Positions 1-64,000 of a stretch of DNA of 64,000 bases are shown here, in pieces (the first letter of the stretch is position 1; the number at the start of each line of letters is the position of its first letter). Both the position numbers and the translations under genes were made by a program. The notes beneath the pieces were generated by a model that did no database searches, was not told the DNA's origin, and saw only the letters and a program-made list of their open reading frames with translations. The DNA comes from Oscillospiraceae bacterium (GTDB lineage: Bacteria > Bacillota > Clostridia > Oscillospirales > Ruminococcaceae): the NCBI GenBank assembly GCA_050950205.1, contig JBMNHF010000004.1:19045-83044 (forward strand), in the 5' to 3' direction.

Positions 1-2
1 GG

Positions 3-728
3 ATGCTTATGCCGAAGATTAACGAAATCGGAGCGCTGGCGGCTGCCGACGCCACGGCGCGCCTGCGCAGCAGCCTGAAAAACGCGGCTCTTGACGATGC
101 CTGCCTGCAGCTGATTGATGAAGCGGCCGCCAAGGCTGTGGAACATGTCGTGGAGAACATGCTTCTCTGCCTACAAAAAAACGGCGGCCACGCGCTGCTT
201 GCCGGCGTTTTGCCGGAGGCAAAAGCATCCATCGAAAACGGGCTGTCTGATAATAACAGGCCGCTTCCGCTTAGGTTCCCGCTGTTTGTGGACCTAACCG
301 CCCGCCGCGTCGCGGTCATTGGAGCTGGTCCCGTTGCGCTGCGCCGTATCTTGGCCCTTTGCTCTTACCCATGCACCATCCGTGTTATAGCCCCCGACGC
401 ACTGCCTGAGATCGAGCAGCTTCATGCGGAAGGTAAAATTACTTATGTAAAAAAAGCATATGATTCTTCCGATCTGGACGGTGCTTATCTTGTGATCGCC
501 GCCACCAACGACCGTGCGCTGAACAGTCGGATAGCGCTTGATGCCCGAATGAACGGCCAGTATTGCAGCGTTGGCGATTGCAAAGAGGAATGCTCTTTTT
601 ATTTCCCTGCCACGGTTCATTATGACGGCGGTGTCATCGGCATCTGCGGTACCGGTGAAAATCATAAAAAAACAAGGAAGATCGCCGCTGAAATACGGGA
701 GTTCATCTCATCTAAGGAGCAGGTATGA
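3..728 (+). CDS. Precorrin-2 dehydrogenase (SirC/CysG-N-like) domain with an N-terminal helical extension; probably the 3' end of a HemA-SirC fusion cut by the window edge
   Basis: FPLFVDL...VAVIGAGPVALRR Rossmann motif and LVIAATND, typical of SirC/Met8. About 85 aa of helical sequence precede it; it lies directly upstream of hemC. Confidence 0.7.
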   Translation: MLMPKINEIGALAAADATARLRSSLKNAALDDACLQLIDEAAAKAVEHVVENMLLCLQKNGGHALLAGVLPEAKASIENGLSDNNRPLPLRFPLFVDLTARRVAVIGAGPVALRRILALCSYPCTIRVIAPDALPEIEQLHAEGKITYVKKAYDSSDLDGAYLVIAATNDRALNSRIALDARMNGQYCSVGDCKEECSFYFPATVHYDGGVIGICGTGENHKKTRKIAAEIREFISSKEQV

Positions 729-1630
729 AACGATTAATACGGGTCGGCAGCCGCGAATCCAAGCTTGCAGTTACCCAGACCCAAAGCATCATTAACATCA
801 TCAAGACCCATCACCCGGAGCTGGAGTTTGAGATTGTCACCATGAAGACAAGCGGAGATATGATTCTTGACAGGAATCTCGACGAGGTTGGAGGCAAGGG
901 GCTGTTTGTCAAGGAGCTGGATATCGGTCTGCGCAGCGGTCAAATTGATTTCGCTGTCCACAGCCTGAAGGATATGCCCATGCTCACCCCCGAGGACCTT
1001 CCGGTCGTCAGCCTGTCTGTGAGAGAAAATCCGTATGACGCCTTGGTGCTGCCCCGAAAAGCCGGTGAGGTGGACCTTACAAAGCCCTTCGGCTGCTCCA
1101 GTGCCAGGCGGAAGTTGCAGCTTGAAAGACTGTATCCCGGCATCGCAGTCAAGGGTATCCGCGGTAATGTGCAGCTCCGGCTGCAAAAGGTGGACAGCGG
1201 CGATTATGCGGCCACCATCTTGGCCTGCGCGGGACTCAATCGGATGGGACTGCAGCACCGCATATCCAAGGTCTTTACAGAGAAGGACATGATTCCCGCC
1301 GCCGGCCAGGGCATTCTGGCCATCCAGGCCCGGGCGGGAGAAGACCATACATATCTCCGCTGCGTCAATGACCCGGCGTCGCAGATTGCCTTTAACGCCG
1401 AGCGGGCCTTTGTCCGGCGGCTGGACGGCGGCTGTTCGTCCCCGATTGCGGCCTATGCGAAAATCAGCGGCGGTCAGGTGATTCTGCACGGCCTCCATTA
1501 TGACGAGGAGACCGGCCGACATGCCGTCGGTGTGATGGAAATGCCCGTAGCTGAAGCGGAGAAGCTCGGTATTACATTGGCCGAGCAGCTGCTGGCCAAA
1601 CTGAGCAGTGCGAAAGGAGCCGTTATATGA
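725..1630 (+). CDS. hemC: Hydroxymethylbilane synthase
   Basis: RVGSRESKLA, GKGLFVKE, VHSLKD, LDGGCSSP motifs. Confidence 0.97.
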   Translation: MKRLIRVGSRESKLAVTQTQSIINIIKTHHPELEFEIVTMKTSGDMILDRNLDEVGGKGLFVKELDIGLRSGQIDFAVHSLKDMPMLTPEDLPVVSLSVRENPYDALVLPRKAGEVDLTKPFGCSSARRKLQLERLYPGIAVKGIRGNVQLRLQKVDSGDYAATILACAGLNRMGLQHRISKVFTEKDMIPAAGQGILAIQARAGEDHTYLRCVNDPASQIAFNAERAFVRRLDGGCSSPIAAYAKISGGQVILHGLHYDEETGRHAVGVMEMPVAEAEKLGITLAEQLLAKLSSAKGAVI

Positions 1631-3144
1631 AAACAGGAAAGGTATGGCTCGTGGGCGCCGGACCGGGAGATGCGGAGCTTTTGACGCTGAAAGCAACGAG
1701 ACTTCTGGCGGAAGCCGACGTCGTTTTGTACGACAGCCTGGTGGGCGGCGGCATCCTGACGCTCATCCCCGCCGGCACCAGACGGATTGATGTGGGAAAG
1801 CGCGCCGGCCACGCCATGATGGCGCAGGAGGACATCAACAGGACGCTGCTGGAGGAGGCCCTTGCCGGCAATAAGGTCGTCCGGCTTAAAGGGGGCGATC
1901 CCTTTTTATTCGGCAGGGGAGGCGAGGAACTGGAGCTCCTTGTTGAAAACAACATCCCTTATGAGGTTGTGCCGGGCGTCTCCTCGGCTATTGCCGTGCC
2001 GGCATACGCCGGCATCCCCGTCACCCATCGGGATTTTTGCTCCTCAGTCCATATAATAACCGGCCACCTGAAGGACGGCGACAAGCCTCGTATCGATTTT
2101 GAAGCCCTGGTCCGGATGAACGGCACTCTGATCTTTCTGATGGGTGTGGGCGCGCTGGAATATATTTGCGAAAGCCTCATTGGCGCAGGGATGCGCCCCG
2201 ACATGCCCGCAGCTGTCCTGGAAAAGGGGACGACCGCCGATCAGCGGCGCGTCGTGGCAACGCTCAAAACACTTCCGCTTCAGGCCAAACAACACAAGAT
2301 CGCCACACCCGCAATTATTATCGTCGGAGAGGTGGCAGGCCTTGCCGGGAAGTTCCACTGGGCGGAGGACCGGCCCCTGGGCGGCACCCGCGTTATTGTC
2401 ACGCGGCCGCAGGAACTGGTATCGAAGCTGTCAGAAAAACTGCGGCGGCTGGGCGCGGAGGTCCTCGAGCTGCCTGCCATTAAAACAGTAGAAATTGAGG
2501 ACAATACAGAAATCCTGGCTGCGCTCGAGCGTTTGAGGGAATACGGCTGGATTGTCTTCACAAGCCAGGTTGGCGTAGACATTTTCTTCAACCTGCTCCT
2601 GCGTACAGGCGTCGATATCCGCACACTGGCCGGCATTCGGTTCGCCGCCATCGGTACGGCCACGGCGGAAGCCATCAGGGCCCGCTGCATATCGGTGGAT
2701 TGCATACCGGAAAAATACGATGCAGCGTCGCTGGGAAAGGCTCTGGCTGCAGCAGTTGCGCCGGTTGAAAGGCTCTTAATACCCCGCGCGCGCATCGGCT
2801 CGCCGGAGCTGACGGCAATACTGGATCAACAGGGCATCCTGTATGACGATATACCTGTCTACGATACTGTGACCCAAAGCGGCCGCTTATTCCCGCTCTC
2901 CGATGTTCTTAAGATGGAAAAGCCGCCCTATGTGGCGTTTACCAGCGCATCCACCGTCCGCGGTTTTGCCGCTATGGCAGACGGCGCAGATTTGTCAAAG
3001 CTCAATGCCGTCTGCATCGGAGAACAGACAGCGCAGGAGGCTTTGAAATATGGCATGAGCCCGGTGACCTCAGATGAAATCACCATCGACAGTCTCGTTG
3101 CCAAAATTATCGAAATCCACAATGCTCTAAAAATGGGGGGCTAG
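1627..3144 (+). CDS. cobA: Uroporphyrinogen-III C-methyltransferase / uroporphyrinogen-III synthase fusion (CobA-HemD)
   Basis: VGAGPGD, RLKGGDPFLFGRGGEE in the N-half; VIVTRP, IVFTSQVGV, FTSASTV (HemD) in the C-half. Confidence 0.95.
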   Translation: MKTGKVWLVGAGPGDAELLTLKATRLLAEADVVLYDSLVGGGILTLIPAGTRRIDVGKRAGHAMMAQEDINRTLLEEALAGNKVVRLKGGDPFLFGRGGEELELLVENNIPYEVVPGVSSAIAVPAYAGIPVTHRDFCSSVHIITGHLKDGDKPRIDFEALVRMNGTLIFLMGVGALEYICESLIGAGMRPDMPAAVLEKGTTADQRRVVATLKTLPLQAKQHKIATPAIIIVGEVAGLAGKFHWAEDRPLGGTRVIVTRPQELVSKLSEKLRRLGAEVLELPAIKTVEIEDNTEILAALERLREYGWIVFTSQVGVDIFFNLLLRTGVDIRTLAGIRFAAIGTATAEAIRARCISVDCIPEKYDAASLGKALAAAVAPVERLLIPRARIGSPELTAILDQQGILYDDIPVYDTVTQSGRLFPLSDVLKMEKPPYVAFTSASTVRGFAAMADGADLSKLNAVCIGEQTAQEALKYGMSPVTSDEITIDSLVAKIIEIHNALKMGG

Positions 3145-3145
3145 C

Positions 3146-4129
3146 ATGGAAATGACAAATAGGCCGCGGCGGCTTCGAAGCAGCATGACACTGCGGGATA
3201 TGGTCCGGGAGACGCGCATCTCGAAAACTTCTCTCGTTTATCCTCTGTTCGTCAAAGAAGGGTCCGGCATTACGGAGGAAATTGCATCCATGCCGGGTCA
3301 GTTCAGGTACAGCATTGACCGGCTGCCGCTGATTGTGGACGAGCTTCTGAAAGACGGTGTCAACAAGGTGATGCTCTTCGGCATCCCTGACAAGAAGGAT
3401 GAGGCCGCAAGCGGTTCTTATGCTGAAGACGGCATTGTCCAGAAGGCCTTGTGGAGGCTAAAAAAGGATTACCCCGAGCTTTACTGCATTACCGATGTCT
3501 GCCTGTGCGAATATACCTCACATGGTCATTGCGGCGTACTGAACGGGCATACCGTCGATAACGACAAGACGCTGCCGTTGCTGGCAAAGACGGCTCTGTC
3601 ACATGTGCAGGCTGGGGCGGACATGGTGGCGCCCTCGGACATGATGGACGGCCGCGTAGGTGAAATCAGGCGGCTGCTGGATCAGAACGGGCAGACCGAT
3701 ATCCCAATCATGAGTTATGCCGTCAAGTACTGTTCTTCTTTCTACGGCCCCTTCAGAGAAGCTGCCGGTTCGGCTCCCGCCTTCGGAGACCGGCGATCCT
3801 ATCAGATGGATTATCACAATAAAAAAGAAGCCCTCAAGGAAGCGTTGTCAGACCTTGATGAGGGCGCTGACATCCTGATGGTCAAGCCGGCACTTTCTTA
3901 TTTGGATATCATTCAAGCCGTATCATCGTCGGTGAATGTCCCGGTGGCGGCTTACAGCGTCAGCGGAGAGTATGCCATGATTAAATCGGCGGCGGCCGCC
4001 GGATACATTGACGAAGCGGCAGTTATTTGCGAAGCAGCAGCCTCGGTCTTCCGTGCCGGAGCCGATATCCTCATTACTTATTTCGCGCCGGTCATTGCAA
4101 GGTATATCGATGAAGGGAGAATCGGCTGA
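3146..4129 (+). CDS. hemB: Porphobilinogen synthase (Zn-type)
   Basis: RPRRLR, DVCLCEYTSHGHCG, APSDMMDGR, LMVKP. Confidence 0.97.
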   Translation: MEMTNRPRRLRSSMTLRDMVRETRISKTSLVYPLFVKEGSGITEEIASMPGQFRYSIDRLPLIVDELLKDGVNKVMLFGIPDKKDEAASGSYAEDGIVQKALWRLKKDYPELYCITDVCLCEYTSHGHCGVLNGHTVDNDKTLPLLAKTALSHVQAGADMVAPSDMMDGRVGEIRRLLDQNGQTDIPIMSYAVKYCSSFYGPFREAAGSAPAFGDRRSYQMDYHNKKEALKEALSDLDEGADILMVKPALSYLDIIQAVSSSVNVPVAAYSVSGEYAMIKSAAAAGYIDEAAVICEAAASVFRAGADILITYFAPVIARYIDEGRIG

Positions 4130-5415
4130 TGAGCCTCTCGGAAGCGTTGTTCAAAAAAGCAAAACGGGTTATGCCCGGCGGTGTCAACAGTCCGGTTCGG
4201 GCCTTCTCTTCCGTCGGCTCGTCACCCAGATTTATAAAAAGCGCCAACGGCGCGGTCATTACTGACGCTGACGGCAGCAGCTATATCGACTATGTGGGTT
4301 CCTGGGGGCCGATGATTTTAGGCCATAATCACCCCGTCATCCGGGAGGCCGTAATCAAGGCGGCGGAAAAAGGGCTGAGCTTTGGCGCGGCTACGGAGGG
4401 CGAGGTCACCATGGCTGAGCTGATCTGCACGCTCTTTCCCTCCGTCGACATGGTGCGTATGGTCAACTCAGGAACAGAGGCCGTAATGACTGCCATCCGT
4501 GTCGCCCGGGGGGCGACTGGACGGGACAAGATCATTAAGTTTGAAGGCTGTTATCACGGTCACTGCGATGCCATGCTAGTCTCCGCCGGCTCCGGACTCA
4601 TGACCGCCGGCGAGTCCGCCAGCGCCGGCGTCACCGAGGGTACGGCAAAGGACACCTTAACGGCGCCATACAACGACCTGGAAACGACTGCACGGATGTT
4701 CGAGGTGAATAGAGGCCGGATTGCCGCGGTCATCGTTGAGCCGGTGGCAGCCAATATGGGGGTTGTGCTGCCGGAGCGGGGCTTTCTTGAAGGCCTTCGG
4801 GCACTGTGCGATGCCCACGGGGCGTTGCTCATATTTGACGAGGTAATCACCGGTTTTCGCCTTGGGCTCGGCGGCGCTCAGGAGCGATTCGGCGTCCGGC
4901 CCGATCTGACTACCTTCGGGAAGATCATCGGGGGCGGTCTGCCGGTGGGCGCTTACGGCGGCAGACGGGAGCTAATGGAGCAGGTGGCGCCGTTGGGCAA
5001 AGTGTATCAGGCCGGGACCCTCAGCGGCAACCCCATCGCCATGGCCGCCGGCATCGCCCAGCTGACGTATCTGAAAGAGCATCCCGAAGTTTATGCACAT
5101 TTGGATATGCTGGCCGAAAAGCTTTTCAGCGGAATGAAGAAGATGATTGCCGATCTCAAACTCCCCTGTACTTTAAATAATATTGGCTCCCTGGGCTGCT
5201 TGTTTTTTACCGAAGGCCCAATCAGAAATTATCAGGAAGCCCGGGGTTCGGATACGGCGGCTTACGCCCGGTATTTCACGCACATGCTTTCTCGGGGCAT
5301 CTATATCGCGCCGGCTCAGTTTGAGGCGATGTTCATATCAGATTCCCACTCGATTGAACATATTGAGGCAACGCTTTACGCTGCCAGGGACTATTTTGAG
5401 ACGAAAAAGGAGTAG
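4129..5415 (+). CDS. hemL: Glutamate-1-semialdehyde 2,1-aminomutase
   Basis: MPGGVNSPVRAF, KFEGCYHGH, FDEVITGFR, TFGKIIGGG. Confidence 0.97.
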   Translation: MSLSEALFKKAKRVMPGGVNSPVRAFSSVGSSPRFIKSANGAVITDADGSSYIDYVGSWGPMILGHNHPVIREAVIKAAEKGLSFGAATEGEVTMAELICTLFPSVDMVRMVNSGTEAVMTAIRVARGATGRDKIIKFEGCYHGHCDAMLVSAGSGLMTAGESASAGVTEGTAKDTLTAPYNDLETTARMFEVNRGRIAAVIVEPVAANMGVVLPERGFLEGLRALCDAHGALLIFDEVITGFRLGLGGAQERFGVRPDLTTFGKIIGGGLPVGAYGGRRELMEQVAPLGKVYQAGTLSGNPIAMAAGIAQLTYLKEHPEVYAHLDMLAEKLFSGMKKMIADLKLPCTLNNIGSLGCLFFTEGPIRNYQEARGSDTAAYARYFTHMLSRGIYIAPAQFEAMFISDSHSIEHIEATLYAARDYFETKKE

Positions 5416-5420
5416 ATAAC

Positions 5421-5795
5421 ATGACAGGCATTTTACTATTAGCCCACGGCAGCCGCGAGGGTGATACGGAAGTGACTATGCACCAGGTCACAGCTTACGT
5501 TAAGGATATACTCCAAAATGACATGGTGGAGGAAGCTTATCTGCAGTTCCGGGAGCAAAACTTGGAAAACGGCCTGCTGCGTCTCATTGAACGCGGCGCC
5601 GGCGAGATCATTGTGATTCCTTACTTCCTGTTTGAGGGCGTTCACATCAAAGAAGACATCCCCGCCGAGCTTAAAGAGTTTTGCTCACATCATCCTGACA
5701 TTAAAATAACCATGGGTAAAACACTGGGGGCTGATCGGCGGCTTGCGGATATCGTCGCGGACAGAGTACGAGAATTATTGCAGCTTCCAGAGTAA
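5421..5795 (+). CDS. cbiX: Short sirohydrochlorin cobaltochelatase (CbiX-S type)
   Basis: LLAHGSR, PYFLFEGVHIKEDIP; 124 aa single domain. Confidence 0.88.
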   Translation: MTGILLLAHGSREGDTEVTMHQVTAYVKDILQNDMVEEAYLQFREQNLENGLLRLIERGAGEIIVIPYFLFEGVHIKEDIPAELKEFCSHHPDIKITMGKTLGADRRLADIVADRVRELLQLPE

Positions 5796-5836
5796 TCCCA
5801 GGGCGTTTCATCACGGGGCGCCCTTCATTCCATAGA

Positions 5837-6041
5837 CCCGCGGCGTACCTGAATATTCGCCACAAGACCGAACTTTTGGACATTCTCGGGGAGACGGCGC
5901 AAAAAAACAAGAGTTCTCCGGCAATGTGAAATGGTGATTGGCGCGGGAACGCCTGCATGAGCATTTAACGAAGCGAACATGAGACTTCTGAAGCTGGCGG
6001 AGGTGAGCAAAATCCCCGTCTGTCGCGGCGGGATACCGTAA
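5837..6041 (+). pseudogene. Degraded 3' fragment of a FecE/BtuD-type ABC transporter ATPase
   Basis: One frame reads PAAYLNIRHKTELLDIL (like post-Walker-B EPTAYLDIRHKLELL). A second frame reads IGAGTPA*AFNEANMRLL (like GTPEEVFxEENI). No start codon; one frameshift and one internal stop. Confidence 0.5.
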
Positions 6042-6057
6042 GGGGGAAGAAACGGCC

Positions 6058-7443
6058 ATGGAATACACCATCCCGCGCGTTGTATTCGCCGGTACAAACA
6101 GCGGATGCGGCAAAACGACCGTCACCTGTTCCGTTTTGCAGGCGCTTGTAAATCGGAAGATGAAAGTCGGCGCATTCAAATGTGGACCGGATTACATTGA
6201 CCCTATGTTCCACAGCAGAGTGATTGGCGCCAAAAGCTCCAATTTGGATCTGTTCCTCTTTCAGGAAAACACACTCAAATATCTGCTTTCTAAAAACGGG
6301 GCGGGCTGCGAGGTCAATATCATTGAAGGCGTGATGGGCTTTTATGACGGCATGGGGATGACCACCGAGCGCGGTAGCACCTACGATGTGGCGCGGGTGA
6401 CGCAAAGCCCCGTCGTCCTAATCGTGGGAACGCAGGGTGCGGCACTGTCCGTGCTGGCGCAGATTCACGGATTTCTGACTTTCTGCCCGGACAGCGGGAT
6501 TTGCGGCGTGATTCTCAACGGATGTTCTGCTATGACGTATCAGCTTCTGGCGGAGGAAATCACAAAACGCTTTGGCGGGTGCGTTCGCCCCATGGGGTAT
6601 CTGCCGGTGCTGCCGGAAGCTTCCCTTGAAGGCCGGCATCTCGGGCTCGTTACGGCGGCGGAAGTCGAAAACCTGCGGGAGAAGCTGCGCATCTTAGCAG
6701 AGCAGGCTGAAGGGACGATTGACATAGATGGGCTCATAGCTCTGGCAAAGAGCGCTCCACCCATTGTTTGCGAGCCGGTCGCGCTGCCGCGGTTTACCGA
6801 CCCGGTGCGCATCGCGGTAGCGCGGGACAAGGCTTTTTGCTTTTACTATGAAGACAGCCTGGAGGCCCTCACAGAGATGGGCGCCGAGCTTGTGCCCTTT
6901 AGCCCGCTGCATGACGCCGCCCTTCCCCCCGATATCCATGGCCTGTATATCGGGGGAGGGTACCCTGAGCTGTATGCTGAGGCGCTGAGTAAAAATGCAG
7001 CCATGCGCGCATCCGTCAAAAGTGCGCTGGAGCAGAGGATTCCCTGCATAGCCGAGTGCGGCGGATTTATGTATCTCACGGAGTCCATTGGCGATGCTCC
7101 TATGGTCGGTTTTTTGCCGGGGCGGAGCTTTGACACGGCAAAACTTGTGCGCTTCGGCTACGTTTATCTCAAAGCGAAGGAGGATACGATGCTCTGCCGG
7201 GTCGGGGAAGGAATACGGGGGCATGAGTTTCACTACTGGGACAGCGAGCACCTCGGCAGCTCCTTCGCCGCATCGAAACCGTCCGGAGCAAGCTGGGACT
7301 GCGTGTTTGGTTCAGAGCAGCTTTACGCCGGATATCCGCATTTCCACTTTTATTCAAATCCTGCTTTTGCCGTAAAATTTTATGAAACCTGTTTAAGGGA
7401 GAAACATCGCCATGATTCACAACACCAAGCCCATGGACATTGA
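6058..7443 (+). CDS. cbiA: Cobyrinate a,c-diamide synthase
   Basis: GTNSGCGKTT, FKCGPDYIDP, EGVMGFYDG, GGGYPEL, ECGG, GHEFHY. Confidence 0.95.
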   Translation: MEYTIPRVVFAGTNSGCGKTTVTCSVLQALVNRKMKVGAFKCGPDYIDPMFHSRVIGAKSSNLDLFLFQENTLKYLLSKNGAGCEVNIIEGVMGFYDGMGMTTERGSTYDVARVTQSPVVLIVGTQGAALSVLAQIHGFLTFCPDSGICGVILNGCSAMTYQLLAEEITKRFGGCVRPMGYLPVLPEASLEGRHLGLVTAAEVENLREKLRILAEQAEGTIDIDGLIALAKSAPPIVCEPVALPRFTDPVRIAVARDKAFCFYYEDSLEALTEMGAELVPFSPLHDAALPPDIHGLYIGGGYPELYAEALSKNAAMRASVKSALEQRIPCIAECGGFMYLTESIGDAPMVGFLPGRSFDTAKLVRFGYVYLKAKEDTMLCRVGEGIRGHEFHYWDSEHLGSSFAASKPSGASWDCVFGSEQLYAGYPHFHFYSNPAFAVKFYETCLREKHRHDSQHQAHGH

Positions 7444-8035
7444 AAAGCTCAGCTTTGAAATCATCACGGATTTACTCAGCGATAAACGCCTTGATCCGGA
7501 AAATGAATCGGTTATCAAGCGCGTGATTCATACGACCGCCGATTTTGATTACGCAGACAGCCTCATTTTCTCTGAGCGCGCCGTGCAGAAAGGAATTGAA
7601 GCCTTAAGGAATGGCTGCGATATCGTGACCGATACGCAGATGGCAAGGGCCGGAATCAACAAAACGATTCTCGGAAAACTGGGCGGCACAGTCCATTGCT
7701 TTATGTCCGACAGTGATGTGGCCGAGGAAGCCGGGCAACGCGGCGTAACACGCGCCTTCGTCTCAATGGAGAGAGCGGCGCTTCTTGAAAAGCCCTGTAT
7801 TTTTGCCATCGGCAACGCGCCGACCGCGCTGGTCTCCTTGCGGGAGCTTATTGATGCGGGGCGGCTGTCTCCTGCGCTCATTATTGGCGTGCCGGTAGGT
7901 TTCGTCAATGTCGTGGAGAGTAAGGAGTTAATTATTGCATCCGATGTGCCCCATATCGTCGCCCGCGGCCGTAAGGGCGGGAGCAATGTGGCGGCGGCTA
8001 TCTGCAACGCACTTCTTTATCAAATCATGCGGTGA
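7412..8035 (+). CDS. cbiC: Cobalt-precorrin-8 methylmutase
   Basis: RVIHTTADF, AIGNAPTAL, GVPVGFVNV, GRKGGSNVAAA. Confidence 0.95.
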   Translation: MIHNTKPMDIEKLSFEIITDLLSDKRLDPENESVIKRVIHTTADFDYADSLIFSERAVQKGIEALRNGCDIVTDTQMARAGINKTILGKLGGTVHCFMSDSDVAEEAGQRGVTRAFVSMERAALLEKPCIFAIGNAPTALVSLRELIDAGRLSPALIIGVPVGFVNVVESKELIIASDVPHIVARGRKGGSNVAAAICNALLYQIMR

Positions 8036-9171
8036 CCCCGATGGAGGAGTACATAGAAAAGGACGGAAAGCGCCTGCGGCTCGGTTATACCACCGGCTCC
8101 TGTGCCGCGGCGGCGGCCAAGGCGGCAGCTTTCATGCTGTTGACCGGGTGGAAAAAAGAGCGCATCCGGCTTCGCACACCCAAGGGAATCGAGCTCGATT
8201 TAGTCGTCCATGCCATCGCCATGGGGGAGACATCCGTCTCCTGCGCCGTCGAAAAGGACGGCGGCGACGACCCCGATGTAACGAAAGGGGCCCTTATATT
8301 CGCTACGGTATCCCGCACCGATTCCCCCGGCATCTTCATTGACGGGGGAGCAGGCGTAGGACGTGTGACGAAAAAAGGATTGGATCAGCCCGTTGGAGCG
8401 GCGGCAATTAACTCCGTCCCGCGCCGGATGATTAGGGAAAATCTCGAGGAAGTGTGCCAGATGACGGACTACCGCGGCGGACTTTCGGTCGTCATATCGG
8501 TACCCGAGGGTGAGAGGCTTGCGAAAAAGACCTTTAACCCGCGACTTGGGATTGAGGGCGGTATCTCTATCTTGGGGACGACGGGAATCGTGGAACCCAT
8601 GAGCGAGCAGGCTCTGGTGGACACCATCTGCGTGGAGCTCAGGCAGCGCCGTGCCATCGGAGCGGAATACGTTCTCTTGGCACCGGGGAACTACGGCGCC
8701 GAGTATATTCGAAGTTCCATCGGTTTCGACCCCAAAAATGCGGTGCTGATCTCCAACTTCATCGGAGAATCGCTGGATATCTGCCGGGAGCTTGGATTTA
8801 AAGGCGCACTGCTGGTGGGGCACATCGGAAAACTCGTGAAAATCGCCGGAGGCATGATGAACACGCATTCAAAGTACGGCGATTGCCGCATGGAGATTCT
8901 CGCCGCCCATGCCTGCGCATCAGGGCTTTACGCCGATAAAACTGCGCAGCTTCTTCAGTGCGTTGCCTGCGACGATGCCATTGCCCTTCTCGACGAGGCG
9001 AGGATTCGTCAGCCGGTTCTTGCGCGGCTTACGTCCAGAATTGCGTTTATGTTAAATTATCGTACGTCCGGCGAGATGGAGACCGGAGCCATTGTGTTTT
9101 CACAAAAATACGGGCTTTTGAGCGAAACGGAGAATGCCCGAACACTTTTACGTCAAATAACGGAGGAATAA
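8032..9171 (+). CDS. cbiD: Cobalt-precorrin-5B C1-methyltransferase (start may be ATG 8041)
   Basis: GYTTGSCAAAA, KDGGDDPDVT, TFNPRLGIEGGISILGTTGIVEPMS. Confidence 0.96.
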   Translation: MTPMEEYIEKDGKRLRLGYTTGSCAAAAAKAAAFMLLTGWKKERIRLRTPKGIELDLVVHAIAMGETSVSCAVEKDGGDDPDVTKGALIFATVSRTDSPGIFIDGGAGVGRVTKKGLDQPVGAAAINSVPRRMIRENLEEVCQMTDYRGGLSVVISVPEGERLAKKTFNPRLGIEGGISILGTTGIVEPMSEQALVDTICVELRQRRAIGAEYVLLAPGNYGAEYIRSSIGFDPKNAVLISNFIGESLDICRELGFKGALLVGHIGKLVKIAGGMMNTHSKYGDCRMEILAAHACASGLYADKTAQLLQCVACDDAIALLDEARIRQPVLARLTSRIAFMLNYRTSGEMETGAIVFSQKYGLLSETENARTLLRQITEE

Positions 9172-9175
9172 TCTC

Positions 9176-9928
9176 ATGGTACATTTTGTCGGCGCGGGCA
9201 GCGGAGCGGTTGACCTGATTACGGTGAGGGGGGCGAAGCTCCTCGGGCAGGCGGATGTGGTCATCTATGCCGGCTCCCTCGTCAATCCCGAGCTGCTCTC
9301 CTACACGAAACCCGGCTGCGCCATCTGCAACAGCGCGGAAATGACGCTTGAGCAGGTCATGGATGTGATCACTGCGGCGGAAGCGGAAGGGAAAATCACG
9401 GTTCGTCTGCATACCGGCGATCCCAGCATTTTCGGCGCCGTGCGGGAGCAGTATGATGAACTGGCGAAACGCGGGATCTCCTACGACGTCTGTCCCGGTG
9501 TCAGTTCCTTTTTTGGAGCCGCCGCCTCTCTGAAAACAGAGTACACCTTGCCGGATGTGAGTCAAACGGTTATCATCACCCGCGCCGCAGGGAGGACCCC
9601 CGTTCCCGAGCGAGAATCCATTCGCGCACTTGCGGCCCATCAGTCCACTATGGTGCTGTTTCTCAGCACATCGCTCACTGAGGATGTGCAGGCCGACCTG
9701 CTTGCTGGCGGCTATTCCGGCAATACGCCGGTTGCAATTGTGTATAAGGCTACATTCCCGGAGGAGAAGATTTTCCGATGCACGCTCGAAACGCTTCATG
9801 AGACGGTGACGAAAAACGGCCTGACTAAAACATCGCTTATCATTGTTGGAAACTGCCTGGGCGATCAGTACCAGCGCTCCTTGCTGTACTACCCCGGCTT
9901 TTCAACGGAGTACCGTGAGGCGACTTAA
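9176..9928 (+). CDS. cbiF: Cobalt-precorrin-4 C11-methyltransferase
   Basis: VGAGSGAVDLIT, YAGSLVN, RLHTGDPSIFGA, SQTVIITR. Confidence 0.95.
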   Translation: MVHFVGAGSGAVDLITVRGAKLLGQADVVIYAGSLVNPELLSYTKPGCAICNSAEMTLEQVMDVITAAEAEGKITVRLHTGDPSIFGAVREQYDELAKRGISYDVCPGVSSFFGAAASLKTEYTLPDVSQTVIITRAAGRTPVPERESIRALAAHQSTMVLFLSTSLTEDVQADLLAGGYSGNTPVAIVYKATFPEEKIFRCTLETLHETVTKNGLTKTSLIIVGNCLGDQYQRSLLYYPGFSTEYREAT

Positions 9929-10948
9929 ATGAAGATAGCTGTCTTTGCTTACAGCCGTCAGGGATGCCGCGTGGCGCGCCGGGTTATGGAACATTTCGAA
10001 AAAGAGGAAGTGCGCGCTTTCACCATGGAGCGTTTTGGCGAAGACGGCTTTGAGCCTATTTGCCGCCCATCCGTCCCTTTTTACGGGCCGATTTTTCACT
10101 GGGCGGAGGCCCTCGTGTTCATCGGCTCTTGCGGAATTGCCGTGCGGGAGATTGCGCCCCATGTGCGTGACAAGAGAACCGATCCCGCTGTGATTGCAAT
10201 CGATGAACTGGGGCGTTTTGCCGTTCCGCTTTTATCCGGCCATATCGGCGGGGCCAACGCGATGGCGCTGGATCTTGCCCGGCTGCTGGGGGCAACGCCC
10301 GTCATCACCACGGCGACGGACATAAACAATCGCTTCTCGGTGGATACATGGGCGGCGCGGAACGGATACGTCATCCCAAACATACACAGAGCAAAAATCG
10401 TGTCCGCTCGAATATTGGAGCAGGACGTGCCATTGCGCAGTGATTTTCCGGTGTTGACGGCTTATCCGAACGGCGTTGTGCCCGGAGATTCCGGTGAGGT
10501 TGGGATCTGCATTAGCTACAAAAAAGAGGAGCCTTTTATTGAGACGCTCCGCCTGATACCGCCTGCATTGCATTTGGGAATCGGCTGCAGAAAAGGCGCG
10601 ACCGCAGAGTCGATCCGAGAGGCGGTGGAAGCCGTGCTGGCTCGGCATAACATTGATAAACGAGCCATCGCGTGCGCCGCGTCCATCGACCTGAAAGCAA
10701 ATGAACAGGGACTCTTGGATTTTTGCTGGGAAAACGGATGGCCGATTTCCTTTTATTCCGCCGAAGAGCTTTCCAGGGTAAGGGGTGATTTTACCCCGTC
10801 AGACTTTGTGGAAAGCGTTACGGGTGTGGATAATGTGTGCGAGCGCGCGGCGCTCACTGGTGCGAAGGAACTCATTGTAAAAAAGACTGCCATAGGCGGC
10901 GTAACCATCGCCATAGCAGCGGAAAATGTGGAGGTGCGCTTTGGGTAA
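9929..10948 (+). CDS. cbiG: Cobalt-precorrin-5A hydrolase
   Basis: DPAVIAIDE, LLSGHIGGAN, ITTATD, LGIGCRKG, VCERAA. Confidence 0.95.
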   Translation: MKIAVFAYSRQGCRVARRVMEHFEKEEVRAFTMERFGEDGFEPICRPSVPFYGPIFHWAEALVFIGSCGIAVREIAPHVRDKRTDPAVIAIDELGRFAVPLLSGHIGGANAMALDLARLLGATPVITTATDINNRFSVDTWAARNGYVIPNIHRAKIVSARILEQDVPLRSDFPVLTAYPNGVVPGDSGEVGICISYKKEEPFIETLRLIPPALHLGIGCRKGATAESIREAVEAVLARHNIDKRAIACAASIDLKANEQGLLDFCWENGWPISFYSAEELSRVRGDFTPSDFVESVTGVDNVCERAALTGAKELIVKKTAIGGVTIAIAAENVEVRFG

Positions 10949-11671
10949 AGTTGTCGTTGTGGGAATCGGCCCGGGTAACTATGAAAACATGACGGTCGGG
11001 GCGGATCAGGCCCTGCAGAAGGCGGATGTTATTGTTGGATACCACGTTTATGTGGATTTGATTAAAGAGCGCTATCCTGAAAAAGAGTTCATCACAACGC
11101 CTATGACGCAGGAAACAAAGCGCTGCCGGATGGCCCTCAATGCCGCCGGGTTGGGCAAAACCGTCGCCATGGTCTGCTCCGGTGACAGCGGCATCTATGG
11201 AATGGCCGCGCTGATATACGAGCTGAGGGGCGAGAGTGAGGAGCCGGAAATCGAAGTGATTCCCGGCCTTACTGCGGCAAGCAGCGGGGCGGCGCTTTTG
11301 GGGGCGCCGCTGACCCACGATTTTGCGGTCATCAGCTTAAGCGACCGTTTAACCCCGTGGAAAACGATTGAAAAACGGCTGGAGGCGGCGGCTGAAGCGG
11401 ATCTCTCCATCGTTTTATACAATCCGGCGAGCCACGGTCGGCCCGACCATCTGCGCCGGGCATGTGACATTCTTCTGCGCCGTCTGCCGAAGGAGCGCCC
11501 CTGCGGGATAGTCCAGCATATCGGACGGGAGGGGAAAACCGCCGGTTTACGACGCTCGGGGAGCTTAAGGACGCCGACGTCGATATGTTCTGCACCGTTT
11601 TTATTGGCAATGCCTCCACCAAAGTCATCGGCGGCAACATGGTCACGCCGCGAGGGTACCGCGATGTATAA
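10941..11671 (+). pseudogene. cbiH: Cobalt-precorrin-3 C17-methyltransferase with a single-base frameshift at about 11531-11534
   Basis: TTG start MGKVVVVGIGPG, CSGDSGIYGMA, HDFAVISLSD. The conserved C-terminus (ENRRFTTLGELKDADVDMFCTVFIGNASTKVIGGNMVTPRGYRDV*) continues in another frame after CGG GAG GGG; adding one G to the G4 run restores it. Confidence 0.88.
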
Positions 11672-13655
11672 GCTTTGTGTGTTTGCCGGCACAACGGAGG
11701 GGCGCAGGTTGATTGAGTTTCTTGCCGCCCAGCCTGCCTGCGTCACCGCCTGCGTGGCGACGGAGTACGGCGAGGCCCTTTTGGAGCCGTCTGAAAATCT
11801 TACGGTGCTTAGCCGACGGCTCACAGCGGATGAAATGACGCAGTTTTTTAAGGAAAACGCTTTTGAGCTCGTCATCGACGCCACGCACCCTTATGCCGCA
11901 GCCGTCACCGAGAACATTCGCCATGCGTGCGGATTAGCGGGCACAGAGTATCTGCGGCTCGCTCGGAAGGATTCGGAGATTTCCGCCGATGCCGTCTGTG
12001 TGCCCGACGTTGCCGCGGCCATTGAGTTTTTAAATTCAACGGAGGGAAATATTTTGCTCACAACGGGGAGCAAGGAAATCAACAAGTTTGCAGGACTAAA
12101 TGGGTTTTCTGAGCGTGTGTACGCCCGCGTTCTTCCCATGACAGACTCCCTTGAAGCCTGTCGAGCCGTTGGGCTTCAGCCGGATCATATCATTGCCATG
12201 CAGGGGCCGTTTACGGAGGAAATGAACGAGGCGATGGCGCGGTTTGTCTCCGCCAAGTGGCTTGTTACGAAAGACGGGGGAGATGCGGGTGGTTTTGATT
12301 CCAAAGCGGCCGCGGCGCAAAAAGCGGGGGCCCGTATTTTGGTTATCGGGCGGCCGGCTCAGGTAGAAGGGTTTTCTTTAGCGGATACAATCGAGCAGCT
12401 GTGTTCACGGTTTGGTTTTGTTCGGAAACCGTGTGTGAGCATTGTGGGTATAGGCCCGGGCAGCCGGGATTCCATGACAGTCGCGGCGCGGCGAGCCATC
12501 GAAAAGGCCGACTGCCTCATCGGGGCAAAACGCATGCTTCATGCGGTCGCCTCATCTGGGAAAAAACTCTATGATGCGATAGCGCCGAACGATATAGCGG
12601 CTTTCATTAGAGACCATGGTGAATATCGACGTTTTGCGGTTGTCCTATCCGGCGATGTGGGTTTTTATAGTGGAGCGAAAAAACTCCTGCCGCTTCTTTC
12701 CGACTGCGAGGTTGAGGTTCAGCCTGGCGTGAGCTCTCTTGTCTATCTGTGTGCCAGACTGAAAACCTCTTATGAAGACGTGGTTACGGCGAGCGTTCAC
12801 GGGAGGGAAGAGAATATCGTCCCCGTGGTTAAGGGGAATCCCCGCGTGTTTGTTCTGGTCGGCGACGAGGGGGGCATGGCAGATTTATGCCGGTCTTTAA
12901 TTGATGCCGGGCTTGGAGACGTAAAGCTGCATATCGGTGAGCGGCTGAGCTATTCCGATGAGAGAATAACGTCAGGTACGGCGAGAGAGCTCGCTTGCGG
13001 CGTGTATGACGCGCTCTGCGTCGCCCTTATAGAAAACGAGAAGGCGGGCGCCGTTGTTACCCACGGGCTGCCGGACGAAGCATTTTGGCGGGGAAACGGA
13101 GAGGACGGAATCGTCCCCATGACGAAGAGCGAAGTGCGCTCGGTCTGCCTCTCTAAACTTCGGCTCACGGATCGGGCCGTCTGCTGGGATATTGGCGCAG
13201 GGACAGGGTCAGTAGCCATTGAAATGGCGATTCAAGCAAAAAACGGGCATGTCTTTGCCGTTGAACGAAATGAAGCAGCCCTCTCTCTTATAGAGAAAAA
13301 CAAAGAGCGTCTGGGCGTCCGCAACTTGACAGTGGTGAACGGCTATGCTCCAGATGCCTGCCGTGACCTGCCGGCTCCGACCCATGTGTTTATCGGCGGC
13401 AGCAATGGCAATATGCGGGAGATTCTCGCGCTTTTGCTGGAGAAAAACCCAAACGTTCGCATTGTAGCGACGGCGGTTACGCTGGAGTCGATTGCGGAGC
13501 TTGCAGACTGCATGAAGGAGTATCCTTTTACGGAAACCGAGACTGTCTCTATGACAATCGCGCGGGATAGGAAGCTTGGCGCATACCATCTGATGACGGG
13601 GCGTAACCCGGTATACATTTATACCCTGCAGGCGGGGGACGCTGCCGGCGGGTAA
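11664..13655 (+). CDS. cbiJ: Trifunctional CbiJ-CbiE-CbiT (precorrin-6 reductase / C5-methyltransferase / C15-methyltransferase-decarboxylase)
   Basis: MYKLCVFAGTTEG...IDATHPYA (CbiJ); VGIGPG...LSGDVGFYSG (CbiE); PMTKSEVR...WDIGAGTGSV (CbiT). Its ATG overlaps the native cbiH stop (ATGTATAA). Confidence 0.92.
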   Translation: MYKLCVFAGTTEGRRLIEFLAAQPACVTACVATEYGEALLEPSENLTVLSRRLTADEMTQFFKENAFELVIDATHPYAAAVTENIRHACGLAGTEYLRLARKDSEISADAVCVPDVAAAIEFLNSTEGNILLTTGSKEINKFAGLNGFSERVYARVLPMTDSLEACRAVGLQPDHIIAMQGPFTEEMNEAMARFVSAKWLVTKDGGDAGGFDSKAAAAQKAGARILVIGRPAQVEGFSLADTIEQLCSRFGFVRKPCVSIVGIGPGSRDSMTVAARRAIEKADCLIGAKRMLHAVASSGKKLYDAIAPNDIAAFIRDHGEYRRFAVVLSGDVGFYSGAKKLLPLLSDCEVEVQPGVSSLVYLCARLKTSYEDVVTASVHGREENIVPVVKGNPRVFVLVGDEGGMADLCRSLIDAGLGDVKLHIGERLSYSDERITSGTARELACGVYDALCVALIENEKAGAVVTHGLPDEAFWRGNGEDGIVPMTKSEVRSVCLSKLRLTDRAVCWDIGAGTGSVAIEMAIQAKNGHVFAVERNEAALSLIEKNKERLGVRNLTVVNGYAPDACRDLPAPTHVFIGGSNGNMREILALLLEKNPNVRIVATAVTLESIAELADCMKEYPFTETETVSMTIARDRKLGAYHLMTGRNPVYIYTLQAGDAAGG

Positions 13656-13688
13656 CCCAAAGATCGTGGTTGTGGAAAGGAAACGACG

Positions 13689-15152
13689 ATGGCAAAGAAC
13701 ATTATGATACAGGGGACCATGTCCAACGCGGGAAAGAGCCTGCTGGCGGCGGCGCTGTGCCGCATTTTTAGGCAGGACGGCTACCGCGTCGCTCCCTTTA
13801 AGAGCCAGAACATGGCCCTCAACTCCTTCATCACGGAGACGGGGGGCGAGATGGGGCGGGCGCAGGTGGTGCAGGCGGAGTGTGCCGGCATCGCGCCGGA
13901 CGTGCGCATGAACCCCATTCTCCTCAAGCCCACCACGGACAAGGGCAGCCAGGTTATCGTCGGCGGCAGGGCGCTGGGGAACATGACGGCGACGGAGTAC
14001 TACGCGAAGAAGATGGACTTTCTTCCCATGGTCATGGACGCCTACAACAGCCTCGCCGCGGAAAGCGATGTCATCGTCATCGAGGGGGCGGGGAGTCCCG
14101 CGGAGATTAACCTTAAGCGGGACGACTTCGTGAACATGGGCCTTGCAAAACTCGTGGACGCGCCGGTGCTGCTGGCGGGGGACATTGACAGAGGCGGCGT
14201 CTTCGCCCAGCTTTACGGGACGATTGTCCTTCTCGACCCGGACGAGCGGGCGCGGGTTAAGGGGACTATCGTCAACAAGTTCCGGGGGGACCGCTCCATT
14301 TTAGAGCCGGGGCTGAAAACCCTGGAGGAGCTCTGCGGCGTCCCCGTGGCGGGCGTCGTGCCATACATCCACGTGAACATCGACGATGAGGACAGCCTTA
14401 CAGAGCGTTTCCACCGAAGCACCAAGAAGGGACTTATCGACATCGCCGTCATCCGCCTTCCCTATATCTCGAACTTCACGGACTTTGCCCCCTTCGAGCG
14501 GCAGGAGAACGTCTCCCTGCGGTATGTGGAGAGCGTTGGGGAGCTTGGCCGCCCGGATATGATTATCCTGCCCGGGACGAAAAGCACCATCGCAGACCTC
14601 GTCTGGCTGCGGGAGAGCGGCCTTGAGACAGCTATCCTGCAGGCGGCGTCTTCCGGAACGCTGGTGTTCGGCATTTGCGGCGGGTATCAGATGCTCGGGC
14701 GCAAGATATCCGACCCGGAGCAGGTGGAGTCGGCGGGGCTTACGGAAATTCGCGGCATGGGCCTTCTTGAGATGGACACGGTTTTCCGCGGGGAAAAGGT
14801 GCAGACCCAGACGAAGGGTGTGTTCGATGCGGTGCCCGGGATGCTCTCGGGTCTTAGCGGCATGGCCTACGAAGGCTACGAGATTCATATGGGCCGCAGC
14901 GAGGAAAAAATGCCCGCGATTATGGGCGCGGGCAGCGTGTACGGCAGCTACATCCACGGAATTTTCGACGCGCCGGGGATTTGCGAGACGATTCTCAGAG
15001 CCTTGTGCCGCAAAAAGGGGATTGCCTTCGAGACCCTCGGGGCGGAGGACCCCCGGGCATACAAGGAAAGGCAGTACGACATCCTCGCCGCCGCCGTGCG
15101 AGAAGGCCTCGACATGGACTTTGTGTATCGGGCGCTGAATAGAGAGGTTTGA
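13689..15152 (+). CDS. cbiP: Cobyric acid synthase
   Basis: [53 protein letters not shown]. Confidence 0.97.
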
Positions 15153-15411
15153 GTCTACTGTAATTGAAGCATGGTCTCGAGTATTTTTGGTTTGGCGGAA
15201 TTATTCTTTAGTTGAAAACATTAAGCCATCAGACACATAGATAGACAGAAACTCGGGCAACTAAAAGCAATAACCGATGTCTGCCAATATATACTTGTCA
15301 ATAGGCTTAAATCAAATGGGGTTCCACTGGCACCCCATTATTTATGTAGGGAATACCCAGTGATGAAGGATCAATGTTGTTACTAGGACAACATCCAGCT
15401 TTTCGGAAACG

Positions 15412-15449
15412 ATTTCGCCGACCGGCTTGCCGGTCGGCGAAATTTCTTT
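15412..15449. terminator. Intrinsic terminator hairpin, possibly bidirectional
   Basis: Perfect 15-bp inverted repeat ATTTCGCCGACCGGC/GCCGGTCGGCGAAAT followed by TTCTTTT. Confidence 0.75.
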
Positions 15450-15609
15450 TGCTATGTCTGCAGCATGGAGTCATAATTACCTTTGCTGTGTGCATCCAGA
15501 TGGGCGTCTTTCAGATACATTTTTTCAACCGATAGGTTTGGGTGTTCTTCGAGAATCTTTCGTACTGATCCATCATTTTCATTTTTCTTGAGCAGTAACA
15601 GAATATTGT

Positions 15610-15903
15610 TTATCGTAATGAGTGGCTCGAAAAGATATGCCCGGCTTTGGGTTTTTCGGTAAGCTGATAATATATATCATAGGCTTCCGTAGCCACATCA
15701 ATGGACATTACCTGTGCTTGTCCCACCGAAAGGAGTGCATCTACTCTTGCCTTTAGGTGCGCAATCCCGGGATAGGACAGTTCGTCATAAACAGTTTTAG
15801 GAATAACGATCCTACCGGGATATAACTTAACCAATAAATTTTCATTCCCAACCCACAAAAAAGCCGAGATACAGTCGCTATCAAAAAAGAGCGAATCAGT
15901 CAA
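15610..15903 (-). pseudogene. PIN-domain protein, C-terminally truncated (97 aa)
   Basis: TTG start overlapping the ImmA-like stop; LFFDSDCISAF and IPKTVYDEL PIN motifs present; the expected GxGEA motif and C-terminal half are missing after PKAGHI. Confidence 0.65.
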
Positions 15904-16654
15904 GCAATTCGCCCCCTTCGATTTCCTCCCCATAGACGAGGTCGGAACGGAAAGCAGATAGCAGCAATTCATCATATTTGCCGCTGGATATTAGCCCTTG
16001 TTCCAAAGCTTTTTCCGCCTGCTGAATATAGTAGCCGTATGTCCTGTATCGCTTATCTTCGGGTGTCGGTCTATAGAGTGTATCATCGTAGCCAAGATTA
16101 AGAGCAGATAAAATTACGTTTTGGCGCATTGAATCAGCTTCTTCACGGGTTAATTCATTTTCGCTGAGCAGCCGGTAAAGGATAGCTTGGCGGCTAACAC
16201 GAAAGTATTGCTCCAAACGCACAACATCATGAATGGAAAGCTTGGCGGAGCTCGACTTTTTCAGCTGGTCAATTTTATCCGAAAGGGCATCCGGGGGCAT
16301 AAGCAAATACGATGCAAACTGATCTGCTTGCTTTTCCTTTTCATTTCCCTCGCCGATTGTTTTTGCACACACCGCAGTGAGTTCGTCATCATCAAAATAC
16401 AGGTGATATAGTTCATGAGCCATGGAAAAGCGCTGCCTTCCAAGGGTCATGGCTGAATTAATGGCGATGACATTGCTGCCGGTTCCCTTAATACAAATAC
16501 CGCTAATGTGATTCCCCATCGGATAGTATACGATGGATAATTTATCGATTGTATGAACCAATGCCAATATATCGATCGGAGAAGTCGCATCTTCTCCAAG
16601 CTCTTTCCGTAAACTGAGAGCTTTTTTCCATAACTCTATTCTATCCATTGGCAT
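15896..16654 (-). CDS. ImmA/IrrE-family (COG2856-like) zinc metallopeptidase
   Basis: RQRFSMAHELYHL HExxH motif; EKQADQFASYLLMP; VSRQAILYRL. Confidence 0.9.
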   Translation of the reverse strand: MPMDRIELWKKALSLRKELGEDATSPIDILALVHTIDKLSIVYYPMGNHISGICIKGTGSNVIAINSAMTLGRQRFSMAHELYHLYFDDDELTAVCAKTIGEGNEKEKQADQFASYLLMPPDALSDKIDQLKKSSSAKLSIHDVVRLEQYFRVSRQAILYRLLSENELTREEADSMRQNVILSALNLGYDDTLYRPTPEDKRYRTYGYYIQQAEKALEQGLISSGKYDELLLSAFRSDLVYGEEIEGGELLD

Positions 16655-16994
16655 GCTCACCCTCAAGCAATTGAGTCATAAAGTGGCTATTTAAAGCAAT
16701 CCTGTTTATGGCGCTAATTGCGTCCAAGTCATCTTCTCCGATTTCGCTTGCACGAAGCGCAAAGGACAGCGGTTTAACCTTCATTTCCGGCTCCATGAGT
16801 GCAGATACCCGCGTACCAAACAAGGCTGCAAGCTTATCCAGCATATCCGCCGTCAGTGCCCGTTTGCCTTTCTCGACCATAGACACAAGGCTTTGATCGA
16901 CATGAAGATAATTAGCCACATTGCTTTGTGTAAGGCCGCTATTTTCGCGCAGAGATTTTATCCTTGCTCCGATGATCTCCAGAGAGTTATTCAT
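16641..16994 (-). CDS. XRE-family HTH transcriptional regulator
   Basis: IKSLRENSGLTQSNVANYLHVDQSLVSMVEKG HTH_3 pattern. Confidence 0.9.
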   Translation of the reverse strand: MNNSLEIIGARIKSLRENSGLTQSNVANYLHVDQSLVSMVEKGKRALTADMLDKLAALFGTRVSALMEPEMKVKPLSFALRASEIGEDDLDAISAINRIALNSHFMTQLLEGEHANG

Positions 16995-17353
16995 GATAAT
17001 GCCTCCCTTCTATATTTATAGTATATGCCGCATTTGTCATATTGTCGATCAAATTTATAGCTTATTTTATGACAGTGCTTAGGCATTTATTATTCTCTGA
17101 TTATGCTTCTATACATTGATACTGAATTTAATGGGATTTTGTTTGAAACAACAAGTTCAATGTGTTCAATTTTTATAAGATATATCTTTGATGTTGTATT
17201 GTTATGGAAAGAGATAAAGAGGTGTTTTGTTTATGATTAAACGAGAGTCACATATGAGTCATATTCGTCCCTTCATAGGAAACGATCTCATTAAGATTTT
17301 AACCGGCATCCGGTGTCTTATTTTCGATGCCAGTTGCAGTCAGCGAAATTCAA

Positions 17354-17393
17354 TTGATATTCTAAAGAAATTCGTGTATAATATCTTTAGAAT
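17354..17393 (+). promoter_or_regulatory. sigmaA promoter with TA operator inverted repeat
   Basis: TTGATA(17354)-17 bp-TATAAT(17377); ATTCTAAAGA(17359-68) and TCTTTAGAAT(17384-93) form a 10-bp inverted repeat around the -10. Confidence 0.75.
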
Positions 17394-17413
17394 TGTGTAA
17401 GGAGGTAAACGCT

Positions 17414-17701
17414 ATGCCAAATATAAAGTCCAGCACTGACCTGCGGAATAACTATAATGAGATATCCACCTTCTGTCATGAAAGCCGTGAACCTGTTTTT
17501 ATCACAAAAAACGGGCAGGGAGATTTGGCGGTTATGAGCATTGAAACCTATGAGGCACTCAGCGGCAAGCTTGAACTGTATCACCTGCTTGACGAAGGAC
17601 GATCGGCCGTCAAAGCGGGTAAAAAGCGTCCACTTCAAGATGTCATGAAGGATATTAAGCGAGGCATCGCCGATGGCGAAATATTGGGTAGATGTATCTG
17701 A
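17414..17701 (+). CDS. Phd/YefM-family antitoxin
   Basis: IKSSTDLRNNYNEIS...PVFITKNGQGDLAVMSIETYE; RBS AAGGAGG. Confidence 0.92.
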   Translation: MPNIKSSTDLRNNYNEISTFCHESREPVFITKNGQGDLAVMSIETYEALSGKLELYHLLDEGRSAVKAGKKRPLQDVMKDIKRGIADGEILGRCI

Positions 17702-17987
17702 ACCAGCCGAAAACGACCTTAGGGACATTGTTCGGTATATTGCTTCTCAGCTGTCAGCTCCCATATCGGCAACTCGTATGATGGAGCTTTTTGAAGAGGC
17801 AATGCTAAGTCTGTCCGATATGCCGCAGCGCTGTCCGCTTGTTTCAGACGATCGTCTATCTCAAATGGGATACAGGAAACTAATTGTAAAAAATTACGTT
17901 GTGTTTTTTTCCATAGACGAGAAGAACAAGGTGGTTGACGTTGAAAGAATTCTGTACGGCAGACGCGACTGGATCAGATTTTTATAA
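17673..17987 (+). CDS. RelE/ParE-family toxin
   Basis: VSEPAENDLRDIVRYI...GYRKLIVKNYVVFF...VERILYGRRD; overlaps the antitoxin gene. Confidence 0.9.
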   Translation: MAKYWVDVSEPAENDLRDIVRYIASQLSAPISATRMMELFEEAMLSLSDMPQRCPLVSDDRLSQMGYRKLIVKNYVVFFSIDEKNKVVDVERILYGRRDWIRFL

Positions 17988-18058
17988 TCGATACAAGAAC
18001 AGGGTGACACTATGCAAAGTAGTCACCCTGTTTTCATGTAAATGGATGCGCCGAGCAT

Positions 18059-18622
18059 TTAGGGATTTCGATACTGATCCAGCAGCTCTATATGCTTTTT
18101 GGACTTCTGATGGATGCGGCAAGCTTCTGTTGCCATATAGTTTATCAAGCTGTCCTTTGGCACTAAATACTTGGTATAATACCATACCCCCGTTATCTTT
18201 TCTGCCTTGATCCATTCAGATACTGTGGTTTGGCAGTATCCCGTTAGCTTTGTGACATCATTTACCGTGAGGGCATCCGGAAAAGTGTGCCACTTGTTCT
18301 TAAGCATTGCCATAAACTTCTCGGAGTTGATTGCCTTCGCCGTTTGGCGCTTCGGTTTATATTTTATTCCGCTTGAAAATATCCCCGGTGGTGTCAGCAG
18401 GGTCTCAGGAGATTCTTCCAAGCGGGTAAGGTATGCAATAACGTCGGTTATTTGGATTTTAAACCTGCGGGTCTTTTTGCCGGTATCCTCGCAGGGGATA
18501 TATCCGTTCTCCAAAAGCCATGTGGCTTTTCGTTTGCTTATGCGGCAAATTCTGTAAAGCTGGTCTTGACTTATCTTCTCCGGATATTCAGCCAGAAGGT
18601 AAGAGTAGTCGGTGGCCATCAT
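18059..18622 (-). CDS. Excisionase-like protein with two HTH_17-type DNA-binding repeats
   Basis: ISQDQLYRICRISKRKATWLL and LTVNDVTKLTGYCQTTVSEWIK winged-helix patterns; adjacent to the att-like site. Confidence 0.7.
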   Translation of the reverse strand: MMATDYSYLLAEYPEKISQDQLYRICRISKRKATWLLENGYIPCEDTGKKTRRFKIQITDVIAYLTRLEESPETLLTPPGIFSSGIKYKPKRQTAKAINSEKFMAMLKNKWHTFPDALTVNDVTKLTGYCQTTVSEWIKAEKITGVWYYTKYLVPKDSLINYMATEACRIHQKSKKHIELLDQYRNP

Positions 18623-18778
18623 CGTTCCTCCCATCACATTGATCCTTAGGACAGAGAATTATGCTCTGTCTGCTGCAGGATGTTCTGTTAAAAATCAATG
18701 TCAATGGTAGGATACGCTTGGTTTTGCTTTTTCAAATCGCCGGGAAACTAAAGTATCTTAAGGTTATTTCGCCGGTTG

Positions 18779-18811
18779 TTTTTCTACGGTTTTTCTACAC
18801 TTTTTCTACAC
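18779..18811. repeat. Three tandem 11-bp repeats TTTTTCTAC(GG/AC), candidate integrase arm-binding sites
   Basis: TTTTTCTACGG TTTTTCTACAC TTTTTCTACAC, about 150 bp from the tRNA fragment. Confidence 0.65.
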
Positions 18812-18963
18812 TTTGCCCTGAAAACCGCTAAATCAGTGTGGTATGCCCCTGCGGGGAAATATCGGCGTTTGTGTCTGAAAAGCCTTTATTTATGCGGGTT
18901 TGCGGGATTTTATCTTCTCCTAAAGTTACTCTCGCAAACTCATAAGAACTTGCCTTCAAATAA

Positions 18964-19021
18964 CTCGAAATCAGGTTGTCGAGCAATCGGCACGTGAGTT
19001 CGAATCTCACCGCCTCCGCCA
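18964..19021 (+). pseudogene. 3' half of tRNA-Ser(CGA), att-like site
   Basis: CT-CGA-AA loop, TCAGG stem 3' strand, long variable arm with GCAA loop, GTGAG-TTCGAAT-CTCAC T-arm, CGCCTCC-G-CCA end. The upstream sequence forms no D-arm, acceptor 5' strand or anticodon 5' strand. Confidence 0.9.
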
Positions 19022-19028
19022 AGGTTAT

Positions 19029-19071
19029 CAGGATAGAATGGATGCATCACATGATTCTATCCTGAATTTTT
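19029..19071 (+). terminator. Terminator-like hairpin downstream of the tRNA-Ser fragment
   Basis: CAGGATAGAAT/ATTCTATCCTG 11-bp stem followed by AATTTTT. Confidence 0.6.
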
Positions 19072-19167
19072 ATTATTATGATGTGGATAACGATAGCCCA
19101 GCCGGGATAGAACGTCTTTTGAGGCTCCTTATTTCGGCATGGTAGACAGATTGTGGAGCTTGATCGA

Positions 19168-19464
19168 ATGAGAAAAATTGACGAGATCATCGCAAAGGGA
19201 AGGATTAAAGCAAAGGTACTGTTTACAGGGGGACTTTATGACAAGCGGACCGGAAAATTCATGAATTGGGGTTATGCTTATATCCGCGATCCAGATCGTA
19301 TCCTGCCCAATTATCTTCCCGACAGAATATTTATCCCTCCTAGGGACCTCAGTCGTTTAAAGGCGCAGGGGCTTCGGCGTTTGGATGATGTCCTTCTGTC
19401 TGTTAAGAAGGATTCGAAGGGAAGGCTCTATGGAGTGGATATTGAACTGATCAAAAGAGATTAG
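19168..19464 (+). CDS. Small hypothetical protein, possible stand-alone OB/cold-shock-like fold
   Basis: WGYAYIRD...RIFIPPRDL...DDVLLSV...GRLYG resembles the RNase II/R CSD pattern. Confidence 0.55.
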   Translation: MRKIDEIIAKGRIKAKVLFTGGLYDKRTGKFMNWGYAYIRDPDRILPNYLPDRIFIPPRDLSRLKAQGLRRLDDVLLSVKKDSKGRLYGVDIELIKRD

Positions 19465-19645
19465 CCAACCTGCCTGTTTTTAGTCTAATGCCATGTACTG
19501 GATTGCAGGCCATCCACTGGTTTTAATCGGACAAAGCGTTCCTTATTCCAGTGTTTTTAACCGGACAAATTGATGCAAGGGTGACAAAGTCCATGAGATT
19601 TTCAGGACGGCAGCGTCATAGAACTTTCATCGGGTGTTCAGCCAT

Positions 19646-19697
19646 AAAAATCATCTGCCTGGCAACCAATCATGGTTGCCAGGCAGATGATTTTTTG
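19646..19697. terminator. Bidirectional terminator, 22-bp perfect stem
   Basis: AAAAATCATCTGCCTGGCAACC / GGTTGCCAGGCAGATGATTTTT between convergent genes. Confidence 0.8.
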
Positions 19698-19752
19698 CTT
19701 GGTTACAAAGGCACCGACTTCGACCGGACAGTGCCCTCCAATCAACGATGGG

Positions 19753-19932
19753 TCAACTTCTTCGAACCAAAAGATGATCGCCGTTGTTTAGTTGTATCAC
19801 ATTGGCTTCAAAGGTTTCGGCCATTGTTTCCAGAAACTGCTGGCGAGCCTCGTCATTGGGCATGTGGAGTGCCAGGGGATTTCCTGTAATCACCCGCTCC
19901 GGGCAATCGGTCACATACATTACTATTTCCAT
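19753..19932 (-). CDS. Probable capping-complex subunit for YIEGIA
   Basis: 59-aa protein directly after the YIEGIA gene; ends LNNGDHLLVRR. Confidence 0.7.
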   Translation of the reverse strand: MEIVMYVTDCPERVITGNPLALHMPNDEARQQFLETMAETFEANVIQLNNGDHLLVRRS

Positions 19933-19936
19933 GCCG

Positions 19937-20830
19937 TTACCTCTTGTGGGACAGCTTGCGAACACTCTCTAAAATTGGTGTGTTGCGCACTGCAGTTAGT
20001 ATTTTTTCTTTATCCCTTATGATGGGAATAAATGCAATCACAATTCTGCCATCGGATAAGCTGCGCCTTGTAAACAACAGCTCTTTGGCGCCAAAGGAGC
20101 GAACCGCATCGTATAAAATAGCTGTTCGCTGTCCGTTGTTTTCCAGGGTAAGCCGGTGCTTTTCCGTTTTTGGAGTTGCCACCAGCGCCACCCCCTCATC
20201 CCGAAAAAACGCTTGTCGTTTGGGCAGGCCCAACATGGCGGTAATCCAGATATCGTCCACATACAAATCCGTGCCTCTCACCTCAATCTGCCCGAAATGA
20301 ATGGTGCAGATGTCGCCGATGCACTTGCCTTTGGTAAAACGCACCATAACCCAAATCAGGACAGAGCCCACCACCAAAGCATTGGCCAGGTTGAGCCAAA
20401 TGTCCTCGCTCAGAAACAGGTAAAGTGACAAAACGGTGCCCAGCGCTGTCAACAGGGAAAGGTAATTTCTGGCTTCAAAGGTTTTGGAAATGCCGTCAAT
20501 ATAGGCGCTTCCCCGGGGTGCAAATCCGGCCGAATCAATTTGCTCCAGACTTTCCTGAATCTGTTTGCGGATATCCCGAAAATGCTGAACGGCCAACATT
20601 AAAAAGGTAACCGCCGCAAAATCGTTGGTCAACAGGGAAGGGATCGCAACGGCGCCAAGGCTTGCCGCAAAAAATCCGGTGACCAGGTTGATAAAATATC
20701 CGTTGGGATAGCTGGGCACCTGCCGCAAATCGACACGCAAGGTAATCATACGGGCAATGGTTCCCATTAAAATACCCAGCAAGATTCGTATCAAGGTAAT
20801 CTGAGAAATTACATCGGGGGCCGAATCCAT
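19937..20830 (-). CDS. YIEGIA-family membrane protein
   Basis: RGSAYIDGISKTFEARNY signature; RVDLRQVPSYPNG; several TM segments. Confidence 0.88.
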   Translation of the reverse strand: MDSAPDVISQITLIRILLGILMGTIARMITLRVDLRQVPSYPNGYFINLVTGFFAASLGAVAIPSLLTNDFAAVTFLMLAVQHFRDIRKQIQESLEQIDSAGFAPRGSAYIDGISKTFEARNYLSLLTALGTVLSLYLFLSEDIWLNLANALVVGSVLIWVMVRFTKGKCIGDICTIHFGQIEVRGTDLYVDDIWITAMLGLPKRQAFFRDEGVALVATPKTEKHRLTLENNGQRTAILYDAVRSFGAKELLFTRRSLSDGRIVIAFIPIIRDKEKILTAVRNTPILESVRKLSHKR

Positions 20831-20994
20831 GGCTTTTCCTCCTGATTGGAAACAATCGTCATTATGGTATAAGATTTCCTGGTTGGCACCCCTTTATTCC
20901 GCCATCAGCGGACGCAACGGCGCATCCATTTCATAAATTGCAATTTTTCGGAAAAGCTATCAGGGCAACCAAATCAACACAGGATGGTGATTGT

Positions 20995-21174
20995 ATGGAA
21001 AAGCAAAAGCAAAAAAAGAACAACAAAGACAGTTTAGCGCATCTGGATATAGACGTTGTCAGCGCAGCGTCTTCTATGGATTGCACCGGCTTAATTCCCG
21101 CCGCTCCCAAAAATGAATTTGAGGAAGAGGCGTATAAATCACTGTACCATTTTGAAGCAAATATCAACCAATAA
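20995..21174 (+). CDS. Small hypothetical protein (SxxDCTGLIP motif)
   Basis: RBS GGTGA; AASSMDCTGLIPAAP...EEAYKSLY pattern recalled from small clostridial proteins. Confidence 0.7.
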   Translation: MEKQKQKKNNKDSLAHLDIDVVSAASSMDCTGLIPAAPKNEFEEEAYKSLYHFEANINQ

Positions 21175-21196
21175 TCAGGAAAGGCAGGCTGATCTT

Positions 21197-21400
21197 GTGG
21201 CAGACCAGAAGAAAAAAACAGGGCCGACCCTGCATGGAAACCAAGCAAAGATCGACGCATCCAATAAAAATCCACTTTTTTGCCATAGCTACGAAGCGAA
21301 AACAGCGCCGCAAACCTTTGACTTTGAATCCCTTCCCGGCAGCAAAGCGGATCTGAAAAACGCCCGAAATGAGTTCAAGTCCGAAAAGACCAACCCATAA
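21197..21400 (+). CDS. Small hypothetical protein
   Basis: GTG start after RBS GAAAGGCAGG; 67 aa; follows the previous small ORF. Confidence 0.55.
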   Translation: MADQKKKTGPTLHGNQAKIDASNKNPLFCHSYEAKTAPQTFDFESLPGSKADLKNARNEFKSEKTNP

Positions 21401-21426
21401 GCACCGGGCCATGGATCTGCAGTCTG

Positions 21427-22698
21427 TCAGGACTGCTGAAAGTTGCGGGTGAAGAGATCGCTGTTTTGCAGAAGCTCCTTGGGCGTGTGGATGCCCAAAC
21501 GCTTGAGCAACTCGATGACATGGGGGTTGTCCATTGGGGTGGGATAGGTGGCCCCATCCCCATACTCATCAACCAGCTCGGCGGCTTTCTCCTTTGGAAT
21601 AATTGCTTTGGGCCCGCCAACGCACCCTCCCACGCAGCCCATGCCCTCAAAGAAATTGGCGCTTATGTTGCCTTCCAAAATATCGTTGAGCATTGCCTTG
21701 CAGGCCTTGACACCATCCGCCTGCTTTGTTTTCAGGGGCATGGCGTGATGGGGGCTGATCCGGTGAACCGTTGCCTCTACCGCTTCGCTGACCCCTCCAG
21801 TTCTGGCGTATATCCTCCCGGCTCGGGAGGATATTTCTTTTTCGCTTTCTTCCATCTGGGCAGGGTCCAGCTCCAGCGCATTGAAAATCTCCAGTGCCTC
21901 CTGAAACGTCAGTACATAGTCTACGGCGTCCCGAATATCCGCTTCTCTGGCCTCTGCCTTTTTGGCCAGACAGGGACCGATAAACACGGTGATGGCGTCT
22001 GGGTGCAGGTGCTTGATGGTGCGCCCGCAGGCCACCATGGGGGAAACCGCCGGCGGCACATGGGGGATCAGCTGATGATACACCCGGCGAATCATGGCAA
22101 TCCACATGGGGCAGCAGCAGCTGGTCAACTGATAATCGCCGTCCTCCAAAATATTTTCTATAAATTCATAAGATTCCTTTAAGGTGAGGATATCGGCAAA
22201 GACAGCAACCTCCAGCATCCCGTCAAAGCCCAGCCGCTTCAGGCAGGTGCGCAACTTGCCGGGGGTCACCTCCTCCTGAAACTGTCCCAAAAAGGCCGGA
22301 GCTATCATGGCATAAACCAGCTGCCCCTGTTTTTTCTGGGCCAGCATTTCCAGCACGGCAATGGCATCCCGGGAGGCAATCAGGTTGTTTTCCTTGCAGT
22401 GTTCTATGCAAGCAGCGCAGCCCACACAGTTTTCGTTAATCTCCGGGCCTTCGGGGGTCATGTGGATGGCGTCAAACTCACAGCTCTCCACACAGGAGGA
22501 GCACTGGGGATCCGTGCAGTGGCAACTGCCCAGCCGCCAAATAATCGGATGCTTTTGGGGATGGAGCAAACAATCCAGATGCTTTACATCATAGGGTTTG
22601 CCCTTCCATTCCTTTACCGTTTGGGAAGGTGATTTTTCTTTGGCATTTTGCAACAAACGGCGATACAGCTCTTCCAAGGTGATGTTCATATCCTGCAT
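21427..22698 (-). CDS. Monomeric [FeFe]-hydrogenase-family protein (two 4Fe-4S clusters + H-domain)
   Basis: P1 TSCCCPMW, P2 GPCLAKKAE, P3 EGMGCVGGCVGG; N-terminal Cys-rich ferredoxin motifs. Confidence 0.9.
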   Translation of the reverse strand: MQDMNITLEELYRRLLQNAKEKSPSQTVKEWKGKPYDVKHLDCLLHPQKHPIIWRLGSCHCTDPQCSSCVESCEFDAIHMTPEGPEINENCVGCAACIEHCKENNLIASRDAIAVLEMLAQKKQGQLVYAMIAPAFLGQFQEEVTPGKLRTCLKRLGFDGMLEVAVFADILTLKESYEFIENILEDGDYQLTSCCCPMWIAMIRRVYHQLIPHVPPAVSPMVACGRTIKHLHPDAITVFIGPCLAKKAEAREADIRDAVDYVLTFQEALEIFNALELDPAQMEESEKEISSRAGRIYARTGGVSEAVEATVHRISPHHAMPLKTKQADGVKACKAMLNDILEGNISANFFEGMGCVGGCVGGPKAIIPKEKAAELVDEYGDGATYPTPMDNPHVIELLKRLGIHTPKELLQNSDLFTRNFQQS

Positions 22699-22822
22699 AT
22701 TTCTCTGCCTTTCCTGTTAACCACAATATAAGATGATTTATTTTACCATAAATTTCAACCCATTGAAACTGCAAAAAGGCAACGGGCAATGGGTTTGCTG
22801 TTTTTCATTTTCTAAAACCCTG

Positions 22823-23302
22823 CTATTCTTTTTCTTTTTGATACATCCTCCTGACTGCCTTGCGAATCTCCTGATAACTGGTGCAGCGGCAGAGATTGGA
22901 CTGGAGCCACTCTTCCACAATGTACTCCTCCGGCAAAACGGGGTACTGCATTTGAAGACCATGGCAGACCATCAAAAACCCGGAGGTGCAGTACCCGCAC
23001 TGGAAGGCATTGTCCTCCACAAAGGCCTGCTGGATGGGCGCATTTCCCCCCAGACCCTCCACCGTCAACAGCCGATGTCCCTGCGCCTCCACCGCCAGCA
23101 CCAGACAGGATTTCACCGGCCACCCATCCATGAGGATGGTGCAGGTGCCGCAATCCCCGTTTTTGCAGCCGGGTTTTGCCCCGGTGAGACCCAGTTGTTC
23201 CCGCAGCACATCCAGGAGCAAGTCAGACGGGCGCACCGCCAACTGATGGAGTTCCTGGTTGATCTCAAGGGTGATGACGGTTTTTCCCTCATAGCGGACC
23301 AT
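22823..23302 (-). CDS. Xanthine dehydrogenase family (2Fe-2S) subunit
   Basis: GAKPGCKNGDCGTCT...KSC, FQCGYCTSG, NLCRC. Confidence 0.95.
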   Translation of the reverse strand: MVRYEGKTVITLEINQELHQLAVRPSDLLLDVLREQLGLTGAKPGCKNGDCGTCTILMDGWPVKSCLVLAVEAQGHRLLTVEGLGGNAPIQQAFVEDNAFQCGYCTSGFLMVCHGLQMQYPVLPEEYIVEEWLQSNLCRCTSYQEIRKAVRRMYQKEKE

Positions 23303-24128
23303 GGGCAACCTCCTCCAGCAGAGTTTGCATAATATTTCGAAAAACAAACTTGCGATATTCTGCCGAACCCTCCACATCTCCAAAGGCTGGTTGGGGCAAC
23401 AGTTGCACCGCTTTGTCCGCCCGGTCTGCACAAGAAAGGGTGCGGTCGTTGAAAACCGCTTCCATTTCCACACTGCGAAAAGGATCCAGACACAGACCGG
23501 AACAGGCCACCCGCAGGGAATGGTTCTGCCAAAGTGCTGCAATGCTCACCAGGGGATAGTCGATTTTCTCGTTGGCGGTCTGTTTGATGTGGTAATGGGG
23601 TGCCTGCAACGCTTCTTTTGGCACATGAATCTGCACGATAAACTCCCCGGGGCTGTGCTGCATTCGCCCATCAAAAACACTGGCAAAAGGCAGAGTGCGC
23701 AATCCCTGCTTTCCAAACAAGGTGATGGTGGCATCCGAAACCAGCAGGGGCAGACAGGTTTCCCGGTATCGAATGGTGCCGCAGAGATTCCCCCCCAAGG
23801 TAATCCGGCACTGGTTGGTGTGGTCGGCAATTCTGCCGCAAGCCAACCCAAGGAGGGGAAACAGCTTGGACTGCTTTATTTCATTCAAGGTACAGATAGA
23901 GCCTAAGCAAAGGCCGGTAGAGTCCAGTGCCAATGCCTTGCATTCTGGAATTTGCTTAAGGTCAATCACCGCTCCCGGCTGGATGCTTCCAGCTCTGGAC
24001 ATGGTGATAATTTCGCTGCCCCCCGCATAGTAGACAGGGTTTTTGCCCTGAGATTCCAGTTGCACAAAGGCCTGAAAAGCTTCTTCCAAGGTGTTGGGGC
24101 GACAATAGATCAGGTCAAAGGGAATCAT
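23289..24128 (-). CDS. Xanthine dehydrogenase family FAD-binding subunit
   Basis: YYAGGSEI, ITLGGNLC, GSAEYRK. Confidence 0.92.
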   Translation of the reverse strand: MIPFDLIYCRPNTLEEAFQAFVQLESQGKNPVYYAGGSEIITMSRAGSIQPGAVIDLKQIPECKALALDSTGLCLGSICTLNEIKQSKLFPLLGLACGRIADHTNQCRITLGGNLCGTIRYRETCLPLLVSDATITLFGKQGLRTLPFASVFDGRMQHSPGEFIVQIHVPKEALQAPHYHIKQTANEKIDYPLVSIAALWQNHSLRVACSGLCLDPFRSVEMEAVFNDRTLSCADRADKAVQLLPQPAFGDVEGSAEYRKFVFRNIMQTLLEEVAHGPL

Positions 24129-26455
24129 TGGAGATCCTCCCTCACCGTTTTCCAGATCTGCTCCGGTGTTAAGGGCAAAGCAAACAGCTCCTTGCCCAAG
24201 GCGGCGGACAAGGCGTTGCCCAAGGCCGCCGGAATGCCGATGATGCCGTGCTCTGCATAGCTGCGCACCCCGTAAGGGGATTCCAGCTCCGGGGTTTCCA
24301 CAAAGCCCACCCGGTAATCCGGCTCCTGCCCGATGTGAAGAAGTTTATAGGTGCGCAGATTGGGTGCCCGGTTAATTCCCTGCTGGTCATAGGCGGCAGC
24401 TTCCCGGCTGGCCAAACTCATGCCCATGGCCATGCCACCCGCTATCATGGAGCGCATCAGCTCGGGGTTGATGACCTTTCCCACATCCAGGACAGCGGAG
24501 GCGGAAATGATGCGGTAGGTAAAGGTTTTAAGGTCTACCTCCACCTCTACCACCTGTGCTCCCAAAGTCCAGGATGGGCCTGTTTTCCCTTTTCCGGTTT
24601 GGGGGTCCAATAAGCTTAAACCTTTCAGCATAAAGCCACCCCGCCCCAGCACCGGCTCCCCGAGGGACTCTCGCTGCGCCGACCGACAGCCCTGCACAAT
24701 GTCCCGAAAGGCGATAAAGCGGTCGGGATTTTTGAGGGAGAAGACACGACCGTTGGCAATTTCAATCTCCTCCATGGGACACTGCAACGTCTCGGCACCG
24801 TTGCGGCGCAGTTGGGCAATGAGGTCATCGGCTGCCCGCAGAACAGCGTGACCCGCCATGTATTCCGTCAGGCTTGCCACCGTCTTCCAGTGCTCGGGGG
24901 CTGTGCGGGTATCCACCGGCATCACCACATGAACTTGACTTGGGTCCATCTTAAGCCGTTCCGCCAGAATCTGTGCCAAGTTGGTTTGCCCTCCCGAGCC
25001 CATCTCCACCACTCCGGTATGGAGGTTCACGCTGCCGTCTGGGTTAAAGGTAATGAGGGCGCCGGAAATCGCATCGGTGGGGGGATTTTCCGTCTTCCAC
25101 AGGCAGGCCACCCCTTTGGCGCGAACGGTATCCTTCTTGATGGCAACCGCTTTCCCCCCATCCCATTGGGACAGCTCCTTTGCCTGCTGCAAGCACTGGG
25201 AGAGATTCCCCACAAGGCTGTCGGTAGCCACCACCTGAGTGGGGGTTAAACTGCCCGGGCGAATGGCATTTTGGATGCGAAACTCCAACGGGTCCAGCCC
25301 GCATTGTTTGGCCAGCAAATCCATGGTGCGCTCGATGCAAAAGGTGTAGGATTCGTGGGCAAAGCTGCGGTAGGAGGTGGCAAAGGTGTGGTTGGTGTAG
25401 ACGCAATAAGAATCGCAGCTTAAATGTGGGATGTGATAGGGTCCGGTGCAATCCACCGCCGCCGCCTTTGCCATATAGGGGGAAATATCGGTGTAGGCGC
25501 CGCAGTCCAGCCAGTAGGTGATTTCGGCAGCCTGAATTTTTCCCTCCCGATTGGCGCCCAGCTTAATGTCCGCCTCCAATCCAATGCGGCTGGGCGCGCA
25601 AGCCATATCCTGTTCCCGGGAGAGGGTGAGGCGAACCGCCTTTCCCCCCACGCTGCGGGAGGCCAAAAAGGCCAGTATCTCCAAAAAGACGGGGGCTTTG
25701 CCACCAAATCCCCCACCCACAAAGGGGACTTTTACCTGTATCTGTCCGGCGGGAATCAAAAAAGCCTCCGACAGCTGCTTTCTCACCGCGTAAGGGGATT
25801 GGGAGGATGTGGTGATGATGACATTTCCGTCGGGGGAGATTTCGGCCCGGGCAGTTCGCACCTCCATGGCCATGTGGTAGGAGGGGGGAAGGGAAAACCG
25901 CTGCTGCACCACCACATCGCACCCCGCCAGCGCTTTTCCGGCATCGCCTTTTCGGATGCGGTAGTGGCTGGCAATGTTGGTGCCCTCTTGGGGGTAAAGG
26001 TCGGGCACCACCTTTTTATAGCCATTGGTTTTTTTGTGTACCAAAGCTGCTCCTTCCGCCAAAGCCTGAGAAGGTGTCAGCACCACCGGAAGGGGAGCAT
26101 ATTCCACTTCAATCAGCCGGGTGGCCAGTTCTGCGGCAGGCTCATCCTGAGCCACCACAAGGGCTATCGGCTCCCCTGCATAGCGCACCACATCCCGAGC
26201 CAAGGCAGGCCGATCTAAAACCAGAGGGCCAAACAGCTCTGGACAATCCGCTCCCGTCAAAATGGATTTGACACCCCGAACTGCAAGGGCCTTGGAAAGA
26301 TCAATCCGTCCAATGGTACCATGAGCCCACGGGCTGGTAAGCAGTCGGGCAAAAAGAACGTCCAACCCAGGCAGATCATCGGTATACTGCGCTTTTCCAG
26401 TCACCTTTTCCCACGCTTCCTTGCGCTGGACTGCTTTCCCAATGGCATAGTTCAT
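24125..26455 (-). CDS. Xanthine dehydrogenase family molybdopterin-binding subunit
   Basis: KVTGKAQYTDD, VGGGFGGK, VEMGSGGQT, GGMAMGMS. Confidence 0.95.
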   Translation of the reverse strand: MNYAIGKAVQRKEAWEKVTGKAQYTDDLPGLDVLFARLLTSPWAHGTIGRIDLSKALAVRGVKSILTGADCPELFGPLVLDRPALARDVVRYAGEPIALVVAQDEPAAELATRLIEVEYAPLPVVLTPSQALAEGAALVHKKTNGYKKVVPDLYPQEGTNIASHYRIRKGDAGKALAGCDVVVQQRFSLPPSYHMAMEVRTARAEISPDGNVIITTSSQSPYAVRKQLSEAFLIPAGQIQVKVPFVGGGFGGKAPVFLEILAFLASRSVGGKAVRLTLSREQDMACAPSRIGLEADIKLGANREGKIQAAEITYWLDCGAYTDISPYMAKAAAVDCTGPYHIPHLSCDSYCVYTNHTFATSYRSFAHESYTFCIERTMDLLAKQCGLDPLEFRIQNAIRPGSLTPTQVVATDSLVGNLSQCLQQAKELSQWDGGKAVAIKKDTVRAKGVACLWKTENPPTDAISGALITFNPDGSVNLHTGVVEMGSGGQTNLAQILAERLKMDPSQVHVVMPVDTRTAPEHWKTVASLTEYMAGHAVLRAADDLIAQLRRNGAETLQCPMEEIEIANGRVFSLKNPDRFIAFRDIVQGCRSAQRESLGEPVLGRGGFMLKGLSLLDPQTGKGKTGPSWTLGAQVVEVEVDLKTFTYRIISASAVLDVGKVINPELMRSMIAGGMAMGMSLASREAAAYDQQGINRAPNLRTYKLLHIGQEPDYRVGFVETPELESPYGVRSYAEHGIIGIPAALGNALSAALGKELFALPLTPEQIWKTVREDLQ

Positions 26456-26588
26456 TTTTGCATCCCCTTTCTTTGGCGTTATAGCTAAGTTTTTCCATCC
26501 TGCCGTTGATTATTCGGGATGAGGTATAGCTTGCCGCCCCCCGGAAAAGATAAATCAAAAGGAAGGATATTTGAAAGGGGATGTTTCC

Positions 26589-27827
26589 ATGAACCCATTT
26601 GAACAAAAGCCGGTTCCCATCAAAGAGACCATTATGGATTGGTGCACCGTTTATCCCACGCCCTACAACAAAATGACGGTAGACCCCTATACAAAGGTGC
26701 GCATCATCCTGATGAACGGCATCGAAGTAGAAGCGACGCTGTTTAAGCATCAGTTCCACCGCAACTGCCAAAACAATGACCTGCGCAGGGAGCTGGCACT
26801 GTCCCGCCGCATCGAACAGCAGCAGCAAAAGCACATTAACTGGCTCAAGCCCATTGATGAAACCCAACTGGAAACCACCATCGGCTATGAGCATGTAGCG
26901 GTGGACTTAACGGCTTGGCTTGCTCAGAACGAGCCCAACCCTTACGTCAAACAGGCGCTGGATTTTGCCCTGTTGGAGGACTTTGACCATCTGTACCGCT
27001 ATGCCAACCTGTTGGATTTGGATGCGCAGATTCCCGCGCAGCAGCTGGTAAAAAGCTATGTGGACATCACACCGGGGCGCCCCACCATTGCGGAACACCG
27101 CTTCCCCTTTGATTCGGTCAAGTTCCCGGTGGACTTTAAGACCGCCGATCTTCGCACCAAACTGAATATTTTAATCATCACCGCCGGCGAGCAGCAGACC
27201 ATGAACTTTTATATGAATATCGGCAACACCTACTACAACGACCTTGGCCGCCAGCTTTACCTGGAAATCGGCATGATCGAGGAGCAGCATGTCACCCACT
27301 ACGGTTCGTTGCTGGACCCCAACTGCACTTGGCTGGAAAACTTGCTGCTCCACGAGTATATGGAGTGTTATCTCTACTACTCCTTCTACCAGGACGAGCA
27401 GGACGCCAACGTAAAATCCGTTTGGGAAATGCATCTGCAGCAGGAAATTGCTCACCTTCACGCAGCGGTGGAGCTGTTGCAAAAATACGAAAACAAAGAC
27501 TGGCAGCAGGTTATTCCCGGGGGCCAGTTTCCCAAGCTGCTGCAGTTCCACGATACCCGCGACTATGTCCGGCAGATTTTAGGGCAACAGATTTTGCTTA
27601 CCGCCAACCGGGAAGAGTACACCCCTGTTCCGCAACTTCCCAAAGACCACGAGTTCTTCTTCTACCAAAACAAGGTCAACCACGACGTCAACGCGGTGGC
27701 CAGCCACAACGTCATCGTACAGCACCAAAAGAAGTGCAACATCGACTATCGGGCCGAGGCCCAAACCAACCCGGTGCAGGAATTGACCGATCGCACCGTG
27801 GACAACACCACCATTGCCCGTTCCTAA
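26589..27827 (+). CDS. Hypothetical protein with tandem ferritin-like (E...ExxH) helical bundles
   Basis: Repeated GIEVE / EQQQQKH / YEHVAV / EDFDH, then GEQQT / EEQH / HEYME / EIAH. Confidence 0.75.
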   Translation: MNPFEQKPVPIKETIMDWCTVYPTPYNKMTVDPYTKVRIILMNGIEVEATLFKHQFHRNCQNNDLRRELALSRRIEQQQQKHINWLKPIDETQLETTIGYEHVAVDLTAWLAQNEPNPYVKQALDFALLEDFDHLYRYANLLDLDAQIPAQQLVKSYVDITPGRPTIAEHRFPFDSVKFPVDFKTADLRTKLNILIITAGEQQTMNFYMNIGNTYYNDLGRQLYLEIGMIEEQHVTHYGSLLDPNCTWLENLLLHEYMECYLYYSFYQDEQDANVKSVWEMHLQQEIAHLHAAVELLQKYENKDWQQVIPGGQFPKLLQFHDTRDYVRQILGQQILLTANREEYTPVPQLPKDHEFFFYQNKVNHDVNAVASHNVIVQHQKKCNIDYRAEAQTNPVQELTDRTVDNTTIARS

Positions 27828-27831
27828 ACCC

Positions 27832-27865
27832 AAAAACGCCGTCCCAAAACAGGACGGCGTTTTTT
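27832..27865. terminator. Bidirectional intrinsic terminator
   Basis: AAAAACGCCGTCC / GGACGGCGTTTTT. Confidence 0.85.
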
Positions 27866-28013
27866 GATTTATACTTGATCTGGTGTGACAGCAGCAAATC
27901 AAGTGCTATGCCTTTTTCACACCAGCTGCGCCGTGGAAACCTTGGATAAAAAAGCAGATCGCCTATCCTCCCTATTTCGCATCGATCTGGAGGGGATAGG
28001 TTTTTTTCGGTTT

Positions 28014-28265
28014 TTATTTCTCCAGTTCTTGCTGGATATCCCGAATTTCTTTTTCAATGCCTGCAATCCCGTGCTGGCGCCGAATGTTTTTTTGCCTGAG
28101 CTGTTCTTGCTGGGCGTCGGAAGGTGTTTCGGCCATAATCTCTTTGGATACCTCGATGTTATATTTGGTGGTCGCCAACTTTTTCCGAAGCTGCCGAATC
28201 CGCTCCCACTTCTGTTCCTTCTGCATTTTTTCCAGCGCTTTGGTGGAGTTATTCATTTCCGCCAC
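28014..28265 (-). CDS. Small acid-soluble spore protein Tlp-like
   Basis: ERIRQL...TTKYNIEVSKEIM...LRQKNIRR...IEKEIRD matches the Tlp pattern. Confidence 0.65.
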   Translation of the reverse strand: MAEMNNSTKALEKMQKEQKWERIRQLRKKLATTKYNIEVSKEIMAETPSDAQQEQLRQKNIRRQHGIAGIEKEIRDIQQELEK

Positions 28266-28701
28266 CCCCTATGACATTGGGGCTGTCGGCGGCCAGCTCC
28301 TCCCGCGCTTGGGCCTCTTTCATTTCCCGAATCATTTGGGGAATGACCTGGGCCCGGCGCTGGTTGGCCTCTTGCAGCTCTTGAACCTTTTTGCTGTCCT
28401 GCTCAAAAGCCATCATCTCCTCGGCCGCTTCCATATTGTGCAGGGTCGATACAATGGTGTCCTGAATTCGCCGGGCTTTTGTTTTGCGATTGGCAATGCG
28501 CTCAATCACCTGCAGTCCCGTTGCACAGTCGTCGTACTTTCCGGCGTTTATCCCCCGAATCGCTTTTTCTAAGGTGCGCTCGTAATATGCCTCCGGTGAT
28601 GTGCCGCTGTAAAACTGGTCCGTTCTGTGGTCGCGGGTTTCCTGTTGTGCCAGCCGCGCGTACTCGTTCTTCACCTGCTGAATCAATTGCTCTCTGTTCA
28701 A
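28249..28701 (-). CDS. tlp: Tlp-domain protein with an extra about 70-aa N-terminal domain
   Basis: TTG start after RBS AAGGGGGG; C-half RIQDTIVSTLHNMEAAEEMM...ELQEANQRR...MIREMKE is Tlp-like. Confidence 0.7.
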   Translation of the reverse strand: MNREQLIQQVKNEYARLAQQETRDHRTDQFYSGTSPEAYYERTLEKAIRGINAGKYDDCATGLQVIERIANRKTKARRIQDTIVSTLHNMEAAEEMMAFEQDSKKVQELQEANQRRAQVIPQMIREMKEAQAREELAADSPNVIGGGGNE

Positions 28702-28726
28702 AAAATTCCCCCCTTGAGCCACAATA

Positions 28727-28885
28727 TTACCCCGAGGTTTTTCGGTCGCCGTCGGAAACGGTGTTGAGCCCGAATTTGGCTCGGGCACTTTCCCCTTGCG
28801 GATCGTGTTTGATGTTTTTGGAATGGAATTTTCCGTCCTGTTTTTTGTTTTGTTTGGTGTTTTTCATTTTATTTTCGCTGCTCAT
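28727..28885 (-). CDS. 52-aa basic protein (CPC_1213-family-like), below the ORF-track cutoff
   Basis: MSSENKMKNTKQNKKQDGKFHSKNIKHDPQGESARAKFGLNTVSDGDRKTSG; RBS AGGTG overlaps the upstream stop; KHDPQxESARA motif. Confidence 0.75.
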   Translation of the reverse strand: MSSENKMKNTKQNKKQDGKFHSKNIKHDPQGESARAKFGLNTVSDGDRKTSG

Positions 28886-28894
28886 CTTTTTCAC

Positions 28895-29134
28895 CTACAT
28901 TCTGTGTTGCTCTGTTTTGCAGCTGTCCACCTGATAACCAAGCTGCTCCAGTCGGCGTTCCAGCTGATGACAGTTTACCCCGGTGTTGTCATAGTCCACC
29001 GCCAGTGTATTCTTTTCCGGATTGACACTCACCGATAACACACCCCGAAAAGCATCCAGCTCCCGCTTGAGGGTTTTTGCATCCCGCTTTCCGCTTAAAT
29101 TGCTGATTGCAAAATATGCGCTTTCTTTGGACAT
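28895..29134 (-). CDS. HMA-fold protein lacking the CxxC metal-binding motif
   Basis: GVLSVSVN...LAVDYD...LEQLGY HMA pattern; SGKRD in place of MxCxxC. Confidence 0.7.
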   Translation of the reverse strand: MSKESAYFAISNLSGKRDAKTLKRELDAFRGVLSVSVNPEKNTLAVDYDNTGVNCHQLERRLEQLGYQVDSCKTEQHRM

Positions 29135-29313
29135 GTTTCATCATCCTTATCGTGATTATCCAAACGGCTCAGATCAATGTTTTAATTTTTTATGCCCAAG
29201 GGCACAGATTTATAGTTTTCGTTTTCAAAACAATTATACCGCCCATGCTTTTCCTTTTGGTATGGGGTTTGAAAAAGCGTTTTTTCCGCAAAGTTTGCAA
29301 GACTGCGCATATC

Positions 29314-29342
29314 GCATACTTAAAATGCAATCGGAAACACTA
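29314..29342 (+). promoter_or_regulatory. sigmaF/sigmaG-like promoter upstream of ku
   Basis: GCATA-N14-GGAAACACTA. Confidence 0.55.
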
Positions 29343-29361
29343 AAGCTGGAGGTGTTCTGCT

Positions 29362-30135
29362 ATGGCATCACGCAAATCGGTGATAACGTTTGGTATGGTG
29401 GCCATTCCCATTGCCATGTCCACAGCCACCCGGGACAATGATATTCATTTTAATCAGCTGCACAAAGAGGATCACAGCCGCATTCGCTACAAAAAAACCT
29501 GTTCCCACTGCGGCGTGGAAATCAAGGCGGAAGACATTGTCAAGGGCTTTGAATACGACAATGACAAATATGTGGTAATCACAGACGAAGAAATTGAAAA
29601 AATCAAAACCGAAAAGGAAAAATCCATCCAGATTCTGCATTTTGCCCAACTCAACCAAATTTCCCCCGTCTATTACGACAAAACCTATCAGGCCGCCCCC
29701 CAAGCGGGAGGGGAAAAGGCCTTTGAGCTGCTGCGCGCCGCATTGATGGCGGAACAGAAAATCGCCATCGGCAAAACGGTGTTGGGCACCCGAGACACCT
29801 TAATGGCCATCATCCCCCGGGAGGACGGCATCCTCATTTCTACCATGTTCTACGCCGATGAAATTAAGGAGCTGCAAAAGCCGTATGGAAAGCCGGAGGT
29901 TTCCGAGCAGGAACTGAATATGGCAAAAATTTTGATCAATTCCATGGATACTCCCTTTGACCCCTCCCAGTATAAGGACGAGTATCAGGCCAAGCTCCGC
30001 GCCCTGATCGAAACCAAAATCTCCGGGCAGGAAGTGGTGGCTCCCGAGTCCGAAGGACCCAGCAAAGTCATCGACCTAATGGAAGCACTCAAGGCCAGCG
30101 TGGAAAAAGCGCAACAAGAAAAGGCACTGGCGTAA
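29362..30135 (+). CDS. ku: NHEJ DNA end-binding protein Ku
   Basis: ITFGMVAIPIA, RIRYKKTC, IVKGFEY, FDPSQYKDEY, VIDLMEALKAS. Confidence 0.97.
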   Translation: MASRKSVITFGMVAIPIAMSTATRDNDIHFNQLHKEDHSRIRYKKTCSHCGVEIKAEDIVKGFEYDNDKYVVITDEEIEKIKTEKEKSIQILHFAQLNQISPVYYDKTYQAAPQAGGEKAFELLRAALMAEQKIAIGKTVLGTRDTLMAIIPREDGILISTMFYADEIKELQKPYGKPEVSEQELNMAKILINSMDTPFDPSQYKDEYQAKLRALIETKISGQEVVAPESEGPSKVIDLMEALKASVEKAQQEKALA

Positions 30136-32585
30136 TGGCAGTTCGGCTGGAAGAGTATTACCAAAAGCGAAATTTTACAAAAACCCCCGAGCCGTCGGGG
30201 GAAGAAGAACCCAATCCCGAAGCAGAGCCCCAAGGGCTGCGGTTTGTGGTGCAACACCATATGGCGCGGCGAGAGCATTACGACCTTCGGCTGGAATGGA
30301 GGGGCGCACTGCTAAGCTGGGCGGTACCCAAAGGTCCGTCCTATCACACCCGGGACAAGCGCCTGGCCATTCAGGTGGAGGATCACCCTCTGGAGTACCG
30401 AAATTTTGAGGGCACCATCCCCAAGGGAGAGTATGGCGGCGGCACCGTCATGCTCTGGGACGAAGGCTATTGGGAGCCCCAAAACAATGTGGAGGAAGGG
30501 CTTCGCAGCGGCTCCCTCAAGCTGGTGCTAAAGGGGCGAAGGCTCAAGGGCAAATGGGCCCTGGTGCGGATGAAGGCAAAGGCGGGAGAATCGGCCGACA
30601 ACTGGCTTTTGCTCAAGGAAAAAGACCAATATGCCCGGGAGGATGACGGAATTTCGCAGTTTACCACCAGCATTCGCACCGGGCGCACCATGGAGGAAAT
30701 TGAAGAGGGGGCAGAAGAAAAATTCACCCGAAACCCTTTTCGGCAAACCGGCGTGCAGCTGGCCAAGCTGGTCAAAGACATCCCGCAAGGGGACGGCTGG
30801 CTCTATGAAGTAAAATACGACGGTTACCGGATGGTTGCCTACGTGGAAGGCAACGGTGTGCGGCTGATCTCCCGGGGGGGCAATGACTATACCGGGCACT
30901 TTCAACCGGTGGCGGATGCTCTGGTGGATTGGGCTGCCGGACGGGCCATGGTTCTGGACGGGGAAATGGTGGTGACCGACCCCCAAGGCAGAACGGATTT
31001 TCAGGCCCTGCAAAATTATCTGCGAAAGCCAAGGCCCCAACATCTTGCCTACATTGTCTTTGACCTTCTCGCTTTGGATGGCGAGGATTTGAGAAGCCAA
31101 CCCTTAACCCAGCGAAAAGAAACGCTGGAGGCTTTGATGCAGGGCGCCCCCAACTATCTTCACTACAGCCGGCACACCATCGGCAATGGGGAGGCAAGCT
31201 TTTGCGCGGCCTGTCAGCTGAATTTGGAAGGCATCATCGGCAAAAAAGCCGATTCCATTTATAGCGGAACCCGAAGCGGCGATTGGATTAAGCTCAAATG
31301 CGATAAACGGCAGGAATTTGTCATCGGGGGATATACCCGGCAAAAAGCCGACCGCATCATCAGTTCCCTTCTCCTTGGCATCTATCAGGACGGGGAGCTG
31401 ATTTATGCCGGCCGCGCCGGGACGGGATTGAGCCAACGGGACATGAAACAGCTGATGGAAAAATTCGAGGGCATCCAAAGGGCGCAATCACCTTTTTTGA
31501 CTGCTCCCAAGGCCAGAGCCAATGAAAGCATCACTTGGCTGGAGCCGCATCTGGTGGCGGAAGTCAAATTTGCCGAGTGGACGGAGGAACATTTGTTGCG
31601 ACAGGCAAGCTACCAAGGCTTGCGGGAGGATAAAAATCCGAAAGAGGTAAAAAAAGAAGGGGCAGATGTTCCGGCGCAGCCGGCATCATCTGCCCAAGAA
31701 CGGGAGAAGCCAATGGATACAAAGGGTGACAATATTCTGGTGGAAGGAATCAAAATCAGCAGCCCGGACAAGGTGATATTCAACCACCCCAAAATCACAA
31801 AAGCAGATGTAGCCCGCTACTACGCAAAGGTGGCAGAGCGGATGCTTCCCTATGTGAGCCATCGTATTTTGAGCATTGTGCGCTGCCCCAAGGGGGTATC
31901 CCAGTCCTGTTTTTACAAGAAGCATCCCGGCTCCAGCAGTCGGGAGGTTGTCACCATCCCCATCACCAACAGCGACGGAGAGACAGAAGATTATTTTTAT
32001 ATTGAAAGCCGGGCAGGGCTTATCTCCGAAGCCCAGATGGGCACCTTGGAATTTCACGTCTGGGGCAGCCGGGTGGAACATCTGGAGCAGCCGGATATGA
32101 TGGTATTTGACCTGGACCCGGATGAGGGAATGGCGCTGGATTTGGTTCGCCAAGGGGTAAGGGATCTCCAAAGTATTCTGGCGGAGCTTTCCCTGATTTC
32201 CTACCTCAAAACCAGCGGGGGCAAGGGATATCATGTGGTGGTGCCGTTGACACCATCGGCTTCTTGGGATGCTTTCAGTGATTTTGCCAAGGGGATTGCC
32301 CAAGTGATGGAGCAAAAATGGCCGGACCGCTACACCAGCAATATGCGAAAGAGCAAGCGCACCAACAAGATCTTTATCGACTGGGTGCGAAACGGCAGAG
32401 GGGCCACCAGCGTTGCCCCTTATTCCATTCGGGCAAGAGAAGGAGCCACGGTATCCATGCCGATTGGGTGGGATGAATTGGACACGGTTGAACCAGACGG
32501 CATTCATATGGAAGATGCACTGCTGAGAATCGGTGGGGCAGATCCCTGGGAAGGTTTTTTTACACACCAACAGCAGTTGAAATAA
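30135..32585 (+). CDS. ligD: DNA ligase D (phosphoesterase-ligase-polymerase)
   Basis: HYDLRLE/SWAVPKGP (PE), YEVKYDGYR and EGIIGK (ligase), FDLDPD and KTSGGKGYH (polymerase). Confidence 0.97.
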   Translation: MAVRLEEYYQKRNFTKTPEPSGEEEPNPEAEPQGLRFVVQHHMARREHYDLRLEWRGALLSWAVPKGPSYHTRDKRLAIQVEDHPLEYRNFEGTIPKGEYGGGTVMLWDEGYWEPQNNVEEGLRSGSLKLVLKGRRLKGKWALVRMKAKAGESADNWLLLKEKDQYAREDDGISQFTTSIRTGRTMEEIEEGAEEKFTRNPFRQTGVQLAKLVKDIPQGDGWLYEVKYDGYRMVAYVEGNGVRLISRGGNDYTGHFQPVADALVDWAAGRAMVLDGEMVVTDPQGRTDFQALQNYLRKPRPQHLAYIVFDLLALDGEDLRSQPLTQRKETLEALMQGAPNYLHYSRHTIGNGEASFCAACQLNLEGIIGKKADSIYSGTRSGDWIKLKCDKRQEFVIGGYTRQKADRIISSLLLGIYQDGELIYAGRAGTGLSQRDMKQLMEKFEGIQRAQSPFLTAPKARANESITWLEPHLVAEVKFAEWTEEHLLRQASYQGLREDKNPKEVKKEGADVPAQPASSAQEREKPMDTKGDNILVEGIKISSPDKVIFNHPKITKADVARYYAKVAERMLPYVSHRILSIVRCPKGVSQSCFYKKHPGSSSREVVTIPITNSDGETEDYFYIESRAGLISEAQMGTLEFHVWGSRVEHLEQPDMMVFDLDPDEGMALDLVRQGVRDLQSILAELSLISYLKTSGGKGYHVVVPLTPSASWDAFSDFAKGIAQVMEQKWPDRYTSNMRKSKRTNKIFIDWVRNGRGATSVAPYSIRAREGATVSMPIGWDELDTVEPDGIHMEDALLRIGGADPWEGFFTHQQQLK

Positions 32586-32612
32586 GGACATTGCTATCTA
32601 AGCAGCCATTAA

Positions 32613-32654
32613 AAAACAAAAGATCGCCGAAAAGCATCGGCGATCTTTTGTTTT
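32613..32654. terminator. Bidirectional terminator between ligD and tRNA-Leu
   Basis: AAAACAAAAGATCGCCGA / TCGGCGATCTTTTGTTTT. Confidence 0.85.
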
Positions 32655-32961
32655 GGTGCCGCTGACGGGACTCGAACCCGTACGGTGTTTACCACCGAGG
32701 GATTTTCTCCACCACACACGGTTACCCGTGCCGCAAACAAGTTTGCGTTGTAGCCCGGACTATGTCTTCACCCTGCCGATTTCCCGGTTTAGGTGGCTGC
32801 CGTATAGTCTCTACACCTTCCGGCGCTTTGCCGGCTTGGCTCGGCGTTGCCCACAATCATGCAGGTGGGTGTTCACCGAATTTGACAGCATCCACATGGC
32901 GGTTTCCCATCCATGCGCTCCTTCTGAAGTCCCTTGCGTCTGCCTGTTCCGCCACAGCGGC
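32654..32961 (-). tRNA. tRNA-Leu(UAA) interrupted by an intron (exons 32927-32961 and 32654-32706)
   Basis: Acceptor GCCGCTG/CAGCGGC-A-CCA; D-arm GCG/CGC; anticodon stem AGGGA/TCCCT; spliced loop CT-TAA-AA; long variable arm; GTTCGAGTC T-loop. Confidence 0.95.
32707..32926 (-). ncRNA. Group I self-splicing intron, 220 nt, no homing endonuclease
   Basis: Core elements AAATTCGGTGAA, AACGCCGAG, GTGTAGAGACTA, AAGACATAGTCC; P1 exon CUU with intron GAG (U.G at the splice site); P3 GCTGTC/GGCAGC; terminal G before the 3' exon. Confidence 0.93.
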
Positions 32962-32982
32962 ATTTTGCAATTTGGCTCTGTC

Positions 32983-33011
32983 ATTATACAATAAATTGCA
33001 ACCCGCGTCAA
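32983..33011 (-). promoter_or_regulatory. sigmaA promoter of tRNA-Leu
   Basis: TTGACG-17 bp-TATAAT on the minus strand, about 20 nt upstream of the tRNA 5' end. Confidence 0.8.
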
Positions 33012-33129
33012 TCAAAAGGTAACCTTGTCCATGCCGTAAGCTCATTGCTTCCATCAAAGGGACACATCACCATAAAAATTCGCTTGAGAGCAGAGGGCAC
33101 ATAAAGCGATGTGTCCCTTATAGCAGTAT

Positions 33130-33163
33130 TTTTATGGGAGAACGAGCCGGTTCTCCCATAAAA
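33130..33163. terminator. Terminator downstream of pgm
   Basis: TTTTATGGGAGAAC / GTTCTCCCATAAAA 14-bp stem. Confidence 0.75.
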
Positions 33164-33197
33164 TGCCGCCACTCTCTTTCCAACCAATTCCACAAAG

Positions 33198-34919
33198 CTA
33201 CCCTTGAATCAAGGATTTACCGGCCTTTCGGTACCGCTGGGCCATATCCGCCGCCTGAGGATGGCTTTGGGCGGCAACGGTGTAGTAAACCTTAATTTTG
33301 GGCTCGGTGCCGGAGGGGCGAATTAAAATGGTGTTTTTGTTCTTCAGCTTCAGCTCAATCATATTGGTGGAGGGAAGCTCCACTTCCCGGCTTTGTCCGT
33401 CTGTGATCTCACGGCCGGTCTGATAATCCAACACAGAGACTACTGGATCCCCTGCGATTTCGGCGGGGGGGACGTTGCGCAACCGCTCCATAATTTCTGC
33501 CATGGCCTCCATGCCCGATGCTCCCTCGAATACAAAATTATCCACATCGCTGCGCCAAACCCCGTGTTTTGCGTACAGCTCCTCCAGCCAGTCCACCAAA
33601 GTCATGCCCTCCACCTTGGCGGCACAGGCCATCTCCGCCACCAAAAGGCTGGCATCCACCCCATCCTTATCCCGAACAAAGGGACTGGTAAGGTAACCGC
33701 AGCTTTCCTCAAAGGCAAAGATAAAGCGGTCGATCTGGTTTTCTGTCTCCAGCTGAGCAAGCACCTCTCCCACATGTTTAAAGCCGGTGAGAACTTTATA
33801 CAGCTCCACCCCATAACTGGCTGCCACCTTGTCGGCCATGGCAGAGCTGACCACAGAGCGGATGGCTACCGGATGCTCCGGCATACGCCCCAGCTTTTGG
33901 CGGGTTCGGCAGAGATAATCCAGCATCAAAATGCCCAGCTCATTGCCGGTGAGAATGCGGTACTCCCCTTGGTGCCGCACTGCTGTTGCCACTCGGTCGC
34001 AGTCCGGGTCGGTGGCAAGGAGCAGGTCGGCCCCCGTTTCCTCACAAAGGCGAAGACCCAGCTTTAGAGCGTCATGGGATTCCGGGTTGGGATAGGGGCA
34101 GGTGGGGAAGTTCCCGTCGGGATGCTCTTGTTGGGGGACAACAATGACATCCTCAATCCCCAGACGGTGCAAAGTATGGCGGACGGCTTTGTTCCCCGCT
34201 CCGTTGAGAGGGGTATACACCAGCTTGAGCCCCGCTTCGGAACACACCCGAGGCTGCAGCGATCGCCCATAGATTCTGTCCAAATACTGCTCCACCAGGG
34301 AATCGGAAATCCACTCGATCAGCCCTTTTTCCATGGCCTGATCAAATTCCAGATAGCGTACCCCGTCGAACAAATCGGTGCTTAGAATCTCTTTCTGCAC
34401 CCGGTCGGCGATTTCGGTGCCGATTTGGCACCCGGTGGGGTCATATGCCTTGAATCCGTTGTAGGCCGCAGGGTTGTGGCTGGCGGTAATCACCACTCCG
34501 GTGTCGCAGCCCAACTCCCGCACCGCAAAGGAAAGGGCAGGGGTGGGCATCAGCTCCCGGTAGAGGTAAACCTTCACCCCGTTGGCGGCAAACACACAGG
34601 CGGCGTGGTGGGCAAACTCTTGGGAGCAGTGGCGGGAATCGTAAGCTATGGCGGCGCTGGGATGGGTTACCCCGGTGCCCAGCAGATATTGGGCAAGGCC
34701 TTGGGTGGCTCGCCCCACCACATAGCAGTTCATCCGGTTGGTGCCCATTCCCAGAATCCCCCGCAGCCCGGCGGTTCCAAAGGAAAGCTCCCGGTAAAAC
34801 CGGTCTTTGATTTCCTCCGGATTCTTTTGGATGTCCGCTAATTCCTGTTGAGCCTTGGGATCTTTTTTTGTTTTTTCCAGCCACAGGCGGTAAATCTTCT
34901 CTTCTCTTGTCATGGGCAT
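33198..34919 (-). CDS. pgm: Phosphoglucomutase/phosphomannomutase
   Basis: FGTAGLRG, ITASHNP, ATDPDCDR, FEESCGY, RPSGTEPKIK. Confidence 0.93.
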   Translation of the reverse strand: MPMTREEKIYRLWLEKTKKDPKAQQELADIQKNPEEIKDRFYRELSFGTAGLRGILGMGTNRMNCYVVGRATQGLAQYLLGTGVTHPSAAIAYDSRHCSQEFAHHAACVFAANGVKVYLYRELMPTPALSFAVRELGCDTGVVITASHNPAAYNGFKAYDPTGCQIGTEIADRVQKEILSTDLFDGVRYLEFDQAMEKGLIEWISDSLVEQYLDRIYGRSLQPRVCSEAGLKLVYTPLNGAGNKAVRHTLHRLGIEDVIVVPQQEHPDGNFPTCPYPNPESHDALKLGLRLCEETGADLLLATDPDCDRVATAVRHQGEYRILTGNELGILMLDYLCRTRQKLGRMPEHPVAIRSVVSSAMADKVAASYGVELYKVLTGFKHVGEVLAQLETENQIDRFIFAFEESCGYLTSPFVRDKDGVDASLLVAEMACAAKVEGMTLVDWLEELYAKHGVWRSDVDNFVFEGASGMEAMAEIMERLRNVPPAEIAGDPVVSVLDYQTGREITDGQSREVELPSTNMIELKLKNKNTILIRPSGTEPKIKVYYTVAAQSHPQAADMAQRYRKAGKSLIQG

Positions 34920-35060
34920 ATCCTCTTCCTCTATCTTTTCTAAGGTCATTATGCCGCAAAAACGGCGTTACATGCCATAGCCCGGGAATACTTTCCCGCA
35001 TTCCTCTCATACTAGAAGCAAATTAGAACCATCATCATCCCCTTGAAAGGAGACCTGCCT

Positions 35061-35420
35061 GTGAAACAAGGCAAACGCTGGCTTGCCTGGCCCATGGGGC
35101 TGGCGGTGGGGCTGCTCAACGGCTTTTTTGGCTCGGGAGGCGGTATGGTGGGTGTTCCCATGCTCCGATTTATGGGGCTGGAAACCCAAGAATGCCACGC
35201 CACCTGCATTGCCATCATCGCCCCGTTGGCGGCAGCTTCCGCCGGGTTCTACCTGTATCAAAAAGCCTTTGCCCTGCGGGATGCTCTCCTCTACCTGCCG
35301 GGAGGGCTGGCGGGCGCTTTGGTGGGGGCCTGGCTTTTGCCCCACCTGAAAACTGTCTGGATTAGGCGGGGATTTGGCGTACTCATCCTCTTTGCAGCCC
35401 TGCGGCTGCTCACCCGATGA
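35061..35420 (+). CDS. TauE/SafE-family membrane protein (half-size)
   Basis: GLLNGFFGSGGGMVGVP; hydrophobic throughout. Confidence 0.85.
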   Translation: MKQGKRWLAWPMGLAVGLLNGFFGSGGGMVGVPMLRFMGLETQECHATCIAIIAPLAAASAGFYLYQKAFALRDALLYLPGGLAGALVGAWLLPHLKTVWIRRGFGVLILFAALRLLTR

Positions 35421-35791
35421 GCTGGGTCTGGGCGGTGGCGGCCTCCTTTTTAGGCGCCATCATCAGCGCTTTGGGGATGGGAGGGGGCGGCATTCTTCTC
35501 ATCTACCTCACTGCCTATCTGGGAATGAGCCAGCTGGAGGCCCAGGGCATCAACCTGATCTTCTTCCTTCCAGTGGCGGCGGTGGCCCTCTGCATCCACG
35601 CCAAACACAAACTGATTCGCTGGAAGGTGGTGCTCCCCTTTGTGGCCTTGGGACTGCCCGCCGTCTGGCTGGGGGCATGGCTTGCCCAAAAGGTGGGGTC
35701 GGACCTTCTCTCCAAGCTGTTTGGCGGTTTTTTGCTTTTAATTGGGGTGCGGGAGCTGTTTTCCAAAGATCCGTCCAAAAAGAAGGGTTAG
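35417..35791 (+). CDS. TauE/SafE-family membrane protein (half-size)
   Basis: ALGMGGGGILLIYL...QLEAQGINLIFF; ATGA overlap with the upstream gene. Confidence 0.85.
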   Translation: MSWVWAVAASFLGAIISALGMGGGGILLIYLTAYLGMSQLEAQGINLIFFLPVAAVALCIHAKHKLIRWKVVLPFVALGLPAVWLGAWLAQKVGSDLLSKLFGGFLLLIGVRELFSKDPSKKKG

Positions 35792-37639
35792 TTTTTTAGG
35801 ATAACCCCCGAAAGGCCTCCCAGACTTTTTTCATCATACTCTCCGTAAACGGCGAGAGGTGTCGAAGTTTTAAAGCCTTGGGGCAAAATCAAGGGGTGAG
35901 TCTCCCCACTGCGGTTGACGGCAAAGAGGATAGAACACTCCCCCTTTTTACGGACAAAGGAGCAGACCTCGTCGGAAAAGCACACGGGGATAAACTCCCC
36001 TGCGGAAAAGATGGGAAACTCCCTTCGAACCCGCCCCAAAATCTGCAGGAAGGCCACCAAGCCGATATCTTCCCTTCCCCAAGGGTAGCACCCCCGGTTA
36101 AAGGGATCCTGATAGCCGCACATCCCCGCTTCGTCCCCGTAATAAAGGCAGGGAATCCCCGGCAGTCCATATTGCAAGATGCAGCCCAAGGCAAAGAGAT
36201 GCCTGCCCCGCCAATACTGCTCCTCCGGCAAGGCTTGGCGCTGGCTCTGCCAGTGGCGGTCGTGGTGCTCTACCGGCTCTCCTCCCAAAGCGGTGATGGC
36301 CCGCAGGGTGTCGTGAGTGGAAAGGCTGTTCATCAGCACCGAGACCACCGGCGGGGGATAGTGCTCCAAAATTTGCAGGATGGTGTTCAGAAAGCGGCTT
36401 CCGCCTCCATACCGCAGGTAGTGGAGCAGTGCGTTTCGGAAGGGGTAGTTCATCACACTGTCCATCTGTCCCCCCAGCAGATAGCGGCGACGCTTACCGT
36501 AGCTTATTTTGTTGGAGGCATCCTCCCACACTTCGCCAATGACGGCGCAGTCGGGGTCGTATGCTTTAACGCAGGCGTACAGGGCATCCAGAAAGAGGTC
36601 GGGTAGCTCATCTGCCACATCCAGCCGAAAGCCACAGGCCCCCAGCCTCAGCCACTTGGCCAGAACGCCACTTTCTCCGGTGATATATTCCAGGTAGGAG
36701 GGCTCGGTCTCCCGGACGTTGGGCAGGGTGGGAACCCCCCACCAGCACTCGTAGTCCTCCGGCCAGCGGCGAAACGGATACCAGGCAAAATAGGGGCTGT
36801 TGGTATCCCGGAAGGCTCCCCCTTGCCCGTAGCGGCCCTCCCGATTAAAATAGCGGCTGTCCGCCCCGGTGTGGGAAAATACTCCGTCCAAAATAACGGA
36901 GATCCCCCGCTTTTTGGCCTCCCGGCAGAGGGAGGCAAAGTCCTCCTCGCTGCCCAGCAGAGGGTCGATTTTTTCATAGTCGGCGGTATCGTACCGGTGG
37001 TTGGAATGCGCTTCAAAGATGGGGTTGAGGTAGAGGCAGGTAACCCCTAAGCTCACCAGATAATCCAGCTTTTCCTCAATGCCCCGCAGGTCTCCGCCAA
37101 AGTAATCGTTGTTGAGGATTTTGCCATTCTCGTCAGGGCGCCATTGCGGCAGCCCTCCCCAGTCGGAGCGCAGGATCCGGTCGGCGGGGACCTTTTCTTT
37201 GGGCGTTCCGCTAAAGAAAAACCGGTCGGGAAAGATTTGATACATCACACCCTCCCCAAGGCAGGAGGGTGCTTTTAGATTGCGGTGGTACACCGTCAGC
37301 TGCCAGTGGTCTCCCCCGGAAAGGGACGCCTGCCCATCGGGGCCTCGCAGCACCCTCCGGCATTGGCTTTGCGCTGCCAGTTCAAAGTGGTAGAACCAAA
37401 GCTGGGGCTCATCCCCCACAAAAGCGCAGCGGTAGTAGTTGCTGCAAAGGTCCGACTCTACCAGCTCCATGGGGACGGTGAGCGGTTGGATGGAGTGGTC
37501 TGCAGAAATCAGTTGAAGGCGGCATTCCCCCGCCCAGTCTTTCCCCACCGCCAGGGTGAAGGAAACCTCCTGTCCGGTGGAAACGGCTCCAAAAGGAGTT
37601 TTGCAGGAAGGAGCTTCGGCTGTCGAAGTAGACCTTCAT
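35788..37639 (-). pseudogene. GH13 neopullulanase/cyclomaltodextrinase-like enzyme with a frameshift at codon 11-12 (about 37606)
   Basis: YQIFPDRF, GGDLRGI, SNHRYDT, FRLDVADE, IGEVWED, STHDT. ATG 37639 overlaps the glgP stop (ATGA); MKVYFDSRSSF joins CKTPFGAV only if one C is removed. Confidence 0.85.
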
Positions 37640-40041
37640 TGCTCCAGCCCCCAAATGTGGCGGGCGTACTCCCCAATGGCCCGGTCGGCGGAAAAGATAC
37701 CGCTCTGGGCGATGTTGATCAGGGACATCTTAAGCCAGCGGTATTTGTCCCGGTACAGCTCCCCGGAATACTGCCGCACCCTGCGGTAGGCGTCAAAGTC
37801 GGCCAAGGTCATGTAGTAGTCGCTGTCCCGGAGCATGTGGTACAAATCGGGGAAGGCGGTTTCCCCAAACTCGGTCATCAGAGCATCCAGCGCCCGTTGG
37901 ATAACGGGGTTGCTCTCGTAAAGCTCCACGGGGCGGTAACCTTGGGCTCTGCGCTGCTCCACCTCTTGGGCGGTCATACCAAAGATAAGAATATTCTCCC
38001 TGCCCACCGCCTCGCTGATTTCCACATTGGCGCCGTCCAGTGTTCCCAAGGTGATGGCGCCGTTGAGCATCAGCTTCATGTTGCCGGTGCCGGAAGCTTC
38101 GGTGCCCGCCAGGGAAATCTGCTGGGAAATGTCGGCGGCCGGCAGCAGCATCTCCATTTTGGAGACGTTGTAGTCCTCCAAAAAGATGACCTGCATTTTA
38201 TCCCGGACGCAAGGGTCACTATTCACCTTGTCGGCCAAAGAGCAGATCAGTTTAATAATCTGCTTTGCCATAAAGTAGCCGGAAGCCGCCTTGGCTCCAA
38301 AAATATAGGTGCGGGGGGGAAACTCCGCGGTGGGATGGTCTTTTAAATAGTGGTAGGTGGCCAGAATATCCAGTGCGTTGAGCTGCTGGCGCTTGTATTC
38401 ATGCAGCCGCTTGACGTGAACATCAAAGATGGAGTCGGGGTTGAGGGCAAGGCCCGTCATACCCTCTATCTGCTTGCAAAACTGCTCCTTGCTGCGGCGC
38501 TTGGCCTGAGCCAGCGAATCCAGAAAAGCGGTGTCCTCGGAAAAATCACCGAGCTTGGCAAGGGAGGAAATATCCTTTGCAAAATCCGTTCCGAGGGCTT
38601 CCTGGATGAGACTGGTGAGGTTGGGGTTGGCCTGCGCCAGCCAGCGGCGACTGGCAATGCCGTTGGTGACATTAGTGAACTTTTCCGGCTCAATCTGGTA
38701 GAAAGGTGCAAAGACATCGTCCTTGAGAATCTGACTGTGAAGCTTGGAAACACCGTTGACGCTGTGGCTGCCCACCACCGCCAGATGAGCCATGTGAATG
38801 CGCCCCCCTTGCAGGATGGCCATACTCTCCACCACTTCCGGGCTGAGGCTGCGTGGGGAGAGCGCTTGCCGGTGTCTGCGGTCAATTTCCTGGATGATGG
38901 TGTAGAGACGGGGCAGGAGGGGGCGGAAGAGGTCCACATCCCAAACCTCCATGGCCTCCTTCATCACCGTGTGGTTGGTGTAGGCAAAGGTGCCTTGAAC
39001 AATGCGCCATGCCCCATCCCAGCCGTAGCCACAGTCGTCCAGCAAAAAGCGCATCAGCTCAGGAATGGCCAGGGCGGGGTGGGTGTCGTTGATGTGGATG
39101 GCATTTTTCTCGGCAAAATTGTCCAGCGTTCCGTACACGCTGAGATGGCGGCGGCAGATGTCGGCGATGGAGGCAGCACAGAGGAAGTACTGCTGCCGCA
39201 ACCGCAACAGTTTCCCCTCCAGGTGGTTGTCGTTGGGGTACAGCACCTTGCTGATGGCCTCGCCGTAATAGGTTTGCTGAAAGGCACCGGCATAATCGCC
39301 CCGGTTAAAGCGCTCCATATCCATGCCTGTCATATGTTTGGCCTGCCACACCCGCAGCAGGGAGATGCCCTCGGAGCGGTAGCCCGGCACGTGAATGTCG
39401 TAGGGAATCGCCATCACGGTGGAATAGCCACTGTGCTGTACCAGATGCTTGTTGTTCTCCCAATACTCTTTGATCTGGCCCCCAAAACGCACCGGAACCT
39501 CGTACCCCGGCTTGGGAGTCAGCCACGCGCTCCCTTTGGGCAACCAGTTATCCGGCAGTTCACTCTGCCAACCGTCGATGATCTTCTGTTTGAAGATGCC
39601 AAACTCATAGAGGATGCAGTAACCGGTGCAGAGATACCGCTGGTGGGCGGCGGCATCCAGATAACAGGCTGCCAGCCTGCCCAATCCGCCATTGCCCAGT
39701 CCCGCATCCGGTTCCAACTGGTAGAGGTTTTCCAACCGGACGCCAAACTCCTCCAGAGCCTGAGCCATCTCCTCTGCCATGTCCAGATTATAGAGGCAGT
39801 TGCGCAGCGAGCGGCCCAGCAAAAACTCCATATTCAAATAGTAGACCTGTTTTTTTCCTGCCGAAAGGTTGTGGGCCCAAAAACGCTTGCGCTTTTCCAG
39901 CATGATATCGTTGAGGACATAAATCACGGCCTGATAAAACAGCTCATCCGAAGCCGAAGATAGGTTCCCCACTCCCATATGGTGGGTCAGCTTGTTGCGC
40001 AAAAGCTCCATCAAACGGTGTTTGGTGTATGGGGATTTCAT
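37636..40041 (-). CDS. glgP: Glycogen/maltodextrin phosphorylase
   Basis: GLGNGGLGRLAAC, INDTHP, HVKRLHEYKRQ, EASGTGNMK. Confidence 0.97.
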   Translation of the reverse strand: MKSPYTKHRLMELLRNKLTHHMGVGNLSSASDELFYQAVIYVLNDIMLEKRKRFWAHNLSAGKKQVYYLNMEFLLGRSLRNCLYNLDMAEEMAQALEEFGVRLENLYQLEPDAGLGNGGLGRLAACYLDAAAHQRYLCTGYCILYEFGIFKQKIIDGWQSELPDNWLPKGSAWLTPKPGYEVPVRFGGQIKEYWENNKHLVQHSGYSTVMAIPYDIHVPGYRSEGISLLRVWQAKHMTGMDMERFNRGDYAGAFQQTYYGEAISKVLYPNDNHLEGKLLRLRQQYFLCAASIADICRRHLSVYGTLDNFAEKNAIHINDTHPALAIPELMRFLLDDCGYGWDGAWRIVQGTFAYTNHTVMKEAMEVWDVDLFRPLLPRLYTIIQEIDRRHRQALSPRSLSPEVVESMAILQGGRIHMAHLAVVGSHSVNGVSKLHSQILKDDVFAPFYQIEPEKFTNVTNGIASRRWLAQANPNLTSLIQEALGTDFAKDISSLAKLGDFSEDTAFLDSLAQAKRRSKEQFCKQIEGMTGLALNPDSIFDVHVKRLHEYKRQQLNALDILATYHYLKDHPTAEFPPRTYIFGAKAASGYFMAKQIIKLICSLADKVNSDPCVRDKMQVIFLEDYNVSKMEMLLPAADISQQISLAGTEASGTGNMKLMLNGAITLGTLDGANVEISEAVGRENILIFGMTAQEVEQRRAQGYRPVELYESNPVIQRALDALMTEFGETAFPDLYHMLRDSDYYMTLADFDAYRRVRQYSGELYRDKYRWLKMSLINIAQSGIFSADRAIGEYARHIWGLEQ

Positions 40042-40312
40042 CAGGCACCTCCATGCTCTCCAACGTTTTGCACCGGCCGCAAACAAGGCTGCAATCGGCT
40101 TTATTTACTTATTTAGTATATAGGAAGGGTTTTAGGTTTTCAATCCCAGGACAGGAATAAAATGGCATTTATTTGCTTTTTTACAGGAAGCCTTTCCCTC
40201 CCCTTTCTTATTGCGGAAAAATGGGTTATAATACATATAAAATATTCTAGGGCTTAATGGTAACGTTACTTTTCGGCCCTGTATCATTACATAGGAAAAA
40301 GGAAGTGGGTTT

Positions 40313-40663
40313 GTGGCTGGAAACCGAGTTGTCATTACCATTAACGGAGTGCGCTACCCCATCCGATCGATGGAAGAGCCGGCCTATGTCCACAAGCTGG
40401 CAGAGGAAATGGACGCCACCCTGCATACGCTCATTCATCAGGGCAATCTCAGCCTCAGCGAGGCTTTGGTTCTGCTGAGCCTGGAATATCTGGACAGCTA
40501 CCGCAAGGCAGAACGGAACCTGGACAATATGCGCAGCCAGCTTTCGGAGTATTTGGAGGATGCGGCCAAAGCGCGTCTGGAGCGGGACGAAGCCCGCCGG
40601 GAAGTGGAGCGGTTGGAGCGGCTGCTCAAAAATAAGGAGCCTGCTTCGTCCGGCAGTTATTAG
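40313..40663 (+). CDS. zapA: Cell division protein ZapA
   Basis: VVITINGVRYPI...YVHKLAEEMD plus a coiled-coil C-terminus. Confidence 0.8.
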   Translation: MAGNRVVITINGVRYPIRSMEEPAYVHKLAEEMDATLHTLIHQGNLSLSEALVLLSLEYLDSYRKAERNLDNMRSQLSEYLEDAAKARLERDEARREVERLERLLKNKEPASSGSY

Positions 40664-40705
40664 ACAGCACATCATTCAAAAGCATTCGAATACGGAGGTT
40701 TTCCC

Positions 40706-42136
40706 ATGCATCAGCGCTATATCAGCCCCTTTTCCACCCGCTATGCCAGCGAGGAAATGCAGCACCTCTTTTCGGAGGAAAAGAAGTTCCGCACCTGGCG
40801 CAGGCTGTGGGTTTCCTTGGCTCAAGCCCAGCACAAGCTGGGGCTCCCCATCACCGAGGAGCAGATTGAGGAGCTAAAGCGCCATCAGGATGACATCAAC
40901 TACGATGTGGCCCAAGCGCGGGAACGAGAGGTTCGCCACGATGTGATGAGCCATATCTACGCCTATGGGGTGCAGTGCCCCGGGGCAGCGGGCATCATTC
41001 ATCTGGGGGCAACCAGCTGTTATGTGGGGGACAACACCGACATCATCATTATGAGAGAAGCTTTGGATTTGGTGCGGCACAAGTTGGCCGCCGTCATTCA
41101 AAAGCTCTGCGACTTTGCCTTGCAATATAAGGACATGCCCTGTCTGGCTTACACCCATCTGCAGCCGGCACAGCTCACCACCGTGGGCAAGCGGGCCACC
41201 CTTTGGGCCAATGAGCTTCTGATGGATCTGGCGGAGCTGGAATACCGACGGGACAACCTTGCCCTGCTTGGCTCCAAGGGAACCACCGGCACTCAGGCCA
41301 GCTTTTTGGAGCTGTTCGAAGGGGACGAGGCCAAGGTTCTGGAGCTGGAGCGGCTGATTGCCGCCGATGTTGGGTTCCAAAAGGTGGTGCCTGTTTCGGG
41401 CCAGACCTATTCCCGCAAGATGGATTTTCAGGTGCTGTCGGCGCTGGCGGGACTGGCCCAGTCGGCCAGCAAATTTTCCTATGATATGCGCCTACTCCAA
41501 AGCTTTAAAGAAATGGAGGAGCCCTTTGGCAAAAGCCAGATTGGATCTTCCGCCATGCCCTACAAGCGCAATCCCATGCGCAGCGAACGGATTACCGCTC
41601 TGGCTCGCTATGTGATGGTGGATTTGCTCAATCCCGCCTTGACTGCCGCCACCCAGTGGTTTGAGCGGACCCTGGACGATTCCGCCAACCGGCGGATCGC
41701 TGTTTCCGAAGCCTTTTTGGCTACCGACGCCATCCTGAATATTCTGCTGGATGTCTGCGACGGTCTGGTGGTCTACCCCATGGTGATCCGCCAGCGGATG
41801 ATGCAGGAATTGCCCTTTATGGCCACCGAAAACATTATGATGATGGCGGTGAAAAAAGGCGGAAACCGTCAGGAGCTACACGAGCGGCTGCGCCTTCACT
41901 CCATCGAAGCGGGGAAAGTGGTGAAGGAGCAGGGGGGCGAAAACGACCTGATGGCCCGCATCGCCGCCGACCCGGCCTTTGGCCTGAGCCAACAAGAGCT
42001 GGAGGAGGTTCTAAAGCCCGAGGCGTTTACCGGCCTTGCCCCTGAGCAGACCCTGCATTTTGTGGAACAGGTGGCAAAGCCCGCTCTTCAGCCCTATCAG
42101 GGGCAGATGGCTCAGCGCACCGATTTGCGGGTATAA
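40706..42136 (+). CDS. purB: Adenylosuccinate lyase
   Basis: RHDVMSH, IHLGATS, THLQPAQ, SSAMPYKRNP. Confidence 0.97.
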   Translation: MHQRYISPFSTRYASEEMQHLFSEEKKFRTWRRLWVSLAQAQHKLGLPITEEQIEELKRHQDDINYDVAQAREREVRHDVMSHIYAYGVQCPGAAGIIHLGATSCYVGDNTDIIIMREALDLVRHKLAAVIQKLCDFALQYKDMPCLAYTHLQPAQLTTVGKRATLWANELLMDLAELEYRRDNLALLGSKGTTGTQASFLELFEGDEAKVLELERLIAADVGFQKVVPVSGQTYSRKMDFQVLSALAGLAQSASKFSYDMRLLQSFKEMEEPFGKSQIGSSAMPYKRNPMRSERITALARYVMVDLLNPALTAATQWFERTLDDSANRRIAVSEAFLATDAILNILLDVCDGLVVYPMVIRQRMMQELPFMATENIMMMAVKKGGNRQELHERLRLHSIEAGKVVKEQGGENDLMARIAADPAFGLSQQELEEVLKPEAFTGLAPEQTLHFVEQVAKPALQPYQGQMAQRTDLRV

Positions 42137-42285
42137 CCGGCCGCTCCTTATACAGTTTTTCTAATTTCCAAGCCTAATTTTTGAGAATTTATGGCATTTC
42201 ACCCGATTCTATCGGGAAGCGGTTGCAATTTTCACCTTTATCCTGTATAATTCACTTTGTCAACCGGGCTTGTCCCGGTTTGTTT

Positions 42286-42361
42286 GGACGATTAGCTCAG
42301 CTGGTAGAGCATTCGCTTGACGTGCGAAGGGTCAGCGGTTCGAGTCCGTTATCGTCCACCA
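42286..42361 (+). tRNA. tRNA-Val(GAC)
   Basis: Complete cloverleaf, TT-GAC-GT loop, CCA encoded; TTGCAA-17-TATAAT promoter at 42223-42251. Confidence 0.97.
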
Positions 42362-42755
42362 AGGGGTGCTGTCCTTGCAATAGCGGGGGCGGTACTTTTT
42401 TATTCTTTTCTAGGTACGGGGAATGACCTTGCCCTCCATGGCAAGGGGGTATTTTCCAAAAAGGCGGCATCGGGACAAAATTTGCAGCCCAATCCTTATT
42501 TTGTTTGATCGTATCCAACTAATTGTGCAAAAACGCTTGACGGACCAGCCGGATTGTGTTATAGTGTAGTCACCTCTAGAGGGTTTTATTTTTTTGCGCT
42601 TAAATGCAAAGACCCTCGCAGTTCGCAAAAGTGGGGAAATTGGCTTTATGCCGCAGTTTTCTTGTCTTGTCGGCTGCACGGAGGGAGGCAGGGTCGGCGC
42701 GGCTTTGCTGTGACTGCGACCCATTATCATTCCGATTAAGGGAGGCGCCGAAAGT

Positions 42756-42905
42756 ATGCGAGTAAAAATTACCTTGGCCTGCACAGAGTGCAAGCAACGC
42801 AACTACAACACCATGAAGAACAAAAAGAACGACCCCGACCGTCTGGAGATGAGTAAGTACTGCAGATTCTGTCGCAAGCATACTCCTCACCGGGAAACCA
42901 AATAG
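42756..42905 (+). CDS. rpmG: 50S ribosomal protein L33 (Zn-binding form), below the ORF-track cutoff
   Basis: [17 protein letters not shown]...[16 protein letters not shown]. Confidence 0.97.
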
Positions 42906-42925
42906 GCGGAAAGGCGGAGAAAAAA

Positions 42926-43153
42926 ATGGCTACAAATGCGAACACCGGCGAAGCAAAAGTCGGTATCTTCGGTCGGATCGCCCGGTTTTTCCGCAATGCT
43001 AAGGGCGAGATGAAGCGAGTGGTTTGGCCCAGTCGCAAGCAGGTTCTCAACAATACCGGCGCGGTGCTTATGTTTATGGTTTTGGCTGCCATAGTGGTTG
43101 GCGGCTTTGACTTGTTGCTTGGCACTTTGATTAAGCTGGTCTTTGGATCGTAA
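42926..43153 (+). CDS. secE: Preprotein translocase SecE
   Basis: EMKRVVWPSRK plus one TM segment; rpmG-secE-nusG context. Confidence 0.95.
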   Translation: MATNANTGEAKVGIFGRIARFFRNAKGEMKRVVWPSRKQVLNNTGAVLMFMVLAAIVVGGFDLLLGTLIKLVFGS

Positions 43154-43163
43154 GGAGCGTAAT

Positions 43164-43685
43164 ATGCCGGAAGAAGCCAGGTGGTACGTGGTTCACACCT
43201 ATTCGGGTTACGAAAACAAGGTGGCCACCAACATCGAAAAGGCGGTGGAAAACCGCAAACTGCAGGATCTGATTCAAGAAGTGCAGGTTCCCACCGAAAC
43301 GGTGGTGGAGATCAAAGACAATAAGAAAAAAGAAGTGGAGCGCAAAATTTATCCCGGCTATGTAATGGTCAAAATGATTATGACCGACGATAGCTGGTAT
43401 GTTGTGCGCAACATCCGCGGAGTCACCGGCTTTGTAGGTCCCGGTTCCCGGCCTGTTCCCCTCACCGACGAGGAAGTTTCTCGTCTTGGTGTGGAAAAGC
43501 GGGAAATTGTGCTCAACTTTAAGGTAGGGGATTCGATTAAGATAACCGACGGTTATCTGGAGGGCTTTATCGGCACCGTAGAATCCTTAGAGCCTGAAAA
43601 TGACTTGGTTCGTGTTTCGGTTTCCATGATGGGTAAGGACGTTTTGGTGGAGCTGGAGCTAAACCAGGTAGAAGCTCTCAATTAA
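43164..43685 (+). CDS. nusG: Transcription termination/antitermination factor NusG
   Basis: WYVVHTYSGYE, YPGYVMV, VRNIRGVTGFVG, KOW motif. Confidence 0.98.
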   Translation: MPEEARWYVVHTYSGYENKVATNIEKAVENRKLQDLIQEVQVPTETVVEIKDNKKKEVERKIYPGYVMVKMIMTDDSWYVVRNIRGVTGFVGPGSRPVPLTDEEVSRLGVEKREIVLNFKVGDSIKITDGYLEGFIGTVESLEPENDLVRVSVSMMGKDVLVELELNQVEALN

Positions 43686-43769
43686 CTTGTTATGGGCAGC
43701 TCTTTGGGGCTGTTTGTAAACCATGTGCGGATGGTCCGCACACTGGGTCGGCGTGTTCCGAGCCGGCCT

Positions 43770-43809
43770 GTGGGAGAAGGGGAATCAAATCCTCTTCGCA
43801 AGGAACCAC
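43770..43809 (+). promoter_or_regulatory. L1-binding autoregulatory leader of rplK-rplA
   Basis: GTGGGAG...hairpin...GAACCAC just upstream of the rplK RBS. Confidence 0.65.
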
Positions 43810-43827
43810 TAATTTTGGAGGTGCAAC

Positions 43828-44253
43828 ATGGCACAAAAGGTAATCGGCTATATCAAGCTGCAAATTCCTGCGGGCAAGGCTACGCCCGCACCCCCTGTTG
43901 GCCCCGCTCTGGGTCAGCACGGTGTCAATATCATGGCGTTCACCAAAGAATTTAACGAGCGTACCAAGAACGATGCAGGTCTTATCATTCCGGTGGTCAT
44001 CACCGTTTATGCAGACCGCACCTTCTCCTTTATTACCAAAACTCCTCCTGCCCCTGTGCTGATCAAAAAGGCCCTGGGACTGGACAAGGGTTCTGGTGTG
44101 CCCAACAAAGAAAAGGTTGGCACCCTTACCAAGGATCAGGTCAGGGCGATCGCCGAGCAGAAAATGCCCGATCTCAATGCGGGTAGCTTGGAAGCTGCCA
44201 TGAGCATGATCAAAGGAACCGCCCGCTCCATGGGTGTCCTAGTGGAAGAGTAG
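43828..44253 (+). CDS. rplK: 50S ribosomal protein L11
   Basis: [18 protein letters not shown]. Confidence 0.99.
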
Positions 44254-44266
44254 GAGGGGATGCAGA

Positions 44267-44965
44267 ATGTTTAGAGGAAAGAAATATAGAGACAGCCAGA
44301 AGACGTTTGAGCGCACTACTCTTCACAATGTGGACGAAGCCCTTAAAATTTGCCTGGGCACCGCCAAGGCAAAATTTGACGAGACGGTGGAGCTCCATGT
44401 CCGCTTGGGTGTAGACTCCCGCCACGCCGACCAGCAGGTTCGCGGTGCAGTGGTTCTTCCCAACGGCACCGGTAAAAGCGTGCGTGTTCTTGTGTTCTGC
44501 AAGGAAGACAAGATGGAAGAAGCCAAAGCCGCAGGCGCCGAGTATGTGGGCGGCCAGGACCTGGTGGAGAAAATCCAAAAAGAGGGCTGGATGGAATTTG
44601 ACGTGGTCATCGCCTCCCCCGATATGATGGGTGTTGTGGGTCGTCTGGGTAAGATCCTCGGTCCCCGCGGACTGATGCCCAACCCCAAGGCCGGCACCGT
44701 TACGCCCGATGTGGGCCGCGCCGTCACCGAGGCCAAAGCCGGTAAGATTGAATACCGCTTGGACAAAACCAACATCATCCACTGCCCCATCGGCAAGGTT
44801 TCCTTTGGCGTAGAAAAACTGCAGGAAAACCTTTCTACCCTGATGGACGCCATCATCAAGGCTAAGCCTGCCGCAGCCAAGGGCCAGTATATCAGAAGCT
44901 GCGTGGTAGCAACCACCATGGGCCCCGGCGTCAAGATCAATCCTTCCCGTTTTACCGCTCAATAA
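44267..44965 (+). CDS. rplA: 50S ribosomal protein L1
   Basis: [24 protein letters not shown]. Confidence 0.99.
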
Positions 44966-44976
44966 TAGAATGAATC

Positions 44977-45010
44977 AAACACCGCAGACTCGTTGGTCTG
45001 CGGTGTTTTT
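44977..45010 (+). terminator. Terminator of rplKA
   Basis: AAACACCGCAGAC / GTCTGCGGTGTTT followed by T. Confidence 0.85.
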
Positions 45011-45055
45011 GTTCTGCCAAAGTCCTGCTTTTGAAGCTCCCCTGTTCTGAACGCC

Positions 45056-45083
45056 AAAAGGGCCGCATCTTCACATGCGGCCC
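45056..45083 (-). terminator. Intrinsic terminator immediately after atpA
   Basis: GGGCCGCAT/ATGCGGCCC stem followed by TTTT on the minus strand, 30 nt after the atpA stop. Confidence 0.8.
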
Positions 45084-45113
45084 AAGGTTTTCTATTTCAT
45101 TGATATTCAGCGG

Positions 45114-46622
45114 TTAGGACAGGTAATCTGTCTTAAACTCCTGAATGGCTTTGAGCAGGCGCTTTTCCAACTCGGGAGAAATATCCTGTGTCTGGCCAAT
45201 TTCATCAATCATTTCACTGTGCCAGACTCCAAAATGATCAAGGAGGTGCTGCTGGAAGTCCAGCACATCCTCCACCTTAATGTCGTCCAGACAGTGGCGG
45301 GTCATGGCAAAGAGAATGAGAATCTCGTGCTCCAGACGCATGGGGCTGTACTGGGGCTGCTTGAGAATTTCCACAATCCGCTCCCCGTGGCGCAGCCGCT
45401 CCTGGGTATCCTTGTCCAGATCGGAAGCAAACTGGGCAAAGGAAGAAAGCTCCCGGTACTGGGCCAACTCCACCCGAATGGGGGCGGCGATTTTTTTCAT
45501 AGCCGGCACCTGGGCTGCCCCTCCCACCCGGGATACCGATAGCCCCGGATTGATGGCAGGGCGGATTCCAGCGTTAAAGGATTCGGTTTCCAGATAAATC
45601 TGGCCGTCGGTAATGGAAATGACGTTGGTGGGAATGTAGGCGCTCATGTCGCCGCCTTGGGTTTCGATGATGGGCAAGGCGGTGATGGAGCCGCCTCCAT
45701 ACTGCTCGCTCAGGCGCCCCGCCCGTTCCAACAGGCGGGAGTGGAGATAAAACACATCGCCAGGGTAAGCCTCCCGGCCAGGGGGGCGGCGGAGCAGCAG
45801 GCTCATGGTGCGGTAGGCCACCGCATGCTTGGAAAGGTCATCCAGCACAATGAGAACATCCTTGCCTTGCTCCATCCAGTGCTCGGCAATTGCCATGCCG
45901 CTATAGGGCGCCAGATAGAGCATGGGAGCGTTTTCCGAAGCGGAGGCCACCACCACTGTGGTGTACCGCATGGCGTCGTATTCGGTCAGGGTGTTGACAA
46001 TGCCGGCCACGGTAGAGTTTTTTTGCCCAATGGCCACATAGACGCAGTAAACATCCTTGTCCCGCTGGTTGAGGATGGTGTCCAGCGCGATAGCGGTTTT
46101 TCCCGTTTGACGGTCCCCGATAATCAGTTGGCGCTGGCCTCTTCCAATGGGCACCATGGCGTCAATGGCCTTGATTCCCGTCAGCAGCGGGACATTCACC
46201 TTTTGCCGGGCCAAAACACCGGGAGCCACCCGCTCAATCGGGCGGAAGTTCTGCACCATCACCAGGCCCTGTTGGTCTAAGGGTTGACCCAGAGCATTGA
46301 CCACCCGGCCCAGCAAAGCATCTCCCACCGGTATTTGGGCCACCCGTCCGGTGCGGGTGACAAAGCTGCCCTCTCCCAAGCCGGCGCCGCTGCCCAAAAG
46401 CACCACGCCGATGTTGTCTTCCTCCAGGTTCATGGCAATGCCTACAGAGCCGTTTTCAAACTGGAGCAGCTCGCCGCTCATGGCGCTGCTCAGTCCGATC
46501 ACCCGCACAATGCCGTCCCCTACCTGCAGAACCCTTCCGGCCTCCTCCACATGAGGGGAAAAGAGGAAGCTGAGTACCTCGTCCTTAATAATCGAGCCGA
46601 TTGCTGTGGGGTTGAGATCCAT
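45114..46622 (-). CDS. atpA: F1 ATP synthase subunit alpha
   Basis: [37 protein letters not shown]; full length 502 aa. Confidence 0.98.
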
Positions 46623-47083
46623 TATCGCAAATACACCCCCTCATAAACGGCTTTTTTCAGATCCGAAAGTTTGCGCTTGATGGATTGATCGATCACTGTG
46701 TTGTCCACAATAATTCTAAGCCCTCCCAACAGAGAAGGATCTACGGTGGTGCGGATATCCAGCTGCTTGCGGGTCATGCGGATCAGCCGCACCTCTATAT
46801 CATAAAGCTGCTGCTCGGTAAGAGGCACTGCAGAGATCACCTCTACCGGCACTAAGTGCATTTCTTTTCGAGCCAACTCCAAAAAGATGGAGAGAACCTG
46901 TTCCACCTCTTGAGGGGGAACCGCATGCAAAAACTCCGACAGCGGAACCGGCGCCTTTTCGATGGTGGGATTTCCCTCCAACGTCAACGAAAGCGCCTGC
47001 CGGTAGATGAGAGGCAATCCCCGATCCTGTGCAAAGCTCAGCAGGGCCAGAGCATATCGGCGGGCCAGCTTTAGCTGCCTCAT
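46622..47083 (-). CDS. atpH: ATP synthase subunit delta (short, 153 aa)
   Basis: [30 protein letters not shown]. Confidence 0.9.
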
Positions 47084-47641
47084 CTAGCTCTCCTCCCATT
47101 CGGCCAGCGCTTCGGCGATGAGGCGATCCTGGGTTTCCCGGTCGATGGATACCTCTACAAATCGGCCTGCCATTAAGGCGGCAATTTCTATGATCTGACG
47201 CTTCATCTCGTCGGCCACATTTTCTTTTTCGATTTCCAGCTCGGAAAGCGCCCGTTGATAGATGTTCTCTGCCTCCCGGCGGGCGGCAAACAGCATCTGG
47301 TCAGAGCGCTCCATGGCCTTTTTGTAGGCAGCGTGGAGAATTTCTTCCCGCTCTGTTTCGATATCGGCAATCATCCGCTCGTATTGCTCCTTAAGTTCCA
47401 AAGCTTCGGCTCGGTCTTTCTGAGCAGCCTCAATCTCGGCGGCAATCCGCTCTTTGCGCTGAGCCATAAACTGTTTGACCGGCTTGTAAAGCAAAAAAGC
47501 CAGCACAGCGGTGAGCAAAAGCACGTTGACAGCCTGAACCGCCATCTGGATCAACAGATCCTTGTCCAGATTTAAAATGCTTCCAAGGGGCAGTTCAGCC
47601 CCCGCCAGAGCAACAGTGCAAATTCCTTGAAACAAACCCAT
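47084..47641 (-). CDS. atpF: F0 subunit b
   Basis: TM segment followed by LLYKPVKQFMAQRKERI and a charged coiled coil. Confidence 0.92.
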   Translation of the reverse strand: MGLFQGICTVALAGAELPLGSILNLDKDLLIQMAVQAVNVLLLTAVLAFLLYKPVKQFMAQRKERIAAEIEAAQKDRAEALELKEQYERMIADIETEREEILHAAYKKAMERSDQMLFAARREAENIYQRALSELEIEKENVADEMKRQIIEIAALMAGRFVEVSIDRETQDRLIAEALAEWEES

Positions 47642-47678
47642 TCCCCCTTTCGGTTTTCCCCCCGGTGTGGAGCAGACA

Positions 47679-47927
47679 TTAAATCAGGGGGTTGGCCATC
47701 AGAAGAATCAGGGCGATGACAAGCCCGTAAACCGAACAGGTTTCGGCCACTGCTTGACCGATCAGCATGGTGCTCAAAATAGAGCTCCGTGCCTCGGGCT
47801 GGCGCGCCACTGCTTCGGCTGCCTTGCCGGCGGCAATGCCCTGGCCCAGCCCCGAGCCCAGGCCCGACAAAGTGCAAATTCCCGCAGAAAGTGCAGACAT
47901 TCCTAAAACAAACGATCTGCCATCCAT
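47679..47927 (-). CDS. atpE: F0 subunit c, probable Na+-binding type
   Basis: GLGQG, RQPE loop, AVAETCSVY. Confidence 0.95.
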
Positions 47928-48018
47928 ATCATTTACCTCCTGTTTCTTTCAAGATGATGGGGAATGCGCTAAGCGGTCATTCCCCCAAATAGCTTTTGGC
48001 AGGTTGTCCGATGGGGTT

Positions 48019-48708
48019 TTAGTCGGAGACAACGGATTTTTCCGCAATAAAGGTCATGCTGAGTATGGTAAAGATAAAGGCCTGCAGCGAACCCGAAAAT
48101 ACATCAAAGTATGCGTGGAGAATGTCGGGCAGTACAATGCGCAGAGCCAAAGGCAGCATACCGTAAACCAAGGTCATAATGATGACTCCCCCCAGTACGT
48201 TGCCAAAAAGCCGGAAGGCCAGAGAGATGGGCTTGGAGATTTCCCCCACCAGGTTGATGGGGAGCATGACAGGGTGGGGAGAGAAGTATGCCTTAACGTA
48301 ATCCCACTTTTGAATCCGAATGCCCCGAAAGTGGATCAATCCAAAAGTCATAAGAGCCAATGCCCCCGTGGTGGCCAGATCGGCGGTGGGCTGCCGCAAT
48401 CCAAACAGGCCGCTGTAGTTGGAGAGAAGGATAAACAAAAACACGCCAAAAAAATACGGGGCAAAGGCATCGCTTCCCGGTCCCATGGTGCTGTTGGTAA
48501 AGCTCTCCATAACCTCCACAGCGCTCTCCACCGCATTTTGAAAGGCTCCAGGTACATCCCCAAAGCGGCACAACTGCACCCGGACCACCACCGCCAGAAG
48601 AATCAAAATTCCCATAATAACCCAGGTGGCAATCAGAGTGTCGGTCAAATAGACAGGGGTATCCCCTAGATGGAATAGTATTGCGTGGTAGCGGTTCGAA
48701 AAATCCAA
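48019..48708 (-). CDS. atpB: F0 subunit a
   Basis: PTADL, KPISLAFRLFGN with the essential Arg, LQAFIFTILS; TTG start after AGGAGG. Confidence 0.95.
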   Translation of the reverse strand: MDFSNRYHAILFHLGDTPVYLTDTLIATWVIMGILILLAVVVRVQLCRFGDVPGAFQNAVESAVEVMESFTNSTMGPGSDAFAPYFFGVFLFILLSNYSGLFGLRQPTADLATTGALALMTFGLIHFRGIRIQKWDYVKAYFSPHPVMLPINLVGEISKPISLAFRLFGNVLGGVIIMTLVYGMLPLALRIVLPDILHAYFDVFSGSLQAFIFTILSMTFIAEKSVVSD

Positions 48709-48743
48709 GGTTTTCCTCCTGTTAAAAAATTAGTTACCTAACT

Positions 48744-48772
48744 ATTATAGTAAAATGCTGGTTATTGCGCAA
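48744..48772 (-). promoter_or_regulatory. sigmaA promoter of the atp operon
   Basis: TTGCGC-17 bp-TATAAT on the minus strand. Confidence 0.7.
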
Positions 48773-48801
48773 GCAATATGCACGATATTCAAAAAAATCT
48801 T

Positions 48802-48823
48802 AATTATATAAAAATTTTATAAA
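48802..48823. promoter_or_regulatory. 11-bp direct repeat, candidate OmpR/KdpE-family binding box
   Basis: AATTATATAAA AATTTTATAAA, between the atp promoter and an extended -10 (TGTTATAAT, 48847-48855) for the kinase gene. Confidence 0.45.
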
Positions 48824-49005
48824 GGTGTTTTATTCTTGCCAGGTTTTGTTATAATGGATGCTATAGTGAAGGATAAATTCTATCAAAAGCAGGTCAAAGG
48901 TTTCACACCTGTGAAGAGATAAAAGGCATGGGGGCAGAATATGCCTGCCAAAATAGATTCCCATACTTTAAAGTTTGCCCAAAATGAGATGGAGTTGACC
49001 ATAAA

Positions 49006-50580
49006 ATGAAAAAACAATTGGCGGAACGAATCTATGCCGATTCTCCCAGGGATTTTGGCATTGTTTTGCGCAACAGCTTAAAGTTAATTGGCGTAGTGTT
49101 GGCCACCGCCCCGCTCGCTGAAGTGTTGGCGGGGCTTGGTTTGGAAACCGAAAGCCTGCTGATGCTGTATATGCTGGCCGTGGTGGTTGTTTCGGTGTTT
49201 ACCCCCAGCTACTCCTATGGAATTGTGGCGGCGGTGCTTTGCTCTTTTTCTTATGACTTCTTTATCACCGAACCTCGCTACGGTTTTTCCATCACCCTGC
49301 GCTTTCCCATCACCCTACTCACCATGCTTGCCGTTACTTTAATCATCAGCGCTTTGATTGTTCAAAACAAAAAGCAGGCCGACCTTGCCATGAAGCGGGA
49401 GCAGCGAACCAAGCTCCTTTACCAGCTGAATCAGGAGTTGCTGGCCTCCCGGGATGTTCCGGAAATTGTGGGGGTGACCCAGAAGTATATTCAGCAGCAG
49501 ATGGAGCGCTCCAATGTCTTTTTCCTCAAAGACCCCAAGGAGGGGGGAGAACCGTCCCTGGTGCTTCTGCACCCAGAGGATCAAGATCTCTTTACCGATA
49601 AGGAGGCTCTGCGCCGAGTCCACCAAATGTTTAAGGTGGGGGCAGAACAGCCGGAGGAGCTGCTGCCCAAGGACCCAAATATTCATTACGAGGCGGTGGT
49701 TTCCCACGGTAAGGTGCTGGGAGTCATCGGTCTGGATTGCCGGGAACTCCCCCTCACTCCGGGCACCCATGCCTTTTTGCATATCATTGCCTCTCGGGTG
49801 GCCTTGGCCCTTGCCCTGCGCTACTTGAGCGAGGAGCAAAACAACCTGAAAATCAGCGCCGAAAAAGAAAAGATGCGGGCCAACTTGCTGCGCTCCATTT
49901 CCCATGACCTGCGCACTCCCCTCACCAGTATTCTCGGAGCCAGCTCCGCCATTTTGGAGCAGAGGGACATGAATGAGGAAATGCGACAAAAACTGACGGG
50001 GGATATTAGGGAAAATGCCCAATGGCTCATCCGCATGGTGGAAAACATCCTCACCGTCACTAGGATTTCCAAGGAGACTACCACCGTATACAAAACCATG
50101 GAGGCGGCCGAGGAGATTGTTTCCCAAGCGGTTTCCATTGTGCGCAATCGCTTTCCCGATTGCCTTATCCACGTAAGTGTTCCCAACGAGCTGTTGATGG
50201 TTCCCATGGATGCCACCCTCATCTCCCAGGTACTGATCAACCTGCTGGAAAACGCCATCAAAAACAGCGACGAAGGAGCCCTGGTTTTGCTTACCCTAAA
50301 GAAAAAGGGAGATTTTGCACGATTTGAGGTATGCGATCACGGCAGGGGCATCCCCGAACAGCTGCTCAGCAACCTCTTTGAACTTCACTCGCCTCACTCT
50401 GAGTCGGAGGATTTGGGTGCCGATTCCTCTAAGGGATTGGGCATCGGGCTTTCCATCTGCAAGACCATCATTCAAGCCCACGGCGGAGAGATCGAGGGCT
50501 GCAATCGGGAGGAGGGTGGTGCCCGCTTTATCTTTACCCTACCCTTACACCAAATACAGGAGGAACAGCATGAATCGTAA
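49006..50580 (+). CDS. KdpD-like sensor histidine kinase (4-TM DUF4118-type + GAF-like + HisKA + HATPase; lacks the N-terminal KdpD and Usp domains)
   Basis: LRSISHDLRTPLTSILG, QVLINLLENA, DHGRGI, GLGIGLSICK. Confidence 0.9.
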   Translation: MKKQLAERIYADSPRDFGIVLRNSLKLIGVVLATAPLAEVLAGLGLETESLLMLYMLAVVVVSVFTPSYSYGIVAAVLCSFSYDFFITEPRYGFSITLRFPITLLTMLAVTLIISALIVQNKKQADLAMKREQRTKLLYQLNQELLASRDVPEIVGVTQKYIQQQMERSNVFFLKDPKEGGEPSLVLLHPEDQDLFTDKEALRRVHQMFKVGAEQPEELLPKDPNIHYEAVVSHGKVLGVIGLDCRELPLTPGTHAFLHIIASRVALALALRYLSEEQNNLKISAEKEKMRANLLRSISHDLRTPLTSILGASSAILEQRDMNEEMRQKLTGDIRENAQWLIRMVENILTVTRISKETTTVYKTMEAAEEIVSQAVSIVRNRFPDCLIHVSVPNELLMVPMDATLISQVLINLLENAIKNSDEGALVLLTLKKKGDFARFEVCDHGRGIPEQLLSNLFELHSPHSESEDLGADSSKGLGIGLSICKTIIQAHGGEIEGCNREEGGARFIFTLPLHQIQEEQHES

Positions 50581-50749
50581 CAGTCTGCAAACGGCCATTC
50601 TGATTTTGGCCATTTTATTGGGCGCCGCCTTTTTACTGCCAATCGCTTTCAACCTATTTCTGGGAACCATCTGGCTGGCCATCCGGCTCATTTTCCTTCT
50701 GGTTCTGGTCTATTTGATTGCCAAATGGTTCCGGGGCAGGCGGTCATGA
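50570..50749 (+). CDS. 59-aa hydrophobic membrane protein between kinase and regulator
   Basis: RBS AGGAGG; start overlaps the kinase stop and its stop overlaps the regulator ATG (ATGA); MNRNSLQTAILILAILLGAAFLLPIAFNLFLGTIWLAIRLIFLLVLVYLIAKWFRGRRS. Confidence 0.75.
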   Translation: MNRNSLQTAILILAILLGAAFLLPIAFNLFLGTIWLAIRLIFLLVLVYLIAKWFRGRRS

Positions 50750-51447
50750 AGCACCCCTTCACCGTGTTGGTGGTGGAGGATGAGCAGGCCATCGGCAATC
50801 TTTTGGGCGCTATTCTGGACGCCCAATACCGGGTGCTGTTTGCCTCCACCGGAGGGGAAGCTCTGGCCATGGCGGCCTCCCACACGCCCGACCTCATTTT
50901 GCTGGATCTTGGGCTGCCTGATATGGACGGCATGGATGTTTTAATCCAGCTGCGCAAGTGGTTTGATCCGCCTATTATTGTGGTATCTGCCCGGCAGAAG
51001 GAGCAGGAAAAGGTGGCGGCTCTGGATGCAGGCGCCAACGACTATGTCACCAAGCCCTTTGGCAACCGGGAGCTGTTGGCCCGAATACGCACCTCTTTGC
51101 GCCAATATGCCCGCATGCAAAATTCCCGTTCCCGGCTGGACAGTGAGTTTTCGGTGGGGGATCTTCACCTCAACTACGCAAGGCGGGAGGTGCGGATAGG
51201 GGACAAGCTGGTTCACCTCACCCCCATCGAGTACCGCATTGTGGTGTTGCTGGCCCGCAATGCGGGTATGGTGTTGACCCACGATCATATCCTCAAGGAA
51301 ATTTGGGGGCCCTTTGCCAGCGACAGTCAGCTGCTGCGGGTCAACATGGCCAATATTCGCCGCAAGATTGAACCCAATCCCGCCGATCCCCGGTACATCC
51401 TCACCGAGGTGGGGGTGGGTTACCGCATGATCGACTGCGAGCGCTAG
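50746..51447 (+). CDS. KdpE-like OmpR-family response regulator
   Basis: LLDLGLPDMDG, ALDAGANDYVTKPF, LRVNMANIRRKIEPNPADPRYILTEVGVGYR. Confidence 0.93.
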   Translation: MKHPFTVLVVEDEQAIGNLLGAILDAQYRVLFASTGGEALAMAASHTPDLILLDLGLPDMDGMDVLIQLRKWFDPPIIVVSARQKEQEKVAALDAGANDYVTKPFGNRELLARIRTSLRQYARMQNSRSRLDSEFSVGDLHLNYARREVRIGDKLVHLTPIEYRIVVLLARNAGMVLTHDHILKEIWGPFASDSQLLRVNMANIRRKIEPNPADPRYILTEVGVGYRMIDCER

Positions 51448-51519
51448 CATCTTGCGGGTTTCGACGCTTTTTCCCCGACACTGCAGCACCAAAGCAGCGG
51501 CAGTGGGTACATCCAAGTG

Positions 51520-51557
51520 AAAAGACAGGAGGCACAGCAGATGCTTCCTGTCTTTTT
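51520..51557. terminator. Bidirectional terminator
   Basis: AAAAGACAGGAGGCA / TGCTTCCTGTCTTTT. Confidence 0.75.
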
Positions 51558-51772
51558 CTGTTCCTCCAGAAACAGACGCCACCAATCGATGGAAAGGACA
51601 GTTCCCTGCACCTTTTGCCTCCAAGCCGGAACATTCCTGCGGGAAAGTATCTTATCGGCAGGAGGCGGGGCAGCTATATCTGTTGCCGGGCCGGCAAAAT
51701 GCCCCTTGGGTCCAAAAACCCAAGGGGCAGATGGAATTGGTTTGCTTCTGGCTATGGGACAGGAGGGGAGGA

Positions 51773-53848
51773 CTACTCCTCTTCCGCCATCTTCTTGGCT
51801 TCTTCCTTCACCGCTTCTTCCAGGTGGACAGGAAGCTGCTCATAGCGCTCAAAGGTGAGGATAAAGCTGCCCCGGCCCTGGGTGACCGAGCGCAGGAAGG
51901 TGGTAAAGTCGTGCATTTCGCTCATGGGCACTTCGCCCTCTACCTCCTGCATGCCGCCGTCCACAGGGTTCATGCCCAGCACACGGCCCCGGCGCTTATT
52001 CAGCTCGCCCATTACGTCGCCTGTGTTGGCGTCGGGCACTGTCACCTTCACGTTGCCGATGGGTTCCAGCAGCACAGGGCTGGCCTGGGCCATTCCCGCC
52101 TTATAGGCCAAAGAAGCGGCGGTTTTAAAGGCCATTTCGGAGGAGTCCACCGGGTGGTAAGAACCATCCACCAGGGTGGCCTTTAGGCCCACCACAGGGT
52201 ACCCTGCAATGACGCCTTTTTTAATGGCATCCTGAAGGCCTTTTTCCACTGCGGGGAAGTAGTTCTTGGGCACCGAACCGCCAAAGACGTTGGTCTCGAA
52301 GATAAGATCTTCTCCATCGTGGGGCTCAAACTCAATCCAGACATGACCGAACTGCCCGTGGCCACCGGTTTGCTTCTTGTGCTTGCCTTCCACCTTGACC
52401 TTCTTGCGAATGGTTTCCCGATAGGGAACTCTGGGGGCAATCAGATCAATCTCAACCCCAAACTTGGACTTCAGCTTGGAAACCACCATATCCAGATGCT
52501 GCTCGCCCAAGCCGGAGATCAATTGCTGCTTGGTTTCGGCGTTTTGCTCAAAGCTGATGGAGGGATCCTCTTCCATCAGGCGCACAATGCCGCCGGCCAC
52601 CTTGCCCTCGTCGCCCTTCTTCTTCACTTTGACTGCCATGGAAAGGGTGGCGCGGGGGAACTGGGTTTTTTGGAAGGATACCACCCGCTTGGGATCGCAC
52701 AGGCTGTCGCCGGTGATGGTTTCTCCCAGCTTGGTGATAGCGCCAACGTCTCCAGCGGTGAGGAACGCGGTCTCCTCCTGCTTTTTGCCCTTGACATAGA
52801 TAATCTTACCCAAACGTTCCGGCTGTTCTGTGCGGGAGTTGATGGGTGTAATTTCGTTGGAGAGCTTTCCGGCAACCACCTTGACATAGCTCAGTTTACC
52901 CACAAAGGGGTCGGCTACGGTTTTGAAGATATAGGCGGCCAGAGGCGCTTCGTCGGTGCATGCAATTTCCACCGGCTCGCCGTTGGCGTCTTCGGCAATT
53001 TCGCCGGCGCTTTCATAGGCAGAGGGGAGGTGATCCACAATGGCATCCAGCAGCATATCGATCCCCTCCAGGGTGACGCAGGAGCCGCAGAGAACCGGTG
53101 TGATGGAGCCGCTCTTGACTCCCTTGTGAATACCGGAAATGATTTCGTCCCGGGTAAATTCTTCACCGGAGAAGAACTTTTCAAACAGCGCTTCGTCGGT
53201 TTCGGCCACTGCTTCGGAGATGGCGCCCCGCAGCCCCTCCAGCCGGTGGGCAAAGTCGGGCATGGCGGTTTCCTTGGGATTTCCCTTGGCGTCGTAGGTG
53301 TAGGCTTTATTTTCCACCAGATTGATATAGCATTCGGCTTTGTCGCCGTTGACAAAGGGGATCACCAAAGGACAGACCGAAGGCCCAAACGCTGCCTTGA
53401 GCTCTTCCAGCACCTTATAAAAATCGGCATGTTCCACATCCATCTTGTTGACAAAGAACATGCGAGCCTTGCCCATCCGACCAGCCAGGTCGTAGGCTTT
53501 GTGGGTTCCCACCTCTACGCCATCCTTGGCGGAGAGATTGATGACTACACTTTCGGCTGCCCGAACACCCTCGTACATACCGCCGGCAAAGTCAAACAGT
53601 CCGGGAGTGTCAATGAGGTTGATCTTGACGGAGCCCCATGTAAAGGGATACATGGAGGAAGAGACGGATACCTGTCGCTTAATTTCCTCCGGGTCAAAGT
53701 CGAGGGCGGTGTTTCCGTCAGCCACCTTGCCCAGCCGGTCAATTTCCCCGGCCTTAAACAGCAGCGCCTCTGCCAAAGACGTCTTGCCGCTTCCCCCGTG
53801 ACCCGCAAGCGCAATATTTCGTATTTTCCCCGCTAGATATTGCCTCAT
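51773..53848 (-). CDS. fusA: Elongation factor G paralogue (EF-G2-like)
   Basis: GHGGSGKT, DTPG, NKMD, KKQTGGHGQFG, VDSSEMAF; RQVSV in place of canonical RGIT; not in the str operon. Confidence 0.9.
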   Translation of the reverse strand: MRQYLAGKIRNIALAGHGGSGKTSLAEALLFKAGEIDRLGKVADGNTALDFDPEEIKRQVSVSSSMYPFTWGSVKINLIDTPGLFDFAGGMYEGVRAAESVVINLSAKDGVEVGTHKAYDLAGRMGKARMFFVNKMDVEHADFYKVLEELKAAFGPSVCPLVIPFVNGDKAECYINLVENKAYTYDAKGNPKETAMPDFAHRLEGLRGAISEAVAETDEALFEKFFSGEEFTRDEIISGIHKGVKSGSITPVLCGSCVTLEGIDMLLDAIVDHLPSAYESAGEIAEDANGEPVEIACTDEAPLAAYIFKTVADPFVGKLSYVKVVAGKLSNEITPINSRTEQPERLGKIIYVKGKKQEETAFLTAGDVGAITKLGETITGDSLCDPKRVVSFQKTQFPRATLSMAVKVKKKGDEGKVAGGIVRLMEEDPSISFEQNAETKQQLISGLGEQHLDMVVSKLKSKFGVEIDLIAPRVPYRETIRKKVKVEGKHKKQTGGHGQFGHVWIEFEPHDGEDLIFETNVFGGSVPKNYFPAVEKGLQDAIKKGVIAGYPVVGLKATLVDGSYHPVDSSEMAFKTAASLAYKAGMAQASPVLLEPIGNVKVTVPDANTGDVMGELNKRRGRVLGMNPVDGGMQEVEGEVPMSEMHDFTTFLRSVTQGRGSFILTFERYEQLPVHLEEAVKEEAKKMAEEE

Positions 53849-54255
53849 GTTATTGCTCCTTTCGAGTATCGCCAGCAAGTGCGCCTTACAAGACACACTC
53901 GGCGTACCATCAAAATAATGGAAGGGACCATGCGTCCTGTCCCAATCCGGTCATAGCATAAATTATAGCAATATTGTGATAAAGATACAAGCCATAAATG
54001 AGCAAACCCGGGTAATTTTAGCGCATTCGTTCGAGAAATCGGGAGAACATTTTTATATATTACCTATAATTTTTTATTATTTGCTCCTCAAAGGGCGTTG
54101 CGGTGGCAGAATATGCAGCAGTATTCATCCTTCTTAAAATGCTTGCCGGTACACCTTGCCCGGTCATCGCTGTAGCACTGTGTTCTGCAATCAAAAAATC
54201 CGCCTTTGGAAAGCACTCGGCTGGCTTTCCAAAGGCGGATGGATGGAATGAAATG

Positions 54256-54954
54256 TTATGCGCCGGGCAGCACTGCGTGGGTCTGGCCTTCTCCGCTGAT
54301 GTCGTCCCGCACCGCTACCACCTGATAAGAGTCCCCCACTTTTTTCATGACATACACCATGTACTTATCTGGCTGAGGGTTCTCTCTGTCTCCCTGCAAG
54401 TTGGCAGTATAGGCACCGGTTGGGGGGATGTACCCCACCCGAACCAGATACAGCTCCCCGCTTTTTTCGATGCTCTCCACCCAGGGAGAGTATACGTAGA
54501 GCTGAATGGTAATGGGAACGCTGTAGGTTTGCCGCTCTTCGTCATAGAAGTAGGTGTTTTCGTACTCACCAATGGTCTTGTGCTCCAAGGTCACCTCGGG
54601 GCCAAAGAGCTTGGCAGCTGCCACATCTAGGTCCGAGGCGGGCACCAGCATCTCCTGATTTTCGTCAATGCGGTACACCTGCCCCTTGGCATCCAGCAGG
54701 GCAGACCACATGCAGATATAGAGCATCTGGGTTTTGTCGATGTCGGTAGCCCGCTCAAAGGGCACCGTATCAAACATGACCAGAGGCCGCACAATATCCT
54801 CCAGTTTATTTTTCTCCGAGGAATTGTCCAGCACCCGCCCGGTGAGGTAGATGCTGGCCACCACCACGAAAGCCAATCCGATCAATGCCAGCAGAATAAA
54901 CAGTCCGCCGATGGGGGCTGCGTATCTGCGTCTTTTTGGTCTTGCAGCAGACAT
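54256..54954 (-). CDS. Hypothetical membrane-anchored extracellular protein
   Basis: Basic N-terminus, single TM segment, acidic soluble domain. Confidence 0.75.
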   Translation of the reverse strand: MSAARPKRRRYAAPIGGLFILLALIGLAFVVVASIYLTGRVLDNSSEKNKLEDIVRPLVMFDTVPFERATDIDKTQMLYICMWSALLDAKGQVYRIDENQEMLVPASDLDVAAAKLFGPEVTLEHKTIGEYENTYFYDEERQTYSVPITIQLYVYSPWVESIEKSGELYLVRVGYIPPTGAYTANLQGDRENPQPDKYMVYVMKKVGDSYQVVAVRDDISGEGQTHAVLPGA

Positions 54955-55022
54955 GTCAATTCTCCGTTCTCTGCTAATCAGTTGCTTAAAATTAGCAGCT
55001 CCTTACATACAATATGATATCA

Positions 55023-56270
55023 TCAACGGGTTTGACCGTTGCCGTTGATGATGTACTTATAGCTGACCAGCTCCCGCAGACCCATGGGGCCACGGGCATG
55101 AAGCTTTTGGGTAGAGATGCCGATTTCTGCCCCCAGGCCAAACTCTCCACCGTCGGTAAAGCGGGTGGATGCGTTGACATACACCGCCGCACTGTCCACC
55201 ATGGAGGTAAACTTCCGGCTGTTGTCCAGGCTGCCGGTGACAATGACCTCCGAATGGTGGGAGGAATACCGGGCAATGTGGGCAACTGCCTCCTCCAAAT
55301 CGGCCACCACCTTTACCGCCAGGATATAATCCAAAAATTCCGTCTCGTAATCCTCTTCGGTGACCGGGGTGATGGCATCGCCCAAAATCTCCCGGGTTTT
55401 GGGGCAACCTCTCAGCTCTACGCCGTGTTGGTCCAACTGCGCCTTGATCCGGGGCAAAAACGCGGCTGCAATGTCCTGATGAACCAGCAGCGTCTCCAAG
55501 GCGTTGCAGACGCTGGGCCGCTGGGTTTTGCCGTTTTCCACAATGCGAATGGCCATCTCCAAATCGGCGCTTTGGTCGATAAAAGCATGGCAGTTGCCCA
55601 CCCCGGTTTCAATGACCGGAACGGTGGCGTTTTGCACCACTGCTTGAATGAGGCCGGCGCCTCCCCGGGGAATGAGCACATCCACATATTGGTTGAGCTT
55701 CATCAGAGCTGTGGCCGTTTCCCGGGCGGTGTCCTGGATGAGCAGCACCGAATCGGCAGGCACCGCTGTCTGTGCCAGCGCCTTTTGCATCACCTGGGTC
55801 AGGGCAAGGTTAGAGTGAATGGCCTCCTTGCCGCCCCGCAGAATGCAGGCGTTTCCGCTTTTAAGGCAGAGAGCAGCGCAGTCCACCGTCACATTAGGGC
55901 GGGACTCAAAGATAATCCCCGCCACCCCCAACGGCACCGAGACCTTGGTGATGGAAAGGCCGTTGGGTCGACGGCTGCCCTCCAGCACATAACCCACCGG
56001 ATCGGGCAGGGCAACCAGCTCCCGGACGGCGTTGGCCATGCCGGCAATCCGCTCTTGGCTTAAGCGCAGGCGGTCCTGCATTGCTTTGGTCATGCCGTTT
56101 TCTTGGGCGGCGTCCAAATCCTTCTGATTGGCTTGGAGAATCTGGGAAGCATTTGCCTGCAGAGCATCGACAATGGCCAGCAGGGCTGCATCCTTTTCCG
56201 CTGATGAAAGCTGCGAAAGAACGGCGGCCGCCTGTTTGGCCCGAATTCCCAGTGCGGTTAAATCATGCAT
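55023..56270 (-). CDS. proA: Gamma-glutamyl phosphate reductase
   Basis: GIIFESRPNVT, GVGNCH, VCNALETLL, NASTRFTDG, GISTQKLHARGP. Confidence 0.97.
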   Translation of the reverse strand: MHDLTALGIRAKQAAAVLSQLSSAEKDAALLAIVDALQANASQILQANQKDLDAAQENGMTKAMQDRLRLSQERIAGMANAVRELVALPDPVGYVLEGSRRPNGLSITKVSVPLGVAGIIFESRPNVTVDCAALCLKSGNACILRGGKEAIHSNLALTQVMQKALAQTAVPADSVLLIQDTARETATALMKLNQYVDVLIPRGGAGLIQAVVQNATVPVIETGVGNCHAFIDQSADLEMAIRIVENGKTQRPSVCNALETLLVHQDIAAAFLPRIKAQLDQHGVELRGCPKTREILGDAITPVTEEDYETEFLDYILAVKVVADLEEAVAHIARYSSHHSEVIVTGSLDNSRKFTSMVDSAAVYVNASTRFTDGGEFGLGAEIGISTQKLHARGPMGLRELVSYKYIINGNGQTR

Positions 56271-56359
56271 TCAGCCCATTCCTTTCTCATGCTAAACCTT
56301 AAGCAGGTAATCTGTCCATGGTTCTCACTTGGTTCTGTCTTGAGACAGGGCGGTGTTGG

Positions 56360-57160
56360 CTAAGCGCGGTGGGCTTTGAATACCGTCCCCACCGAACTGC
56401 CTCCAAACAATTCGTAGAGAAGCTCGGGATTTTCGCCGTTGATGATGGCCATATCAATCCCGGCAGCCGTGGCAATCTCGGCGGCGTGGATTTTGGTGAC
56501 CATCCCCCCGGTGCCCCGATTGGACCCTACCCCCGATGCAAGGGACCGGATGGAATCGTCGATGGCTTCCACCACCGGAATGAGACGAGCGGAGGAGTCC
56601 TTGCGGGGGTCGGAGGTGTAAAGCCCGTCAATGTCCGAAAGGAGCACCAGAGCATCCGCATGCACCAACGTGGCTACCACAGCGGAAAGGGTGTCGTTGT
56701 CGCCAAAGTTTTCCCCTTCCAGCTCGTCGGTGGCCACCGAGTCGTTTTCGTTGACAATGGGAATCACTCCCATTTCAAACAACTGTTCAAAGGTGTTGAC
56801 AGCGTTGCGCCGCAAAATGGGGTTTTCGGTCACATCCCGGGTTAAAAGCATCTGGCCCACAATGTGATTGTATCGGGTAAAGCTCTGGTCGTAGAGGTAC
56901 ATCAGCTCGCATTGACCCACTGCGGCAGCAGCCTGACGCTCCGGCGTGGTGGAAGGGCGCTCTCTCAGCCGCAGCTTGCCCTTGCCAACTCCAATGGCCC
57001 CCGAGGTGACCAGCACAATTTCCTTACCGGAGTTTTTCAGGTCGGAAAGAACCTCCACCAACTGCTCCAGTCTGCGTATATTGATCAGCCCCGTATCATA
57101 AGTCAGGGTGGAGGTGCCCACCTTTACCACGATACGGCGGGCTTCCTGAAAGGTTTCCAT
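56360..57160 (-). CDS. proB: Glutamate 5-kinase (no PUA domain)
   Basis: VVKVGTSTL, VTSGAI, NENDSV, FGDNDTLSA, GTGGMVTK. Confidence 0.97.
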   Translation of the reverse strand: METFQEARRIVVKVGTSTLTYDTGLINIRRLEQLVEVLSDLKNSGKEIVLVTSGAIGVGKGKLRLRERPSTTPERQAAAAVGQCELMYLYDQSFTRYNHIVGQMLLTRDVTENPILRRNAVNTFEQLFEMGVIPIVNENDSVATDELEGENFGDNDTLSAVVATLVHADALVLLSDIDGLYTSDPRKDSSARLIPVVEAIDDSIRSLASGVGSNRGTGGMVTKIHAAEIATAAGIDMAIINGENPELLYELFGGSSVGTVFKAHRA

Positions 57161-57441
57161 TACCGCTCACTCCCATGCTCGGTCCGGTTGGTTCGGCCGA
57201 AAATTTTGCCTTTCTATTGTATCAGAAATCCCGGGGTTTCACAAGCAAAACCACCTTCTCCTTCTCCCATGACCCAAAAGCCATAACACCGGCAGAAAAA
57301 GCGCTTGCCTGCGGCCCTTTTTAGGGGATATCCTACATGAGCGTTTTTGTTTTGGTTATCATACCACAGTGGAGGACATCTTACCCCGGAAGATTAGAAA
57401 AAACTGTCAGCAAATCCCTAAAAAAATACTGGATTGATGGA

Positions 57442-57470
57442 TTGACTTTGCCAATACGGTGTGCTATACT
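57442..57470 (+). promoter_or_regulatory. sigmaA promoter about 470 nt upstream of speD
   Basis: TTGACT-17 bp-TATACT with TG extension. Confidence 0.75.
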
Positions 57471-57609
57471 ATCTTGACAGTATGGAAAACAGGGACAAAC
57501 AGCTTTCCATGCAAATATTTTTTTGACCACTTTCTTCTACCCAGGATCTTGAGAAGAAAGTCAAGGCCATGCGGACAGCCGGGTCAAATGCCGATTGGCA
57601 ATTGGTTGC

Positions 57610-57872
57610 CTTATTGATTGAGTTAAAAGCTCGAATTTTATAAGTTGGTTACTTATAACCAGTGTGCGCGGCACACCAAAACTTGTGAAACGGTCAATAA
57701 GAGTACTAAGAGTAAAAATGTTTGCTTGGATAGACTCTGAGATCCCGTGTCTGCATTTTGAATAAAAAAAAGCGGGTGCCTTTCTTTGCTCCGCTTTCGC
57801 AATAAAACAAAGTCAGGAAAACACAAGTAATGGTGCAGCGCCGCTGCATTATCCTTGTGTTTTTTTATTTTT
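57610..57872 (+). ncRNA. Structured speD leader (multi-stem junction plus intrinsic terminator), candidate riboswitch or attenuator
   Basis: Nested stems at 57610-57701; terminator AAAACACAAG/CTTGTGTTTT at 57818-57863 followed by a T-rich run. Confidence 0.55.
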
Positions 57873-57949
57873 CCGCGCTGCCCGCCCCCTACCTGTGGGT
57901 GCCGGCGAACCGGACTCTTATTTTTGCTGGAAAGGCAGGGTGGATGTTG

Positions 57950-58714
57950 ATGTCTGAGAAAACCAAACTTTACGGATTTAACAATCTGACCAAATCTCTA
58001 AGCTTTAATATCTACGATGTATGCTATGCCAAAACCGCCCGGGAGCAACTGGATTACATTGCTTATATTGACGAGCAGTACAATTCCGAGCGGTTGACCA
58101 ATATTCTTACCAATGTGACGGATATGATTGGAGCCAAGGTGCTCAACATTGCCCGGCAGGATTACGAGCCTCAGGGAGCCAGTGTCACCATTCTCATTGC
58201 CGAAGGGCCTTTGTTTCCCACTCCCCGCTCCGAAACCATTCTGGGCCATCTGGACAAAAGCCATGTCACCGTCCATACCTATCCCGAATACCATCCCGAA
58301 AACAGCATTGCCACCTTTCGGGTGGATATCGACGTGGCTACCTGTGGGGAAATTACTCCCCTTTCCACGCTGGATTATCTGATCGGCAGCTTTGATTCCG
58401 ACATCATCACCATGGATTACCGGGTGCGGGGCTTCACCAGGGATGTGGAGGGGCGCAAACTGTTTAACGACCACAAAATCACCTCCATTCAGAACTACAT
58501 CGACAAGGCCACGCTGCGCAAATACGATGCAGTGGATATCAATGTTTATCAGGCCAATCTCTTTCACACCAAGATGCTGATTAAGGAAATTGACCTGCAA
58601 AACTATCTGTTCAACGCCGATGTTTACGAGCTACCCCCCAAAGTGCGGCTGGAGATTCACGACAACCTGCGCCGGGAGATGATTGAAATTTTTTCGGGGC
58701 GGAATGTGTTCTAA
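57950..58714 (+). CDS. speD: S-adenosylmethionine decarboxylase proenzyme
   Basis: [31 protein letters not shown] self-cleavage site, DIDVATCG. Confidence 0.96.
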
Positions 58715-58759
58715 GCCGGTTAAAACAGCAGCTTTGAAAGGCACCCTCATCCCCTTTGG

Positions 58760-58788
58760 TTGACACTGCTCAAATTTAACGATATAAT
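58760..58788 (+). promoter_or_regulatory. Consensus sigmaA promoter of the met operon
   Basis: TTGACA-17 bp-TATAAT. Confidence 0.9.
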
Positions 58789-58834
58789 AATTTAATACCA
58801 TAAAGAAGCAGCTTGCAAAGCGGGGATTCGATTG

Positions 58835-58897
58835 ATGATAAGGCAAGTGAAAAGCGGCAAACGAATGCTCAACTCCCGGACACATTGGTGCGGGTGA
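58835..58897 (+). CDS. Putative 20-aa leader peptide MIRQVKSGKRMLNSRTHWCG
   Basis: GGGG RBS-like element upstream; overlaps the antiterminator 5' strand. Confidence 0.5.
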   Translation: MIRQVKSGKRMLNSRTHWCG

Positions 58898-59010
58898 TTT
58901 TGTCGTGCCTTGGTGGGCTTTTGGAGCCCGCTGCCATAGGTGTTGATATATAATCGCAGAAAATCCGCAGGTGTCCGGGAGTATGTTTTTATGCTCCGGG
59001 CACTTTTTTT
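58872..59010 (+). promoter_or_regulatory. Transcription attenuator (mutually exclusive antiterminator and terminator) upstream of metF
   Basis: ACTCCCGGACAC(58872-83) is perfectly complementary to GTGTCCGGGAGT(58971-82), which can alternatively pair with ATGCTCCGGGCAC(58991-59003) followed by T7. Confidence 0.8.
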
Positions 59011-59045
59011 ATGAAACGGCCCACAATTTGATTGAGGTGACAGAT

Positions 59046-59915
59046 ATGAAGCTGATTCAGGTGATAGAGGCGCCCAAACCCTCTCTCTCTTTCGAGATTT
59101 TTCCGCCCAAAAACAGCACCGCCTATGAGAGTATTCAAAAGGCGGCCGAAGCCATTGCCCAGCTTTCCCCCAGCTATATGAGCGTCACTTATGGAGCCGG
59201 CGGTGGCACCAGTGCCTATACCGTCTCCATCGCCGCAGATATCCAGAACAAATTCAACGTTCCGGTGATGGCCCACTTAAGCTGCATCAGCTCCACCCGG
59301 GAAGGAGTGCGGCACCAGCTGGACACCATGCGCCAAAGCGGCATCCAAAACGTATTGGCCCTGCGGGGGGATCTTGCACCCGGCACCTCTTTGGAGCCTC
59401 ATTGGGACTACCACTATGCCAGTGAGCTGGTGGAGGAAATCCGGGAGTATGGCGGCTTTTGCATTGGGGGCGCCTGCTATCCCGAAGGTCATATCGAATC
59501 TTCCAACCAGGCGGAGGATATCGCCAACCTGAAAAAGAAGGTGGAGGCGGGCTGCGAGTTTCTCACCACCCAAATGTTCTTTGACAACAACATCTACTAC
59601 AACTTCCTCTACAAAGTGCGGGAGGCCGGCATTCAAGTGCCGGTGGTGGCAGGTATTATGCCGGTGACCAATGTCAAGCAGATTGCCCGCATCACCGCCT
59701 TGTCCGGCACGGTGCTGCCCCAGCGGTTCCGCTATATTCTCGACCGCTTTGGCCACAACCCCGAGGCCATGAAGCAGGCGGGCATTGCCTACGCCACCGA
59801 ACAAATTGTAGACCTGTTTGCCAACGGGGTTCCGGCTGTTCATGTGTATTCCATGAACAACGCCTTTGTCGCCCAAAAAATTCAGGATAACCTTTCGGAA
59901 ATTATAAAGGCATGA
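59046..59915 (+). CDS. metF: 5,10-methylenetetrahydrofolate reductase
   Basis: SFEIFPPK, SVTYGAGG, LALRGD, GACYPEGH, TTQMFFDN. Confidence 0.96.
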   Translation: MKLIQVIEAPKPSLSFEIFPPKNSTAYESIQKAAEAIAQLSPSYMSVTYGAGGGTSAYTVSIAADIQNKFNVPVMAHLSCISSTREGVRHQLDTMRQSGIQNVLALRGDLAPGTSLEPHWDYHYASELVEEIREYGGFCIGGACYPEGHIESSNQAEDIANLKKKVEAGCEFLTTQMFFDNNIYYNFLYKVREAGIQVPVVAGIMPVTNVKQIARITALSGTVLPQRFRYILDRFGHNPEAMKQAGIAYATEQIVDLFANGVPAVHVYSMNNAFVAQKIQDNLSEIIKA

Positions 59916-60586
59916 GGAAGGCGGTCGAAGTCCTGGAGCTTTCGGCTCAGGAGGTGGAGATTCCCCTGTCTGCCGTCTACCGCTATCTGGGTATGGGAGT
60001 TAAGCAGCCGGACGAGGCCCTTGCGTCGCTGGCAAGGCAATGTGTGGACGAATTTAGCGAGATCGCCCGCTACCGAGCCTGTCGGCTGATCCTCCCTGTG
60101 GCGGTGGAGGGGGAAGGGGTGGACTTTGGCGCCTTTTCCCTTTTCAGCCGAAGCCTTTCCAAACATCTGGCCGGTTGCCATAAAGCCATTTTGTTTGCCG
60201 CCACCACCGGAGCCGAAGGGGAGCGGCTGCTCAGGCGGACCGCGGTCACCTCCCCCGCCAAAGCGGTGGTGTTGGACGCAGTGGGTACAGCGGCTATCGA
60301 GAGCTTCTGCGACGCCCTCTGCCGCCGGTGGGCAGAGGAGTTTGCGCCCCATTCTCTGCGCCCTCGCTTTAGTCCCGGCTACGGGGATCTGCCTTTGGAG
60401 CTGCAAAAAACCTTGCTGGCCTGTTTGGACAGCAGCCGCAAGGTGGGAATTACCCTGACCCAATCGCTGCTGATGATTCCCCAAAAATCGGTTTCCGCCA
60501 TGGTGGGGATAGGAGCCGGCGGCTGTGAGTCCAAATGGCATGACTGTACACTGTGTGACAAATCGGACTGTCCATTCCGAATGTAG
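59912..60586 (+). CDS. Stand-alone methionine synthase activation-domain-like protein
   Basis: RPRFSPGYGDLPL...GITLTQSLLMIPQKSVSA. Confidence 0.85.
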   Translation: MRKAVEVLELSAQEVEIPLSAVYRYLGMGVKQPDEALASLARQCVDEFSEIARYRACRLILPVAVEGEGVDFGAFSLFSRSLSKHLAGCHKAILFAATTGAEGERLLRRTAVTSPAKAVVLDAVGTAAIESFCDALCRRWAEEFAPHSLRPRFSPGYGDLPLELQKTLLACLDSSRKVGITLTQSLLMIPQKSVSAMVGIGAGGCESKWHDCTLCDKSDCPFRM

Positions 60587-60589
60587 GAG

Positions 60590-63004
60590 ATGCCTATGAA
60601 CGTTTTGGATTGTGTAAAAGAGGGAATTTTTTATCTGGACGGAGGCACCGGCACCCTGTTGCAGGAGCGGGGCCTTGCCCCCGGCGAACTACCGGAGCTG
60701 TGGAATCTCACCCGCCCGGAGGAAATCATCGCCATCGGGAAAGCCTACTATCAAGCGGGGAGTCATGCCGTCTGCACCAACACCTTCGGGGCAAACGCCC
60801 TGAAGTTTGACGGCAAGGAGGGCCGCCCCACCGTAGAAGAGGTGGTGTTTGCTGCGGTGGACTGCCTTAAACAAGCCCGGGAAGCCGCCGAGGGTGGGCA
60901 GACTCACAAATTCATCGCCTTGGATGTGGGGCCTTTGGGCCGGCTTTTCGCCCCCATGGGGGATCTTCCCTTTGAGGAAGGGGTGGAGCTGTTTGCCCAA
61001 GTTATTAGGGCAGGAGTCAAGGCCGGAGTGGACCTCATCCTCATCGAAACCATGAACGACAGCTACGAAACCAAAGCGGCGGTGCTCGCCGCCAAAGAAA
61101 ACTCTAGCCTTCCGGTGTTTGTCAGCAATGTCTACGACGAGGGCGGCCAGCTGATGAGCGGCGCCAGCCCCGAGGCCATGGTGGCCATGCTGGAGGGGTT
61201 GGGGGCAGATGTCATCGGCCTCAACTGCTCCTTGGGGCCCCGGCAGATGCTGGAGCTGCTGCCCCGGTTTACCGCCTGCTCTTCCACACCTTTGCTGGTT
61301 AAACCCAACGCCGGCCTTCCCCGGTCGGAAGGGGGCAGAACGATCTTTGATATCAGCCCAGCGGAGTTTGTGCAAATCATGTCTGAAATGGTGCAGCAGG
61401 GGGCCCGTGTGGTGGGGGGCTGCTGCGGCACCACACCGGAGTATATCCAAGGCTTAGTGACCGCTACCACTGGCCTTGCTCCGGTGGAGGTGACTCCAAA
61501 GCGTCGCAGCGTCATCAGCTCCTACACCCATGCGGTGACCTTTGGGGATGCGCCCATCCTCATCGGCGAGCGGATTAACCCCACCGGCAAAAAGCGGTTT
61601 CAGAAAGCGCTGCGCAGCAGGGACATCGGCTATGTGTTAAAAGAGGGCCTTGCCCAGCAGGAGCAGGGAGTTCAGGTGCTGGATGTCAACGTGGGGCTTC
61701 CGGAACTGGACGAGCCGGCTCTGCTGGCCGACTGTGTCCGGGAGCTGCAGGGGGTTTGCAACCTGCCCCTGCAGCTGGACACCTCCAACCCCGCCGCCAT
61801 GGAGCGGGCCATGCGGATTTACAACGGCAAGCCCATGGTCAACTCGGTGAGCGGCAGCGCCGAAAGCATGGACGCCATCTTCCCGCTGGTGAAAAAATAC
61901 GGCGGCTTGGTGGTCTGCCTGACCCTGGACGAACAGGGCATTCCCGAAACGGCGCAGGGCCGCCTTGCCGTTGCCAAGCGAATTGCTCAGCGGGCGGCGG
62001 AGTACGGCATCGACATCCACGATTTAATCTTCGACCCGCTGGCCCTCACCATCTCCTCCGATTCCAAAGCGGCACAGGTGACGCTGGACACCATCCCCCT
62101 CATTCGCCGGGAACTGGGAGCTCGCTGCTCCCTGGGGGTGTCCAACATTTCCTTTGGGCTGCCTCACCGGGATTTTATCACCGCCACCTTCTTCACCATG
62201 GCTCTGGCCAAGGGGCTGGACGCCGCCATCATCAACCCCTACTCCACCGAGATGATGAAGGCTTATCACAGCTATCTGGCTTTGGCAGGACTGGATCCCA
62301 ACTGCAGCTCTTATATTCACTTTGCCCAGAATCTGACGGTGCAAACTGCCAGTACCGCCGCTTCTACCTCGGTCCTGCGTCCTTTGGTGGGCGAGGGGTT
62401 GCAGGGCGCCATCATTCGGGGATTGCAGCAAGAAGCGGCGCGGCTCGCTCGGGAGGCTCTTGCCACCGCAGAGCCCCTTGCCCTCATCAACGAGGAGATT
62501 GTGCCGGCACTGGATGTGGTAGGCCAAGGGTTTGAAAACAAGACGGTGTTTTTGCCCCAACTGCTCATGAGCGCCGAGGCCGCCAAAGCCGCCTTTGAGG
62601 AGGTTCGCCGGGCCATGCCCACCGCCGAAGGTTCGGGGCCTTTGGTGGTGCTGGCCACCGTTAAGGGGGATATTCACGATATCGGCAAGAACATTGTCAA
62701 GGCGCTGTTGGAAAATTACGGCTACCGGGTCCTCGACCTTGGGCGGGATGTGCCGGCCCAGAGGGTGGTGCAGGCAACGATAGAGCAAAGCGCCCGGCTG
62801 GTGGGACTCAGCGCTTTGATGACCACCACCGTCCCTTCCATGGCGGAAACCATCGCTCTGCTGCGAAGGGAATGCCCCGACTGCAAGGTGGTGGTGGGAG
62901 GCGCCGTTCTAACCCAGGAATACGCCGATCAAATCGGCGCCGACCAGTATGCCAAAAATGCCATGGAAACGGTGCGTTATGCCGGAAAGGTTTTTTCCCG
63001 GTAG
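60590..63004 (+). CDS. metH: Cobalamin-dependent methionine synthase core (homocysteine-, folate- and B12-binding domains)
   Basis: LDGGTGT, GLNCSLG, GGCCGTT, IGERINPTG, VKGDIHDIGKN, GLSALMT. Confidence 0.95.
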   Translation: MPMNVLDCVKEGIFYLDGGTGTLLQERGLAPGELPELWNLTRPEEIIAIGKAYYQAGSHAVCTNTFGANALKFDGKEGRPTVEEVVFAAVDCLKQAREAAEGGQTHKFIALDVGPLGRLFAPMGDLPFEEGVELFAQVIRAGVKAGVDLILIETMNDSYETKAAVLAAKENSSLPVFVSNVYDEGGQLMSGASPEAMVAMLEGLGADVIGLNCSLGPRQMLELLPRFTACSSTPLLVKPNAGLPRSEGGRTIFDISPAEFVQIMSEMVQQGARVVGGCCGTTPEYIQGLVTATTGLAPVEVTPKRRSVISSYTHAVTFGDAPILIGERINPTGKKRFQKALRSRDIGYVLKEGLAQQEQGVQVLDVNVGLPELDEPALLADCVRELQGVCNLPLQLDTSNPAAMERAMRIYNGKPMVNSVSGSAESMDAIFPLVKKYGGLVVCLTLDEQGIPETAQGRLAVAKRIAQRAAEYGIDIHDLIFDPLALTISSDSKAAQVTLDTIPLIRRELGARCSLGVSNISFGLPHRDFITATFFTMALAKGLDAAIINPYSTEMMKAYHSYLALAGLDPNCSSYIHFAQNLTVQTASTAASTSVLRPLVGEGLQGAIIRGLQQEAARLAREALATAEPLALINEEIVPALDVVGQGFENKTVFLPQLLMSAEAAKAAFEEVRRAMPTAEGSGPLVVLATVKGDIHDIGKNIVKALLENYGYRVLDLGRDVPAQRVVQATIEQSARLVGLSALMTTTVPSMAETIALLRRECPDCKVVVGGAVLTQEYADQIGADQYAKNAMETVRYAGKVFSR

Positions 63005-63043
63005 GTGACAAGTATTTTTCCAATCGGTCGGCGGGATAAAAGG

Positions 63044-63084
63044 AGCGGCTCCAAGCCTGACGACGGGGTTTGGAGCCGCTTTTC
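63044..63084 (+). terminator. Terminator after metH
   Basis: AGCGGCTCCAAGCC / GGTTTGGAGCCGCT followed by T run. Confidence 0.8.
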
Positions 63085-63167
63085 CTGACCCGGTGAAATA
63101 ATTTTAACATTGACATTTGAAACTGAATATGTTAGTGTAAAAGTCAAAATTACATACCGACAAGTGA

Positions 63168-63335
63168 AGTTCGTAGGAAAATGACTGCGGTCTGCCGAAG
63201 GAGTAACACTCTCAGGCGCTCGAGGGTTCGGGCAAAGACTATGAATGGATGTGGCTCTGGAGAATCCCGTCAATCGGGTGCCGAAGGTGCAAGACGCGAT
63301 TAGCTCGCGTTAATCTCTCAGGCAAAAGGACAGAG
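63168..63335 (+). ncRNA. Tandem glycine riboswitch
   Basis: Two aptamers each with CCGAAGG...CTCTCAGG; CTCTGGAGA and CAGGCAAAAGGACAGAG in aptamer 2. Confidence 0.95.
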
Positions 63336-63445
63336 TTGGAAAAGGTATTGGGGCCTTTGGGCCCTTGTTCCTTTGTTTCTGGAGCCAAATCATGATTTGC
63401 ATGGTTTGGTTTTTTTATTTGTCGGAAGGAAGGGAATGTTGTTAC

Positions 63446-64000
63446 ATGGAACAATTTACACAACTGGTGGATCAGGTCAGCGGCTTTATCTGGAATAATG
63501 TGCTGCTGTTTTTGCTGGTGGGAACAGGAGTTCTGTTCTCGGTGCGCACCCGCTTTGTGCAGATCCGCCACTTTGGCGACGGACTAAAGCATCTGTTCGG
63601 CAGCTTTCGCTTAAAAGGCGAAGAAGCCGGCAAAGAGGGGATGTCCTCCTTCCAAGCCCTTACCACCGCCATTGCCGCCCAGGTGGGAACCGGTAATATT
63701 GCCGGCTGCGCCACCGCCCTGTATTCCGGGGGCCCCGGCGCTATCTTTTGGATGTGGCTTTCTGCCTTTTTTGGGATGTCCACCAACTACGGGGAAGCTG
63801 TACTGGCCCAAATCTACAAGACAACCGATGCCGACGGCGAGGTGCTGGGCGGCCCGGCCTATTATATCAGAGCCCGCTTTTCGGGGCGGTTTGGAAAATG
63901 GTTGGCAGGCTTTTTTTCACTGGCCATCATCTTTGCCTTGGGCTTTACAGGGAACATGGTGCAGTCCAATTCCATTGGCCAAGCCTTTGAAACCGCCTTT
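63446..64000 (+). CDS. Alanine/glycine:cation symporter (AgcS family), truncated by the window end
   Basis: GMSSFQAL...AQVGTGNIAG...GGPGAIFWMW...EAVLAQIYK...GGPAYY. Confidence 0.95.
   Translation, partial: MEQFTQLVDQVSGFIWNNVLLFLLVGTGVLFSVRTRFVQIRHFGDGLKHLFGSFRLKGEEAGKEGMSSFQALTTAIAAQVGTGNIAGCATALYSGGPGAIFWMWLSAFFGMSTNYGEAVLAQIYKTTDADGEVLGGPAYYIRARFSGRFGKWLAGFFSLAIIFALGFTGNMVQSNSIGQAFETAF

What the first reader, a model, noticed from the sequence alone, without database searches (positions are those of the whole stretch)
58760..59045. Leader-peptide attenuator controlling metF-metH instead of an S-box or T-box
Seen: a consensus promoter; a 20-codon uORF (MIRQVKSGKRMLNSRTHWCG, Met at 1 and 11, Trp-Cys near the end); and a perfect 12-bp antiterminator whose 5' strand lies in codons 13-17 and competes with a T7 terminator. 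Known: Firmicute met genes are typically controlled by SAM-I riboswitches or Met T-boxes, and neither signature is visible. Inference: a ribosome reaching the stop covers the antiterminator strand (termination), while stalling at Met11, failed fMet initiation or a nascent-peptide arrest permits read-through. That would be a translation-coupled sensor of methionine or one-carbon status.
Basis: partly seen in the sequence, partly recalled or inferred. Interest (0 to 1): 0.65.

Follow-up and report, generated by a model that had tools for sequence, protein, structure and literature searches.

The report
Methionine leader-peptide attenuator before metF-metH
The stretch ahead of the methionine-synthesis genes metF-metH holds a tiny translated gene overlapping a switchable stop signal; it belongs to a widespread, apparently undescribed Clostridia family that most likely lets the ribosome itself report methionine (and cysteine) shortage.

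Summary
There is a 12/12 consensus promoter, a 20-codon uORF (58835-58897), a perfect 12-bp antiterminator (58872-83 / 58971-82) and a competing terminator with T7. No Rfam family matches, even at E<=10.

Covariance-model searches found 50 homologous leaders, in about 7% of sampled genomes of the order and in other Clostridia families. Every one precedes a sulfur-amino-acid gene: metF-metH, metY, metN, MetQ-like or SsuA-like binding proteins, an amino-acid permease, or cysK. All carry a Shine-Dalgarno site and an open uORF in one frame. The core is [Cys/Met-rich]-Arg(CGA)-Met-x-x-Ser-Arg-Thr/Ala, and its Ser-Arg-Thr codons form the antiterminator 5' strand. The helix covaries. The peptide up to the Met codon is under amino-acid-level selection, whereas what follows is conserved only as RNA. 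CGA is a minor codon, read only by I:A wobble in this genome, yet it is used in 48 of 49 leaders. The cysK leader swaps Arg-Met for Cys-Cys-Cys.

Best reading: ribosome-mediated transcription attenuation that senses Met-tRNA supply at CGA-AUG, a functional analogue of a Met T-box. Its stop-codon detail holds only for this genus. This is a new variant of a known kind, and it has not been tested experimentally.

The parts
58760..58788 (+). sigma-A type promoter: TTGACA, 17-nt spacer, TATAAT
   Evidence: 12/12 match. The -35 and -10 boxes are conserved in the same-genus leaders L002, L003 and L004.
58822..58826 (+). weak Shine-Dalgarno-like GGGGA, 8 nt before the uORF start
   Evidence: Sequence. 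Relatives mostly have AGGAGG at the same place.
58835..58897 (+). leader-peptide uORF, 20 codons plus TGA: MIRQVKSGKRMLNSRTHWCG
   Evidence: The homologous uORF is open in the same frame in 50/50 leaders, while the other two frames carry stops in 48/50 and 38/50.
58862..58867 (+). CGA-AUG (Arg10-Met11), the proposed sensing codons
   Evidence: CGA is used in 48 of 49 leaders and AUG in 49 of 50, with an invariant 5-nt spacing to CUCCCGG. CGA makes up 8% of Arg codons in this genome. Only tRNA-Arg ACG, CCG and CCT genes were found.
58872..58883 (+). antiterminator 5' strand ACUCCCGGACAC (codons 13-17)
   Evidence: The helix is 96.5% paired with 4 compensatory pairs across 49 sequences.
58884..58970 (+). 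domain enclosed by the antiterminator. Its sequence varies between relatives. It includes the conserved CGGG (58891-94) and the unexplained conserved AUUUUGUCGUGCC (58897-58909).
   Evidence: Alignments A2, A3 and A5. No conserved aptamer-like core was seen. GGG is conserved as nucleotides.
58971..58982 (+). shared strand GUGUCCGGGAGU: antiterminator 3' strand and terminator 5' arm
58991..59010 (+). terminator 3' arm (58991-59003) plus U7 tract (59004-59010)
   Evidence: -21.8 kcal/mol. An equivalent hairpin followed by a U run appears in 47 of 50 relatives; the other three have a weaker U tract.
59046..59915 (+). metF, methylenetetrahydrofolate reductase (first regulated gene)
   Evidence: Pfam PF02219, 1.3e-83. 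TIGR00676 above its cut-off.
59912..63004 (+). split methionine synthase: activation-domain protein (59912-60586) and MetH core (60590-63004)
   Evidence: Pfam PF02965, and PF02574, PF00809, PF02607 and PF02310. TIGR02082 partial match.

Best explanation
This is a ribosome-mediated (leader-peptide) transcription attenuator of the methionine regulon. It belongs to a conserved family found in Oscillospirales and other Clostridia.

Transcription starts at the consensus promoter, and a ribosome loads on the 20-codon uORF. The 12-bp antiterminator (58872-83 / 58971-82) is far more stable than the terminator, so it wins whenever its 5' strand is free.

When Met-tRNA(Met) is plentiful, the ribosome runs through codons 13-17 to the UGA stop. 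It then occupies the 5' strand and the start of the enclosed domain while RNA polymerase makes the shared strand. The shared strand pairs with 58991-59003 instead, and transcription ends at the U7 tract before metF.

When Met-tRNA is scarce, the ribosome waits with AUG-11 in the A site and the wobble-decoded CGA in the P site. Its leading edge then stops about 11 nt from the first P-site base, just short of the 5' strand. The antiterminator forms and metF-metH is transcribed. The same happens if no ribosome initiates at all.

In relatives, extra Cys and Met codons just before CGA-AUG add cysteine sensing. In one subfamily a conserved nascent peptide probably sharpens the pause.

Shown here: the anatomy, its conservation, the translation signature, helix covariation and the gene associations. 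Inferred: that stalling occurs, where it occurs, and that termination responds to methionine.
For: (1) Anatomy.

(2) Homologues: 50 leaders found with models R1 and R2. In the order-level sample, 28 of 401 genomes hold a verified copy. Eight further genomes lie in two families outside the order.

(3) Gene association: every leader precedes a sulfur-amino-acid gene. The counts are metF-metH 7, metY 19, metN 9, binding proteins 8, amino-acid ABC permease 4, cysK 2 and a PLP enzyme 1. Several genomes hold 2-3 copies.

(4) Translation signature: a Shine-Dalgarno site, mostly AGGAGG, and an open frame in 50/50 leaders. These lie outside the part of the sequence the search model was built on. In the 15-member subfamily, pairwise differences at codon positions 1/2/3 are 0.27/0.11/0.62. 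Synonymous to non-synonymous codon differences are 500:160 in frame, against 48:906 and 64:881 in the shifted frames.

(5) Where selection changes: the amino-acid-level signal stops at the Met/Leu codon. From codon +7 on there is no coding signature, and GGG is kept as nucleotides. This is what a pause at Arg-Met predicts.

(6) The CGA codon: used in 48/49 leaders, although it is 8% of Arg codons here and other Arg positions in the same uORFs vary freely. No tRNA-Arg(UCG) gene is in the assembly.

(7) Sensing codons: positions -5 to -1 hold 49 Cys and 18 Met among 200 residues, against 1.4% and 2.2% in the proteome. Codon content tracks the regulated gene: metF-metH leaders have the fewest Cys, and the cysK leader L013 has Met-Cys-Cys-Cys and no Arg-Met.

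(8) Helix covariation: 96.5% paired, 4 compensatory pairs, 0/500 shuffles reach the observed score. CGG changes to CGA together with its partner in L064, L070 and L071.

(9) The uORF always ends 14-79 nt before the shared strand.

(10) The only S-box in this genome is on metK, so a Met-tRNA sensor would add information that SAM sensing does not give.
Against: There is no experimental evidence. The metatranscriptome contigs are too sparse to show a 3' end at the U tract.

This window's own leader has a single internal Met codon, no Cys codon upstream of it and a weak Shine-Dalgarno site. One hungry codon is a thin sensor.

Classical attenuators do not need a conserved peptide. The strong amino-acid-level selection on xFxxLLRSNFRCG in one subfamily is therefore not explained by codon hunger alone.

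A classical 1:2 'anti-antiterminator' hairpin is not statistically supported. The best pairing scores 5.96 pairs against 5.81 in shuffles, and the MFE z-score is -0.86. RNAalifold gives no consensus structure.

In most relatives the stop codon lies well beyond the 5' strand, so how a fully translating ribosome keeps the antiterminator from forming is inferred.

In Bacillus, RNA polymerase outruns the ribosome (recalled from the literature, not checked here). If that also holds in these Clostridia, the mechanism would need a pause site, and I did not identify one.

The searches were seeded with the conserved core, so some of the apparent invariance comes from how the set was collected. However, a single change in CGA would not have dropped hits scoring 28-110 bits.
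Confidence: 0.58

Rival explanations
1. Metabolite-sensing arrest peptide. The nascent leader peptide, sitting in the exit tunnel, together with a small molecule (free Met, SAM, SAH or homocysteine), arrests the ribosome on the uORF. The arrested ribosome then decides between antiterminator and terminator, in the manner of TnaC, SpeFL or plant CGS1. Met-tRNA supply is not the signal.
For: There is amino-acid-level purifying selection on a roughly 17-residue N-terminal peptide (xFxxLLRSNFRCGRM). The start-to-Arg distance is nearly fixed at 14-16 codons across families. The invariant CGA-AUG could be the arrest site.
Against: Two of the three subfamilies, including this window's, have unconserved N-termini. 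Cys and Met codons vary with the regulated gene, and the cysK leader drops Arg-Met for Cys-Cys-Cys. That is the hallmark of codon-hunger sensing. The geometry also argues against it. A pause at Arg-Met frees the antiterminator and turns the genes on, so the ligand would have to accumulate when Met is scarce. No peptide-level conservation follows the Met codon.
Confidence: 0.22
2. An RNA-only switch. The leader would be a riboswitch, or a protein- or tRNA-binding RNA, whose ligand stabilises or blocks the 12-bp helix. The uORF would be incidental, or would merely tune expression.
For: The helix encloses a structured 87-nt domain. The nucleotides GGG and UUUGUCGUGC are conserved as RNA, and the latter is read in different frames in different leaders. 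The long helix covaries.
Against: The enclosed domain varies in length (about 60-120 nt), sequence and fold between relatives, and has no conserved junction or loop nucleotides. There is no Rfam match. All conserved sequence lies inside the uORF. The Shine-Dalgarno site, start codon, frame and coding signature are conserved in 50/50 leaders. No T-box specifier or UGGN bulge is present.
Confidence: 0.08
3. The uORF and terminator are real, but the termination they cause is constitutive and not specific to methionine. They would act as a general translation or growth-rate gauge, or the small peptide would act in trans.
For: This window's leader has only one internal Met codon. The conserved peptide in relatives might have a function of its own. 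A precedent is peTrpL, which I saw only as title and abstract in the search results.
Against: The association with Met/Cys genes is exclusive across 50 loci and several orders. The AUG sits at a fixed distance from the helix. Cys and Met are enriched next to it.
Confidence: 0.07

Closest known systems
Classical leader-peptide attenuators (trpL, hisL, thrL, leuL, pheL, ilvL of Proteobacteria; Rfam leader families such as Trp, His, Thr, Leu leaders)
   Same: They share a promoter-proximal Shine-Dalgarno site and short ORF, cognate codons placed just before an antiterminator strand, and a mutually exclusive antiterminator and intrinsic terminator ahead of the biosynthetic operon.
   Different: Here the amino acid is methionine, with or without cysteine, and I found no described case of that. 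There is a single invariant sense codon preceded by an invariant rare CGA, instead of a run of codons. One subfamily has a conserved nascent peptide. There is no supported 1:2 hairpin. The antiterminator closes a roughly 90-nt domain that the uORF runs into. The host is Clostridia. No sequence match to any Rfam family was found.
Cysteine-codon uORF attenuators: uORFC-8-2 upstream of cysS in Rhodobacterales (PMC8632094) and polycysteine leaderless sORFs of mycobacteria (bioRxiv 10.1101/834739)
   Same: These are sulfur-amino-acid codons in a short uORF ahead of sulfur-metabolism genes. For uORFC-8-2 the cited paper describes an intrinsic terminator and proposes Cys-tRNA sensing. For the mycobacterial sORFs I saw only the title and abstract, which call them cysteine-responsive attenuators.
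   Different: They come from different lineages with unrelated sequences. They are Cys only, with no invariant Arg(CGA)-Met.
S-box (SAM-I, RF00162) riboswitch and methionine T-box (RF00230)
   Same: They control the same regulon in Firmicutes (metF/metH, metY, metNIQ, cysK) and give the same output, a premature intrinsic terminator set against an antiterminator. The Met T-box also reads Met-tRNA charging.
   Different: There is no aptamer, specifier loop or T-box sequence, and cmscan finds nothing at E<=10. Here the ribosome is the sensor. The genome keeps one S-box on metK and 11 T-boxes elsewhere.
Arrest peptides that sense metabolites: TnaC (Trp), SpeFL (ornithine), Arabidopsis CGS1 MTO1 region (SAM). 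Named from memory, as leads only.
   Same: Each is a short conserved nascent peptide whose ribosome stalling sets expression of downstream metabolic genes. CGS1 concerns methionine biosynthesis.
   Different: No sequence similarity was tested or claimed. Those systems act through Rho, translation or mRNA decay rather than through an antiterminator/terminator pair. Here the peptide is conserved in only one subfamily.
Histidine leader peptides upstream of hisS/hisZ in Bacilli (PMC2965389)
   Same: This is a precedent that regular leader-peptide attenuation exists in Firmicutes and replaces T-boxes there.
   Different: It uses a run of His codons, regulates different genes and has an unrelated sequence.

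Membership tests
SAM-I / S-box riboswitch (RF00162) | Four-way-junction aptamer matching the Rfam covariance model | tested here: not met
   cmscan of 58700-59080 against all 4227 families at E<=10 returns only a chance miRNA hit. The same model does find the metK S-box elsewhere in this genome at 82.8 bits.
T-box leader (RF00230) | Stem I with specifier loop, plus the T-box sequence and a UGGN bulge in the antiterminator | tested here: not met
   There is no match at E<=10. The antiterminator is a perfect 12-bp helix without a bulge. The model finds 11 T-boxes elsewhere in the genome.
Ribosome-mediated (leader-peptide) transcription attenuator | Short ORF with ribosome-binding site at the 5' end of the leader, conserved as a coding sequence | tested here: met
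   A Shine-Dalgarno site and start codon are present, and the frame is open in 50/50 leaders. Third-position variability and a synonymous excess appear only in this frame.
Ribosome-mediated (leader-peptide) transcription attenuator | Codons for the end-product amino acid placed so that a stalled ribosome frees the antiterminator | tested here: met
   AUG is invariant 7 nt before the helix, with no indels in the 49 leaders that keep it. Cys and Met are enriched at positions -5 to -1. Codon content follows gene class. The number of codons is low: one in this window.
Ribosome-mediated (leader-peptide) transcription attenuator | Mutually exclusive antiterminator and intrinsic terminator sharing one strand | tested here: met
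   Searches show this for the window. One search shows helix covariation and one search shows terminators in relatives.
Ribosome-mediated (leader-peptide) transcription attenuator | Pause or anti-antiterminator (1:2) hairpin that enforces termination without stalling | tested here: inconclusive
   A local CCCGG/CCGGG hairpin is often predicted but scores no better than shuffles. RNAalifold gives no consensus.
Ribosome-mediated (leader-peptide) transcription attenuator | Read-through rises on starvation for the amino acid and depends on uORF translation | not testable with these tools
   This needs reporters, Term-seq or in-vitro coupled assays. The available RNA contigs are uninformative.
Metabolite-sensing arrest peptide (TnaC / SpeFL type) | Nascent peptide sequence conserved at the amino-acid level up to the arrest site | tested here: inconclusive
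   This is met in the 15-member xFxxLLRSNFRCGRM subfamily. It is not met in this window's subfamily or in the Met/Cys-rich subfamily.
Metabolite-sensing arrest peptide (TnaC / SpeFL type) | Ligand-dependent ribosome stalling | not testable with these tools
   This requires toeprinting or structural work.

The most novel reading that the evidence does not exclude
The family may be a new kind of single-codon amino-acid sensor. An invariant I:A-wobble-decoded CGA in the P site would make acceptance of Met-tRNA at one AUG rate-limiting, helped in many members by a conserved roughly 17-residue nascent chain in the exit tunnel. That would turn a single Met codon into a sharp gauge of Met-tRNA. Alternatively, the nascent chain binds a methionine-cycle metabolite directly. 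That would make it the first bacterial methionine- or SAM-responsive arrest peptide, a counterpart of plant CGS1.
Probability: 0.25. Interest if true: 0.85.

Novelty: new variant of a known kind. Interest (0 to 1): 0.7.

Why it matters
Methionine and cysteine genes in Firmicutes are textbook examples of control by riboswitches (S-box) and T-boxes. Leader-peptide attenuation is regarded as mainly a proteobacterial and actinobacterial device, and I found no description of one specific for methionine. Methionine is an awkward case, because every ORF also starts with it.

This family shows that a large group of gut, rumen and digester Clostridia uses the ribosome itself to read sulfur-amino-acid supply. 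It covers about 7% of sampled Oscillospirales genomes, with several copies per genome, plus another Clostridia lineage.

The family gives annotators a missing regulon marker and some 50 unannotated small ORFs. Its invariant CGA-AUG pair and conserved nascent peptide make a concrete, testable case of codon context and nascent chain sharpening a one-codon sensor.

Tried and rejected
- **Rfam.** I searched at gathering score over the whole window and at E<=10 over the leader. Nothing relevant turned up, so S-box, T-box, SAM-II to SAM-VI, SAH, THF and the other curated families are rejected.
- **Riboswitch reading.** Rejected because the enclosed domain is not conserved.
- **Classical 1:2 anti-antiterminator hairpin** (CGAAUG..CCCGG pairing with CCGGG..CGUUCG). 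It is predicted in many sequences but is no better than shuffles and has no RNAalifold consensus. I kept it only as a tentative element.
- **Transcript evidence.** The organism occurs in digester, bioreactor and poultry-litter metagenomes. The few RNA-run contigs cannot show a terminated 3' end.
- **Replacement of an S-box in same-genus genomes that lack the leader.** Their MetF is only 41-44% identical and no Rfam element lies upstream, so this was uninformative.
- **Peptide search in 5.8 billion proteins.** It returned only 3 unnamed hits, so the uORFs are essentially unannotated and carry no name to check.
- **Pattern scan of species genomes.** Of the 23 hits, 14 were chance matches in high-GC genomes. 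Two hits I first dismissed because of their taxon labels (L018, L025) proved to be true leaders.
- **Covariance-model hits that were plain terminator hairpins or other chance matches.** L039, L041-L048, L050, L051, L080, L081 and L091-L093 were discarded by eye.
- **Literature.** Four full-text searches and four papers gave Cys-codon uORFs, His leaders in Bacilli and an fthC uORF, but no methionine leader peptide.

Full report
**Observation.**
- Promoter: TTGACA, 17-nt spacer, TATAAT at 58760-58788. It scores 12/12, the only perfect match in the 2 kb scanned.
- uORF: ATG 58835 to TGA 58897, encoding MIRQVKSGKRMLNSRTHWCG.
- Antiterminator: one inverted repeat in the leader, 58872-58883 ACTCCCGGACAC and 58971-58982 GTGTCCGGGAGT, 12 nt and 100% complementary. 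Its 5' arm is codons 13-17.
- Terminator: a hairpin that reuses the 3' arm (5' arm 58970-85, 3' arm 58991-59003), followed by T7 at 59004-10.

The minimum-energy fold of the whole leader forms the 12-bp helix around a structured 87-nt domain. This state has -56 kcal/mol, against -22 for the terminator. If only the RNA from 58872 onward is free, the helix still forms. If the 5' arm is masked, the terminator forms.

No Rfam family reaches its gathering score in the leader. At E<=10 only a chance miRNA match appears. The downstream genes are metF, a separate MetH activation-domain protein and the MetH core.

**Relatives.**
A DNA search of 60 relatives found the leader in three same-genus genomes and one other genus. 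By eye, all of these kept an ORF in the same frame.

A pattern scan of one genome per species gave true hits only in Clostridia-type genomes, including the cultured Ligaoa zhengdingensis NSJ-31. Two of the true hits carry Terriglobales and Acidoferrum labels (see "Noticed in passing").

I built a covariance model from 7 sequences (R1) and a second from 15 (R2). Each contains only the 3' part of the uORF, the enclosed domain and the helix. Searches gave the following.
- R1 found real copies in 10 further genomes among 401 of the window's family.
- R2 hit 30 of 401 genomes sampled across the order, of which 28 held up on inspection. They span at least 8 families.
- R2 also hit 8 genomes in two families outside the order but within the class.

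Hits that were plain terminator hairpins were discarded by eye. The working set is 50 leaders. Several genomes hold two or three.

**What the leaders have in common.**
- Terminator: in 47 of 50 leaders a hairpin plus a U run follows the shared strand. The other three have a weaker U tract.
- Helix: on the model-based alignment it is 96.5% paired. Four of its 11 pairs show compensatory changes (28 cells), and no shuffle out of 500 reaches the observed covariation. In L064, L070 and L071, CGG became CGA in the 5' strand and the partner changed with it.
- Enclosed domain: it is not conserved in length, sequence or predicted fold. This argues against an aptamer.
- uORF: upstream of the modelled region, and so not selected for by the searches, every leader has a Shine-Dalgarno site (mostly AGGAGG) and a start codon in frame with the core.
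- Frame: the uORF frame is open in 50/50. The other two frames contain stops in 48/50 and 38/50.
- Core: [Cys/Met-rich]-Arg-Met-(Leu/Phe)-x-Ser-Arg-(Thr/Ala). The spacing CGAAUG-N5-CUCCCGG never has an indel in the 49 leaders that keep the pair.
- Start-to-Arg distance: 14-16 codons in most leaders, 8-9 in this window's metF subtype.

**Coding versus RNA constraint.**
In the 15-member subfamily with xFxxLLRSNFRCG-RM, pairwise differences at codon positions 1/2/3 of codons -9 to -1 are 0.27/0.11/0.62. Synonymous to non-synonymous codon differences are 500:160. Over codons -12 to -1 the in-frame ratio is 531:380, against 48:906 and 64:881 in the two shifted frames. Arg and Ser switch between the CGN/AGR and AGY/UCN codon families. 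That peptide is therefore translated and under purifying selection.

The signal ends at the Met(-Leu) codon. From codon +7 onward there is no third-position excess (221:1799, like the shifted frames), and GGG is kept as nucleotides in 27 of 30 leaders.

The Arg codon just before Met is CGA in 48 of 49 leaders. Arg at two other uORF positions uses five and six different codons. CGA makes up 8% of Arg codons in this genome's long ORFs. The assembly encodes tRNA-Arg ACG, CCG and CCT but no UCG, so CGA must be read by I:A wobble. This last step is an inference, and the assembly is 96.5% complete.

**Gene association.**
The first downstream genes are as follows.

| Downstream gene | Leaders |
|---|---|
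| metF(-metH) | 7 |
| metY / homocysteine synthase | 19 |
| metN | 9 |
| lipoprotein binding proteins (two tested are SsuA-like; the rest MetQ-like by N-terminus only) | 8 |
| amino-acid ABC permease | 4 |
| cysK | 2 |
| PLP enzyme of the cystathionine family (by N-terminus only) | 1 |

Nothing outside sulfur-amino-acid metabolism was found.

Positions -5 to -1 hold 49 Cys and 18 Met among 200 residues in the 40 leaders tabulated, against 1.4% and 2.2% in the proteome. The codon content follows the gene class.
- Five of seven metF-metH leaders have no Cys there.
- Transporter and metY leaders have MCC, MMCC or MCCC.
- The cysK leader L013 has Met-Cys-Cys-Cys and has lost Arg-Met altogether.

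The sample is small and phylogenetically confounded. Even so, it is the pattern expected of codon-hunger sensing.

This genome's single S-box sits on metK. It also has 11 T-boxes elsewhere.

**Mechanism.**
Shown here: a translated uORF overlaps the 5' strand of a dominant antiterminator that competes with a terminator.

Inferred: a ribosome that translates through codons 13-17 occupies that strand and then the start of the enclosed domain while the shared strand emerges, so the terminator forms.

A ribosome waiting for Met-tRNA has AUG in the A site and CGA in the P site. The first paired base of the helix (58872) is then the 11th nucleotide from the first P-site base (58862). From my memory of Takyar, Hickerson and Noller 2005, that is where the ribosomal helicase acts. 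The whole 5' strand would therefore stay just outside the ribosome and the antiterminator would form.

Failure to initiate would also give read-through, because the antiterminator is the default fold.

It does not hold in most relatives, where the stop lies 37-61 nt beyond. In all of them the uORF ends 14-79 nt before the shared strand. So the general rule seems to be a ribosome inside the domain, with the shared strand left free.

A local hairpin that could act as an anti-antiterminator is often predicted but is not statistically supported.

**Open points.**
- The amino-acid-level conservation of the N-terminal peptide in one subfamily is not needed by a plain hungry-codon model. Together with the invariant CGA, it suggests that the nascent chain and the wobble pair slow acceptance of Met-tRNA, so that one codon suffices. 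It could instead mean that a metabolite is sensed in the tunnel.
- The change from peptide-level to RNA-level constraint exactly at the Met codon places any pause at Arg-Met. Because a pause there frees the antiterminator, a signal that rises on methionine shortage is favoured. That signal is most simply uncharged tRNA-Met.
- A conserved AUUUUGUCGUGCC (58897-58909) is read in different frames in different leaders. It remains unexplained.

**Comparison with known systems and novelty.**
The mechanism class, leader-peptide attenuation, is textbook. It is not a member of any Rfam family, and gene callers almost never call its uORFs (3 unnamed hits among 5.8 billion proteins).

The papers I found describe:
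- Cys-codon uORFs before cysS in Rhodobacterales (PMC8632094);
- Cys leader peptides in Actinobacteria (PMC1262725);
- mycobacterial polycysteine sORFs (title and abstract only);
- His leaders in Bacilli (PMC2965389);
- an fthC uORF suspected of sensing initiator tRNA (PMC11109978).

None describes a methionine leader peptide.

Earlier notes of this scan describe what appears to be the same family before metY in another genome, and unrelated Met/Cys leaders in a Flavobacterium and one further genome. These are unchecked AI notes, not evidence.

I rate this a new variant of a known kind. It is well supported by comparative data but experimentally untested.

Noticed in passing
window 57524-57594 (+), upstream of the AdoMet-decarboxylase-like gene 57830-58714: There is an Rfam match to RF02440 (SpF59 / ldcC RNA) at 67 bits, against a gathering score of 37.2. 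An earlier first-reader note (e1-5137338) flags 57442-57949 as a candidate new riboswitch. At least part of that leader is this already-curated motif.
   Followed up: no
window 63247-63343 (+): A glycine riboswitch aptamer (RF00504, 64.9 bits) lies directly upstream of a sodium:alanine symporter family gene that starts at 63365.
   Followed up: no
G000:C7:303008-303109 (-), locus L082: The only SAM-I riboswitch in this genome lies upstream of metK (SAM synthetase). SAM sensing and the leader-peptide sensor therefore divide the methionine genes between them.
   Followed up: partly
L038, L063, L066, L068, L069, L084-L090: about 60-100 nt upstream of the uORF start: Many family members share a nearly identical promoter region, CCTATTGACATAGTAGGT(A/G)AAT. 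The sequence of the spacer between -35 and -10 is conserved across families. This may be the binding site of a DNA-binding regulator acting on the same regulon. It is absent from this window's promoter.
   Followed up: no
window 58897-58909 and the equivalent place in L002-L005, L027, L057, L013, L065: AUUUUGUCGUGCC just after the GGG is almost invariant in the metF-type leaders. It is read in different frames, or lies after the stop codon, so the constraint is at the RNA or DNA level. I found no consistent pairing partner. It could be a pause site.
   Followed up: partly
L063, L068, L084-L087, L089, L090, L095 (uORF 3' ends): In the Met/Cys-rich subfamily the uORF ends in a conserved ...R-L-x(3-5)-R-C-stop, within the nucleotide motif CGCCU(C/U)...CGAUGUUGA. 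This is a second conserved block inside the antiterminator domain.
   Followed up: no
L018 (DATMXT010000320.1) and L025 (DATMZG010000078.1): These contigs are titled Terriglobales bacterium and Candidatus Acidoferrum sp. They are the same contigs as G684:C320 and G499:C78, which the genome tool places in the window's order of Clostridia. They carry a typical metF leader, so the public taxon labels look wrong.
   Followed up: partly
window 59912-60586 and 60590-63004: The methionine synthase is split.
   Followed up: partly
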